DNA of 63,658 nt, the filler included, from Reticulomyxa filosa (taxonomy: Eukaryota; Protista; Foraminifera): assembly GCA_000512085.1 (NCBI GenBank). It is 18 parts of 18 records of this genome, joined end to end, with 100 filler letters (N's around TTAATTAATTAA, not from the genome) between each part and the next. Parts side by side here need not be neighbours in the genome. Positions count along the whole stretch, not along the records: positions 1 to 10,659 come from ASPP01017450.1; 17 more parts are not named here. One strand, written 5' to 3'. This document shows, piece after piece, positions 1-63,658 of this stretch. The position numbers and the translations under genes are program-made. The notes beneath the pieces were generated by a model. It ran no database searches and was not told the DNA's origin. It saw only the letters and a program-made list of their open reading frames with translations. Positions within the stretch are counted from its first letter, which is position 1, and each line of letters opens with the position of its first letter.

Positions 1-68
1 TCATGGAGAAAACCAATTATCATCATATGATATCGTTTTAGGCGTTCAGTTTTCTTTGCAACCTATTG
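1..68. mobile_element. Right terminal inverted repeat of a Tc1/mariner-type MITE family, cut by the window start
   Basis: 1-70 is nearly the reverse complement of 43967-44036. It ends ...GCAACCTATTG followed by TA and is related to the TIRs of the complete element at 30564-30891. Confidence 0.8.
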
Positions 69-890
69 TAGCTCTTTTTACTTGTTTATTGTCACGAGAT
101 ATTTTACATGTTTAATGTCTTTTTCTGTTTTTTTAAAGTGAATATTTTATGCTTTGTATGAGTCTTAAAATTTAGGAATAGTTTCCTTTTTTTCATTTTG
201 ATTACGCGGGCATATGCAACATGTTAAGTGAGTTTGAGCGATAATCAAACTCAATAGTGCAAAAAGAAAATTTTTACAACGCGAATAACAATTTCAGCGC
301 AAATTTATTTTAACATTACAATACAAATCTCAATCTTTTGCAAGTAACAAAGCAATTTTAAATTGCAAAAAGAATTTTGGATAGCATGTGGGACGTGCTG
401 ACCATTACTTTGGCTGGCACAAGTTAATACGAAAAATATTACTCTCTGAGTGATTTTTCAATAAAAACAAGATAGTTAAATCAAAGCTGTCATTTTTGAA
501 TTACAGAAAAGATCGGACATGTATCAAGAAAAACTGTTTTGTCCTCTTTGAAATATTTCAGCATGGTAACCAATTTTTTTTTTCGTTTGCAGATTGTTAT
601 CGATATTTATGATTGCTATTGTTGCGCTGTTTTTGTGGTTTATCACACAATAATATCACATCATCAATTTCCTTTTATCATGCAAAATAAACAATAAAAT
701 GGATGAAATTTTTAAAGCAAAGCAAAGAAAAAATAGTTATATCTTATTCTCTTTACAGTGTTTGACTTCCTTTTTCAATGTTAAATGTAACACTTCACAA
801 ATTCAGTTATTTTGTTCAATTATCAAACACTTTTTCTTAAATTTACTCTTTTTTTCCATGTTATTTGCGTTTCTTTTTAAAAGAAAGCAA

Positions 891-3538
891 ATGGAGCAGG
901 AAGGTTATGCCAGAAAACCATTGCAAAAGTGGACTTTGGCAGATATCTGCAGTTAAACCAGTTTATTCGAAAGGAAATAAGAGCTTGTTGAAGGTGTTGG
1001 GATTGTTTTGTGATTGTTCAGATTGGAATGAAAGTTTAGTTGAAATTGGCAAAAAGGGAATGAGACAAGTTATAGAAATGAAAGGGACAGAATTAACAGG
1101 ACAAATGTTGGCAGACTTCACAGTACCAAAACTTCAGGATGAGTACAAACTGGGAAAACTTCCATCAATGAAGATTGTTGAAGCACTTGACAAAATTAAA
1201 AGAAATAATCCACCATCACAAACAAATGAACATAGGCCATCCATACAAATGATAACGGAAGATACAAAAAATGAGGAAAAAGAAGATGGAAGTGAAGAAC
1301 ACCAAAGCAAAAGTGAATCCAAAAATGTCTATACTATTGAGTGGATAAGTGAATATCAGGGTCTTATCGGTTTAAAAAATCTTGGAAGCACTTGTTATTT
1401 AAACTCTGCTGTACAGGTTTACGTATACAAAAACAAAATAAAAAAACAGAGTGGGATTTGAGATGAAGTGGAGTGGATTCTTGTTTGTACAGTTCATTTA
1501 TTTCACGTTTAAAAAAATTAATAGTGTTTGTTGCAAGTCAAACCACTAGTGCATCTATTCTTATTTGATCACCCATATGATTACAAGTATGATTACCAGT
1601 ATGATAGCAGCAAGGATTGGAGCATGTCAATTAGCACAGCATGGAGCAAAACAGTATATCAAGCATACACTAATCAAATAAAAAATGGAGTGTACTCTTT
1701 ATCAGCACTATTGTCATCATTGAAAAAAGTGAATCACAATTTTAGCGAAGAAAAGTCAAAAACATTCATTTGAAGGGATATCCGTGTTATTGAGTAAGTT
1801 AGAGCTTGTTTTCCTTGGTAATCAGCCATTGCAAACATTCGAAAGAATATTTCATGAAACCGAAATGGAATCCATGAAAGAAGAAGAGGAACTAACAATA
1901 GGAAAAAACCTATACAAGCAACTAACAGTACAAACAAATAGAGTTGGACAAATCTTTGATGGGATACAAGTAAAGGCTATTCAATGTGAGTATTGTGGGT
2001 ATTGTCTTCGCAAATTTGAACAATTTCGCTATATCGTCTGTCCAGTTGTATCCAGAAATCAAGTCCTTCCAATCATAGTCATTGCCAATAATACAGCTAT
2101 GTTTGAAAAAAAGGAATTGATAGTTCCATCCACCATAACCATTTATAAACTGAAAGACATTATTGCCGAAAAGATGGAGCGCTTCAAAGACAGCAAGCGT
2201 GAAAATTGGTATATTGGCTCAATATTAGAGAGGGTAAAAGTACAGACACAAGTGGGATCAGAGCCATCTTTGGAATTGGATATCGGAAGAATTCCAGATG
2301 ACATGGAAATTGGACAATTGTATAAGCGGCGTATCTTTGCCATTTATTACCCTGAGCATAACTCTCGATTGTTTGATGTGTTATGTGTGGAAGTCAAAAT
2401 AGACGGAAATGACAAATTAAACAAGCGTGCGCGCATGGTATCATTGTTGCAATTGCAAGAAGGACAAATATACAGGAAAAGAATTGATGGATATTTTAGC
2501 AGAAAAATATAAGGAATCGAAGTGGCATGTGTTCAAGATATTTATGAATAACAAATTACTACGTGAGTATTCCACTATTCAGCTTCCAATTGCTACACAT
2601 TTGCTTATTGTTCTTTCTAATTCCAATAAAAAAGAAGATAACAAGGAAAGCAATGAAAATAATAAAACAATAAAAATTATGACAATCATATCGATGAAAA
2701 CAAGGAGTATGAATCATCACAGTTCGACAGTGATGCCATGGCAAAAGAATTTTATTCCTTCTTCCTTTTCAAGGAAACACAAATTTGCAAGAATGGCACA
2801 GATGCAAAAGCAACTACATTCCAGCAATTAGAGCGAACCAAACGTATCATTGAGTTTTTGGAATTGCTCCACAATGGTAAAGCAATCAACGATTCTGAAT
2901 ATGGGTCAATATTAAAATCTTTTTGGGATAGTTATCCTATTGCTCGTACAGTTTTTTTTAAAAACATTTTCCAAAGTACTTTCATCAAAGAACAGATCTT
3001 AAGCCTTCGTTCCATTGAAAATAAGTTCGATTCATCCTTGCGCGATCACGAGCTGCTACAACAATACATTAGACATACTCTTGCGCGAATGACCATTTTC
3101 GAGAAAAATGAAATATTGCTCAAATCTTTGAATGAATCCTTACAAGAGGTGTTTGACATAGAATACGTGCTCAAAAAGCAATTTAAATGCCACTGCAGAA
3201 CTGCAATTACTGATATTGTTGTTAAAAAAAAAATGTTGATTGGCCCACAATATTTAATTATTCCTTTGAAAAGAGGCAAATATGGTCACAGTATTTCCTT
3301 TGAACAGTTGCTCAATTTGAATTCACAAACTTATCAGCTATGTGGAATATGTTGTCATTATCTAAATAGTTCAAATAATTGTCACAATGTTGCTCATGTT
3401 CGTCGATTTTATGATAACAAATGGTATGAAATTGATGACGATAATATTTTCTTCGAGGGTATATCTCTACCACAAAAAACTTTTTCCAATGCCACTGTTT
3501 TGATTTATCAAAAAATTGATACACGCATTTTATCATAA
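891..3538 (+). CDS. SAM-domain ubiquitin-specific protease (USP/C19), spliced, with 3 apparent frameshifts
   Basis: ATG at 891; removing GT-AG intron 952-1021 gives KWTLADICNWNESL...ELTGQML (SAM-like). Cys box GLKNLGSTCYLNSAVQ|CLLQ spans intron 1417-1524. His box HYLNSSNNCHNVAHVR...WYEIDDD, ending VLIYQK. The frame changes near 1755, 2470 and 2665, all in A-rich runs. Confidence 0.85.
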
Positions 3539-3875
3539 GCTTCTTGCCAAATTATTATTCAATTGGATGAGAGTATAAATTGGTTCTTTTGACATTTTTT
3601 AATATCAAAAAGAAAAATATACAGTGTTAATGACACTTACAAATTTTCACACGTTCAGATGATAAATGATACAATCATGGAAATGCTAAAAAAAAGTATA
3701 AATGCATTTTAATAATGCTCAAACGCTAAATGTAAAACTTTGTTATTTTTGGTTACTATTTTGTTGAACTACTTGCAATGGGGGTGATATTTTTTTAACT
3801 TGAAATAGACGAATCAAGTGACGAAAAATGAATGAATATTCGTTTTTTCATTGGGGAGTTAAACTTTGTGGAGGA

Positions 3876-5018
3876 ATGAATAGAAACAAGAGAAATAAGA
3901 CCCAAAAAAATAATAAAAAAAAAGAAGGAAGCCAAAGGCACGAGAGAATCAACCCAATACATTTGGTACCTGTTGTTTTTTGTTCGTTGTCAAACATAAA
4001 AAAAAAATGAAGTATATTTTTAAAAACAGACAAAGCAAATGATAAAACTGTTAGTAGAGCATTTATTTAGAACATCCTTCAGCAGTCGTTGGGGATGGAT
4101 TGAAGAATTCAATATACTTATTGCAAAATACGCAAAGTATTTTAAGCAATTGAATGTATTGAAAGGACATGTATTTGGTGTGACAAAGGTGCAATTTTCA
4201 TCAAATGGTTGTTTTATTGTGTCTTGTTCTATTGACAAAACCATTCGAATATGGGATATGCAATTAAGACAACAAATTCAAAAGTTAGAAGGACATTTGA
4301 ATATTGTTACCGGAGCACAATTTTCACCAGATGGAAGAACAATTGTATCTTGTTCTGATGATGAGACAATTAGACTGTGGGATGTATCATCAGGAAAAGA
4401 ATTGCAAGCATTGAAAGGACATGTGAATTACATTACAGATGTACAATTTTCATCAGATGGTCTTACCATTGTATCGTGTTCTCATGATAAAACAATTCGA
4501 ATGTGGGATGTGGATCAGGAAAAGAGATACAAAAATTAGAAGGAATGCATGTGGGTGTTATCACAGGAGTTCGATATTCTCCAAATGGTAATACAATTGT
4601 ATCTTGTTCAAGTGATGAAACAATTCGAATATGGGATGTACAAACAGGGAAGGAAATTAAAAAATTAGAGGGACATTTAGACGATATTACAGATGTGCAA
4701 TTTTCTCCAAATGGACTAAATATTCTATCTTGTTCAGATGATAAAACAATTCGAATATGGGATGTAGCATCAGGAAAAGAGATGCAAAGGCTTGAAGGGC
4801 ATCAAGGATGGGTAAACAGTGCTCATTTTTCACCAGATGGTCGTGTCATTGTTTCATGCTCTTTTGACAGAACAATTCGATTGTGGGACGTTGCAACAGG
4901 AAATGAGATACAAAAGTTGACAGGACATTCAGATAGCGTCACATGTGTTCAATTTTCTCCAGATGGTGAAATTCTTGTGTCATGCTCAACTGATAAAACT
5001 ATTCGACTTTGGGGATAA
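3876..5018 (+). CDS. WD40-repeat protein (7-bladed) with one frameshift near 4515
   Basis: Repeated GH...V.FSPDG..IVSCS.D.TIRIWD units in ORFs 4039-4539 and 4503-5018. N-terminal family motif GWIEEFNILIAKY. Probable short first exon from ATG 3876 with an intron at about 3966-4029. Confidence 0.85.
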
Positions 5019-5314
5019 ACAAATGAAATAATAAAAATATCTGTTTGAAATATTGCTCGAAACTGATAACAAAAAAAAAAAATATATATATATATATCAT
5101 TTTTTTTTTTAATTGATATTTTCGCAAGTACATTTATTTTGATTTATTTTATTAATAAATCTCAATCTTCTTTAAAAGTAAAACCCCTTGTACGTGACAG
5201 TGTGAACAAATAAACAACTCTACTTTGAAATACAATGTAAATTTAGCCTTTTTGTAATCAAAATGCAAGTATGTTTGGTCCTATGCAAATTCACACTTTT
5301 GACAACAATAGAGA

Positions 5315-8169
5315 TTACAGTTTAATACGTTTCTGTCGTTGGTATATTAAGACCATTACTCCAGCGTTTGTATCAGAATGCGGTTGCTTCTTTTGAATAA
5401 AATCGTCATTTACAAGATACCATTCACCATTGTAGATGTTTTTCACATAAGAAAAGTAGTGACCACCTCGACTCGTAATTCCGTTATGAATACAGGCTGC
5501 AACTAGATTGTACATCTGCTTTTGATTTGCAAATACAAGGTCTTTTAATGGAAAGGTGATGGGATGTTGATATTTAATACTTTCTCCTGTATTTGTAACG
5601 GAGCTTCGCTCCAATTGGATCATGAGAATCTTTGGTGTAGCAAGCACTCTTTTTTCGTGTAACACGATATTTCCACATAGACATGACAAAGTTTCATCTT
5701 GTATAATCGTTGTTTCTCTATAGCACTCTTTTAAGCACTCTTCCAATGTCTTTATCTCTTCAAGCATTTCTTTCGTTTTCACTTGCGTCAATGTTTTCCA
5801 TTTCTGGTTTACGTCCTATAAGTATACGTAAAAAATAAGCCACTTGCGCAAATATGGAGTTGCATTCATATTACACTATAATATATGTATCATAAGAAAG
5901 CGAACATAACTTCCAAAATCTTTGCAGGGAATGGAATAGAAGTATAATATATTTCTAAAAGATCAAGCATCTGCAATCTTTGCAGCAACCCTAGATTTAG
6001 TAAACTGGCGTTATAGTTGTTATGCTTTAGTAATTGCCTCTGTGTCTGAATAATTTCAATAATCTCTTTTTGCTCCTTTTTTTCACTAATAAGCGAAATA
6101 ATCCAATCTAGATCATATTGATTCATGGCCTTCAATTGCTCCTTTTGTTATTTGAGTTTGATTCCATCAATTCTTAAATATTTAAAATATATTGATGTCC
6201 CGTTCTTTCTTAACTGTTAATATACTCTTCCTAAGGTCGTGAATGATGCAAATGAAATGTTGGTGTTCATCCATACTCGTAAAGTCGTATACGCGATTTG
6301 GTTCAATTCTTTCGCTCCCATAATAGACCTCCAAATCCGTATCTTTGCTCAGCTGGAAGTGTGATGCACTGTAATGAGCAAACTCCAATATATCACTTCC
6401 GGAAATTGGTGAGGAAATCGAAGTCTCAAAAAAATTAATTACAGGATCGTCATTAACAATTTCAATTTGAAAAAATAGTCTAGTTGCTTCGTTTTTCTGC
6501 ATGTTATTGAGAAAAAAAAAATACACTTTTATACAATGATGGGTTATAAAAAAAATGTTCTGGCATATGACTCCAAAAAAAAAAAAAAAAAAAAGAAACG
6601 CTACAATTACATAAGGTGTAGCTATGGCAAAGAAGCCATAAGCAGAAGCATCTAAGGAAGAGAAGGTGTCACTGTCTTCCAGAAATCCAGCCCAATTTTG
6701 AAAATCCCTGTGTTTGAATCTTACGTACCCAATCTTGACTCTAAAATCTCCTTCGTATTGTTTTTGGAACTCCTCCATAAGAATACGTTTTGCCAATTGT
6801 ATCGATTCATTGCAAGGAATAATGATTTCTTGCACATTGTTAAAATGCTTCAAAACAACAGCAACAGTTTGTTTTTGAATTACTACTGGCGCCTTCACAA
6901 CTCGAAATGGCTCAATAAAATTTTGTTGTAGGTTGCAAGTTGGACACCGAGTCTTTGGCATTTTGTTGTTGTTATTGTTGGGAAGGGGGGGAAAAAAAAC
7001 CATGTGGAACACATAGCATGCAATCGTGCAACAAACGTAATAATAAAAGATTGGACAAACTGTATTGTATTCAATCCCATCGAAAAGCTTACAAATGGGA
7101 GATGCATCGACACACAATTTTCTGTACATTTTTATACCCTTTTCCAAAATTTGCGCATTGTCAATACCATTGCTCTTCAACTCTTCCCAAAACTCACAGC
7201 GGGATTTCCCACGATAATGTCCTTCTAATTCGTCCAGCACGGCATTCAACAATGAAAATGCATCATGTTGACAACCACTGGAAAAACTGCCAAAAAAAAA
7301 GAAAACAATTTTTTGAAATGTTATTATACACCTTTTGCACTTTTTGCAAACGAAAATACCTTGGGTTCAACTTGCCTACAGCTGTGCGTAGTTCTGAAGC
7401 GTCTATTTTTGTGTATTTTTTTCCATCAAACTGACGGTGTGCTTCCCAAACTAAGTTATGCCATGCAGTGGCCACTGTTTGTGATTTGGATACGCGCATT
7501 GTGAATGGCTTCTCCAGTGCAATCAATGGTCCTATTTGTAAGAGACACTACAAATTTTTTTTTTAACGTGTTTGTACGTATGTACAAAAAAAAAGTGACG
7601 GCTCTATATCCAAAAGAAGTACTCAAATAAATACGCATACATACAAAATACTCACTTGTAATCCTGCGTTCACAAAGCATGAGTTATTCTGATTTTTTAG
7701 TCCGATCAAGCCTGGATAGTTCCCAATTTCTTGCTTGTTTTTTTCTGTATTCATAAAACATGTTGTTTGCAAAAGCCTATTTAAAAAAGCGTTTTGATAG
7801 CTTGTTTTTTTCATGCCTCTCTCTTGTTCTTCTTCTTCCGATTCATCACCATTTTGTGTAGCGTATCTGATTTCCTTCAGACTCGTTATGACTTTATCTG
7901 CCATACTTTTATTCTTGATCATCTCTATACACTTCGTTTCTGTTAGTCCATCGAGAGTCTTTGCACTTAACTTACGTTCTTTTTGCAGTTTAGTCAATCG
8001 TGTTGAAACAAACCTGGGCAAACTATTCACCCATGCTGTTTTTTGTATTATTTTACCGTTATTTTCAATATGTGCCGCAGTTTGGTGTCGGTCAACAGAT
8101 TGTGAGATATATATTGCCTGACATATCTTCGTTCGTCCATTCACTGAACTTCTTGGATTTGAAAGACAT
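5315..8169 (-). CDS. Second SAM-domain USP deubiquitinase, multi-exon, with a lesion near 6150-6190
   Basis: ATG 8169 MSFKSKKFSEWTNEDMS joins AWVNSL through a GC-AG intron at 8117-8036 (SAM-like). Cys box GLKNQNNSCFVNAGLQ|CLLQ spans intron 7655-7548. QHDA motif after the next intron. His box HNGITSRGGHYFSYVK...WYLVNDD; stop at 5315. Confidence 0.85.
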
Positions 8170-8530
8170 CTCAATAAAAATAACAAACGCCGTCCCAACT
8201 TACAAATTTTGGCAAAAAAAAACATCTCACTCCAACTTTTCCCAAGTTTTTGAAACAATTATTTTCATGGTCTTAGTTCGATTCAGAACGATGTTTAAAC
8301 TGATTGCACCAAACTCGTACTTGAGTATTTTCAAATGTTGGAAAGAAATTAATTTTAATCATTTAGGGCTTCTTTTCAATCAAAAAAAGGATTTAGTAAA
8401 GTAAGCGTGTGTTTTGAATTTATGTATAGGTGTATGATTGCCATGGACACAAATCATTGTGGGACGGATTAAAAGAACTTTTTTCCTTCAAAAAGTTAAG
8501 AGAAGTGTTTATTTTGTTAGGGGATCAAGT

Positions 8531-10235
8531 ATGTCGCAAAAAAAATTGATAGAACTGACATGCCAAGAAGTTGCAGGTATTTTAATCGCGTTGTGTCTCA
8601 TTCTTTTGATTTGCATTTGGTTTTTAGAAAAAGAGCTCTGCTGAAATAAACAGAGTGGATATCTAGCTTTGACAACCTCACTGGAGCGGAGAAAATAAAA
8701 GAGCAAATAATACAACAAGAGATTGATGGTGCTGCTTTGTGTGCAGTCTCATCAAAAAAGATTTGGAGGAAATTGGTTTGACTGTGAACCCAGAGGGTTT
8801 ATTGACTGCGATAAAGAGTCGTTCGGCAAGAGAGTCTGTGTTGACCACAAATATGGAGGGTGAGAGTGAATTTGATATCAATCTCTGCGCAAAATCAAAA
8901 AATAGAAAGATCACAGGATGTCATAAAAATATGAAGATTGTAGAGCTAAGACTGAATATTGCAGAACAAACAGGCCTTCAAAACCTCTTGTTGTTTGCTG
9001 GGTCCAAAGAGTTATCAAACGAGAACGTTAAGCATTAACATTTGTACATACGAATGAGTTTTGATTAGTCACATGTGCAATTTCTAAATCATAGGCAACG
9101 TTGGCATCTTATGGAATTTTTCCCCCACGTACAAACATATCCGCAATGTTTAACACTGCTGGTGGTACTTCCAGTTAATTGTCCCAAATAAAAAAATACG
9201 TACTTTTTAAAAAAAAAAGCAGTGTCCATAATTTTTTTTTTTAAAAAAGAGAACTCCATTCGAATCCGGAGATTTAATCCAGACGATCCCAATATCATAC
9301 TGACAACAGAGAAAGATTGTATTTCTCTTGAGGACAGTGTCAGTTGTCTTCGAGCGAAAATGCCTTGTGGACATGCAATTGGGTGTTACACCATGTTTGA
9401 GTACATGAAATCTGTGTTAAACAGGGACATGTATTCCTACAAAATCCTCTGCCCTGCTGTGATTGAAGATAAGATCAAGACGACGTATACTATTTGTGGC
9501 AAGGAGTGGGATTGGCAGCTTGTTGCTGCTGTTGCAGATTTGAACGAAAATGAATATACACAGTATACAGATATCATTACAAATCGTTTTATGGAGGCAA
9601 AAGAAATTAAGACTTGCCCTTCGTGTCTTGGAAAATGCATAAGAGGGAAATATTTAAATGTTTTTAGGTAAAAATTGTCCTTTTTTTTTTTTGAGTATTA
9701 TGTCAATCTCAAAAAAAATACCTCATTACAGGACAAAGTGCTTAGGTTGCAATAGCGATTTTTGTTGGGCGTGTGAGCAACCTTGGCAAAGCGAAGGACA
9801 ACAAATATGTGGAAACCAAAACTGTCCATTGTGGGAAACCCAAAAGTTATTAGAAACTTGCGATCTCAAAGTGAGTTCTGATGTCAAAATGCCTCCATTT
9901 CGTGCTTGTCCCGCTTGCTTATCAGTTCCAATGTATTTTTTTGCTATCTTTATTCTGTTGTTTTTTTTTTTTGCAAAGTAACGGATCACTATCACCACTT
10001 TTTTAGCTCATTCACCATAACAAAGCCTGCAAGCATATCAAATGCGCTGGTTGTGGAAAGAATTTTTGCTTTTCTTGTTTGGAATTTTCTCAAGGTATTC
10101 CAATCTGTTTTTAAAAGAATCTAAAATTGCAAGAGGTGCTCTTGAAAAAAAAAAACAGATGCAGAAGGGAAAAAATGGAGCTGTGGCAGTCCATTTGATC
10201 AATGCAAGACTGCTGATCGGCAAAAATTGAAATAA
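8531..10235 (+). CDS. SAM - ubiquitin-like - RBR (RING1-IBR-RING2) E3 ubiquitin ligase
   Basis: Exon 1 MSQKKLIELTCQEVA, intron 8577-8653, then EWISSF..EIDGAAL..DLEEIG (SAM; frameshift at the A6 run near 8755). UBL LLFAGSKELSNEN|ATLASYGI..MFNTAGG. RING1 MPCGHAI..ILCP; IBR CPSC..C..C..DFCWACEQPW; RING2 CPAC..ACKHIKC..C..FCFSC. Last exon ends RQKLK* at 10235. Confidence 0.85.
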
Positions 10236-10659
10236 AGCTACTGTCAAAAAGTAACAAGTAATGTAACAGATTTTCAATGTATCCGAAATGGCTCTATAAA
10301 TGGATAAAATTGTTTGAAATGTTGTTTTGCTTTGTGTGCTATTGGAAAAATGAATGAGCGTAGTTTGCATGATTTGCGACTGATAGCAGGTTGCTGACGC
10401 GTTTCTTACTTACTGAATTAAAATGTTCGATCTTGAGCCAATTTGTGAAACTCTTTTTTTGCCGTGTTGCTTCCCTCCAAACTTTTTAAAGTTATACACT
10501 ACCTCACTCTATTGTCTCGTTCACTAAAAGGAAAAGTATCGTCCCAATCAACACTTTTTCATTTGTCCAATATTGACAGTTATATTGTGCATTTTAATAT
10601 TGTAGTTGAATATTCAAACTTGTCACCGAGGTATGTCAAAGCTAAAACCTGAATGGAGT

Positions 10660-10759
10660 NNNNNNNNNNNNNNNNNNNNNNNNNNNNNNNNNNNNNNNNN
10701 NNNTTAATTAATTAANNNNNNNNNNNNNNNNNNNNNNNNNNNNNNNNNNNNNNNNNNNN
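10660..10759. other. Artificial contig-joining spacer (first of 17)
   Basis: N44-TTAATTAATTAA-N44 puts stops in all six frames. Identical 100-bp spacers start at 10660, 23089, 26431, 27575, 30021, 33620, 38052, 40334, 41490, 44069, 45185, 50223, 51884, 54675, 55776, 57001 and 60283. Confidence 0.97.
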
Positions 10760-11114
10760 GTTGTTGTGATTGGTTGTATTACTGTTATCGACATCTTCAG
10801 ATGGCGGCGGAGGCAGACCAGTAAAAAGAGAAAGAGAAGGAGGATGAGGAGGTGGTGAGGATGTGGTGACATCAAGCTCATTGACAGCACGATCTTGAAT
10901 GGAATTCGCATTGTGAAAAAGCTGCACGCGATAGGCACCAATATGATGGTGTGGAATCGTATATTGGTCCGCCAAAGACAAAGACAACCTGACGCCATTG
11001 GCGACGGACCCGTCCTCGATGAGGACAAACTCAGGAGGGCCTCGTGTCAATGCCAATGTGTGATCGCCTTTTGCACTGCGTCCAAGGTCGTGCATCGCCG
11101 TGGACGACGACGAC

Positions 11115-11145
<31 letters not shown>

Positions 11146-12452
11146 TGACCTTGGATGGTAGTTGGTTGCTTCGACTTTGTGCGTCCAACTGCGGCTTCTT
11201 CTTCGACTGCAGGCGTGGAGACTCCTTCAAAATGGCCGAATGTCCTCCTTTCACGTGCTTGGGTTTCGCAGCATCTTTGTCCACTGCGTGTGTCGATTGA
11301 CGATTGTACGAGCCGTGCTTCTTGTGGCTCGTCCTTGGTCGAGGACGAGACTTTGGTCCAGGTGGAGGTGGTTTGTTTTGTTTCATTGCTTTCATTCTCT
11401 TCATTCCCCTCATTTCCTTCATTTCATTCATTTCCTTGTCGTCAGTGTCGGTATCAGTATCCACCCTTGCTACATGCGCACTTGCTTCGTTGAGATCGTC
11501 GCCGAGATGTAACGGCGGCGCGACCAGCATCACCATTTCCATTTCGTTTGGATCAAGCAAAGGCGGAGGGGAAGCCAGCAAAGAGGGAAGAGGCGGCGCT
11601 GGAGGACTACTTATATCATCCAAGGAAGGTATTATTGGACTATCATTGTCACTGGGCTTTGTCATTCTTTCTTCTCCTTCTGCTCCTTCTGCTTCTTCTT
11701 CTTCTTCTTCTTCTTCTTTTTCTTCTTTTTCTTCTTCTCCTTCTTCTCCTTCTCTTTCTTTTCCTTTTTTTCAGTGATCTTTCTTTTGCTCGACAAACGG
11801 CGCTGGATGCCCGCTGGAACAACGCCATTTGAAGTTGTCGGTCTTCGCGTCGGCGGAACAGATTGAACCACATCGAGAGAAGATGAGCTCATATCGAGTA
11901 GGTCCGGTGGCAGTCCAAATACACTGGTATCGATTGCTGGAATGCTTGGGCTCGCCCATTCGCGAAAGTCTTCTTGTTGTTGTCGATTTGCAGACTTGCG
12001 TTCATTGGCGTGTGCATGTGCATGTGTGTTTGCATTGGTATTTATATTTGCATTTATATTTGAATTTATATTTGAATTTATATTTGCATTTGTATTTGTG
12101 CTTGGGCTTGTGACGATCATTTTTGTATGCGACTTGTGCATCCTTTTTTCGAGCGAAGGCACGTCGACCACTGTTGTCTTTCGAGATGGTGTCATTTCGT
12201 GCTTGGACGGAGAAAGACTTGAGTCGTCAAAGAACAGCACGGGTGTGGGGATCGACACCGACAACTCGTCATTGCCGGATGAAGACAACGCCATTGTACT
12301 GCGATAGTGATCCAACACCGCATAGTGCTGTTGCTGGTACATTGCATCCGTTGTCGTGGTCCTCGCTGTTGTCGTCACATTCGTCGTTATGTCATCCCCT
12401 ATGTCTGAGGCTTTGCTCAATGTCGCACGATATTTATCAACATTCTCATTAC

Positions 12453-12489
<37 letters not shown>

Positions 12490-12925
12490 GCTATTATTGT
12501 TCTTGCTGTTGTTGTAGTTTTTATTATTACTATTGGTATTATTGTCCACTTTGTTCCCTTTCTTTTGCTCCTTTGTTGCTTTCTTATCTGTTTGTTTGTT
12601 TTTGTGAATAAGGAGGGGAGGTAAGCATAGATATAGACTTCTCCTGTTTGACCATGCCTCTTGTTAAATAACAAGGAAAAGAAACGAACATATACACCCA
12701 TGGGAGGAAAAAAAAAAAAGTGAGGACACAAAAGCGCTTTGCAGCTGTTTCAAAACCCCAACTCAGATATTGGTATTGGTATTCATCTCCTTTTGCTCCA
12801 TGTCCGTTGCTAGGATTACTCTCCTTATTCTTGTGTGCTGGCGCGTGTGATGTACTTGCCGGACTATTGTTGCGGCTATTTTTTGTCTTGCCTCTAGGCG
12901 GTGGAGGTCGTTGAGCAGTTGCCAT
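10760..12925 (-). CDS. Low-complexity Pro/Ser/Asn/Glu-rich hypothetical protein, 5' part, truncated by the contig end
   Basis: Consecutive GC-richer ORFs 12925-12584, 12549-11662 and 11665-contig end. A -1 frame change falls in the A-run near 11765. No recognisable domain. Confidence 0.55.
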
Positions 12926-13517
12926 TGGCGCTTATATTTATTTATATTGGCTGTGTGGTTCAATCAGGTCGCGGTATTGATAGTGGTTCCCGAAAACGAT
13001 TATTCACACCAGCAATTTCAAACCCAATTCACTTTTTTAAATAAAATAAAACAAAACAAACCAAAATCACCACGAAGACAATATCATAAAAATGATTGCG
13101 GTGAAATCGTTAACATTAGATTTTTTTAAATAAGACGTTCTTCAACAGCAACCCGTGTTCCCAGTTGCGTTTGTAATCTGTTGAATGGGGAAATGACTAA
13201 AATTCACTCCTGTTTCTAATATGAACTACCTTGGACCATTTATCTAATGGTCTGAAAGCTGGAAAATGGCAAATTTACTTTGAAAAATATTGTAATATTT
13301 CTTTGGTAACAACAAAAAAGATATTTTATGGATAACAATTTGTTTGTCATCGTCAAGATTTTGGTAACGTGTTGGAATATGAAATTACAATTTTGAAATT
13401 ATTTTATAATATCTTGTCAACCAAAGACTCCTAGTTGACAAACGTTTCCAGTAGGGGTAATGAAAAAAGAGAAGGAATAGTTTAAAATGTTTCAGACAAG
13501 ACATTTTATAATTGCTG

Positions 13518-14760
13518 TTATGATGCTGTCTTTCGTATGCATTGAATCAGCCAATTCTTTTGTGATAGCATAGTTTTTAATTCTTTCAATTGGACATCAA
13601 CCTGTAAGCCACTTTTGGATTTGGTCTCCACACGCGCAATCAAATATTGAAGCCAATACTCCATCGGTTCTTTCTTTGAGCATGCCAGAAAGGACATCAA
13701 AAAACAGACAACAAGAAAGTGGTCGTAAATATGAGAGAGAAAGAAATAAAACAAAAACAAATAAACAAACAAACAAAACATTGACTGCTTTGGCTTCTCG
13801 CACAACAATTTTTTTTCTAGGAAAACAGCATGGCACCAACAACAGACTCCAAACTTTGTCACACTCATTGAAAGCCGTTATCAAAAATTTGCTCAGGTCT
13901 CCACACAAATGCGTGCCAACAACAATCACAATAGGATCTTTAATTTCGTGTTGTGTTGTGATTTTGTCTATACAAGATTGGATCCACTCAGATAATGAAA
14001 AGTCCTTCTCACAAATATTGATTTGATGAAAAGAGAGGTTTGTGCAACAATTGAAATGCTTTGTCATTACACCAGCACAGACACATCAAACAAGAATACT
14101 TTATTTATTTATTTTGTTGTTCAAGCATAAAAATATATATTTTTTTGATTATCAGTCAAAACGTTAAGGTTCATCTTTGCATTTTTGTCGCAAAGTACAA
14201 AATGAGCTGTTGGCATGCAATGACTCCCAAGTACTCCAAAGTAACCTTTCCCACAACAAATGTCGAATATGATACAGTTTTCAAATGACTCTTTTTCGCT
14301 TAACAACTGCTTGATCACTGAGAGCTGTGCATAGCTTTCTGTCATCTCTTTTTTCAAATGTCTTGAGGAACTCATGGACCGAAAGGCTGGATCGTTCAAT
14401 AGTCGATCAACCAATTGTTTCTGCTCCATCCAATACGTCACACCTTCATTCGGGTTCTTCACATTGCTTTCTAACACATAATGTATGCTTCGTTTGCTTG
14501 GATTTCTTGGTTTGCCTTCTTTTTTTGAATTTTTCGGTTCCGCTTTCTCCTTTTCTTCTATTTTTCTTTCACCACTTACGTTTACAGTTCCTTTGAAGAA
14601 AAATGCAAGACCGATTTGCAATAACCACAAAATCCACGTTAGAACGGCTTTTAGGGCATTATATAGTCCCATTTTTTTAGGGCATATATCTTTTTCTTGA
14701 ACCTTAAACAAAAGGAACTGCTCCTCTTTGCCAGTGTTAAGCCATTAACAAGAGTCTTAT
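13518..14760 (-). CDS. Class I SAM-dependent methyltransferase, Methyltransf_32/TRM13-like
   Basis: IFDICCGKGY (motif I), VGTHLCGDLS and LVPCC across spliced ORFs 14711-14121 and 14067-13597. The start is uncertain. Confidence 0.7.
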
Positions 14761-17663
14761 TTTGTAGTCCAAAAAATGCGTTGACTTTCTAAGGTATATT
14801 CCAATGTCTTACGTACTACAAACAAAAGTTACATTTTTATGCGTTTGCAGATTCTTTATTTTCATAGCGTATAATTCTTGCTGTACTCCTTTGGAAATTT
14901 GACTGTGCTTGTTAAGAGTTGGGTTTAGGCTTTTTGTCCATTTACCCGTTTTTTTTCACATGAACGGTATTTATTGACCGTGTTTTTTAACTCGATCATC
15001 AATTTGTTGCTGATCGCAGCATTATAAATCAACATAAACTGACTTCTTTGGTAAAAAAATGATATGCAAATTGTCAATCGCATATGCAGCTCTTTGTTTA
15101 TTAAAATTTTTTGTTTGCCACGTCGTTTTCTTCTTCATAAAAGCAAAAATTTAAGACTTAATCAAGATAATGTATTTGTTTGGACGTCGAAATAAAAAGT
15201 TGTCATATCTAAGAATTTACTTAAGTAAAGACAAAGACAGTAAGCCAGAATCATTAGTTGGTGGACAATTCAATTTGGACTCTTTCGGAATTGTTCGCAA
15301 ACAAAACATTACAGATAAAAAAATAAAAAAAATGGAACCATCCCCTTTTTGAGCACCTTTAGGACGTCTGATTTTATCTTCACATTTTCCAATAGAATTT
15401 CAGTTTTCGTTATTTTTCATATCCTTTATTAAAATTGAACATAAAAAAAAAGTAATTTCAAAGGATAATATGTTGGACGGGCTTACAAAGCTCTGAAGAA
15501 GCATACATTTCTGTGTGTCTACGTGAAAAAAAGAGGGAAATATATGTCGAAATAGCGAAACTAACGCGAAGATTGTCCTCAAAAGTTGTTGAACAATCAA
15601 ACGACAGACAATATCGCTGATATCCTTTTAATATTAGTTGTCTCTCATTTTTCAAAAAAGACAAAATACTTTGTCAAACTAGTTACTGTATCAATAAAGA
15701 AGAAGATTAATTTAGTTTAGACAAATTGATAATTAACATCAATATCAATAAAATGGATATTTAGATAATTTTATGGGATGAATTTCCTTGTTGTTTTTTT
15801 TTTGTCGTTTGAGTTGTGCATAGAAAGTCATATTATATAATCCACTTTCAAAAAGTTCTTGACAAAAAAATATCTTTAATATCATGTTCAAGCAAATTAC
15901 AGAACATGTTGCATAATAACGAAAAAGAAATAACATCAATTTGATTGTAACAAATTGTTTTAATTTATTTGTTATTGTACTTTTCATTAAAATAAATAAT
16001 AAAACTATTTTTTTTTATGCTAAATTATTATCACATACACCAGTTGTTGCATTATTGAGTTGTTTCATTTTACTAAAATTTGATTAAATAATTTGTTAGA
16101 ACAACTAGTACAAAGGGGGTACGTAGTCACTTTTTTAAATTTTTTTATTCTTCATCTTTTTTTTTTGTCTACCTTACTCTGGAATGACTTTACTCAAATC
16201 ATCACTCTAGTAAATGTGTCCTCTGAACACAGCCAAACTGTATAAAGTTAAGTTAAATTTTTTATTTGACGACAAGTCTGGTCAGAATGTTATGCATTAT
16301 AATATTTTTTAATGAAATTGTTTTTTTTAAATGTTTTCGACAGGTTGAAACTTTTTTTATTTTACAAAGATTTGTTGAACGCACGCTATATCATGTTAAA
16401 GAAGGTGAAGAGAAAATCAAAAAGATAAGGAAATTGTAAAACTGTCACAACGGCTTTGACTTTACAAAAGTCTTTGAAAATGTCTTGAGCAATCAGTGAT
16501 TACATTATATTATAGAATAGATCAATTAACAAATTATAAAACTTTTAAGTTGAAAATTGGATTTAATCGAAGTGACGTTCTCTTTTTTATTCGCTCTTCA
16601 TATTATCTCTTGAAAGTGAAAATATTTGCAGATGAATAAATATCATATAACAATAAGTTTTTTTCATTGATGAAAATGATGATATCAGTTCTTTTTGTTT
16701 TGTTTGGAGACAATCAAATTATGATAGCAGCAAATTTTTGTTTACAACATTTCATAATATACATTTATTTAAACAAATCCAATCTTTTCTAAATTAACTA
16801 TCGTTTTCAGTCTATTCTTTAAGTTCGTCTTCTTCGTTTATAATGCAGCCTTTTTGTCTTCTTTTTTCATAAATAAAAAATACAGAGTTTGAAAGGATAT
16901 TTTGTGGACTCTAACACTGGAAAATGAAACAGAGTTTTCTAGCGTTTTAGACATAACAAATTATTATCATTATTAGACTTTGATCAAGAAAAAAAAATCG
17001 TCAGATTGAATCCAAAGATAAACATTGCAAATACGGATTGTGATAATCGAATAATTCAATAAAATTATTTTGAAGATAGCTTTCTTTGGCAAATAAGGAA
17101 GAAAGACATTGAAAAGGGACATAAATAAGATTATTAGTTTAATAATCAGAAATTGTATTATTGAATAGAAATTTAAAAGTATTCAATCCATTACAAACAA
17201 ATGTTTTGGAAGCAAATTCCTTTCTTCGTCACTTAGAAAGTTTTTTTAAATGATATTTGTTGTCGCTTTTGAATGAACGCTTAAAAATACACCCTTTCTA
17301 ATCCAAATATTTTCATTGAACATAGAAATCAAAGATTATTTTCACATAACAACAAAATTCTATTTGTATTATACACATTGTCATTACTCTCTAATTTTGA
17401 TTGTCTTATTCTCCAAGTTTGGATTATTAAAGAAATTTCTTTGCATAATGATATTATTTGATATAATTGCATTACAAAAGATTTAATTTATTTTGAGAAA
17501 GAAAAATCAAATTAAAATGCAATTTCAAACAATAAAAATTGTTATAAAATCATTTATCAACGTAAGAAAGAAAACAGAAAATCATTGTAATGCAAAATCA
17601 TAAAAAAAAAAAAATAATCAAATGTGAAGAAGATATTTGCATGTTAATATCATTATTATTTAT

Positions 17664-18432
17664 CTACTTCAATTTTGTGTATTTATTTGGCATAGTCAAA
17701 GTAAATACTCCTTTTTGAGATAAAGATTTTCGTTGAATTGCACCAATCCAAGGATGTACATCCCAACTGTAAGTATAACATAAATATTTTAAAAAACTAT
17801 TTTTATATAATCTATTTATATTAAAATATCATTAACTGAAGAGTAAAATTAACATCTGTTGATCGTAAACCTATTCGTTGATCCCATAAAACATATTCAG
17901 GTAAATTATCTTTTAAAATAAATTCTGCTTGTGATTGATGAGAAATAATATTATCCCATAATGATAAATCATTTTTTGTTCCTTGTTTATCTTTATATTC
18001 TGCAGTTAACCATATAAATAATTCTTTTGTATTCCAATGAAATTCTTCACGTAAATCTTTATTTATTTATTTTAAATGTAAAAAAGTAAATAATTAATAA
18101 ACAAAACTAATTTCATACCGACTTCTATTGAAAAGCGAATATCTGCACTTTCAATTTGTTGTGTACGAGATTTTCTCATTAATGCAACTTTACCATGATA
18201 TCTTTATTTGTTGTTATTAATATTTTTATTATCTTTTTTTAATGTACATACAAAAGAAAAAAAATCTTAACAAGTTAAGTGCTTTCACGTTTGTGACTGC
18301 TGCAGTAAGTGATTTATTAGCTGGATTCACAAACTCTAAATAACTTGAGACACCTGCTAAGCTTCCACAAATTGCCAGACATAATAAGGCAACAAAAAAT
18401 ACTGCATTAAGCCGAGAGAGTACGGAATGCAT
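17664..18432 (-). CDS. SPCS3: Signal peptidase complex subunit SPC22/23
   Basis: MHSVLSRLNAVFF plus a TM segment; FHWNTKELFIWLTAEY; LWDNII; WDVHPWIG. Three short introns; stop TAG at 17664. Confidence 0.9.
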
Positions 18433-19814
18433 TTTTAGCTTTCCCTTGATTAAGAAAACGCTTTTTAAAAAAAAACACCGTTTTTTGAACTTGTTTTTAA
18501 AAGTGATCGAGTTTTATTCAATCAAATAAAGACAACTCATTTTATGTACCACCATGTTAACACTCTGATTCAACCTTTTAAGAAAAGTGAAAGTGATTAT
18601 GAGAAAAAAACACAAACAGATCGGAAATACAAAAAAAAGTAATTTTTTGACTAATGAAACTACCAATAAAAAATATTTTTATTTCCTTAAAATAAAAATG
18701 TTTTTTATATGATATATTATATCACCACTCAAAAAAATTGTTTGAAAATAATAAGTTGTTAAAGAGACATCAATCGCGACAATTTTTTCACTTGAATGAA
18801 ATAGTTTCGGATTTAGCCTTTTTTTGATTGTTGCTGGCCTCGGGGCGTTGAACTCGAAGACTAAAGAAAAAAGTCGAAAACAAAGAAACGACAAAAAACA
18901 TATCAAGTTCATTTAAGGAAAAAAAAAATAATCAAAACGCCATTCATCACATTCAAACTAAAAGCTAGCAATGGAAAGGACTAACACAAAAGGGAACGGC
19001 TCAAAATGTATAAGTGTATTTTACCGAATGAAATGGCAAAGAAAAATCCAAACATTCATACGCGGAGGTTGAATGCATCCGCGCCAGCACAACGCGAGGA
19101 GCATTTGGCTAATTTTTAAATCTTTTGTTTCTTTTCCAGGAATCTTCAGGTCACGTAGGTACTTTACAAAGACAGAAGACTAATTCTTTTTTAGTTTTTA
19201 AAAAATTTGACAAATAAAATTTAAATTTTTGTTTATTTATTGTGAAATTTAATTTTAGCTTTGCAATTTTACTTATGTGAAGGTTTTTAATTTTTTTTGA
19301 GTTTTTGACAAATTAGTATATTGACTCTTATAATTTAAACAATAAGGTATTCATTTTTTTATAATTTTAATGGTTTACTTCATTATTTAGTTTGCAGAAT
19401 ATGCCTAACTTCTTTTGAACCAAAACAAGCCAAATTATGATGCAACATTCACAATTTTGACCTTTTAATTTAAAAATTAACTTTAAAGACTTGGATTGAT
19501 AATTTTTAAGGGTATTTGTTTTAATCACTTCCAGGCAAATTTATCTTTGTTTCATCAAAAAAATCATTTCATGTGTGATGATCACAAAAGTTTAAATTGA
19601 AGTCTTTTTGCAATGATATAACTGATGCATTTTCTATCTTCATCCAAACAATTTTAATTGAAATTATCGCTTCAAAGTTGAAGCTTGAATGTTATTTGTT
19701 ACTTTTTGTAACTTATTGTATTATTTAGTACTGTGTTCAATTTGAGTGAGATATTTGTTTTACATATTTTCCTTTTTGTGAATTCAACTTATAACATTCT
19801 TCACGCAAAAAAGA

Positions 19815-19922
19815 AATATTTTAAAATTACAAGATTTATGATATTTTTTAAAAAATTAAGGTCGAATGTTTATTTTTCATGGAAAAAATTGATTCTATTC
19901 ACAGGATGCCAATTAGGTACTG
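19815..19922. mobile_element. Degenerate right arm of the same MITE family
   Basis: TTTATTTTTCATGGAAAAAATTGATTCT...TAGGTACTG-TA resembles 30816-30893 with an internal deletion. Confidence 0.6.
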
Positions 19923-20199
19923 TAAAACAGATTTTTTAAATACAGAATTACGTGAGACTTCAAGATTTAGATGAATTAATATGTTTTTAAGACATATATA
20001 ATGTGATTTGAATTTGCTGAATTAAATATTTACAATAAGCAATATTCATTTAGGATCACCTCGTTCTAAGAAATAAAAAGAAAAAGAAAGACACAAAGAA
20101 TCTTAAAATGACCAAAAGGTTCATGCAAAAAATAATCAAAAGAATAAAGTTATTTTAATTTAAATTGAGATATGTCTTGAAGAAACTCGAAACTGTTCA

Positions 20200-21650
20200 A
20201 ATTTTTCTCTTGGTATCGATCACGAACTTTACTGTTGCCTTCAAAGCTTTGGTTCACACGATCATCAATGATGAATTTTTTCATCGACATCCATCAGTAA
20301 ATGCTTGACAGTTCTTCTTCACACTAAATACAATCAGGAGAATCTGATCTTTGGATATATATAAGTAATCATTCAAGCCAACTTTGCTAAAAATAATTTA
20401 CATTCACTAAATGTCAATGAACGCAATAAAATATTCTCAAGTGATTGTGCATCAATCAGGTTATACAGAAAATAACGTGGCATTACATGCATTGGAATAT
20501 GTGAAAAAAGGATTCAATACATGATTATTCAAGAATACCGATGATCTATGCTACTTTATCATTTCCAGAACGACCTTTGATCCAATAGATCTCTGGAACA
20601 TTATCTTTATTAAATGATCTCAATATCTTCTGACAATCAATAATTTGCAATTTATAGATGTCAGAATATCATTTGTTGATATCGAATTTACAATCAGTTA
20701 GAATAATCATCATTCCACAGTGCATTGAGATGTCTTCTTCTCGAGAATGCATCTTACTTTCTAGTCAATTTAATACCAAGCTTTTCTCTTGTTTTGCGGA
20801 TCACATTACATTGAATGAATCACTTAGATGCTGCTTTCGGCATAATACAATTGGACCATTTTTGTTTTGGCATTTTGCCGATACTTACATACTTTGCGCT
20901 TCTTTGAGCACTCACGAACAATATGATTCAATCTGTAACATTTCCTGCATTGTTTGAAGTGGATTTTGGTCTTGACTTGACTTTGTCTTTCAATATCTTG
21001 ACAACATCTTCAATCTTGGATTAACAATTGGAATCTTATGGAATAGTTTAGCTTTATGTATTTGATATACATAATCTTCCAATGTCTCCTTGATTTTTAT
21101 TCGCTTTCGCAAGTTGATACTCCTCAAAGCAGGACATATCTATTCAATTCAGGATTAGTCAATGCTTCTTCAAGCTTTTTCTTTTGTTCAGCGCGAATGT
21201 CTTACGATAGATGTCACAAATTGGCTGATTTACAATCTTTGTTTACAATCTTGACTTTTTTTTATTACATTTATCCATTCTTGGCATCATTGAGGCTATG
21301 AGCGCTGCTCATTAACGTCAACTGCAAAATGAACAAATAACATCGGAAATTTCCAGAAAATGTGTGCACTAATACTTTTCTGGACAACGTATTCTTGTTT
21401 CTTAATCCAAGGAACTTAATCACCAATGTTGCTAATTTAAGTTCCTTGGACTTGATTGGAGTACGACGATCGTTGGCGTATTCGTACACAGGATTGCAGT
21501 CGGACTTGCATATTTCTTCCACACTTTTCAAACGTGATTTCATCGATCTTCTTTTCTTTGTTTGTTGCATACTTGAGCTGTATAATACAACTTAAAACGT
21601 CGAAGATTGATGCTTTGCTTTCTTTGCAATGTCAAAAAAAATTTATCATT
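20200..21650 (-). mobile_element. Decayed non-LTR retrotransposon: gag-like ORF1 joined to the RNase H C-half and the ORF2 C-terminal zinc finger
   Basis: Zinc knuckle KQCRKCYRLNHIVREC near 20900-20955. IILTDCK...YWIKGRSGND (RNase H) at 20712-20550. GLNDYLY..SPDCI*CEE..TVKHLLMD and KFVIDTKR at about 20390-20205. Nucleotide similarity to 55890-56720. Confidence 0.75.
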
Positions 21651-22249
21651 TTCAACTTGACTTAAAAAATTGTTTTTTAAGGGAATCTGAGTAACGGGCA
21701 ATTATTGGCTTCAATATATATTGATATTTGAAAGAAAGTTTATTGTGATTGAAGAAAAATTATCAAGAAATTTCCAGCTGGAAAATTTGACTGTCCAGCG
21801 TCATTTTTGGCAGACAAGCATCATTTTATTGGTTTTGATTAGAGGTGATTGAAAAATTGTTGTATTGTTGATTTGAATTTTCCTTTGAATAAAAGAAAAT
21901 TCATTGAAAAAAGGGTCAAAAAAGGTCGATTTATTGTAATCCAAGACTACTATTGGTCTTCACGCTCAAATTTGAGCGGAAAAATTTTATTTTCCGGAAT
22001 AGGAGACGAACCCTTGCAAAAATTATTTTACGATATCGTGGAACATTGTGGAAACTTCTTAAGAAATTTCGGGATTTCCAAAGACGCTGACAAATATGTC
22101 TGATTATAGCAAGTCTTTGGCAATAAAGGCAAACATCGAAAAGATTCTTCGTTGTAACATTGCCGAATCCGAATGACACAATATCAACAAATATCAATAA
22201 ATCATCATTGGGACAATCAAAGTCGAATGCAATAAATAATGATATTGAC

Positions 22250-22900
22250 ATTAACACAATTTTTTTTTAGATAGGTTGCAGTAGTTGAACGTATTTCAAT
22301 GCTTAATGGATTGCCTCAATTTCACATCCAATCATTGCGGTAATTCCTTAGATAGGAAATTGCAATTCCGTCCATTTTGATAGCAACGAATCTTGGATGA
22401 CTAATCTTCTACTCCAAGTCCTGGATCTGGTTGCAGCTTCCAGCCACAAATATCGGTCGTCCTTTAGTCCGATATTCAGATTTGTAAACCACTTTGGTTC
22501 CGATTGTGGCTTTTCCAACTCTACAACGCACTCTGTCCATTGTTCGACTGCTATATCCAACATGTGTGGGTCATTGGAGAGATATTGTGGCAGTGATTGT
22601 CGCCATCCTTGCAGTCTGTGTGCCAATGCATGGCGAAATACTTACCATTTTTCACTCATCATATTCCAAGTTTCGATTCTCTGTTTCTCGATCTTGGATA
22701 ACGACCAGTCTGCTATCACGTTGAATAAAATTGGAAGATGACCGGAGTGAACATCTAGTTCATCGCAGTCATTTCTCCAGTTACTGCAGATATCTATTAA
22801 TGATGAAGAGCATATTGAGATATCGATTGCTGACCTGGATTCCATCTTTTTCGAATGTGTGACAAATGGAGGCGAATTCAGATACCAAACGTAACATCCA
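22250..22900 (-). mobile_element. Decayed LINE ORF2 fragment: APE endonuclease end joined to the RNase H N-half
   Basis: LNSPPFVTH..SAIDISICS..SGHLPI matches the APE C-terminal motifs. It is followed, with frameshifts and stops, by IFVAGS..PDPGLG and GCEIEAIH*ALKYV (RNase H). Confidence 0.75.
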
Positions 22901-23188
22901 AAATGAGAACTCAGAAAGAAAATTTAACTACTTTTTGCCAAATGAGCCAAAATGGCAATTCAACATTCACATACTTTTTGATGACGATAAGTGTTTTAAT
23001 TATTATTTTTTGTTTGATTTTGTTTTAATTTGTTGAGATAAGTTCTTCAACACTTCGAAAACAAAGGTTCAGAGGATTCGGTTGAGCANNNNNNNNNNNN
23101 NNNNNNNNNNNNNNNNNNNNNNNNNNNNNNNNTTAATTAATTAANNNNNNNNNNNNNNNNNNNNNNNNNNNNNNNNNNNNNNNNNNNN

Positions 23189-23810
23189 TTTTTTTTTTTT
23201 TTTTTTGGGTAAAAAAAAAAAAAAAAAAAAAAGATCAATGAACCTGAAAACTTTTCCAAGTCAGCAGTGGCCTGAACCGACGCGTCACGGACCTTCTTTT
23301 CTGGCGACACGTTTTGCAGAAAGGAGATGGAATTCTCCAATCCGGAGCGTCTCTTGCAAGAGTGATTAAAAAAGATTGGATATGGAGGAGAAGGAGGAAA
23401 AAAAAAAACAACAACAACAACAACAACGTAGAAACACCAAGCTTGGACAGTGTTTTGCAGAGAGAGAAGAGAGAGAGAGAAAAAAAAAAAAAAAAAAAAG
23501 GATGCGTGGAACTTGCTCAAATTGGATCAATGGCAACAACACGTTTTCAGGGGTCAAAGCTGCTTCAGTGAGTTGGGCAATTTGGTCGTACACCAACGTC
23601 GTCTCTTTTTCAATTTCCGCTTCCAATGCAATTATCATTTCTGGTGACAAGTCGAAGCGCAAACTGCTCTGTGACTCTTCCGCCACGTCCGACAGTCCTG
23701 CGTTCTTCAAATGACAACGTGCCAGCTTGGTGTGTACTGAGAACATGTCGTAGAGCTTGGTCTTGTCCACCAGTTTCGCTATAAATTCTTCTTTGCTCAC
23801 TTTATATTTG

Positions 23811-23841
<31 letters not shown>

Positions 23842-24180
23842 GTGTCATGTGGGTAAGTTGTTCTGCACGCTTGTTCCTACAAACAAACTATGCAACTTAC
23901 CCTGTTTTGCATCCTCAAATGCGTCCACAGAAAATTCTTTTACGTAGTGCGAGTAATCCAATTTCGCATCACGCAACTGTTTCCATACAACAAACCACAA
24001 ACTTTTACAATCAACCTTCTCACATTCCACAACTAACGTTCGTCTTTTTTTTTCTCCTCCTTTTCACTGGCAATCAGAATCACATTTCACCTGAGTTAAA
24101 TGAGAATAGGAAAGAGATAGCAAGTGCTCATGATAGGGAACCCCTTTGATCTTTGTGTCTGCTGCCTTTTCGTCGGACAT
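23189..24180 (-). CDS. M3A metallopeptidase (thimet oligopeptidase/neurolysin-like), N-terminal part
   Basis: LRFDLSPEMI..VYDQIA..TPENVLLPL and FLQNVSPEKKVRDASVQA..LEKF match the M3A N-terminus. Truncated by the contig end; upstream exon structure is uncertain. Confidence 0.75.
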
Positions 24181-24527
24181 TTCTCACTGATGGAATCTCA
24201 CAACCTTTTTTAAAAGAAAAAACTTGTTACGTGGACGCACAAAAAAAGAAAAAACGAAGACCATGTGGGCTCTACATTTTGTCTGAGCGTCAATATAGCC
24301 ATAGTGGAAAAAGCAACAAGAGATGAGAGTAGACTGGAGTAAGATGGGTTATGAACAGCAAAAGAGAAGAGGAAAAAAAAAAGGTCGAATAAGCAAAGCA
24401 AAACAAAATAAAAAAACAAAAGAAAGAGAGTCGCGTAAGCCACACCAAAGCAACGCCACTCCAAACACACATAAAGCACGCACGTAAAAGAAACAAGAAT
24501 ACGAAAAACACAAAAATAAAGGAGTGC

Positions 24528-26005
24528 TCACATTCTCTCGGAGGTCGCATACAAAGGGATAGTAAGCTCATCTTTGGGAACGCCTTCATGAGTTTTGAAT
24601 GAGATGACCCTTTTGGCAACATCTTGCAGAGGAGTGAGTTCTCCTCGCAAGTTGCGTTGCATGAGATCTTTGAGCAGTTGTCCACGATAGCCTTTGCCCA
24701 TTAAATAGGCCATTTTAGTGACAGCAGCTTCGATGGTCATATCAGCACAATGGATGAGATCGAGTTTGGCAAAGACGGATTTGGACGAGTACAAGCCAGT
24801 ATCGACATGTCCTTTTTCGCAATGGCTGACCAGCGCGATTTCCGTGTGGCAATGTTTCTGTAGTGTTTGCAAATGTCGAAAGAATTTTTCGCGACTTTTG
24901 CCAAACCCAACGCCATAAAACACCAACACCAATGCTTTATCTCGACATCTTTTTTTTGGGAAGGATTTGTGTTCCAATCTAGTGTCATCTTTTTTTTATT
25001 CTTTAGTGTATCACCACTACTTTGAATTGCATCTGTTGTTGTTGTTGTTGTTGTTGTTGTTGAAGCCTTTGATCCATGAACATCAGTAGCAACATTAGCA
25101 ACAGTCAATTGTCTATTCTTTCTTTTTCCTCTTTTTGCATGACAACAAAACAGTGCCTTTAACACATGATGATGAAATACAGGTGTGAGCCATAGCACAA
25201 CAATGTCGTGGAACACGGTGCTATGCACTTGAAGTCGCTTCACAGGCGCGGGCAAGAACAAACGCTCTTCCACTTCCAAGTCGATTCCAAATAATGCCAA
25301 TGGCAACAGGTTTGGCGACTCAAATGCGTTTTGATGCCATGGATCCATCTTCGTGCAACGGTTCCCTCGAAATAACTTGTTGTTAAACAGTATACATACC
25401 TCGCAGATCTCTAATCTCCCTGCCACACACAACGCTCCGATCAAGTTGTTCTTCGCATCATTAAACACTTCACTGATCGGAATTTGCGCACCTGTTATCA
25501 CCACTGGCTTGCTCAAGTTCTCCAACAAAAATGAAAGTGCCGATGCCGTATACGCCATTGTATCCGTCCCATGCAAGATTATAAAACCCTTGTAATTGTC
25601 ATACTCACTTTGGATGTGAAGTGCTATAACATTTGTTTTTTTACGTTTTTTCCCCTTTTTTTCTTTCTTTGTTCTCCATTTCTCTACCAATCCCTTTTTT
25701 TTCTTACCTAGCTCGATCCATAGCTCTGGGGACATTTGCGATGAGTCTATTGGGTTTTCCCATTCTGTTATCTCGTAACCTGGCAGTGACTCGTGCTGAA
25801 AATCTGCATCGGCTCTCATTTTACTTTTCAAAAATCCGGGCTGCACTTGCAAACCCTGGGGAGTTGGGGCCATTATAAAGGTACCTCCAGTTATTATTAT
25901 CAACACATTTCGGGCTGTCTTATCTTCTTCTTTTGTTAGCGGCTTATCATCTTGGTCTAATGGATCTACTTGAAGTTTGATATTATTATCATTTAGCGCC
26001 GTCAT
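24528..26005 (-). CDS. Type I (cytosolic) L-asparaginase
   Basis: IITGGTF, DSSQM, HGTDTMAYTASALSF, KPVVITGAQIP, RGNR, DMTIEAAVTKM and NLRGELT. One intron near 25710-25625 and a -1 frame change in the A-run near 24990. Confidence 0.9.
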
Positions 26006-27674
26006 TCTGCCCTTTTTTTTTTAAAAAAAAAACTCTTTTTACTTGGAGAGACAATCAAAAAGTATTCTTACCACTAATCTTTAAAATATAACATTATTAC
26101 TGCTTGATTAATTATTATATTTTATGATTAACCGCATTTATTTAGATTTACAATGTGTTTCAAAATATGAACTGTTCTGTTTGAGAACATGTACATGCAT
26201 ATAAACAAATTTTTTTCTTAATTAAATTGGAGTTGAAGTTTTGTGCAAAATAATCAAATTTGCAGTGAAGGAAAAAAAAAGTCAAAGAACAAGAAAATGT
26301 GCAGAAGCATTTCTTTCACAGCACACATTGATGGCTGGGAAATAAGTATTAGGAACAACATCAATTCCTTGATCAGGACCGAGACAATGTCCATTGTGAT
26401 AAAAATATATTTTCCATTCTTTGCAATTCANNNNNNNNNNNNNNNNNNNNNNNNNNNNNNNNNNNNNNNNNNNNTTAATTAATTAANNNNNNNNNNNNNN
26501 NNNNNNNNNNNNNNNNNNNNNNNNNNNNNNGGATTCGTTGGATATTGTTATCCACATGGCGCAATTTATGGGTTATTGTTGCTTCCTGTCTCCTGTCCTG
26601 CAAATGGCTCCTTAGTAGCTTATGTGTTGTCGGCACGCCCGTAGACCAACGATTTGATGCCGTGGTGCATCAACCTGGAGTCGACTGCCACCAGTCCTGC
26701 AAGTAAAGAAGTCCACTGATGTGGACAAGTGAAGATAACGAGGACTCCAGTATACGCGATTTATCTATTGCCGGCCATGTGGCTCGTGTCAATAGATATT
26801 TATGCGTCTGGGGCTGCATTGCACCCCCACTATATTATGGTCTACAATTTTTAATGTGTGAGCAGCCACTTGTGGTGTGGAAGTGCTCACGAGATCACAA
26901 AGTGGCCAACATTGGACAACATCAAAAACACGGCCGTCAAAGCGCGATGCTCCGTTTTCCAGAGTTTTGTCTACATCTTTGCCATTTCTAATTTTGTTTG
27001 CAATAACACTTTACACGACCATACAACCATGCATTGCGACATTTGTTTGCTTTGATATAGTTGTCATTATATTCGCTCGTGTTCAAGATTCCTGAAATTT
27101 GTTATTTAATATTGTTTTGTTGTTGTTGTTGTTGTTGTTTTTTTGCTTCTTCTTGATTTGTTGTTTTATTATTTGAAATTATTTAATTTTAATTTTAATT
27201 AATGTTAATAAAAAAATAAATCTCTTCACCAGCTTCAGCATTTTTCTTCGCTTTCAATAAATGATCCATTTAAAGTCTACTTTTTGGTACTGCACTTTAT
27301 GACTTCTAATCGAGTATAATAATTTACATTTCGTTTTGATGAATGTTAGATATTAAATATGTCATTGTTATTATTTTCCAGCCTCCAGAATTCGATATGT
27401 TAATATATGTTGTGGACCGACCATACGTACGTACGTACGTACATACGCATTGATAATTACGAGTGCGCATTAAAGTGTTCAAACACTTGCTGTTTTCGTT
27501 CAAGTCAAACCAATGTATCACACTCACTTTTTGTCTTTAAAGAAATCTATCCCACCAGACAAATGGGGGGGGGGNNNNNNNNNNNNNNNNNNNNNNNNNN
27601 NNNNNNNNNNNNNNNNNNTTAATTAATTAANNNNNNNNNNNNNNNNNNNNNNNNNNNNNNNNNNNNNNNNNNNN

Positions 27675-28047
27675 AATATTATCTGGATCAGATGATAAAA
27701 GTGTTCGTTTGTGGGATATTCGAACTGGTCAACAAATTCAAGTGTTCGATAATCATGTGGCAGCTATATGTGCTGTTGAATATTCACCATTTGTAGTAAA
27801 TAATATTGAAATTGACGGTAATTCAAATGTGATATGTTCTGGATCAGAAGATAATACAATTCGATTTTGGGATATTCGATCAAATAAAAATCAATTATAT
27901 GTGATCAAGGGAGAAAACAAAAAAGATAGTGGAATAATATGTCTTAAATTTGTACCAACAAAAAAGAAAAAAATGGACAAAGAAAAAACAAATGGTGTTA
28001 ATTTATATTATGGTTCATCCAAAGGTCTAATTTGTGTTTGGGGATGA
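27675..28047 (+). CDS. WD40-repeat protein, C-terminal part
   Basis: SGSDDKSVRLWDIR; CSGSEDNTIRFWD; ends GLICVWG*. Confidence 0.8.
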
Positions 28048-28576
28048 TAAATATAAATTTTTTTTGTTGAAAGATTTCGGCTTTAAAAAAAAATGTACAT
28101 ATATTTCAATTAACATATACCTCACTCGGTCAAATATTTTTATACTCTTTTTTATAAAATCATTGAAATGACGAAAAACAAATTATGTTTCGACAATGTT
28201 TACAATGATGATATGATGAGAACTTCACATAACAAACAGGTTTTGAATATCTATTGAAGAATCAAATTTATTTACTGTTATCTACATCACATGTACAAAC
28301 TATTTTGTCATGTAATCCAAACAAATGAATTGATTGCAGTCGAATATTGAATAATTAATACTCCATACATAACTGACATGTATTTCGATTTGTGCTAAAG
28401 ATTTCATTCACATTTGAGAATATTGAAAGATATTGTGTGATTTTTTTTATTGAGCTAAACTAGCTTTCCTCCATGAGGCATGACTTGAAAAAGTTTTTTT
28501 TTTTAAAGAGTTTTGTAGCTACAAAAAAAACTTAAGAAATAAAATCATACTAACTCCCCTTTGATCTTTTATTAAA

Positions 28577-29589
28577 ATGACTTTAAATGATACTAAGCTA
28601 CAAGAATGTGAAACACTTTTTCAAACCTTACCTTCTTTGCCTTCTTTCTTTGAAAGGCTTCAATGTGTGAGTCATAACAACGAAATTCTTATTTGTGGAG
28701 GTTATGGTAATCATGCTTGTTATTCATATCATACACTTAAAAATCAATACAAGTTGATTTGTTCTTATCCAAATACAGTCTATTTGTATGGACATTGTGT
28801 GGTGAAGCGCATAAATAACAGCAACAACAACCCAGATATCATCACTTTATTATCTTTTGGTGGAGAACATAAACACGTGCTAGTTATGAAATATAAGAGT
28901 GTTTGGGATGACACAGAAAAAAATGAAAAAGTAAACACAATGCAATATAATAAATGGATTCCTTGGACTGATAATTTCCATGTTTCTATTGAAATTGGAA
29001 GAAAAAAAGAAAATTATAATAGAGCACGTGCTGTAATTGGTGGAAGTAATAATCATTTATTATTCACCGCTTATTATCCAAATCGTATTTCTGTTTATGA
29101 TTTGAATAAATATACATTTATCAAACATCATACCTTACCATACATTATTTCATCCAATAATTTTGGATATCGTTGCTTTGTGATAAAAACGAGAAATAAA
29201 GTATCAAACAAAAAAAAGACTGAAATGATTTTATTTTGTTGTAATGTGGGATTATCAATTGAATATGATGAACAAAGTAAAAAAAAATATCTGAGCATTT
29301 TTATGTACATGTTGATGATGTTATCTTATTTTTTGGTGGATATAATCTTACATTTACTTCAAAAGTGCACAGATATTCAATAAAGGACAATACATGGATG
29401 CAATTTGAACAAAGTATGCATATTAAATTTTCTGATTGTGTTGTAACATTGAGTGCAAATGGTGTATTTGCACATATCATTGGAAGATATCATGGAACGA
29501 ATAAAGAAACACTACATCTAAAAACAAGGATGAAAGATTGGATGATAGAGGAAACAGATAAAGAAAGAGAATGGATGATAAAAGAATAA
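28577..29589 (+). pseudogene. Kelch-motif family protein with an internal deletion/frameshift
   Basis: EILICGG, CYSYH, LLSFGG and AVIGG repeats. About 20 codons present in the 57101-58227 paralogue are missing near 29280, and the frame shifts before DDVILFFGG. Confidence 0.75.
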
Positions 29590-29609
29590 AAAATTTTTAA
29601 AAAAAATAG

Positions 29610-30020
29610 TTGAAATATTTCAAACTATTCGAAGTCATTCCACTATCTTTCTATGATCTAGAAAAAGCTATATTTTCCTCTGATGGTACTAAGGCCATTT
29701 TAGTCTCAAAGTATAAATCAATTCAATTATGGGATATAAAAATACCAGAAATGAGAATATTAGAATGTTCAGATGCATTTGATTTTGCACAATTTTCAGC
29801 AGATGAAAATGTAATAATATCATGTTCAAATGATCACACAATCCAATTTTGGGATGTAAAATCATGTAAAGTGATAAAAAAATTTAAACTTCCGTATACA
29901 TGGAAAGGTCGATTCTCATCAAATGGAAAAATTTTTGCCCCTTGTTTATCTGATCAAATAGTTCGAATATGGGATACACAATCCGAACAAGTGATACAAA
30001 CAATATCCATTAAAAAAAAA
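29610..30020 (+). pseudogene. Divergent WD40 fragment abutting the Kelch gene
   Basis: FSSDG..IQLWD, SCSNDHTIQFWD and VRIWD; no ATG seen; truncated by the contig end. Confidence 0.6.
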
Positions 30021-30189
30021 NNNNNNNNNNNNNNNNNNNNNNNNNNNNNNNNNNNNNNNNNNNNTTAATTAATTAANNNNNNNNNNNNNNNNNNNNNNNN
30101 NNNNNNNNNNNNNNNNNNNNGTGCTACAGTAAGTTGGAAAAAAAAACTGCAAGCATAAAATACCACACATTGAAGTGGTGATGTTAAAA

Positions 30190-30295
30190 TTTCTCTTTTA
30201 AGACATTACTCCTAATCTACTTTCATCACATACGGCTCATTCTTATTTGATCGAATATTCAAACAACAAACCGTTTTATCCAATGGCCCAGACAT
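30190..30295 (-). pseudogene. Decayed WD40 C-terminal remnant
   Basis: SGPLDKTVCCLNIRSNKNEPYVMK resembles the last repeat of the 33334-33619 and 27675-28047 genes. Confidence 0.5.
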
Positions 30296-30409
30296 GTCAC
30301 ATTTGAATTACAATCAGGACACAAGCTTCTCAATAAAAGTTTCGCTTAAGTTGTATTTTGGGTTTTTATTGTTTATTGTTTTTCTCATTTTGCTTTATGA
30401 TCGAAACAG

Positions 30410-31480
30410 TAAAAAAGAAGAAATCCAAATCATTATTCATCATTGGATTCGAATATTAAAGATTAAATTAGGATGGATCAGAGATTTTGACAATCAATTA
30501 TATTAGTTCATTTTTTTTTCATCTAGTGTAAATCAAAGTATTCCTTATTTAACAAGGTATATACAGTAGATTGCAAAAAAAACTGCAATACCTAAAGGCA
30601 TTATATGAAGAGGATTGTTTTCTCAATGAAAAATAAAGATTTAAACCTAATTTTTTAAAAATATCTAATAATCTTGTAGTTTTTAAATATTAAATTTTTT
30701 TTTTGCTAATTTTCTTTATTGTTGATATTTTTAGAAAAAACTTATTATAAGACCAATTTCATATTTAAAAATTACATGATTAGTATATATTTTTTTAAAA
30801 AATTAGGTTTAAATCTTTATTTTTCATGGAGAAAATTGATTCTCTTCATATAATGCCATTTAGGTATGTCAGTTTTTTTTGCAATCTACTGTATCTTTAT
30901 GTTTGATACATTTCGTTCATCATCCAAATTACGCAATACATTCACTGGACTACTAGCCAGGTGAATAGTATTGACTATTCAACATTTGATTGTGATTAAT
31001 TCATTTTATCTTGGATCATGTGATAAAACGGATCGTGTATGGGATGTTGATAACAACAAACAAATTCAATCATTCAATAAACATTCAGATTGTATGTACT
31101 TTGTGAAATTTTCACAATACCATTATCATAATAATCGTCAAAATGTCATTTGTTCTTCATCAAGTGACAAAACCATTCGTTTTTGAGATTTCAAATATAA
31201 TAAGCAATTACAAATATTCAATGGACACAATTGTATTTTCACCATTTAATTGTGGTAGATATTTATGTTCTGGGTCTGACAGAACTATTTGTTTATGGGA
31301 TGCTGAAACATACAAATCATTATATATTTTCAACGGACATAAAGACAGTGCTGGTGTGTTGATATTTCTTCATTACAAAGCAATAATAGCAATATTGATA
31401 ATGAAAGTAATAATATTGGTTTGATTGGTGGAAATGGATATACAATTTGTTCTGGATCATGTGATAAAACCCTTCGAATA
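30410..31480 (+). pseudogene. WD40 pseudogene interrupted by a MITE
   Basis: IIHHWIRILKIKLGWIRDFD, FMFDTFRSSSKL, GSCDKT.RVWD and ICSSSSDKTIRF*; multiple stops and frameshifts. Confidence 0.85.
30564..30891. mobile_element. Complete 328-bp Tc1/mariner-type MITE with a TA target-site duplication
   Basis: TA|CAGTAGATTGCAAAAAAAACTG ... CAGTTTTTTTTGCAATCTACTG|TA with imperfect TIRs over 100 bp. Removing the element plus one TA restores the in-frame GTA TAT ATC TTT ATG TTT GAT. Confidence 0.92.
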
Positions 31481-31860
31481 TTTACATACAGATTCATTAG
31501 ATGAAATTTTACTAATGACTATGTAATTGTATATTTTCTTTTTTGAATATTTATCTTTTTAGCTTGCGTATGCATATGCTCACTTTGAATGAAGTAATTA
31601 CACCAAAAGAAACTGATTATTTCTATGATCATATTTTGTACACGAGAACGGTTGAAGTATTTATATGGAGCTTCTAAAGAATTTAGATTTGGTCATCGTA
31701 ACTTCACTAACTTTGAGATAAAAATAAATGGAAGGCAAATCTCAGTGATATGCAAGGATAAAAAATCAATCATGATTATAATCTTATTCTTAATATACAT
31801 GAGATGATATTTAAGTGGACGTATATTTATGAAGAAAGATAATTTGCAATGAGTAATGCT

Positions 31861-32023
31861 AACAATAAAAAAAACTAGTAAAAAAATTTAATATTTAAAA
31901 ACTACAAGATTAGTAGATATTTTTTAAAAAAAAATTAGGTTTAAATCTTTATTTTTCATGGAGAAAATCGATTCTCTTTATATAGTGCCATTTAGGTGTT
32001 GCGGTTTTTTTTGCAATCTACTG
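31861..32023. mobile_element. One arm of another copy of the same MITE family
   Basis: Approximately the reverse complement of 30564-30723; ends GCAATCTACTG|TA. Confidence 0.85.
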
Positions 32024-32255
32024 TATAAGTCGAAAACAATGAATAAAAAGACTTTTTTTGTAAATGTAGAATATACAACAGTTTGTGATTCCTTGGTTAG
32101 CATAATGTCGTTTTAAAACCCCCACATTTTTCCATTAAACAAAAATTTTGTTCCACATACTTTTGTAGCGTATGAAAAGGAAAACCAACGAGTTTTTTTT
32201 ATCGAAACACTTATTCCTTTTAAAAAAAACCAAAATTACATCATAGTTCCTCAAC

Positions 32256-32990
32256 ATGAGCAACCAAACCTTTCAAGCTTTGAAGGAATTGCCCGATCCA
32301 CTTGATCAACATCAATGCGTGCTCCATAAACACGAACTCCTCATTTGTGGGGTGAACTTGAGAGAGATTGTTATTCTTATCATATACTCAAAAACAAATA
32401 CAAGTTTATCTGCTAGTATCCAAGTGATATTGAATTATTTGAACACTGTGTAGTGAAACTGGTAGATAATTACTATAACAAAGACAACAATCAAACTAAT
32501 TTGTTGTCTTTTGGATCTAGTTATAATGGAGAAAATAAACATACATTGGTGATGAAATATGTAAGTGTTTGGAGTAATGACAATAATGACAATGAAATAA
32601 ATAAATTAAACAATTACAATGAATGGACCCCTTTACAGACAGTCACAATCATCCAATTATCTTTGGAAGATATTAAAGTTATTATCACAATGAAGTTTGT
32701 GCAGTAATTGGTGGAAGAAACAACATTTGTTGTTTATCACTTGTTCTTATAACAATATTAGTGTGTTTAATTTAAATATATTTCAATTTATTAAACATGA
32801 TAAATTACTAACTAAAATTGAAATATGGTATCATTGATTTGTATCAAAATCAGAAAATGGACAAGGACAAGAAATAATGAAAACAAATAGACAAAATTAT
32901 CAAATGCTGTTGTTTTGTGAAAAAACAGGATTATCAATTGAATATAATGAAGATAACAATAGTTTTCAATTTCATGAATTACCTGTTTGT
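32256..32990 (+). pseudogene. Kelch-motif family pseudogene
   Basis: FQALKELP..QCVLHKHELLICG, LLSFG, KHTLVMKYVSVW and GLSIEYNED lie in different frames with stops. Confidence 0.85.
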
Positions 32991-33333
32991 CTTAATATAT
33001 ACAAAAAAATCATTTTTCAACAAAGAAAATCTTATAAAACTTTCTTTTGCAAGAAATAAATAAATGATTTCCATTGATTCAATTATTTTTTAAATATTTC
33101 TTTTTTTATAAGATATAATCATCCTTATATTTACATGGATTAAGAGAAAGCATTTCGTACGTGACAAAAAATTATTCTATTTAATAAAAAAGTTAAATGG
33201 TGTAAAATTAAAGTAGAGTCTTCCATTTATACAAATTTAATATTTGCTTATTGATCAATAACAACAAAAAATAATTAACTTGAAAAAAAAAAAAAAATTA
33301 GATATTACATGTCGTAAAAAATTATCAACGTAT

Positions 33334-33619
33334 TCATCCACAAACACAAATTAAACCATTGTTTAAACCATAACATAAATTCACACAAATATCACCGCTT
33401 GATTTTTGTTTATTGTTATTTAGTTTCTTTTTCAATTCTATAAATTTAAGGCATGATACTCCGCGACCTATATTCATCACACACAATTCCTTCTTATTTG
33501 ATCGAACATCCCAAAATCGAATTGTATTATCATTTGATCCAGAGCATATCACATTCGAATTACTACCAAGTTTACTACTATTCTCTATTACAAATGGTGA
33601 ATATTCAACAGACCATACA
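33334..33619 (-). CDS. WD40-repeat protein, C-terminal part
   Basis: VEYSPF..ICSGSNDNTIRFWD..GLICVCG*; paralogue of 27675-28047. Confidence 0.75.
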
Positions 33620-33719
33620 NNNNNNNNNNNNNNNNNNNNNNNNNNNNNNNNNNNNNNNNNNNNTTAATTAATTAANNNNNNNNNNNNNNNNNNNNNNNNN
33701 NNNNNNNNNNNNNNNNNNN

Positions 33720-36700
33720 GGGGTCGATAAAAGTGGAATGAAATAACAATAGATACTTAAACGCACATGAAATGGCCACAGCACTGAGACAGCGACTGTG
33801 TAAAACCAATGTTGCGTTCAAAGAATTTTGCGACAAGGCACAGTTTCACGAAAGATGCAAAGGATTGGACTTGTGTTCATATTTGTCTAAGCCATTTCAA
33901 AGGATGTTGAAATACAAGCTTCTTTTACAAGTTCCGAAGGGGGAAGGGGGAGAAAAAGAAGAAAAAAAGTTCAAACATTTTAACACTCTTTCCTTTTGTC
34001 TATTTTCCTTGTCCAAAATGAATAGGAAATAGTAAAGCATACGAGCATAGGCCATCCTGATTTGGACGACCTGGCATTTGCATTGCAACAAATTTCCGAA
34101 GTTATTGGCATTGTGTTAAATTTCAAAAAAACCCCACAAAAAAAAAAAGTTTTTTTTTTTAAAATAAACTAAGTTACTTCAATTGGTTGTACAAAAACAA
34201 AAAAAAAAAGACTGAACAAACGGATAAATGAAAAAATGAAAGAACACGACAGTCGCCTGAAAGTGCGGATGATAGAGATGAGACTGCATCCTCGCTTGGA
34301 ATTGGTGTCGCCCGCACGCAAGTTTTTGAAGGAAGGGAAGTTGACGAAAATCTGTCGCAAAAGTGACCAAAGCTATCAATTTATTGTGTTCAGCGACTTG
34401 CTGCTGTACGGAGATTTGGTGAACGACGACGATCAATCAGTGAAAGTTCATCGACAGATTGCCATTGACAACTCGTTTCGCGTTCGCGACATCCCTCAAA
34501 ATGCAAAGTACGGCACTAAGTGCTTCGAAATTCACTCGCCCGTCAAGTCCTTCATTGTGTACGGAGACCACCCCGCGATCAAATATCAGTGGCTTCAATT
34601 GTTCGATCAAATCGTGCAAAAGCAAAACACCCTGAAAACACCAAAGAGAAGGCCCGCGCCATTGTGGCTGCCAGACGATTTCACCAAGCAATGCATGATG
34701 CCCACTTGTTCTAATACGTTCACTTTTACACGTAGAAGGCATCATTGTCGATACTGGTATTTTTTTGTATACACACACACTGTCTTTCAAAGAATCAAAT
34801 ACATATACATATATATATATATATTTGTATGTGCTTATTCAATAGTGGCCATTTGGTGTGTGGTCCATGTTCCACTAATAAATTACCACATTGGACTCAT
34901 GTCCGACAACTTGTCCGAGTGTGTGATTCATGCTTGTTAAGCATACATTCTTTCTAATTTTTTTTTTGATTTGCAAGGGTGGAGGGGATGATGCTATGTT
35001 GAATTGAAATGCATGGGCTGGGTGGGTGGATGGGTCCAGTGACGAGTTCAAAGAGTCGCAAAATAGCAAGGAGGAAATAAAAGACTCTGAACGCAATGAC
35101 GAAAACAGCTTGATGTGCTCCTCGCAACTGGTCGAATTCAACTACTGGAGCGATGACGAAGACACGAGTGAGGAAAGAAAGACCAATTGCGGATCCATTT
35201 CACGCAATGAAAGCATTGCAAACGATCTTCCTCTTTACGACGCTGGCTACAAAGAAGGGACTTTGGAGTTGAATGCTGTGTGCGATCAAGAGTCGAATAC
35301 AGAACAATGTGACAAGCGCAGTATTAGCTTGTCAAAGAAGGAACGAGTAAATAGCAAAGACTCGCTCACGTCAAAACTGCTTTCGCTTGAAGCTGAACAA
35401 CGCATTTCTTATGTGTCGCAGTTTATTATTTTATATTTGTGTGTGTGTGTTTTATCTTTTCCTTCTTTTGCGGCTTTGTTCCCGGAAAATTCTTGGAACG
35501 TTTGCATGCTTGGATATAAGGCAAATCGATTGGTTTTAACAGATATGTCGGAAAAGACAAAGCATTGTTTTCGACCACTGCAAAAGTGTATCGTTTCGGG
35601 ATCAATGCTTTGAATCGTACCATTACCAATTCCGTGTCCATGTTTTCCAGTTACCTTTACCTTTACCTTTGTCACACACACACACACACATACATACACA
35701 TGTAAGGTATGTGTACATACACAAAGTCTTTGTATTGAGCTTATCACTGACATTGAAAGAAAGCAGATTGCAAGAGAGCAATAACAACAAACATAACACA
35801 CATATGCACACAGACCCGTTACCAACGGTCACTTCAAAATCAGAAGAGAAATCTCCTGAAGTGACCGAGTCACGGAGCAACTCGTCTTTCACCAATAGCT
35901 TTGCTTTTGGTGGCTGTGCATCTTCATCAATGGCAACAACAGATCAGACGATAGTGTCGACCGAGAAAAAAAGTTTCACATCCATTGGTTGTGGCGTTTT
36001 GGATATTTCTGTTCATCCGTCGCGCGCTGATGTCTTGTTGATGAGCTTGCAAACATACAATGAAGTCGTCCAATGGCATTTATTTCCGGCATCCATTGTT
36101 TGTACTTTGTATTTGCATTTGTACTTTGTATTTGTATTTGGTGGTTTAAACATAGTTATGACAATTGGTCTTTGCTTTATTTCATTTTTTTAAATAAACA
36201 AAAAAAAAAAAGAAAGCAAAGAAAAAAGATGAAAGACACTGCCTTTTGAAAGGCAGAGAAACGAAAAGTGATCAAAATGAAATCGTGTGTGTGCAAATCA
36301 AACATAAGGATATTATGACCCAATTTTTCAATTTGTTGCAGTCTTTGTGCATCGATCAAATTGTTATGCTTTTTTTTTTTATTCTTGTATCTTATATCTT
36401 TAATATCTTTATATCTTATATCTTATATCTTATATCTTGTTGTCCATCCAATTTACTGATCAAGGTGGGCTTTTTATGTATGTGAGGGGGTAACATAGTC
36501 TTCTGTGATAGAGACTCAACCACAAGTAGACTCAGCCGACAGCCCGACAAATGAAAACATAGAAAAAGATGACGACAAAGTGAAGACGCTCCAAATGGAC
36601 AAAGCGCAAACAAATAAGAAAATTCATCGCGCATGCCATTTGTTGAAAGGTGCAATCGGCGACCCAAATGTTATTGAAAAGCGCGTGTTGCAATTTTTGA

Positions 36701-37329
36701 GAAGCAAAGGTTTAACGAATGAAGAATTAAGAATGGCTTATCATCAAATTAGAGTTTAGTTTGCTTGTTTATTTGTTTTTTAAATGCAAACAAAGTAATA
36801 TTGCTTCTCTCTTTTTTTTTAAAACAGCTTCCGCTCCCCAAAGAATTGAGTGTGATGACATCGCCCAATGTAACTCACTCTCAAAACTTGAAACAAAATA
36901 AGTGTAATGCTTCATTGCAAAATTCTTCCACATCGGACGCTGAAGTCGAAGACATAACGGTATTTTTACATGTGTTTTTTTTTTAACATTGTTTTTCGCA
37001 AAAAAAAAAAAAAAAAAGGGGCTTCAAAAACGAAAAAAATGCTAAAATATGTGTATGAATTGATACTCGTTGGGAATACAGTCTCCAACAAAACTTGAAG
37101 CCTCTGACTTGGAGAATGACTCAAAACAATGGACAAACGAGTTAACAACTTCAACAACCTCGCACAGAGTTCGCAAGCCCAAGTTCCACGGCTTATTGAA
37201 AAAAAGGAAAAAACCAGAGACAATAAACATTTACTGATCAAACTACGCAGTGGCAAAGAAAGAGAAAAAGGTCACATTTCCGCGGCATTAAAAGTCGATA
37301 CTCACAGCAATTACAATGATGAAAAATAA
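33720..37329 (+). CDS. FGD-like RhoGEF (DH-PH-FYVE) with a long C-terminal extension, 5'-truncated, multi-exon
   Basis: DH LCSYLSKPFQRMLKYKLLL; PH FLKEGKLTK..VFSDLLLY..YQW; FYVE WLPD..C..C..F..RRRHHCRYCG..C..CS..RVCDSC. Linkage of the exons after about 35000 is inferred from strand continuity. Confidence 0.8.
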
Positions 37330-37742
37330 TTGCAAAAATATATCACTTGGTGACCTTTCCACATATACTTTAAGAGATGCTGGGGCAACTCTTTGATATT
37401 ATGGTATAAAGCAATTGGGGGGCATGATGTATTTTTATTTCATTGTTATTTTAATTTTTTTTTTTTCATGCTTCATTTTTTGTTTACAAAGCAATGTTAA
37501 TGAGAATGTGCAAATATTGGATCTTACATATATTTTATATATTCGGTGTTACCATCCTAGATCCGTGTCTTCTTTGTTTGCTCGACAGTTCAACAATTAC
37601 TTTTTGAAGAACGAAAAGGGCAGTTTTTTCAACTGCGTAGCTAACTGAAAGAGCAAGGGACCCAACAGAAACATCAGAATACAATACAATAAGATTCTAT
37701 TTAGTCTTTTTTGAAGAAAACGAGTGGAAATCACTTTGAATT

Positions 37743-38003
37743 ATGATAGTAACAACAATTTTTGTCTCCACATGGTTTGTAATTGGAGCATTTAGCGCCA
37801 GTTTGGCCGATATCGCGGATGTTCTGAGTTTCCCTTTGAGTTGGACGCGGCAAACGATCCCTTACCAGACCTCTTCAACTTGTGTAGCGAATATTGATAA
37901 AACCAGTTGGATAGTGGGTGGAAAAACAGAAGGAGTGACAAATGACATCAGTAATATGGTTCAAAAAGTGCAATTTACCACAAGCAGCTACGATTGGCAA
38001 CTC
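37743..38003 (+). CDS. Signal-peptide-bearing hypothetical protein, first exon (possible Kelch-like repeat)
   Basis: Hydrophobic N-terminus, then SWIVGG; runs into an intron and the contig end. Confidence 0.4.
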
Positions 38004-38156
38004 AGTTAATTCTTTTTTTTTTTTTTTTTGCAAAAAAAAAAAAAAAAAAAANNNNNNNNNNNNNNNNNNNNNNNNNNNNNNNNNNNNNNNNNNNNTTAAT
38101 TAATTAANNNNNNNNNNNNNNNNNNNNNNNNNNNNNNNNNNNNNNNNNNNNATATT

Positions 38157-38187
<31 letters not shown>

Positions 38188-38281
38188 ATTTATATATATA
38201 TATATGTATATGTGTATATAGTTTACTTTTTATTTTTATTCATATATTTATTTAACATATACAAATGATGCGTTTAAACAG

Positions 38282-39172
38282 ATTGTATGTTTACGGCACG
38301 CTGAAGAATTGGGAACACCAGTGCCCGAACGAGAGTTATTTGGACATACAAAGTCGGTGCATTGCCTGCGTGCGGATGAGGCGAACAAACGGCTGTTTAG
38401 TGCCGGATTTGATAACAGCATTTGTGTATGGTCGAAAAATGAAAAGTTGAATGACTTCATGCAATTGCAGGTGCTAAAGTCCGTGCACAAGTCCAATGGC
38501 TTCACGTGCTTGCTAACAATGCCCAACATCGATTGCATTGCGGCGGGCACGGACAACGGATACGTAACGATATGGCATGAATGTCCATACAACGAACCCA
38601 AGCCCTTATATGTGGATCAAATCCGTGCCAACTCGGCCGACCAAGATCAATCTCAGGCCACCGTTGAAAATCGCAATAACTCAACGACGACAAATTTGCA
38701 ATATCAAGGCAGCGAACCTTTGAAGCCGTCTATCGATCGAATCCGCGCCATTTCCGAACAAATGATTCGATCCAAGTATATTTCCACAAACAACTTGTTC
38801 AATGGAAGTATCATGAGCCAAAAGTCTGTGCAAACCAATAAAGTTTGGAAGTGCGTGTATTCGTGGAAAGCACATAGCCATGGCAAAGTCACGTCGATGG
38901 AATACATTGAGAAAGATAATGTCCTCGTCACTAGTGGTGAGGATGGATGTGTTCGTGTCGTTTATGTCTGCCATCCCGAATTATTCCCCAGTGTTCAGGT
39001 CACTCCAAAAGATAACCACGTCGAAAATTCCGAACTCTCTTTTGCAGACATCAACAAAAACAGATTGGTCAGTGCTCATTATTCGCCCATTGTTCAATCC
39101 AAATTGTCCGCCGCCTTTGATGAAATCCACCAAAGGGACCAAATTCATTATCAATCCAAATTTCAAAAATAA
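38282..39172 (+). CDS. WD40-repeat protein, last exon (unrelated to the expanded family)
   Basis: LFGHTKSVHCL..LFSAGFDNSICVW; AAGTDNGYVTIW; LVTSGEDGCVRV. AG acceptor at 38281. Confidence 0.75.
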   Translation: MVCLRHAEELGTPVPERELFGHTKSVHCLRADEANKRLFSAGFDNSICVWSKNEKLNDFMQLQVLKSVHKSNGFTCLLTMPNIDCIAAGTDNGYVTIWHECPYNEPKPLYVDQIRANSADQDQSQATVENRNNSTTTNLQYQGSEPLKPSIDRIRAISEQMIRSKYISTNNLFNGSIMSQKSVQTNKVWKCVYSWKAHSHGKVTSMEYIEKDNVLVTSGEDGCVRVVYVCHPELFPSVQVTPKDNHVENSELSFADINKNRLVSAHYSPIVQSKLSAAFDEIHQRDQIHYQSKFQK

Positions 39173-39414
39173 ACGTTTTTCTGGTTGTGTATGTTTTTAA
39201 TTCAAAGCTTATTCAAATTTTTTTTTGTTTTGTTTTACCCAGTTTTCGTTTCTGCTTTTGTTTTTTGTTGACTTAAGTATCACTTGCAAACTATTATCTT
39301 GTCTCATTTTTTTTTTGCAATTCTAATATCTTTAAGGACGGTTTTGTTCTGCAGAATAAAAAAAACTAGTCAAAAAAAAGCAGCAAAAAGGGGCCACTAA
39401 AATAACAAAAAATA

Positions 39415-40258
39415 ATGTCAGCTGATAATGAAGAGCAAAAATCACGCGATGAATCCTTACCCAAAGATTTTGATTTGAAAGGGTATGTTCCACATTCTTC
39501 GTATGTGAATTCGTTGTTGACCGATTTATATCAACTGACAATGGCGTACGCATATTTCGTAAACGGGGCTCCGGACCAAACAGCCGTATTTGATCTATTT
39601 TTCCGAAAGTGCCCGTTCAACGGAGAGTATACCATTTTTGCTGGTTTGGATGACGTGTTGCGTTACTTGAATACGTTTTCATTTACCGAAGAGCAAATCA
39701 GTCAATTAAAGAAGAAGTACCCAACATGGGATCCAAAGTTTGAAACAAATTAAAAAAAAAAAAAAAAATGACAGATACTTTTGTGTTAAAAAGATGATGT
39801 GTTGCCATGGAGAGATGTACAGATTCTGGTCGTATTTGGCAACAGTGAACGCCTCGAAATTGAGAGTATACGCAATGCGCGAGGGTGAAGTGGTGTTCCC
39901 CTCGTCCCCGATGATTCGTGTGGAAGGACCAGTGGCTGCCTGTCAGTTGGTAGAAACGACGTTGTTGAACTGCGTGAACTTTGCGTCACTAATTGCCACG
40001 AATGCTGCGCGAATGTGCGAGGCGGTGATTGGAAGAAGCAAGCCAGTTCAGATGATGGAGTTTGGTCTGCGTCGAGCCCAAGGGCCGGACGGCGCAATGA
40101 GCGCGTCGAAATACGCGTATTTAGGCGGGTTCGATGGCACCAGTAATATCTTGGCGGGGTTGACATATGATATTGCCATTTCGGGCACTCATGCACATTC
40201 CTTTGTTACCACGTTCTCGTCGTTGGATCAACTTCAATTTTCTAATGATACCATTCGA
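39415..40258 (+). CDS. NAPRT: Nicotinate phosphoribosyltransferase, 5' part
   Basis: LLTDLYQLTMAYAY, FFRKCPF, QLVETTLLN, EFGLRRAQGPDG and GTHAHSFV; intron after WDPK. Confidence 0.95.
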
Positions 40259-41154
40259 TGGTATGACTTTCTTACCAATAATAATAACAATTTAATAATA
40301 ATAATAATAATAAATGTATTTATTATTATTATTNNNNNNNNNNNNNNNNNNNNNNNNNNNNNNNNNNNNNNNNNNNNTTAATTAATTAANNNNNNNNNNN
40401 NNNNNNNNNNNNNNNNNNNNNNNNNNNNNNNNNATCAAGTCGTTGCACAAACTTGTCTTAGCCTTTTTGTTTGAACAACAAACTTTGCACAAATCAAAAT
40501 TAACAAGACTATTTTTGAAAGATGACTTGTTTGTCTACTACTCATTATCTTATCCAAAACGAAAGTACACCAAAGTGAAATTCTTGGCAAATACACTGGA
40601 GCGAAGCAAAAACATACATTTGGTGTGTGGTTTCTTTTGAATTTGTGATTCAACAGAAATCAATCAAGAAAGCATCTTCAGAGATCCGAATACTTTGAAA
40701 GAAAATAGTTCAAAGTTGGATATCCGAGTGTTGTTTTGGACTAATGACAAAAGAATTTGTTGAGATGATAATAAAAAAAATTGGAAATGACGAAAGAACT
40801 ATATCAAATCAAATTTGTCAATACCATAATACTTTTGGACATTTTTATCATGATTGTGTTTACTCTGTTGCGATTCTCGAAAAACTTTGATCACAACATC
40901 TTGATTTATATCTATATCATGTTATTATGATATACTACGATTGTGCATCGTTGGAATGAGTTTTATTTTTTAATTAACAAAGAGAGCTAATCTCATACAA
41001 TAACAAAATTTTTGTTTGTGTCTTTTATTCGAAGATCATTTTTTTTTAAATACAAAATTATATTGACGATATTTGCGTAAATCACTCAAACTGTGATATC
41101 AAAAATAAAGATATAAGGAAAAAGACGTAAAAAAAAAAAACTAAGAGCCTAAGA

Positions 41155-41489
41155 GGTCAGAGTAGAATGAAGAGCAAAGTAATGATATTGAAGATTTCTC
41201 CAGTGATTTGGGAGAAGCACTAGTAACTACACAATCTCGTTCGACTTTGGAAACAACGGACAAGATCAAGCAGCCGGAAGGACATTGAGCAAGACCGGCA
41301 GTTGGTGTCAAAATTGAGCACGTTGAATGGGGGGTGTTCCAGGATCGCACCGAATATTTGTAAAAACATGGGGCTGTTCACACAATTGGTTGGATAGTGA
41401 GTACATGGCAGGCAGGGCTATCATGTAACAATGAAAGACGAAGATAGCGAAGACACAGATATTTGGATTCTGAATAGTTGCACCGTAAA
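41155..41489 (+). pseudogene. CDKAL1: tRNA methylthiotransferase (CDKAL1/e-MtaB) 5' pseudogene, not in the ORF track
   Basis: DIEDF; VPGSHRIFVKTWGCSHNWLDSEYMAG; DIWILNSCTV. These are separated by frameshifts and a short deletion after EYMAG, with an in-frame TAG upstream. Confidence 0.85.
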
Positions 41490-41589
41490 NNNNNNNNNNN
41501 NNNNNNNNNNNNNNNNNNNNNNNNNNNNNNNNNTTAATTAATTAANNNNNNNNNNNNNNNNNNNNNNNNNNNNNNNNNNNNNNNNNNNN

Positions 41590-42057
41590 CTGCTGCTGCT
41601 GCTGCTGGCTCTGGAATTGGTGCTGTGGCTGCAGCAGGGTCCTTCAAAGATACCAATATCAAGAACATGCCTCACTCGGCCGACGTCACCGACGTATCCG
41701 GCGCTGAACATGCCAGGAACGAGGAGATGACGTGGCGAGACATTGCCAAGATACTTGTCAGCAAACTCGATCTTCGCACGTTCATTTGGGAAAATGGACA
41801 AAAGTTTGAACAGACCTTCAACGGCAAACAAGCCGTCGATTTCCTGCTCGCCACCGGTCTGGCTCCCGACGCTGAAGAGGCTGTCGACATTATGACATTC
41901 TTGGTCAATCAGGGACACTGCGCGCAGAGAATCGACCCCGACATGCCAAACGAGTTTGAAAATCTGTCCAGCGCACATTTCCAATGGGTCAATCCAGAGT
42001 CCATTTTGAATTACACTGAAAATAGCAATATTGGTCACAGTAGTCACAATAGTAGTC

Positions 42058-42100
<43 letters not shown>

Positions 42101-42644
42101 TAATAATAATAACAATAACAGCAATTACGACAGCAAACTTGATGGCGATGCCAGTGAAAAGGACTTTGACGAAATGAGCCAGAGCGACAACAACGAAAGT
42201 CTAATGCCCAATATTCGCATCGGCCTGAAGCAGTCGTACGGAGGGTATCAACATCTCATGAAACGCACGCATAACATTGAAAAAATGAACGAAAACAAAG
42301 TCAGCGCAGGACTGAAGAGAGCACGAACAATGGGCAACTTGATCATGGACAAAGATGCAAAAAAAGCACCCACTCAAATTCAGGGCACCGAAAAAGACAA
42401 AGACAATAATGCACCTTCTGCAGATCCTGAAAAAAATACTGAAAACAAAGAAGAGCTGGTATGCGTATGCGTGTACATATATGTATACGTATACATGTAT
42501 GTGTGTGTACGTATTTTTGCACACAAAATATGAACACATTTCTTATAGACGCGTCTGAAAAGTGGAAATCTATTTCCAGAAAGGCCTAGTCCTGGTGCTG
42601 GCATGCGTGGAAGCGTTTCACATAAACCTAAAGACAGTGTGTGA
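41590..42644 (+). CDS. DEP-domain protein, 3' part
   Basis: FEQTFNGKQAVDFL..EEAVDIMTFLVNQG..FEN..HFQW (DEP); poly-Asn tract; last exon 42549-42644. Confidence 0.75.
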
Positions 42645-43968
42645 GACATATGCATTATTGTTTATAAAAGCAACAACAAAAAAAAAAAAAAACAAGCCTG
42701 TTTCAAACAAAGTAAGAAATTTTTTTTTTTCCGTTTCCCATTTTATATTTTTTATAATAATAAAAAAATTTGGTCAAGTCTTTTGTTCTTGTTTCCTCTC
42801 CTATCCCTTTCCTCTCTCCCTCCTATCCCTTTTTCCCTTCATTATCATCCCCAACATCTGCAGCACAAAATTGGCACTTTAATTTTTTTTTTTAATCTCC
42901 AAGCTATTGTTGTTTTAAAAAAAAATCCGGCAAGACAATGCAAAAAAGACTTGGAGAAAAATTTGTCTTTTTCTCCTTTTCATGTGTGAATAGTTGCGTT
43001 GTGCATTTTGTTTGTTGTTCTTGTATTTTGGATTTTTCTCTTTTCCTCATTTGCACGATACAGCACTTTACTTTGTACTGCTGCAATGTTTCGATTTTTG
43101 CTTTTTCTTGTTGTTTTGTTTGTTTGTTATTCCTTGACAAATACAACAACAAAATTTTTCAAAGAGTTTGATTTGATGGTGAAAAAAAAGTATTGAAAGC
43201 ATTTCTGTTGCTTATGTTTTGCAAAACTATAGCTTTGTGAAAATAAAAAAAGACTTTTCCAGTAATTTGTTTTGGTTTACAAGTTTTTCATTGTTGTCAA
43301 TTGTGGTACTGTTATTGTTGGTTTTCATTTTTAGTAAACCAAAGATAGTTAAAAATGGCATCAGAGCAGCTCACTGAATAACTTGTAATCTTAAACACAC
43401 AACGATTGATACTTTCAAAAAGTGATTAAATATGCTAGACTAAAGAAACGGAAATATCTTCAATACAAATCAACATCTTTTCCGATTGCAGCATTTTATA
43501 ACTTCATTGTTACGAAAGTAATTAATTGTCTTTTGAATTTGACATAATAACAAAAGGATTTGTATTGCATATCATTCGAACTTTTTTATAATTAACTTTT
43601 TGTAATGATACTCAAGTAAATATTGAAATAATCAATTTTCAGATAGTGGACATGTTTTGATTTAACTATCATTTAAATTTCTAAAATAATAACATCTTCT
43701 TTTATCCTTTAAATTATTAGAAAAAAAAGAAATAACAAATGACTTACTGTTCATATTTCAGAAAAATATATACACTTAATTGAATTGATTATTTATGACA
43801 ATTATTGCATATTTGACAATATATAATTTTACTTTTGTAGGATATATTTTTAATTAGATATTGCATTTTTGTTCATTGTCTTGCTATACAATTTTTTAAA
43901 AAGGGTCAATCTTTGATTTATAGTTTAAAATGTCAAAAAACTTAAATATATTTCAGAAAAAAATATTA

Positions 43969-44068
43969 CAGTAGGTTGCAAAGAAAACTGAACGCCTAAA
44001 ACGATATCATATGATAATAATTGATTTTCTCAATGAAAAATCAACATTTATACTTAATATTTTTTTAA
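43969..44068. mobile_element. Left TIR of the MITE family, running into the contig end
   Basis: TA|CAGTAGGTTGCAAAGAAAACTGAACGCC...; inverted match to 1-68. Confidence 0.85.
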
Positions 44069-44168
44069 NNNNNNNNNNNNNNNNNNNNNNNNNNNNNNNN
44101 NNNNNNNNNNNNTTAATTAATTAANNNNNNNNNNNNNNNNNNNNNNNNNNNNNNNNNNNNNNNNNNNN

Positions 44169-44207
44169 TTTTTAAAAACCCGGAATTCAAACCCTTTCGG
44201 TTCCAAC
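44169..44207. repeat. Arm of a palindromic repeat at a contig start
   Basis: Exact reverse complement of 63612-63650. Confidence 0.9.
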
Positions 44208-44476
44208 GTATTTCGAGCAATTGAAAAAATACAAAGCCCAAAAAGCTGTTTCGTTTTTTTTTTTATTTCTCATGTATAATCCTTTTTTTTTTTTGAAAAT
44301 ACAAACTTTTATTTAGTCACCGTATATATATAAACAATACGCATTATTTTTATTTATATGAAAAGCCATATAAAATGATGAGAATATGGGCTTTGACATT
44401 TATTTAACCTCAAACTTTTTTTTTTTTTAATTAAAATGTGTGTGTGTGTGTTTGCTAATTTAAAAAAAAAAAAAAG

Positions 44477-44830
44477 GAAGTCAGAAAAAACAAGGAAATG
44501 CAGCGGCAGGTGCCAAGGCGGGGGGCAATTCGAAACATGTGAGAACAGCAAGCGTGGGGGTGATAGCAAAGCCGGTGAAAGTGAAGTTTACGATGGCCGA
44601 CACGAAGTTGTGGAAGGCGTTGAAGGAGCAATTCACTCACGTCTTGCAATGGGACAACCTGTCGCAGGCACCTTCTGATTGGTACTGGTTCCAATGCAAT
44701 TTCTTGAATAATCCAATGTGGTTGGACTTTTTAGGTATTTTTTTTAAAAAAAAGGGGGGGGAATCTTTATATTAATTGCATTAAATACAAGATCGCACTT
44801 GATTGGGATGATAACGTTATAAATATGTGT

Positions 44831-44869
<39 letters not shown>

Positions 44870-45140
44870 GTGGAAATGATAATGAACAAAAACACGAATA
44901 ACGTGTACCTGCGTTGCTTGCCGCAAGAGTTTACGGAGAAGGACCTGACAGACTTGTGCAGCCCATTTGGACAGTTGACGTGTACTCGAGTTCGCGAAAA
45001 TGGCGTGGCATTTGTGCGTTACAGACAGCCCGAAAACGCTCAACGAGCCATTCGCGAATTGAACGGGAAGCTTATCCCTGGCAGCCAACGACCTCTCTTG
45101 GCCAAATTAGCCAATTCGTTACGTCCGTCTACTACTGTGA
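44477..45140 (+). CDS. RRM RNA-binding protein, internal exons
   Basis: NVYLRCLP (RNP2), GVAFVRY (RNP1), AQRAIRELNG..PLLAKLAN. Confidence 0.8.
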
Positions 45141-45149
45141 TGCGAATTT

Positions 45150-45184
<35 letters not shown>

Positions 45185-46231
45185 NNNNNNNNNNNNNNNN
45201 NNNNNNNNNNNNNNNNNNNNNNNNNNNNTTAATTAATTAANNNNNNNNNNNNNNNNNNNNNNNNNNNNNNNNNNNNNNNNNNNNTTTTTTATATTTATTT
45301 ATATTCTTCAATAACTAATTTTTCTTTTCCTTTATGCTTCTTCTTTTCATATGTCTTCAAATATTTGATCGTCTTTACCGTCCATATTTAGATAATATGT
45401 TTAATGATAACCAATCATTATACAGTTGCGACTTGTTTATTAAGTTTTCATACTTTAGTACTTCTATGTTTACTCGTATCATAGTTATGTAATCTATTTT
45501 TGCAGTTATATAACTGTCTTTTTTTCCATAATATCACATTATGATATTGACTTCGTATATAGTACCTTTTTCTTTATTTTCAAAATCTTATTAAATCCTA
45601 AAAATAACTTGGTAATATTCATTGCTAATGATTCTTAGCCATTCTTCATTTTCTTTTCTGCTGACACCTTTTCTCCTTTTTATCCACTTAAGCATTTCCT
45701 TATTGAATCTTATTCCTTTTTGTAATGCCAAGAATAGTACCAACAGAAAATTCTTTGCAGATTAAAAACATAATCTTAAATTTTATATTATTTTTAGTGT
45801 TTCATTAGTTAATTTCTATTCTCTGTACATATTTATATTTTTTCTTCTTTTTCTTCCACAATGTTCATTTTTTACTACCGCAAATTCGCAATTTTAATTA
45901 TTGAATTATTAATTTCTGATATACTAAACAGCCAAGCTAGTGCTATCGTTCTACTGGACTCAAGCTCCTAAAAAACCTAGTTAATGGAACAGTAAAACAA
46001 TAAAACAAACAAATCAATCATTATGCAAATAATTAGATACAAACACAATGTATCTTAAACTTTTGGACCTTTACTTAATATTTGGCTTTTACTTACTTAA
46101 ATAAGTAAAACGTAAAGCTTAAAACGCAAAAGTATTAAAAATCTACTCTTACTGAAAAACACACAAAGGTAAACAAAAACTTAAAAACTGAAAATAAAAG
46201 TAAAGAGTTTTTTTCTTGCTGACAAATTTTC

Positions 46232-46738
46232 CATGGATTTTGTATGAACTCATTTTCCAATTTATTTATTTTTTACATTTTTCTAATTAACACTTTTTTG
46301 TTGTTTTATTTCTTTACATTTTACTGTTTATACTTTTTCTGTTCATTATTGCGATTTTACTACAATTTACGTTTTGAAAGGTTCTTAACTGTATAAAGTG
46401 CAATAGTAGAATACGCAGAAACTATAGAAGGAAAAGAAAGAATTATGATTGACGAAAATGAAAAGAAAGCAAGAGAAATAATGTCAAAACAAAATGTAAC
46501 ATAGCTCAAGAAAGGAATATGATAAATTAAGAGAAAAAAGTTATATCACAGAACAAGAAGAAATAATCTTTCAACGCAAATTGTGGTAAAATCGCAATAA
46601 TGAAAAGAAAAAGTATAAACAGTAAAATGGAAAGAAGTAAAACAACAAAAAAATGTTAATTAAAAAAATGTAGAAAATAAATAAATAATTGGAAAATGAG
46701 TTTATAATATTATTTTCTTTCTTGTACAAAATTCCACA
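46232..46738. mobile_element. Foldback/MITE-like element with about 135-bp imperfect inverted repeats
   Basis: 46247-46380 (AACTCATTTTCCAAT...TTGAAAG) is approximately the reverse complement of 46568-46702 (CTTTCAA...ATTGGAAAATGAGTT). Confidence 0.75.
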
Positions 46739-47102
46739 CGTTTTGCGTCTGAAAAGATTGTAATTAATAACAATATTCTAAAACTAGCTATAAAGTTTTT
46801 AAAAAAAAGTTAGTGATGCGCTTACAATATGTTTTTTCAAGTTAACAAAAAAACATATTTATGCCAACACTAATCGAATATAAAAGTAGCGAAAATATTT
46901 TATTTTTGGTTATCAAATTTTTTATTTCATTTTATTTTTTTTGTCGTCATATTCAACTTGTACTTCAAACTAGAAAAGTATTTATCACAATTTCGGTCGA
47001 TGATAGAAAAATAAAATAATCTAACACTCTTATGCAGTTACATTTATTTACTATTCATTTTTTCAAAACGAATACAAGCTTGTTGTATTAATGTAAGTTT
47101 TG

Positions 47103-48256
47103 TTATCCCCAAATCCTTATTGTCAAGTCACGAGAACCTGATATAATTGTATCACCATCTGGCGAAATATCCACTCCCATCACCCAATCCGAATGCCCGT
47201 CCAACACTTGCATTTCACGTCCTGATTTTACATCCCAAATTCGAATTGTAGTATCATCAGAACAAGATACGATAGTTTGACAATCAGGTGAATATTTTAC
47301 ATCATTTATCCAAAATAAATGTCCTTCTAATTTTTTCAATTCTTCTCCTAATTTCACATGCCATATTCGAATTGTTCTATCACGTGAACAAGATACAACG
47401 AATTGACCATTCGGTGAAAATTTGGCACGCAATATGTAATCAGAATGTCCCTTTAATTCTTTCAATATTTTACCCGATTGTACACTCCATAAAACAACCG
47501 TGTTGTTTTGCGATAAAGATAAAACCATTTGTCCATCTGGCGAAAATTGTACACTTTGTGCATCATATGAATTTCCTATCAATTTTTTGATTGCTTTTCC
47601 AGATATTGCATCCCATATTCGTATTGTCCTGTCAGATGAACCTGACACAATATATTTACCATCTGGAGAAAAATTTACCTCCCACACCCGACTTATATGC
47701 TCTTCTATTTTCATTCGCTCTTTTCCGGAATCCACATCCCACAATCGAATTGTTCTGTCACGTGAACACGAAACAATAGTATGTCCATCTGGTGAAAATT
47801 CAGCAGCATAGATCACATCAGAATGTCCTTCACATTTTTGGAGTTGCTTTCCTGATACAAAATCCCATATTCGAACTGTTGTATCGTTTGACGACGAAAC
47901 AATCTTTTGTCCATCAGGTGAGAATTTTACAATCCTTACTATACCTTCATGCCCTTCTAATACTTTCAATAATTGAATATATCTAGCCTATGTTTGAAAT
48001 AGTGAGGATTAACAATAACGTTAGCCATTCCGCTCCAAGTTGGAAAACAAACGACAACTTAACATATTTTATAACAATTATATCAAAATCGTAGATCCAT
48101 CCTAATTTTACATTCAAAAGTCGGATCCAGTTTTGAATAACAAGTTTTACTGCTTTTCTTGACTGTTTTTGTTTTTCATTAATCAATAAGCATATTTCAT
48201 AAACATAAAAGAATTACCGATTGTGGTGTATTCGTCTTTTCATTGATAGCATTCAT
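47103..48256 (-). CDS. Intact WD40-repeat protein (7 repeats) of the expanded family
   Basis: Open 288-aa repeat exon; upstream exon IQNWIRLLNVKLGWIYDFDIIVIKY; probable ATG at 48256. Confidence 0.9.
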
Positions 48257-49012
48257 TTCTATGTTTTTTTTAAGTAAACGGTGTAAACTTTGGTCTCCCT
48301 TTTGTTGTTTTTTTTGTACAAAACAATTATCTCAAGATTTCCTTTCAGGAATAATAAACAAATCAATTCCAAACAGAAAATATTTGATTGATATAACTAA
48401 GGCAATCTCTTTTCATATCTTACAAAAAAAACGCAGAAAACAAAATCCTTAAAGTTCAAATTGAAAGAGAAAATAAAGAATGCTAGACACATCACAAGTG
48501 ATTGATCTTCTATCAACAATTATTGCATTGAAGGCCTTTCAAGTGCTACCATAGTAGACACATTTTTAAATATGTTCAAATCTTTATGATATTTAAAAAA
48601 AAGCTTCTACCAATAAAATACTAAATAATAAAATCCGAAATACTGAAACGTAAAAACATTATTTACTGTCAATATATAATGTCAATACAAAAAAATCCGA
48701 ATTTTTATGTTTCTAAAAAAGGCAATATATTTGTTGATTTGAACTGCCAATTCAAAGCGCTATAATGTTACTTAAACTTACATTTCGTAACTATCAGTTT
48801 TTATTGCTTTGATTTTTTTTAAGTTGTGATTAACTCCTGAAAATGCTATCATAACATTTCTTTTTTCTTATCGTGATTAAAGAATCTAATTTTCGATTAT
48901 AATTTCCAATTGATTTGCTGTTATTTCGTCTTCAATTCTATTTCATTATCTTGACAACAAATTTTATTCACTAAACATCTTATAAATACACAGAAGTGTC
49001 ATACTACTTATT

Positions 49013-49068
49013 TATTTATTTTTTTAAGCTTTTGCACCGGGAGGGCGTGAGTGTGTCTGACTACTCCT
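49013..49068 (-). mobile_element. 56-bp 5'-truncated retro-insertion with a 14-bp TSD
   Basis: TCATACTACTTATT is directly repeated at 48999-49012 and 49069-49082 around a GC-rich insert that ends in an A/TAAA tail on the minus strand. Confidence 0.75.
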
Positions 49069-49744
49069 TCATACTACTTATTGTCATTATCGTCTAGCAT
49101 AGTATTGCTTACGTTGCAATAGTGATTAATTTTTGAAAAATTTTGTACTTTTTTAGTTTTTCTATGTCACGTTACGAGTTATTTCATCAATCTTTTTAAT
49201 TAGTTCAATATTTAGTTAAGCGTTCTATTTCTTTTATTTTCTCAATTTTAGAGCAAATCCTTTGGTAAATTATAAAATTTCGAATTTAATTTGTTTAAGT
49301 ATTTATATCTATTGTAATAAACAAAAAATAAAAAAAAATTAACTTTATAGACTCAACAACTAAATCAAAATGTAGTGCTAAAGCAGAATTTAACTTACAA
49401 TCATGTCTATACTCAAAAGATTCAAATAAGCCTTTGTTGATATTTCTTATTGTATTTTTCTTTTTTATTTCAAGAACGGTGATATTCTGTTACTCAATGC
49501 TACTTACAATATAATGCAAATTAAAAATTTAACAATAGATTAACTTAATTTTGTGAATCGAGCAATTTACTTAAAAAAAATAGTTTAGTAAAATGGAAAA
49601 CAAAAAATGTTTCCTTATTTAAGTGCCCTCATTTAAAAATTAAATTATAAATACTACTTAACTTTTTTTTTGATTTCATGCGTTAGTTTGGGAATTTCCC
49701 TTTGGTGAATTGCACCTATTTTATTTTTTAACAAAAGGTCATCC

Positions 49745-50182
49745 ATGACGGATAATAATTCTTCAAACGACTCTTCAGCCTCGAGTTGGTGGGGTTATGT
49801 TGGCAGTGCATGGAATACAATCCAAGAGACTGCTCATGACTTTAAACGTTTGTAATAATTTGTGGTTTCTGCAGACGGACCCGAAGACAGTAATGAGGAC
49901 AAAGGCCAAACAAACAAACAAAAACAAAATGATAGAATCTTTGACGAGCGAAAACGAAGAAACACTAGAAACAGTAAAGTCGGCGTTAAAAAAGGAGAAC
50001 ATTACCCAAAATGTGAAAGCCGTGTCGACCAAATTAAGCACAGTGAACGACATGATCCAAACAGCTATCCAAACCATTGTGACGGAAAACCCGGAAGAAA
50101 TAATGGCCAAAGACAAGTCAAAGGAGCAAATAGACTTTATCAGTGACGATGACAATAACCCTTCACTTTTGATTGAGCCAAA
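49745..50182 (+). CDS. Hypothetical protein 5' part (N-terminus resembles BSD-domain proteins)
   Basis: MTDNNSS..SWWGYVGSAWNTIQE, then a helical exon ending NPSLLIEP. The BSD domain itself is not present in the contig. Confidence 0.35.
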
Positions 50183-50339
50183 GTTACAATTTTTTGTTTG
50201 TTTGTTTGTTTGAGGAAGAAAANNNNNNNNNNNNNNNNNNNNNNNNNNNNNNNNNNNNNNNNNNNNTTAATTAATTAANNNNNNNNNNNNNNNNNNNNNN
50301 NNNNNNNNNNNNNNNNNNNNNNTATTAAGCTACTTGTAT

Positions 50340-50880
50340 TTTTCTGTCTGTTATAATTATTGGATTTTTTTAACATCAACATAATTTTTTTCTAATTATA
50401 TACTTTTTTTTATATCGGATAGTTCTTGGTCACTTAATTCGATGTTACATTAAATAATTTCAGATCACTTAGACATATTATTTTGTACTATGCCTCACTA
50501 GTAGTGCATTTTTGAATATGCTTAATGCTATCTTTGTTTTACCAAGTCATGTATGTCCATGTACCAATACTTGTTTTTGTATATTCAATCTTTGAACCTG
50601 AATTTATTTTGTCATATTTTCTTTGTAGATATGTTCATGTTTAATTCATATTGTTCGTATCACTTATGAAGTTTATATCAGATTTATAGTCATTGTTTCA
50701 TATTTCAAAAGTTTCTTCTGTGTATTTATTAATAAGTTTGTCAATTTTAATTATCATTGTTGACATTTACTGAAATTTTTTAGTGTTTGTAATATAGTTT
50801 TCATCTTTATAATATTATGCTATTACAATTTTGCAAGTTTGACAATTTTAACTTTCAAAATCATATGTCGTCACAACAAG
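50340..50880 (-). pseudogene. Decayed CRESS-DNA-virus-like replication initiator (HUH endonuclease + SF3 helicase)
   Basis: In order on the minus strand: YDFES*NCQTCK; IA*YYKDENYITN (motif III-like, about 50785-50825); VLVHGHT*LGKTKIALSIFKNALLVRH (Walker A, about 50490-50570); IICLSDL (Walker B-like); PIIITD (motif C-like). Confidence 0.7.
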
Positions 50881-51289
50881 TTGTATACATATCCTTAAAA
50901 ACACTTTTTTGTTAATAGATTTCATTTTGGAAAAAATTCAGTATTCAGATAATATATAAACATAGTTTTTTCTTCTATACTATTTAGAAAATAGTTATGT
51001 TGCTAGTGTATAATTTGTAGAATACTTGAAATTATTTTTCTACATAATTTGCCTGATTATATAAGGGCAAAATTAAAGATTCATAAAGCTTAAGAAAAAA
51101 AAGACTTAATATCAAACAAGCGATGCACATGTTCAATTATTTATCTAAAGAAAATGCAAAAATATTTACAAGTTTTTATTTTTACTTAAACTTTATGTAT
51201 CCTCAATTTCACTTTCTTTAATTAATTAAAGAAAATTGATTTTAAGTATTCGATAAATAATAGAATACCTGGATCATAAATTTTATTTT

Positions 51290-51780
51290 CTCAAAATGAC
51301 TATTTTATATAAAGTTTCCAAATTATCATTGCTTATTTCCATTTTGATATCATTTACTAAATTAAACGTCATTTTATATTCACTTTTCTCCACTGCAAAC
51401 ATGTGCTGTTTTGAATATTCATCATCCAACGCAACTGCAAGAATTATTAATGGCAACACAAATTGTTATGACTACAAGTTGTATAATTGTAATTAATTAA
51501 TATGAAAAAAAGAAAATAAAGTCAATTATATTTGAAGTTGTGTATAATACATATCCAATTGTTAGTTATTTCATAATTTAATTCTGTTTCAAATAAATTT
51601 TTAAAATTTTGTGCATCATCTTCCAAATTTGGAAGATTTACTAATAACATAATCACTGCAAATATGTTTCTAATTATTTTTCTTTACTATTATTTTATCA
51701 GATAAAATATCATTTATTTTTAGTTATCGTAGTTTCAAACAACTTTTTCTTCATTCAACCACATTTCTGTCTTTGTTATC
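51290..51780 (-). pseudogene. Decayed fragment of a possible caspase-like (C14) family gene
   Basis: NLPNLEDDAQNFKNLFETELNYEI near 51570-51645 resembles the start of caspase/paracaspase p20 domains; no catalytic His/Cys found. Confidence 0.35.
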
Positions 51781-52156
51781 TAATTCTCAAATAATATTTA
51801 TATGTTAACACTGCAACGTAGTCATATAATTATATTGGCAAAACATTTTTGAATATAGTCCATTTTTTGTCATGAACTAAATANNNNNNNNNNNNNNNNN
51901 NNNNNNNNNNNNNNNNNNNNNNNNNNNTTAATTAATTAANNNNNNNNNNNNNNNNNNNNNNNNNNNNNNNNNNNNNNNNNNNNTTTTTTTTCATGCGAGA
52001 AATACATTTGAGAAGATAATGGCAGTTAGAGAAAAAAATGCGAAAGCAGTTGTATTTTTGCTCAAAAAGTGATAAATTTCTTTTTTTTTTAGAAAAAATG
52101 AAACTATAAACATTCAAGTGCTGAGAGTACAATAGAAAAGACGAGAGCGAAGAAAG

Positions 52157-53386
52157 TTAGCAAAATTGAGAAAACTCCCAAGTGAAGTCCAAAGCCAAAG
52201 TGTGTTGTTTGATTTGTTGGCAAATGTGAATGTCACTGGAGAGCAGCAATTGGATTTGAGTGGAAGCTTGTGAATGAAATAAGGGTTGCACTTGAAAGTG
52301 TGGAGGAGTCCATCCACTGAGTGCGTCCAGTTCAGTAAGAATGAGTTGTTGAATTTTGGGATCTTTGATATCCCAGTCCCTTAGCCATTGTCGGCACATA
52401 TCTTTAAAATGTAACCGAAAATCATCCAATCGAAACAAGTAATAGTCATTATCATTGTGATTAAAAATAAAGTCATTATTATCATTATTATTATTATTAT
52501 TATTGTGATCAGACTGTGAGGTAAAAAAATGGCAATGATAAGACTGAAAAATTTCAGGAAAGTCACATTGTGCCCAGCGAAAAAATTCCATTTGCAAAGA
52601 GGCAATGATTTGTGTGGTTTCATTGCCATTGTCAACAAAAAAAAAGTTGCGTGGGTTTTGCATGGCCATGATCGGGTGTGGTGTGTTTTTATCCAGATAC
52701 AACTTGAACTCTCTCTCCAAAGACATCCCTTGTCCCCACAGATGTTTCAAGAAGCGAATGTAAGCATTGGCAAAACATTCGTGTTTTGAAAAGACTTGCA
52801 TCCCATCTTTTTCTGAATACTTTCGATCCGCGTTCTTGTCATTCAGGTACGCATAGGGATACAAGACCTTTTCATTGTATAACTCAAACAGGTTGTAGTG
52901 GCTCCAATACTCCAATCCATTGCGATGCAAGTGGTACGAGGATAATATTGAGTCCAATGGTGTGCTTATCCAATTGCTTATCAACACACTCCTTTTTTTG
53001 CTTTTTGTCTTTTTTTTTGTTGACTGATCCGCGCTTCCGATACTCTTCTTATGCTCTTTCATCGCTTCACACGTCATTTGAAAGTTATAGTCCACGCTTT
53101 CATTACAAACCTTGTTCATTGCGCTCCACAATTTGTCCATCGTTGTGCAAGTTTTGTAGTCGTGACATCCCATTAACTGCTTTTTTGATCCGAGTCCACA
53201 TACGTCGCTCGCTTCCTCTTTGCTGCTCCAAGGCTTTTCTTCACTCTGTTGGATCCACACGTGCGGTGGTGACCCCGTCTCTCTGTTCTCTCTTGTCCAT
53301 TCATTCAGTGATATGAAGTAAGAGACGCTGAGTGCTAAAAGGAAAAAGATGCATTGTACCAATATTTGAAACAAATCAATCTTCAT
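52157..53386 (-). CDS. Type II membrane protein, divergent sulfotransferase-like
   Basis: Single exon with an N-terminal TM. HDYKTCTT (5'-PSB-like), ISTPLDSILSSYHLH (3'-PB-like, lacking Arg) and FRLDDF. Confidence 0.5.
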   Translation of the reverse strand: MKIDLFQILVQCIFFLLALSVSYFISLNEWTRENRETGSPPHVWIQQSEEKPWSSKEEASDVCGLGSKKQLMGCHDYKTCTTMDKLWSAMNKVCNESVDYNFQMTCEAMKEHKKSIGSADQSTKKKTKSKKRSVLISNWISTPLDSILSSYHLHRNGLEYWSHYNLFELYNEKVLYPYAYLNDKNADRKYSEKDGMQVFSKHECFANAYIRFLKHLWGQGMSLEREFKLYLDKNTPHPIMAMQNPRNFFFVDNGNETTQIIASLQMEFFRWAQCDFPEIFQSYHCHFFTSQSDHNNNNNNNDNNDFIFNHNDNDYYLFRLDDFRLHFKDMCRQWLRDWDIKDPKIQQLILTELDALSGWTPPHFQVQPLFHSQASTQIQLLLSSDIHICQQIKQHTLALDFTWEFSQFC

Positions 53387-53745
53387 ACCATAGCAGCGTG
53401 ATATCATTTTTTTTTTTAAATATTAATTCCAAAAAAAAAAACTGCTCTTTTTTTAGAGTACGCTATTTTCCTCGCAGTCGAAAAAAAAAAATTAAAATTG
53501 TGGTTATCATTACTTGAGGGTTTTGTCGTACAGTATTTAGTATAAACAACATTTACTGTCATGGTGGTTGGAATATTTTGTACCGTGCTGAAAGACCCGC
53601 TTTCAAGTAAAGAAGACACAACTTTACCTTTTCAAGCAGAGTAAACAAATAAGCAAGCAAGAAATTGCAAAACGAAGGCTTGAACAACAAGAACAAGGGG
53701 AGACAGTGCCAATAAAAAAAACCACATTTAATAATAAGTAGCAAA

Positions 53746-54570
53746 ATGACCAATACGGCGGAAAACATTCCACTTTTGCATTTGTATTATCCGGATATCG
53801 TCGCGTCAGATTATGAAGGGTCGACAGTGGATAAAAGAAAAAAGGCGGCAGACCCGAATGCGCAAGCAGCAAAGAACACGTTGAAAGTAATAGAGGAGGA
53901 GAGACAGCCAGGGACGTCACCAAAGTTATTAGGAAGGAGCCGAATGTATTCGGAAGACTCCGCTCCGCAGTCATTGGATTTGGAGTGTAGAAGCGTGCCA
54001 TTGATTCTATTCCATGGTAACAGATCCCAGGAGTATGGACAGCAAGGGCAGCATTCGCACTTGCAACCATATAAGAAGAAGACCCCATCTATTGGAAGCA
54101 GTTATTTTCAAATTGCAGTCAGTCCGAGTGAAAGACATGGAATGGACATGACTTCGGAGGCCGAGACCGGCATGGATGACACAAAGGCAGAAACAGACCT
54201 CGCCATAAGCCGAGCATTAATGGACGAAACGATGTGTAGACATGGTCGACCTATCGAGTCGGTGTTGATCACTCTGTTTGTGCTGTTACTGACATGTCGT
54301 TACGTACTTATGACTTCCACGCTCGAGCGTGTGCGACACAACTTCCCATATTTCCTGCGTCTGTTCCTTAGCGTGTCTTATCTCGTCTCCTTTGTCCCTT
54401 TTCTCATCTTCACGTGCTTCTCCAACGCATCCTGCTTTTCATCCCTTCCTTCCATGTCCTGTTGTCATCGTCGACGACACGTCCTCCGCTCCAAAGCCAT
54501 CACCAATTACACCCTCTTATATCCTCAACAAAAACAACTTCCATTGCAACCGCGTCGTTTTCGACAAAGT
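53746..54570 (+). CDS. Polytopic membrane protein, 5' part (possibly CRT-like/DMT transporter)
   Basis: Long hydrophilic N-terminus, then two TM helices joined by NFPYFL; truncated by the contig end. Confidence 0.4.
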
Positions 54571-54580
54571 CAATTTTGCT

Positions 54581-54613
<33 letters not shown>

Positions 54614-54635
54614 GTATACGTATTATTGTACCCCT

Positions 54636-54674
<39 letters not shown>

Positions 54675-54833
54675 NNNNNNNNNNNNNNNNNNNNNNNNNN
54701 NNNNNNNNNNNNNNNNNNTTAATTAATTAANNNNNNNNNNNNNNNNNNNNNNNNNNNNNNNNNNNNNNNNNNNNTTTGTTGTTATTTTACTTTAAAAAAT
54801 AAAAAAAAAAAAAAGCTATTTTCAAATGAAAAT

Positions 54834-55748
54834 ATGAAATACGGCAAAATGTTTTTAAACATCGCAATGGAGTGTTGGCCGATAATCCGGTCGCCGTCGA
54901 CGCACATTGAAAACAACCACACCGAAGTGGTAAAAATGGTGGAGTTAATGAAACACAGTGACCAAATGATTGCAAACATGGCCGCGCAGAATTTGCACGA
55001 TTACGTAAGAATTGACTTTGAGAGACATCTTATTCCAGTCGTGTATGTTATATGTACATATATGTATGTGTATACGTATAATAAACATTTAACATGTGAC
55101 TCCAAAAAAAAAAAAAAAAAAAAAAAAAGGAGCTCGTTGATTTCCCCAATGCGCGATTTTGAACAATACCAAGTGGAATACTTGGAAATAACGGTGAAGG
55201 CCTTGAAGGAGATAATGAATTCGCTGCGGGAGTACCTTCGCAAAAAAGAGAGCCTCCATCCTCAAAGTGCAACGGCGGATCAGCACTTCCACAAGCGTTC
55301 GAACACGGGCTCGACGGGCTCGATTGAAGCCGCCGTGACCGTATCGGAGAATTATTGGAGCCCTGCTCTGAAAGCAGTGAGTATGGGCTCGCAGGAACCC
55401 GATCACAAGTCGATCGGCGGCAGCGGCGACGATGACAATGAAGAAATCCCATACGACGCGCGATTGGTGCAACTCCAAACGCTGGGATCGATGAATCAGT
55501 TCCTGCCAACCCTGTCTAGTCAACGCTCGAGTGTTGTCGTGACAACAGCAATCACAGGTCACGAAAATGGCCTTAGCAATGCCACTAATGTCGCGTCGAC
55601 CAATACGACGCGAGCGACCAAGAAAGCGAGTGTCTTATTCAATGGAATGGAAGACTCAAAAGATCCATCGTTGAGAGAAATGTGGCCGCATATTCGTCAA
55701 TTGATGGAAGGATATATTTTGCTATGGTATTGCCATCCCGATGATCAA
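54834..55748 (+). CDS. Furry/Tao3/MOR2-PAG1-like protein, internal exons
   Basis: CWPII..ELMKHSDQMIANMAAQNL..MEGYILLWYCHPD follows the pattern of the MOR2-PAG1 N-terminal domain. Confidence 0.5.
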
Positions 55749-55875
55749 GTTTGTTCCATTTTTATTATTATTATTNNNNNNNNNNNNNNNNNNNNNNNNN
55801 NNNNNNNNNNNNNNNNNNNTTAATTAATTAANNNNNNNNNNNNNNNNNNNNNNNNNNNNNNNNNNNNNNNNNNNN

Positions 55876-57000
55876 TCTTCTTCAGGAATGTAATACCAAG
55901 CTTTTCTCTTGCTTTACGAATTATTTCACATTGCAATGAATCGCTAGGATGTTTATTACAACATAAAACACATTTGTGTTTGCTTGTGTTGTTTTTGTTT
56001 CTGCACAATACTTACAACTTTACGTTTCTTTGGCACTCACGAGTGATATGATTCGATCTGTAGCATTTCCTGCATTGCTTGAAATGCGAATTTGTACATG
56101 ATTTGTTTTTATCGAATGACTCTACTTTCACTGTTGAATATCCAATCTGAATATCATTGTCTTTCGACATTTTAATGATATCATCAAAATTGGATATCAT
56201 CACTTTAACAATTGGCATTTTATGAAATTGTTTCACTTCTTGAACGTGATATCCATAATTTTCCAATATTTTTTTTATTTCATTTTCACTTTATTTATTT
56301 CAGGATTGATCACTGCTTCTTCTCGTTTTTTCTTTTGTTCAGCAGCGAATGTCTTGCTATAAATATCACATCTTGGACGCATTGTAATTCGTTGATTTTC
56401 ATCTTTACTTTCTTTTTGCTCTATTTGTCCATTCTTGATGTTAAAATTATTTGCAAGTTGAATAAGCTGCTCGCTGATATCAACCGCAAAATAGACAAAT
56501 AGTATTTGGAAATTTCCAGAAAATGTATGCGCTAATAAATCACTGAAGTAGCTGATTTTGGTTATATGGGCTTAATTGGAGTTATGACAATTGTTGGAGT
56601 ATTTGCACACAATAATTATAATTAAACTTACATATTCTTTTCCAACACGTTCTCAAATATAATCTCATCAACTGTCTTTTCGTCATTGTGTTGTAGATTT
56701 GAACTTGACACAACGACTTGCAAGTCTAGCCGAGAATACTCTGACTTCTTCACATCGCCATAAAGTAATCCACCATCTGGTGTTTTCCTTTTTGTCGCGC
56801 TTCTTTTAGCGCTATGTCCATCTTGTTTTGATGCGTTTTACTTGATCAACTGAGTAACATAGTCTTCCAATGCTGGAACATTGTGCAATAGTACAATCTT
56901 GTTCAGTTCTTTTTTTTTAGATGGGTTGCTTCATCTTCAACCGCACTTCTTTTTTCCCCTCTACCTGCACAAACTCAGGTCTTTCTAGTTAAAAGAGCAC
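55876..57000 (-). mobile_element. Decayed LINE ORF1 (gag-like, zinc knuckles), second copy
   Basis: CRKCYRSNHITREC (CCHC) and CVLCCNKHPSDSLQC; homologous to 20770-21600. Confidence 0.8.
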
Positions 57001-57100
57001 NNNNNNNNNNNNNNNNNNNNNNNNNNNNNNNNNNNNNNNNNNNNTTAATTAATTAANNNNNNNNNNNNNNNNNNNNNNNNNNNNNNNNNNNNNNNNNNNN

Positions 57101-58227
57101 TTTTCTTCTTTTTCTTCTTTTTCCACTTTCAATTGATTTCTATTTCTCATTTCCTCTTTATTCAACCATTCACTCACTTGCATTTTCAAATGTTTTGACA
57201 CAGCGATACGATCTTTATTGCCTCCTCCGATAATATGCACATACATGTTGTCTTCACTCAATATTCCAACACAGCCACACAATGAACTGGATAAAATATT
57301 TTGAAATACTGTCCATTTGTTTTCTCGAATTGAATACTTACACATTGATTTTGATACAATTGCATCTGATCCAAGCTTACCATTCCATCCACCAAAGAGC
57401 AAGATGACATCATCAATACACACATATGCATAACATTTGAATGGTGCAATATCATTACAAACAGGTAGTTTATGAAATTGGAAATTGTTGTTATCTTCAT
57501 CATATTCAATTGATAATCCTGTATTATATTTAAACAACAGCATTTCGTGTCTTTTTTTACTTTTTTTTTCTTTTTCTTCATTTGTTTCTGTCATTTCTTG
57601 TCCATTTTCTGATTTTGATACAAAACAATGAAAGGATATTCCATCTTTAGTTGGTAAGGTATCATGTTTAATAAATTGAAATGCATTTAAATCAAATACA
57701 CTAATATTTTTTTTAGAATAAGTGATAAATAATAAATTATTGTTGTTTCCACCAATCAATGCACGCATTCCTTTATAGTCATCCCCATCTCTTCCAATGT
57801 GAATTGGACGATTGTGGTTGTCTATGAAAGGAACCCACTCATTGTAATTGTTTGATTTCTTTAATTTCTTTGATTTATTCTTTTCGTTGCCATTAATGTT
57901 ATCATTGTCATCACTCCAAACACTTATATATTTCATCACCAATGTATGTTTATTTTCTCCACCAAAAGATAATAAAGTGATTTCATTGCTGTCTTTGTCC
58001 TTGCTATCTACTAACTTCACCACACAGTGTCCTTCTAATTTGACATCATCTGGATACTCACAGATAAACTTGTATTCGTTTTTGAGTGTATGATAAGAAT
58101 AGCAAGCTCTTTCGTCTGCGTCTCCACAAATGAGAAGCTCGTGTTTGTGTAGCACACATTGGGAATACACAAGTGGAACTGGCAAGCTCTTCATTTTTTG
58201 AAAAGAACTTGTGTTTTGATTACCCAT
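57101..58227 (-). CDS. Kelch-motif family protein, open frame to the contig end
   Basis: QCVLHKHELLICG, LLSFGG, ALIGG, ILLFGG and HIIGG; N-terminal MGNQ could be a myristoylation site. Confidence 0.85.
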
Positions 58228-58599
58228 GTTACCAATGTTGGAGAACTAGTAGTTTTTTAAAAAGAGACCATTAAAAAAGGTGACCACTTAAAAAATTTCT
58301 TAGCGAGACAAAGCTAGCCATATTTGTTATTGTAACTTTGTATGGATTGAAAAAATAAACCAATAACTTGCATTTTTTGAGTTTTATTACATATATGACA
58401 GTGAATTACATCTATTAAAAAATACGACAATCCGGAGATAGTTGTATATCACTCGAAGAATTTCATATTACATTATTTTTGGATACTTATTTTAATAATA
58501 ATAAAGAGAACAATATAAATAATTTTAACCACAAGACAGCATAAAATTAGAAATGTTTATCAATATCAAACATAATGCAAAAATTAAAGTTTTTTTTGT

Positions 58600-59660
58600 A
58601 GTTTGAAAAAAAAGGCAGTCCCCCAAGTCAAAAAGTCCCACGGAAATAACCTTTAGCAATTTGAAGAGTAGCGAACCATAAAAGCAAAGTCTGACAAGAA
58701 TCTCATGGTTTATGCCTTTGTAATTTAACAAGGAAAACATTATCCTCTTTGTGTTGGAAGGCAAACTGAAAAGCAAGTTTCGAATACAATTGCACTTTCC
58801 ATTTGGAAATGGCTCTGATTCGGTCATTGTCTGTGTGTATACGTTGCTCGAATTCATTTTCTTTCGATGTGATATCCGAATTGAAATATAGCCTTTCATA
58901 CACCCGATTCAAAATGACACTTTCATCGTGCTGCAATTTGATCTCTGGAAGTTTCCATTTGTTTTGCAGCAGACGCTCTAAAGATTGGAACATCAAGCAG
59001 TTTTTGAGAAATGAAAAGGAGTAAGAAGACGATGACAACTGGGTCGCGGGATTGATCAATTTGTCCATTGTGCCAAATATAGTCTTGAGAGTGTATCGAA
59101 AGTTGGCTTGGCATGTGTCATTGTCCCAATCTTCCATGTGTTGAACGACACATAACAAGTCATACACAAAACGTGTACGATGTTGTATTGTCCAATTGCC
59201 TGGATTGCAAGCTATTTTGATTACACCGAGAAGGACAATATATTTACTATTTGAAGAAAATTTCACACAATGCAGTGCACTTCCTTTAAAATTGTCCTGC
59301 TTTTATATCCTATAATTGAATTATCCATCAATTGAACATGACACAACAATATTTCTATCTGGTAAAAGCATTACACCATTTTTCAAATTCAGATTTCTTT
59401 CAAAAGTTTTAATTTTTTTTTCCTGATGCAATGTCCCATATTTCAACTACTCCATGCCTTGTTAACACAATAACATTGCAATTATCTGCTTCCATCTTTA
59501 CGTTTTTTGAATGCACTCGCAATTCTTTAAATAAATTAAAATCTTTTGCCTATGTTAACCATAAAAATAACTTAACATATTTTGCAATGAGTTTATTAAA
59601 CTCATTAATCCATCCTTTCAATTCTTACAGACCAAACCCTTTTTCTACTATTAAATTTGC
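58600..59660 (-). pseudogene. WD40 pseudogene (59660-59230) fused to an unrelated gene fragment
   Basis: GWINEFNKLIAKY|AKDF, VEIWDIASG and VKFSSNSKYIV with stops, then about 170 codons of non-WD40 sequence. Confidence 0.6.
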
Positions 59661-60382
59661 CACTTGTTCTGTTTTGTTTTCAGTTTTATCGTTCTTTGTG
59701 AAAAAAAGTAAAAATATTTGTTTGTTTAAGTAATCACCGAGTGTTTTTCGACGTGTGTAATAAAATCCATTCATGTATTATCGTCTGCCCTCTTGTCTCC
59801 AAAACGAATTTCTATTATGTATATACTTACTCTTATCATAATGGTAATGTCGATAATGTTGATGGTGCTGGTAATATTGGTAATTATTGTTACTTTTAGA
59901 CATATTTTCATTTTTGTTTTGATTATATTTATTTCGTCGATTTGTGCTTGATATTGATAAGTATTTCTAATTTTATGATGTCTTTGCTTGATTAAAATGA
60001 TTTATGTTATAGTTATTGCTTGACCATTTTCTGTTGCTATGATAATTCGGAATATATTGATACGCATCATAAGCCTTTGATAAAAAAATTTATATTTACT
60101 TCGATTGTTGTGATTTACATAATAAACATGCTCGCTTTCATTGTCTAAAATCAAAACGACAGTACGTTGTTCGAGAAGCAGTAAAGTATCCATAATCTGG
60201 CTCATACTGTCGTTTTCTTCGCTTGTCAGATTTTGTCATTTGAAATGACCAAAGCTCTGAAGTATTACCTTATTTTTTTTAANNNNNNNNNNNNNNNNNN
60301 NNNNNNNNNNNNNNNNNNNNNNNNNNTTAATTAATTAANNNNNNNNNNNNNNNNNNNNNNNNNNNNNNNNNNNNNNNNNNNN

Positions 60383-60424
<42 letters not shown>

Positions 60425-60455
60425 GGAAAAAAAAAAAAAAAAAAAAAGTAATAAC

Positions 60456-61793
60456 TTCAGGAGCTTGATATAAGGGTGTACCAATAATAGTATGGCATTG
60501 CATGGATTGAGACGATTTTCTTGAGATTCCAAAATCTCCAATCTTGACAACTGTCGATTTTTCGTCCATAAGAAAGATATTATCAGGTTTCAAGTCTCGA
60601 TGTGCAATGGATATTTGGTGTAAATAGTCAATTGCATTCACAAGTTGTGCAAATACATCTCGTGCTCGACTGTCCGAATACGAGCCATGGTCTTGAATAT
60701 ACTTAAGCATATCTCCTCCTTTGCAATAGTCCATAATCATTCGCACCGTGTTTTCCTCTTCAAAGTATTCGTGAACTTTCACTATATTGGGATTGTCGAT
60801 TTTCATCATTAGTTTCACTTCGTCCAACAAACTTATGTCCCGCGATGTTGTTTCTTTCATTCGCATCCACTCGTTTTTGTCTATCTTTTTCACTGCAAAC
60901 TGTTGGCCCGTTGCTTTATTTACCGCCAATGACACCGACGCAAATGCCCCCGTTCCTAACTCTTTGACTACTTTGTATTTCTGTTCAAATGGACTTAATT
61001 CCTTTTTATTTTCCATTTGCAGTACAAATGCTACCTTTGCTATTTTTTAAATAATTTTTATTTTATTTGCAGTAACAACCTCAATTGTTTCACCCTTTTT
61101 TTTTTTTTGCTTACGATGACAAAAGATATTCAAAATGAATTGTAAAATATTATGCAAGCGAGAGAGGAGAGGGAAAGGGAGGCGGAAAAAAATAGACACA
61201 GAAGGCATGTATGCATCAGGAACAAAAAGGGACATGTTGGAGAAGATCAACGGAACAGAACAAGTTTTTTTGAGTAAAAAAAGAAACGTGAACTTCTTTC
61301 TCTTTTTTTTGAAGACGGTACAAACATTATTTCTTTGTTTTCATCAATTATGCATGTCTCTTTGTGACACTTTCTTCCATCAACCCATGTGCCATTCGAC
61401 GATAGGTCTGTTAATGTTACTACTTCTTTGTTCGGGTCATACTTTAACGTGCAATGCTTTTTTTTTAGATTTGTTGTTTTTGTATTTTCCAAAGTCAATA
61501 AACAAACAAAAAAAATCACAAGAGTTGATGCTGACATGTGCAGACATTTGTGGTACTGGTAAGCACACGTCGCATGATTCGTTACGGCCGATTGTTGTGG
61601 ACAGTTTTGAAAGAGAAATGCTTTCGAAAGCAGATGTGGAAGGTGGTATTAGCTTGCCCCATACAGTGCTTGCAGCTAATATACTGTTGCTCTCTTCTGT
61701 ATCTAATGGTTTTTCAAGTGGAGTAGATATCATATCGGGGAAGAGGAAGGTTTTTTCTGCTCTTGTTTTGCTCTCCGAAGATTTTTTAAACAT
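60456..61793 (-). CDS. FHA-domain Ser/Thr kinase (Chk2/Cds1-like), 3'-truncated
   Basis: FHA WGKL..IGR..CD..MSAH|HC..DLSSNGTWV; kinase LGTGAF, AVK, HRDLKPDN, DFG and GTPLYQAPE. Confidence 0.88.
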
Positions 61794-62043
61794 TACAACA
61801 GTTTTTGTTATAATATTTTGAATATCTTAATGCTTTTCGTGTTTTTTTATTATTTTTTTTATCTTTTAAAGCTTTTTTCGTGAATTCGAAAGAATTATGA
61901 GTTTTTCATAAGCATAGACAATGTACAATACTTGATGCACTCTTTTAGGCAATATTCACCGCAAAATATAGACATTAACCTTTTTAGCATATTCTTTTTT
62001 AATGCCTTACTTAAAATTTTTGTAACTGTAATTCTATGTTGTA

Positions 62044-63570
62044 TGGCTTGGAGCCAATGCAAGAAAAGTAGTGAATTGCCACATAAAAGTAATGTGATAT
62101 GCCATTATTTAAATGTTCTTTTTACAACGGTTTTAGAAACTTCATTTTCGTTTTTTAGTTTTGCGTTCAATGGGGTCGAAATGTTGGTTAATGGTCGTTC
62201 TCGATCATCTTTGATTAGTTCATTAAGGAACTATCACTTTACTACAATCATAGATGCTTTTGTTAACGTGCAAACGCATGTAGCATTAGAAAATTTGCCC
62301 TCCCATCTTTATAAAAAAGTACTAAAGCACGAGTCATATTTGAAAAGGAAACACAAACAAAATTTGAAATTTAGTCCATATGAGAAAACAATAAATGATC
62401 GGGTAAAAAAAGGGATTGTGACAATAAAAGAGGAGATAGTGAATTATAACCACGATCTGCACAATGATTTGATCGTAGGTGCTCCCGTTCAGCATCAATA
62501 TCGCACACTGGCATTGAATAACATAAGAAACATGTTAAACCGTCACTGCAAAAAGACAGTTAGTTATAAGAATGCGTGCATGATGAAGAAATAGCATTAA
62601 ATTTGAAAACGAATGTGATGGGCCTTGCGCAATTTATGCACAAAAGCAATGAAGGCAAGCCCAGCAAGGCCAAGAAACTTCCGGAAGCTTCGAAGAAAGT
62701 GATGCATTTGTGGACCCTAGCCAATGAAACAAACAAAAACAAATGGGGCAAGAAAATGAAGGACTCCTTCACGTCATTATCGGAAATGCCGTATTTGGTA
62801 TTGGAAACAAGTAAAAAAAAGAAAAAGAAGAGACAAAAAAAAAGTCAGTGGAATTATTGATATATCGAGATTTGAAAGCTGATATGAAAGGAAGAGTGAA
62901 TATTCGAAATGTAATCAGCACATATCAACCCGATGTAATATTGTTACAAAATTGTGGTCGATCTGATATCGAGTTATATTACCAGAAAAAATTTTCTACA
63001 AATTTCCTGTTGCATCCGGCGTATCGCTTCAGTGAAGTGCTTATTTATTGGCTGACTTGTTGGAATCAAAGATTGTCTTATCAATTTGGTCATTGGCTAC
63101 AACACCTCTGGAACTTGTCCTTATTTTATACCAAAGGCGTTCATCTCAACTCCTTTGCGCTCAATCAAGTCATCTCTAATCGCTTCGTCCAAGCCAATAA
63201 TACACCTGTTATCTGTTGTGACTTAGTTCAAGAAGAGGATCAATTTTTGGAGACTTATGCCAGTTGGGATTTGCTTTATCATATTTCATATTCATTACTA
63301 TATATATATGCATACATATATGTGCAATTGTGTATATTAATTTGTATTGCGCATGGCAAAACCTCCTCTTACCTACCTTTTTTTTTTTTTTTTTTTTTAT
63401 GTAATAGAGCTCTTTGATTTATTTTCATTTGCTGCGTTGCATCATTTTGGTTGGATCCGACAAAGGTCTTTGCCACATTTTCATCAATCCAATCACCACT
63501 TAACTCCAGACATTCTCTATTTACTTAGTCCTTATTTATTACCGCACAGTTACATTTTGGCGCAATTTCG
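62044..63570 (+). CDS. Hypothetical multi-exon protein with a possible degenerate EEP (CCR4/Angel-like) domain
   Basis: Consecutive plus-strand ORFs. ISTYQPDVILLQN resembles the EEP PDxxxLQE motif with the Glu replaced. Confidence 0.4.
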
Positions 63571-63611
63571 TAACAATAATGTAATTGATTGTATCAACCA
63601 CATTATTAATG

Positions 63612-63658
63612 GTTGGAACCGAAAGGGTTTGAATTCCGGGTTTTTAAAAACCCGGAAT
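63612..63658. repeat. Palindromic repeat centred at 63645/63646, cut by the window end
   Basis: GTTGGAACCGAAAGGGTTTGAATTCCGGGTTTTT|AAAAACCCGGAAT; the missing remainder of the right arm is exactly what is seen at 44187-44207. Confidence 0.9.

What the first reader, a model, noticed from the sequence alone, without database searches (positions are those of the whole stretch)
891..10235. Clustered SAM-tagged ubiquitin writer/eraser module: SAM-USP, WD40, SAM-USP, SAM-UBL-RBR
Seen: in one ungapped contig, two USP deubiquitinases and an RBR E3 ligase all begin with an alignable SAM-like domain (RKPLQKWTLADICNWNESL / SKKFSEWTNEDMSAWVNSL / QKKLIELTCQEVAEWISSF, then ELTGQML / KLSAKTL / EIDGAAL). A WD40 gene sits between them. 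The SAM domains appear only after splicing. Known: SAM domains form homo- and hetero-oligomers, and RBRs and USPs write and erase ubiquitin chains. I do not know SAM-USP or SAM-UBL-RBR as standard architectures. Inference: a co-encoded, SAM-assembled ubiquitin signalling complex, possibly defence-like, with WD40 as sensor or substrate adaptor.
Basis: partly seen in the sequence, partly recalled or inferred. Interest (0 to 1): 0.88.

Follow-up and report, generated by a model that had tools for sequence, protein, structure and literature searches.

The report
Paired SAM-tagged deubiquitinase and ubiquitin ligase
In the foraminifer Reticulomyxa filosa, a ubiquitin-removing enzyme and a ubiquitin-adding enzyme that share an unusual SAM-like front end sit head to head as a gene pair that recurs on at least seven contigs, which suggests a matched writer/eraser unit not described before.

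Summary
The contig is from Reticulomyxa filosa. It carries four spliced genes:
- G1: SAM-like USP, 891-3538 (+).
- A 7-blade WD40 gene, 4039-5018 (+).
- G3: SAM-like USP, 8169-5315 (-).
- G4: SAM-like-UBL-RBR, 8531-10235 (+).

Pfam does not call the N-termini SAM. A profile-profile comparison with 20 canonical SAM domains of the same genome gives 97% probability, against at most 2.8% for shuffled templates. All 18 copies in the genome have a phase-1 intron at the same site of the module.

The main new result is that the head-to-head SAM-USP / SAM-UBL-RBR pair recurs on seven contigs, in at least four or five diverged lineages. The two partners diverge by similar amounts. The SAM-like module was found only on these two gene types.

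Caveats:
- G1 has three 1-base frameshifts. WD40 and G4 have one each, and G4's lies inside its SAM. No reads were available to check them.
- WD40 belongs to a family with thousands of places in the genome, so its presence is expected by chance.
- SAM-SAM binding and any defence role are untested.

Verdict: a real, lineage-specific E3-DUB gene cassette and a new variant of a known kind. The four-gene complex is not supported.

The parts
891..3538 (+). G1: SAM-like USP gene, apparently disrupted. Exons 891-951, 1022-1416 and 1525-3538, with 1-base frameshifts at about 1751, 2457 and 2667. GenBank splits it into two proteins, P0158 (314 aa) and RFI_20318/P0155 (535 aa).
   Evidence: Spliced model. 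Pfam UCH. Comparison with intact paralogs C9490 and C48601. Annotated proteins.
915..1218 (+). SAM-like module of G1, in two exons split by the phase-1 intron 952-1021
   Evidence: hhalign. ESM features give SAM clusters at 0.90. The paralog P0156 matches Pfam SAM_Ste50p at 16.6 bits, below the cut-off.
4039..5018 (+). Stand-alone 7-blade WD40 gene with a 1-base frameshift at about 4513-4517. Probably an unrelated neighbour.
   Evidence: Pfam WD40 at 130 and 182 bits. The genome family has 7,501 candidate places.
5315..8169 (-). G3: intact SAM-like USP gene, 733 aa, 8 exons: 8169-8118, 8035-7656, 7547-7360, 7286-7061, 6952-6611, 6496-6215, 6141-5911, 5815-5315. The catalytic Cys (NNSCF), His (GGHY) and Asp (NDD) are present.
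   Evidence: Model. Pfam UCH 62.4 bits. The second copy, C32945, is 98% identical in exons with only an in-frame indel.
7839..8169 (-). SAM-like module of G3. Its phase-1 intron, 8117-8036, is of the GC-AG type, and the GC donor is kept in copy C32945.
8170..8530 (.). 361-bp spacer between the divergent start codons of G3 and G4. Presumed shared bidirectional promoter (inferred).
   Evidence: Gene models. The same head-to-head layout occurs on 6 other contigs.
8531..10235 (+). G4: SAM-like-UBL-RBR gene, 424 aa including one X. Exons 8531-8576, 8654-9026 (frameshift in the A6 run 8754-8759), 9095-9173, 9250-9667, 9732-9924, 10007-10094, 10159-10235.
   Evidence: Model. Sub-threshold IBR matches. 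ARIH1 is the only PDB match of the family profile. UBL aligned to P0151 at E 1e-10.
8531..8856 (+). SAM-like module of G4, with the phase-1 intron 8577-8653. It is broken by the 1-base frameshift at 8754-8759.
   Evidence: A local SAM HMM of this genome gives 11.9 bits at residues 10-55. hhalign gives 93.7% for G4 alone.
8865..9173 (+). Ubiquitin-like domain of G4, ending in GG and split by intron 9027-9094
   Evidence: Alignment to the UBL of the paralog P0151, which passes the Pfam ubiquitin cut-off.
9250..10094 (+). RBR core. The RING1-like part keeps only one zinc site (PCGH...CP...C). It is followed by the IBR and by RING2 with the catalytic-type motif ACKHIKC.
   Evidence: Alignment A2. 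PDB profile search. Pfam IBR at E 0.004 and 1.7e-4 on exons 6 and 7.

Best explanation
The core of the finding is a two-gene cassette specific to this lineage. A USP deubiquitinase and a UBL-RBR ubiquitin ligase are transcribed divergently from a short shared spacer, and each begins with the same two-exon SAM-like module. In the window the cassette is G3 (minus strand) and G4 (plus strand).

Proposed mechanism:
- The two genes are co-expressed.
- The SAM-like modules bring ligase and deubiquitinase together, as a heterodimer or a polymer.
- The DUB then limits or edits what the ligase writes, including the ligase's own ubiquitination, as in other E3-DUB pairs.
- The UBL may dock to or auto-inhibit the RBR, as in Parkin and HOIL-1L.

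Shown here: the domain content, SAM homology, the shared intron position, repeated co-duplication of the pair, and purifying selection on the catalytic exons.

Inferred only: co-expression, SAM-SAM binding, and the functional relation between the two enzymes.

G1 is an extra SAM-USP of another sub-lineage. It has lost its partner and looks to be decaying. The WD40 gene is a bystander.
For: 1. Recurrence. Head-to-head SAM-USP / SAM-(SAM)-UBL-RBR pairs occur on the window and on C9490, C9491, C38989, C38990, C38991 and C34366. Two contigs, C35416 and C9791, show one partner's SAM exon with about 1 kb of upstream sequence and no partner. That is just short of the 1.0-1.1 kb spacing in their sub-lineage, so they say nothing either way. 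The only locus where a partner is clearly missing at the expected distance is the window's G1.

2. Co-divergence. Against C38989, the RBR N-terminus is 49-54% identical and the USP exon 2 is 48-49% identical in C38991 and C34366. The pair was therefore copied as a unit and kept.

3. The SAM-like module is restricted to these genes. The profile A4 finds 20 places on 14 contigs. The contigs I fetched and compared carry USP or RBR N-termini.

4. Shared gene structure. All 18 copies have an AG acceptor 2 nt before the W codon, which marks a phase-1 intron at the same site in USPs and RBRs. The canonical SAM_1 matches of this genome run across that point in one open frame, without stops.

5. SAM homology. 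hhalign gives 97.2% probability, E 4e-11, over the whole SAM model. One hundred column-shuffled templates reach at most 2.8%, and the reversed template 0.2%.

6. Constraint. pN/pS is 0.18-0.20 on the RING1-IBR exon. The second copy of G3 differs by an in-frame indel only.

7. The catalytic residues are present in G3 and G4.
Against: - No RNA data. No sequencing runs were listed, so splicing, the start sites and co-expression are models only.
- G4 carries a frameshift inside its SAM-like domain. It could be a pyrosequencing-type error at an A6 run, or it could be real.
- Pfam SAM models do not reach threshold.
- The AlphaFold models were of low confidence, pLDDT 51 and 40, and Foldseek found nothing. 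The fold is therefore not shown.
- Complex prediction gave no answer.
- RING1 lacks the ligands of one zinc site in the whole family, so ligase activity is not certain.
- Some copies are 89-95% identical in DNA and may be alleles or recent segmental copies. This inflates the count of seven.
Confidence: 0.6

Rival explanations
1. The adjacency is only a by-product of segmental duplication. One chunk of DNA that happened to hold a USP and an RBR was copied many times in a repeat-rich genome, and the two enzymes have no functional link.
For: There are many copies, some 89-95% identical at the DNA level including non-coding parts. Frameshifts occur between copies. The assembly is highly fragmented, with 50,809 contigs.
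Against: The pair is kept in lineages whose proteins are only about 50% identical, or 26-36% between sub-families. Both partners have diverged by similar amounts. The catalytic exons are under purifying selection, pN/pS about 0.2. Both genes carry the same private SAM-like module with the same intron, which is hard to explain without a shared role.
Confidence: 0.15
2. One reading: a four-gene, SAM-assembled complex of G1, WD40, G3 and G4, with WD40 as sensor or adaptor, acting in defence.
For: All four genes lie within 9.3 kb. The copy-number expansion, and fast amino-acid change in the SAM of one RBR sub-family (pN/pS 2.06 against 0.20, Fisher p 0.015), are features often seen in conflict-related genes.
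Against: WD40 has no SAM-like module. Its family has 7,501 candidate places in 101.9 Mb, so a 10.7-kb contig would hold one about half the time. No WD40 lies on the other pair-bearing contigs, though they are only 2-4.5 kb long. G1 has three frameshifts and lacks the partner RBR that its paralogs have about 0.7 kb upstream. No defence-type domain was seen.
Confidence: 0.07
3. The N-terminal module is not a SAM domain. It is another small helical domain that merely resembles SAM in a few motifs.
For: There is no Pfam SAM_1 or SAM_2 match even at E up to 10. The only named match is SAM_Ste50p at 16.6 bits on a paralog, below its cut-off of 21. AlphaFold confidence was low and there were no fold matches.
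Against: The profile-profile match covers the whole SAM model at 97.2%, and the shuffled and reversed controls are clean. SAM-clan clusters dominate the ESM-feature neighbours of two different copies. UniRef's own pipeline names RFI_13115 a SAM domain protein.
Confidence: 0.1

Closest known systems
Parkin (UBL-RING0-RBR) and its opposing USPs (USP30, USP15, USP8)
   Same: An N-terminal UBL followed by an RBR ligase, and a USP-class enzyme acting on the same marks (from my own knowledge of the family).
   Different: Parkin has no SAM domain. G4 has no RING0: only about 20 residues separate the UBL from RING1. The Parkin genes are not linked in the genome. RING1 of G4 keeps only one zinc site.
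LUBAC (HOIP, HOIL-1L, SHARPIN) with its bound deubiquitinases OTULIN and CYLD-SPATA2
   Same: RBR ligases, one of them of the UBL-RBR type, that physically recruit their own erasers through dedicated docking domains. This is the working principle proposed here (from my own knowledge).
   Different: Docking in LUBAC uses PUB/PIM and UBL/UBA contacts, not SAM. The DUBs are OTU and CYLD types. There is no divergent gene pair.
ARIH1/HHARI (Ariadne RBR)
   Same: It is the only solved structure matched by the family profile of the RING1-IBR exon, at residues 201-281, E 0.0039. The RING2 motif C-x-H...C is alike.
   Different: ARIH1 has an acidic/UBA-like N-terminus and an Ariadne domain, with no SAM and no UBL. 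Its RING1 is a complete C3HC4.
SAM-containing RING ligases LRSAM1 and BFAR
   Same: A SAM domain in a ubiquitin ligase (from my own knowledge; a review listed holds the terms 'sterile alpha motif' and 'RBR', but I did not open it).
   Different: They are plain RING ligases, not RBR. The SAM is internal or C-terminal. No matching SAM-tagged DUB partner is known.
USP4/USP11/USP15 (DUSP-UBL USPs)
   Same: A USP catalytic domain interrupted by a large insert between the Cys and His boxes. DUSP-type USPs are among the nearest relatives in the global search (5 of 70).
   Different: Their N-terminus is DUSP-UBL, not SAM. None of the 70 nearest full-length USPs from elsewhere has a Pfam SAM domain.
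SAM-SAM hetero-pairs such as Ste11-Ste50 or Ph-Scm
   Same: SAM domains that pair two different proteins. The best named Pfam match of the paralog module is SAM_Ste50p.
   Different: Those pairs join kinases, adaptors or Polycomb proteins. Binding has not been shown here.

Membership tests
USP deubiquitinase (peptidase C19, Pfam UCH PF00443) | Match to the family model above its curated cut-off | tested here: met
   G3 C-terminal exon 62.4 bits, G1 C-terminal part 29.7 bits, cut-off 23.9. Annotated G1 N-terminal part P0158, 46 bits over model positions 1-87.
USP deubiquitinase (peptidase C19, Pfam UCH PF00443) | Catalytic Cys box, His box and Asp/Asn | tested here: met
   Read directly from the models. 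G3: GLKNQNNSCFVNAGLQ, GGHYFSY, VNDD. G1: GLKNLGSTCYLNSAVQ, NCHNVAHV, IDDD. G1's reading frame is broken three times.
RBR E3 ligase (RING1-IBR-RING2) | RING1 with the full C3HC4 set of zinc ligands | tested here: not met
   Across 7 family members only PCGH...CP(x)nC is kept. The first CxxC and the third pair are absent (alignment A2).
RBR E3 ligase (RING1-IBR-RING2) | IBR and RING2 (Rcat) matching the IBR models, with a catalytic Cys | tested here: inconclusive
   Searched exon by exon. IBR_1 gives 17.5 bits on exon 6 and IBR gives 22.1 bits on exon 7, both below their cut-offs of 27 and 24.3. The motif CPAC...ACKHIKC..C..FC..C is present. The family profile hits only ARIH1 in the PDB, E 0.0039. 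The joined protein was not searched.
SAM domain (Pfam SAM_1 PF00536, SAM_2 PF07647) | Match to a curated SAM model above its cut-off | tested here: not met
   No match on contig C17450 in the six-frame genome scans. No match on the exon pieces at E up to 10. The complete module of paralog P0156 gives only SAM_Ste50p at 16.6 bits, cut-off 21.
SAM domain (Pfam SAM_1 PF00536, SAM_2 PF07647) | Homology to bona fide SAM domains by profile-profile comparison | tested here: met
   hhalign of 8 modules against 20 SAM_1-positive domains of the same genome: 97.2%, E 4e-11, template columns 1-64. Shuffled templates reach at most 2.8% and the reversed template 0.2%.
SAM domain (Pfam SAM_1 PF00536, SAM_2 PF07647) | Five-helix bundle fold | tested here: inconclusive
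   The AlphaFold2 model of the exon-2 piece, which lacks helix 1, shows four helices at pLDDT 51. The tandem modules of the paralog gave pLDDT 40. Foldseek found no match.
SAM domain (Pfam SAM_1 PF00536, SAM_2 PF07647) | Homo- or hetero-oligomerisation | not testable with these tools
   Complex prediction on the SAM modules of the paralogous pair gave no answer, neither support nor evidence against.
Ubiquitin-like domain (PF00240) | Match to the ubiquitin model | tested here: inconclusive
   The G4 exon pieces give no match. The paralog P0151 and its source ORF L013:2329-3189 pass the cut-off of 25.4, at 25.7 and 26.5 bits. G4 aligns to that region at E 1e-10 and ends in GG.
WD40 beta-propeller (PF00400) | Repeated WD40 units forming a propeller | tested here: met
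   Seven repeats, 130 and 182 bits on the two frame pieces.

The most novel reading that the evidence does not exclude
The pairs are self-contained 'matched writer/eraser' cassettes. Each copy's ligase and deubiquitinase recognise each other through a cognate, fast-diverging SAM pair. The family is expanding and diversifying as a conflict or self/non-self system in this giant multinucleate cell. That would make it a eukaryotic counterpart of the bacterial defence operons that couple a ubiquitin-like conjugating enzyme with its own isopeptidase.
Probability: 0.15. Interest if true: 0.8.

Novelty: new variant of a known kind. Interest (0 to 1): 0.6.

Why it matters
E3-DUB partnerships are a central theme of ubiquitin signalling, but they are normally found by biochemistry. 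Here the genome itself marks the partnership in three ways:
- a divergent gene pair;
- co-duplication of the pair as a unit;
- a private SAM-like module, with the same intron, on both enzymes.

Neither SAM-USP nor SAM-UBL-RBR turned up in the literature searches. No SAM was found among the 70 nearest full-length USPs elsewhere.

If the SAM modules do pair the two enzymes, this would be a simple natural system for studying how a ligase and its eraser are matched. It would also let one ask how such specificity diversifies among paralogous pairs. Finally, it adds a concrete lineage-specific gene family to the poorly explored foraminiferal genomes.

Tried and rejected
- **Pfam SAM models.** No match on the exon pieces or in the six-frame scans of the genome.
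- **Structure.** Two AlphaFold2 jobs had low confidence: the exon-2 piece of G1 with an 8-row alignment, and the tandem modules of C9490 alone. Foldseek against the PDB then gave nothing usable.
- **Complex prediction.** Run on the SAM module of the C9490 USP (P0156 5-85) against the SAM modules of its partner RBR (P0151 22-165). The result was no answer, neither support nor evidence against.
- **Reads.** The look-up of sequencing runs listed none. Read laying could therefore not be used, and neither the splicing nor the frameshifts could be checked.
- **Global representative search** with the last exon of G3. No relative above 41% identity. The top scores are tandem multi-USP proteins of mammals and birds without SAM.
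- **My first G1 model was wrong.** I had placed introns at 1729-1798 and 2610-2704 and a frameshift at 2435. The intact paralogs show that these stretches are coding and that G1 has 1-base frameshifts at about 1751, 2457 and 2667.
- **Partner RBR upstream of G1.** None in 1-890 on either strand. Homology to the C9491 spacer stops at about 805.
- **Viral or mobile-element origin.** Not pursued, because the genes have ordinary spliceosomal introns and the contig's base composition is even throughout.
- **Joined models.** Those tools received single exons by reference or database proteins. Joined models were used only inside run_python for local alignments, HMM and hhalign comparisons.

Full report
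**Origin and gene models.** The piece is contig C17450 of a 101.9-Mb assembly in 50,809 contigs. Database proteins encoded on it and on paralogous contigs are named Reticulomyxa filosa (RFI_20318, RFI_13114 to RFI_13118). It is therefore nuclear DNA of a foraminifer. It has about 33% GC and short GT-AG introns.

I built the models from the six-frame translations:
- G1, a USP on the plus strand, 891-3538.
- A WD40 gene, 4039-5018.
- G3, a USP on the minus strand, 8169-5315. It has 8 exons, introns of 73-114 nt, and encodes 733 aa with no break.
- G4, on the plus strand, 8531-10235. It has 7 introns of 64-82 nt and encodes 424 aa.

The start codons of G3 and G4 face away from each other across 361 bp.

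**Check of the observation.**
- USP is confirmed by Pfam for both genes, and the catalytic Cys, His and Asp can be read in both.
- WD40 is confirmed, with seven blades.
- G4 reads as SAM-like, then UBL, then RING1-like, IBR and RING2. Searched exon by exon, the IBR models stay just under threshold. A profile of the RING1-IBR exon from seven paralogs hits ARIH1, and only ARIH1, in the PDB at E 0.0039. RING2 carries the catalytic-type motif ACKHIKC.
- The UBL of G4 aligns at E 1e-10 with that of the paralog P0151, which passes the Pfam ubiquitin cut-off.
- RING1 has lost the ligands of one of its two zinc sites in the whole family.

G1 was compared with the uninterrupted 654-aa ORF of paralog C48601. 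It has 16 internal indels, of which 13 are multiples of three and three are single bases, at about 1751, 2457 and 2667. GenBank accordingly splits G1 into two proteins. The WD40 gene shifts frame at about 4513-4517. G4 shifts frame in an A6 run at 8754-8759, inside its SAM-like domain. The three shifts in G1 and the one in G4 lie in or beside A runs; the WD40 shift is not in a clear run. They may be sequencing errors. Against that, the paralogous contigs carry long intact ORFs, so for G1 real decay is the more likely reading. No reads could be obtained to decide.

**Is the N-terminal module a SAM domain?** Curated Pfam models say no. There is no match on the contig in genome-wide scans that find more than 120 canonical SAM domains elsewhere. 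There is none on the exon pieces. On the complete module of paralog P0156 there is only a sub-threshold SAM_Ste50p match of 16.6 bits.

More sensitive tests say yes.
- An HMM built from 20 canonical SAM domains of this same genome aligns to the N-terminus of each protein in the right register. The scores are weak: G4 11.9 bits, G1 2.3 and G3 2.8.
- hhalign of eight modules against that canonical alignment gives 97.2% probability, E 4e-11, over template columns 1-64. One hundred column-shuffled templates never exceed 2.8%, and the reversed template gives 0.2% (an earlier version).
- Protein-language-model neighbours of the G1 and G3 pieces are dominated by SAM-clan clusters, at 0.90 and 0.87.
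- UniRef names RFI_13115 a 'SAM domain-containing protein'.

The fold itself was not shown. Both AlphaFold jobs were of low confidence and Foldseek found nothing. I take the module to be a divergent SAM domain, with about 90% confidence.

**The main new result: a recurring divergent pair.** Searching the genome with the window's exons produced paralogs, and I fetched their contigs. On C9491 and C9490 a G1-type SAM-USP lies head to head with a gene encoding two tandem SAM-like modules, a UBL and an RBR. On C38989, C38990, C38991 and C34366 a SAM-UBL-RBR lies head to head with a SAM-USP. With G3/G4 in the window, that makes seven contigs.

Some of these are close copies. C9490 and C9491 are 93% identical in DNA, and C38989 and C38990 are 89% identical. 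Even so, they represent at least four or five lineages whose proteins are only 26-54% identical. Two contigs, C35416 and C9791, show one partner's SAM exon with about 1 kb of upstream sequence and no partner. That is just short of the 1.0-1.1 kb spacing seen in their sub-lineage, so they say nothing either way. The only locus where a partner is clearly missing at the expected distance is the window's G1.

The partners have diverged by similar amounts. Against C38989, the RBR N-terminus is 49-54% identical and the USP exon 2 is 48-49% identical in C38991 and C34366. This is what duplication of the pair as a unit predicts.

A profile of the module finds only 20 places on 14 contigs in the whole genome, and the ones I inspected are N-termini of USPs or RBRs of this family. 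In all 18 copies examined, an AG acceptor lies exactly two bases before the conserved W codon. That marks a phase-1 intron at the same site in both gene types. The canonical SAM_1 matches of the genome run across that point in one open frame, without stops. G3's intron is of the GC-AG type, and the GC donor is conserved in its second copy. The module on the ligase and on the deubiquitinase is therefore one and the same genetic element.

**Selection.** Between recent copies, the RING1-IBR exon has pN/pS of 0.18-0.20 and the USP bodies 0.43-0.57. The second copy of G3 (C32945) is 98.1% identical in exons with one in-frame indel. The introns and the spacer are 97.0% and 94.7% identical, with 23 and 20 gap columns. 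The genes are, or recently were, under coding constraint.

In one RBR sub-family the SAM module changes fast. There are 23 non-synonymous and 3 synonymous differences in 66 codons, pN/pS 2.06, against 0.20 for the RING exon of the same copies (Fisher p 0.015). The USP SAM modules give 0.26-0.37. The numbers are small, so this is a lead and not a result.

**WD40 and G1.** The WD40 protein has no SAM-like module. Its family is enormous: 7,501 candidate places in the first look, every scored candidate positive, and best paralogs 57-60% identical. At about one place per 14 kb, a 10.7-kb contig would carry one roughly half the time. The first-look candidates are a loose count, so this is a rough figure. 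The other pair-bearing contigs hold no WD40 but are only 2-4.5 kb long, so linkage can be neither shown nor excluded. Chance is the economical reading.

G1 belongs to the C9490/C9491 sub-family, at 75-78% DNA identity. The homology ends about 85 bp upstream of its start codon. No RBR start is present in the 890 bp upstream, where its paralogs have one about 0.7 kb away. Together with the three frameshifts, this makes G1 look like an orphaned, decaying copy.

**How it most likely works.** E3 ligases and deubiquitinases often act as bound pairs. The DUB protects the ligase from its own ubiquitination or trims its products. Examples from established knowledge are LUBAC with OTULIN and CYLD, and Parkin with USP30 or USP8.

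Here the two genes share a short divergent spacer, which would give coordinated transcription. They also share a private SAM-like module. SAM domains typically form homo- and hetero-oligomers. I therefore propose that the SAM modules join each ligase to its deubiquitinase. Domain content, homology and genomic coupling are shown. Co-expression, binding and enzymatic relation are inferred.

**Novelty.** Text searches found no description of SAM-USP or SAM-RBR proteins. None of the 70 nearest full-length USPs in a library of 1.8 billion representatives has a Pfam SAM domain, although a divergent SAM would be missed there as it is here. The SAM-SAM-UBL region of the paralog finds only R. filosa proteins among 5.8 billion sequences. 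A partial USP of the foraminifer Bolivina argentea is a distant relative of G3's catalytic domain. I rate this as a new variant of a known kind: an E3-DUB partnership, here with new architectures and a conserved gene cassette.

**Limits.**
Those tools saw single exons by reference or database proteins. Joined models were used only in local scripts.
- No RNA or read evidence was available.
- The contigs are short, so neighbours beyond 2-4 kb are unknown.

Noticed in passing
window 8036-8117 (minus strand); L010 (C32945): The first intron of G3 is a GC-AG intron (donor GCAATA). The same GC donor is kept in the second copy of the gene.
   Followed up: partly
window 4039-5018 and the whole genome: The WD40 gene belongs to a very large family of highly regular repeats. 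The first look gave 7,501 candidate places. Many are stand-alone ORFs of about 295 aa, and others sit inside ORFs of 1,000-1,900 aa.
   Followed up: partly
alignment A2 (window 9252-9665 and paralogs on L035-L041): RING1 of this RBR family keeps only one of the two zinc sites (PCGH...CP..C). The first CxxC is replaced by residues such as ITLDDD in all members.
   Followed up: partly
L038 1749-1943 and L039 2677-2871 (minus strand): The SAM module of one RBR sub-family shows 23 non-synonymous and 3 synonymous differences between two recent copies (pN/pS about 2). The RING1-IBR exon of the same copies gives 0.20 (Fisher p 0.015).
   Followed up: partly
L038 (C38990) about 1985-2090, minus strand: A tandem duplication of about 50 nt repeats the start codon and first exon (MEQWTVEEVV) of the RBR gene.
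   Followed up: no
window 699-1416 and 1850-3538: GenBank annotates G1 as two separate proteins. P0158 starts at an upstream ATG (699) and keeps part of the first intron as coding. P0155 (RFI_20318) bridges one frameshift with a tiny intron. The paralog annotation P0156 uses the splice proposed here.
   Followed up: yes
whole genome (G000): Canonical SAM domains are abundant, with at least 122 SAM_1 and 129 SAM_2 matches. USP exons give at least 154 matches. Canonical SAM and USP share a contig only once (C18454), and canonical SAM and IBR twice (C22423, C27208).
   Followed up: no
L012 1208-1750 and L013 2329-2760: The RBR partner of the G1-type USPs has two tandem SAM-like modules without the intron. 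The first is shortened and lacks the helix-2 region.
   Followed up: partly
P0001, P0003: The top-scoring hits of the global USP search are proteins with 3-10 tandem USP domains from a pocket gopher and a snowy owl. They are probably fused models of tandem USP gene arrays.
   Followed up: no
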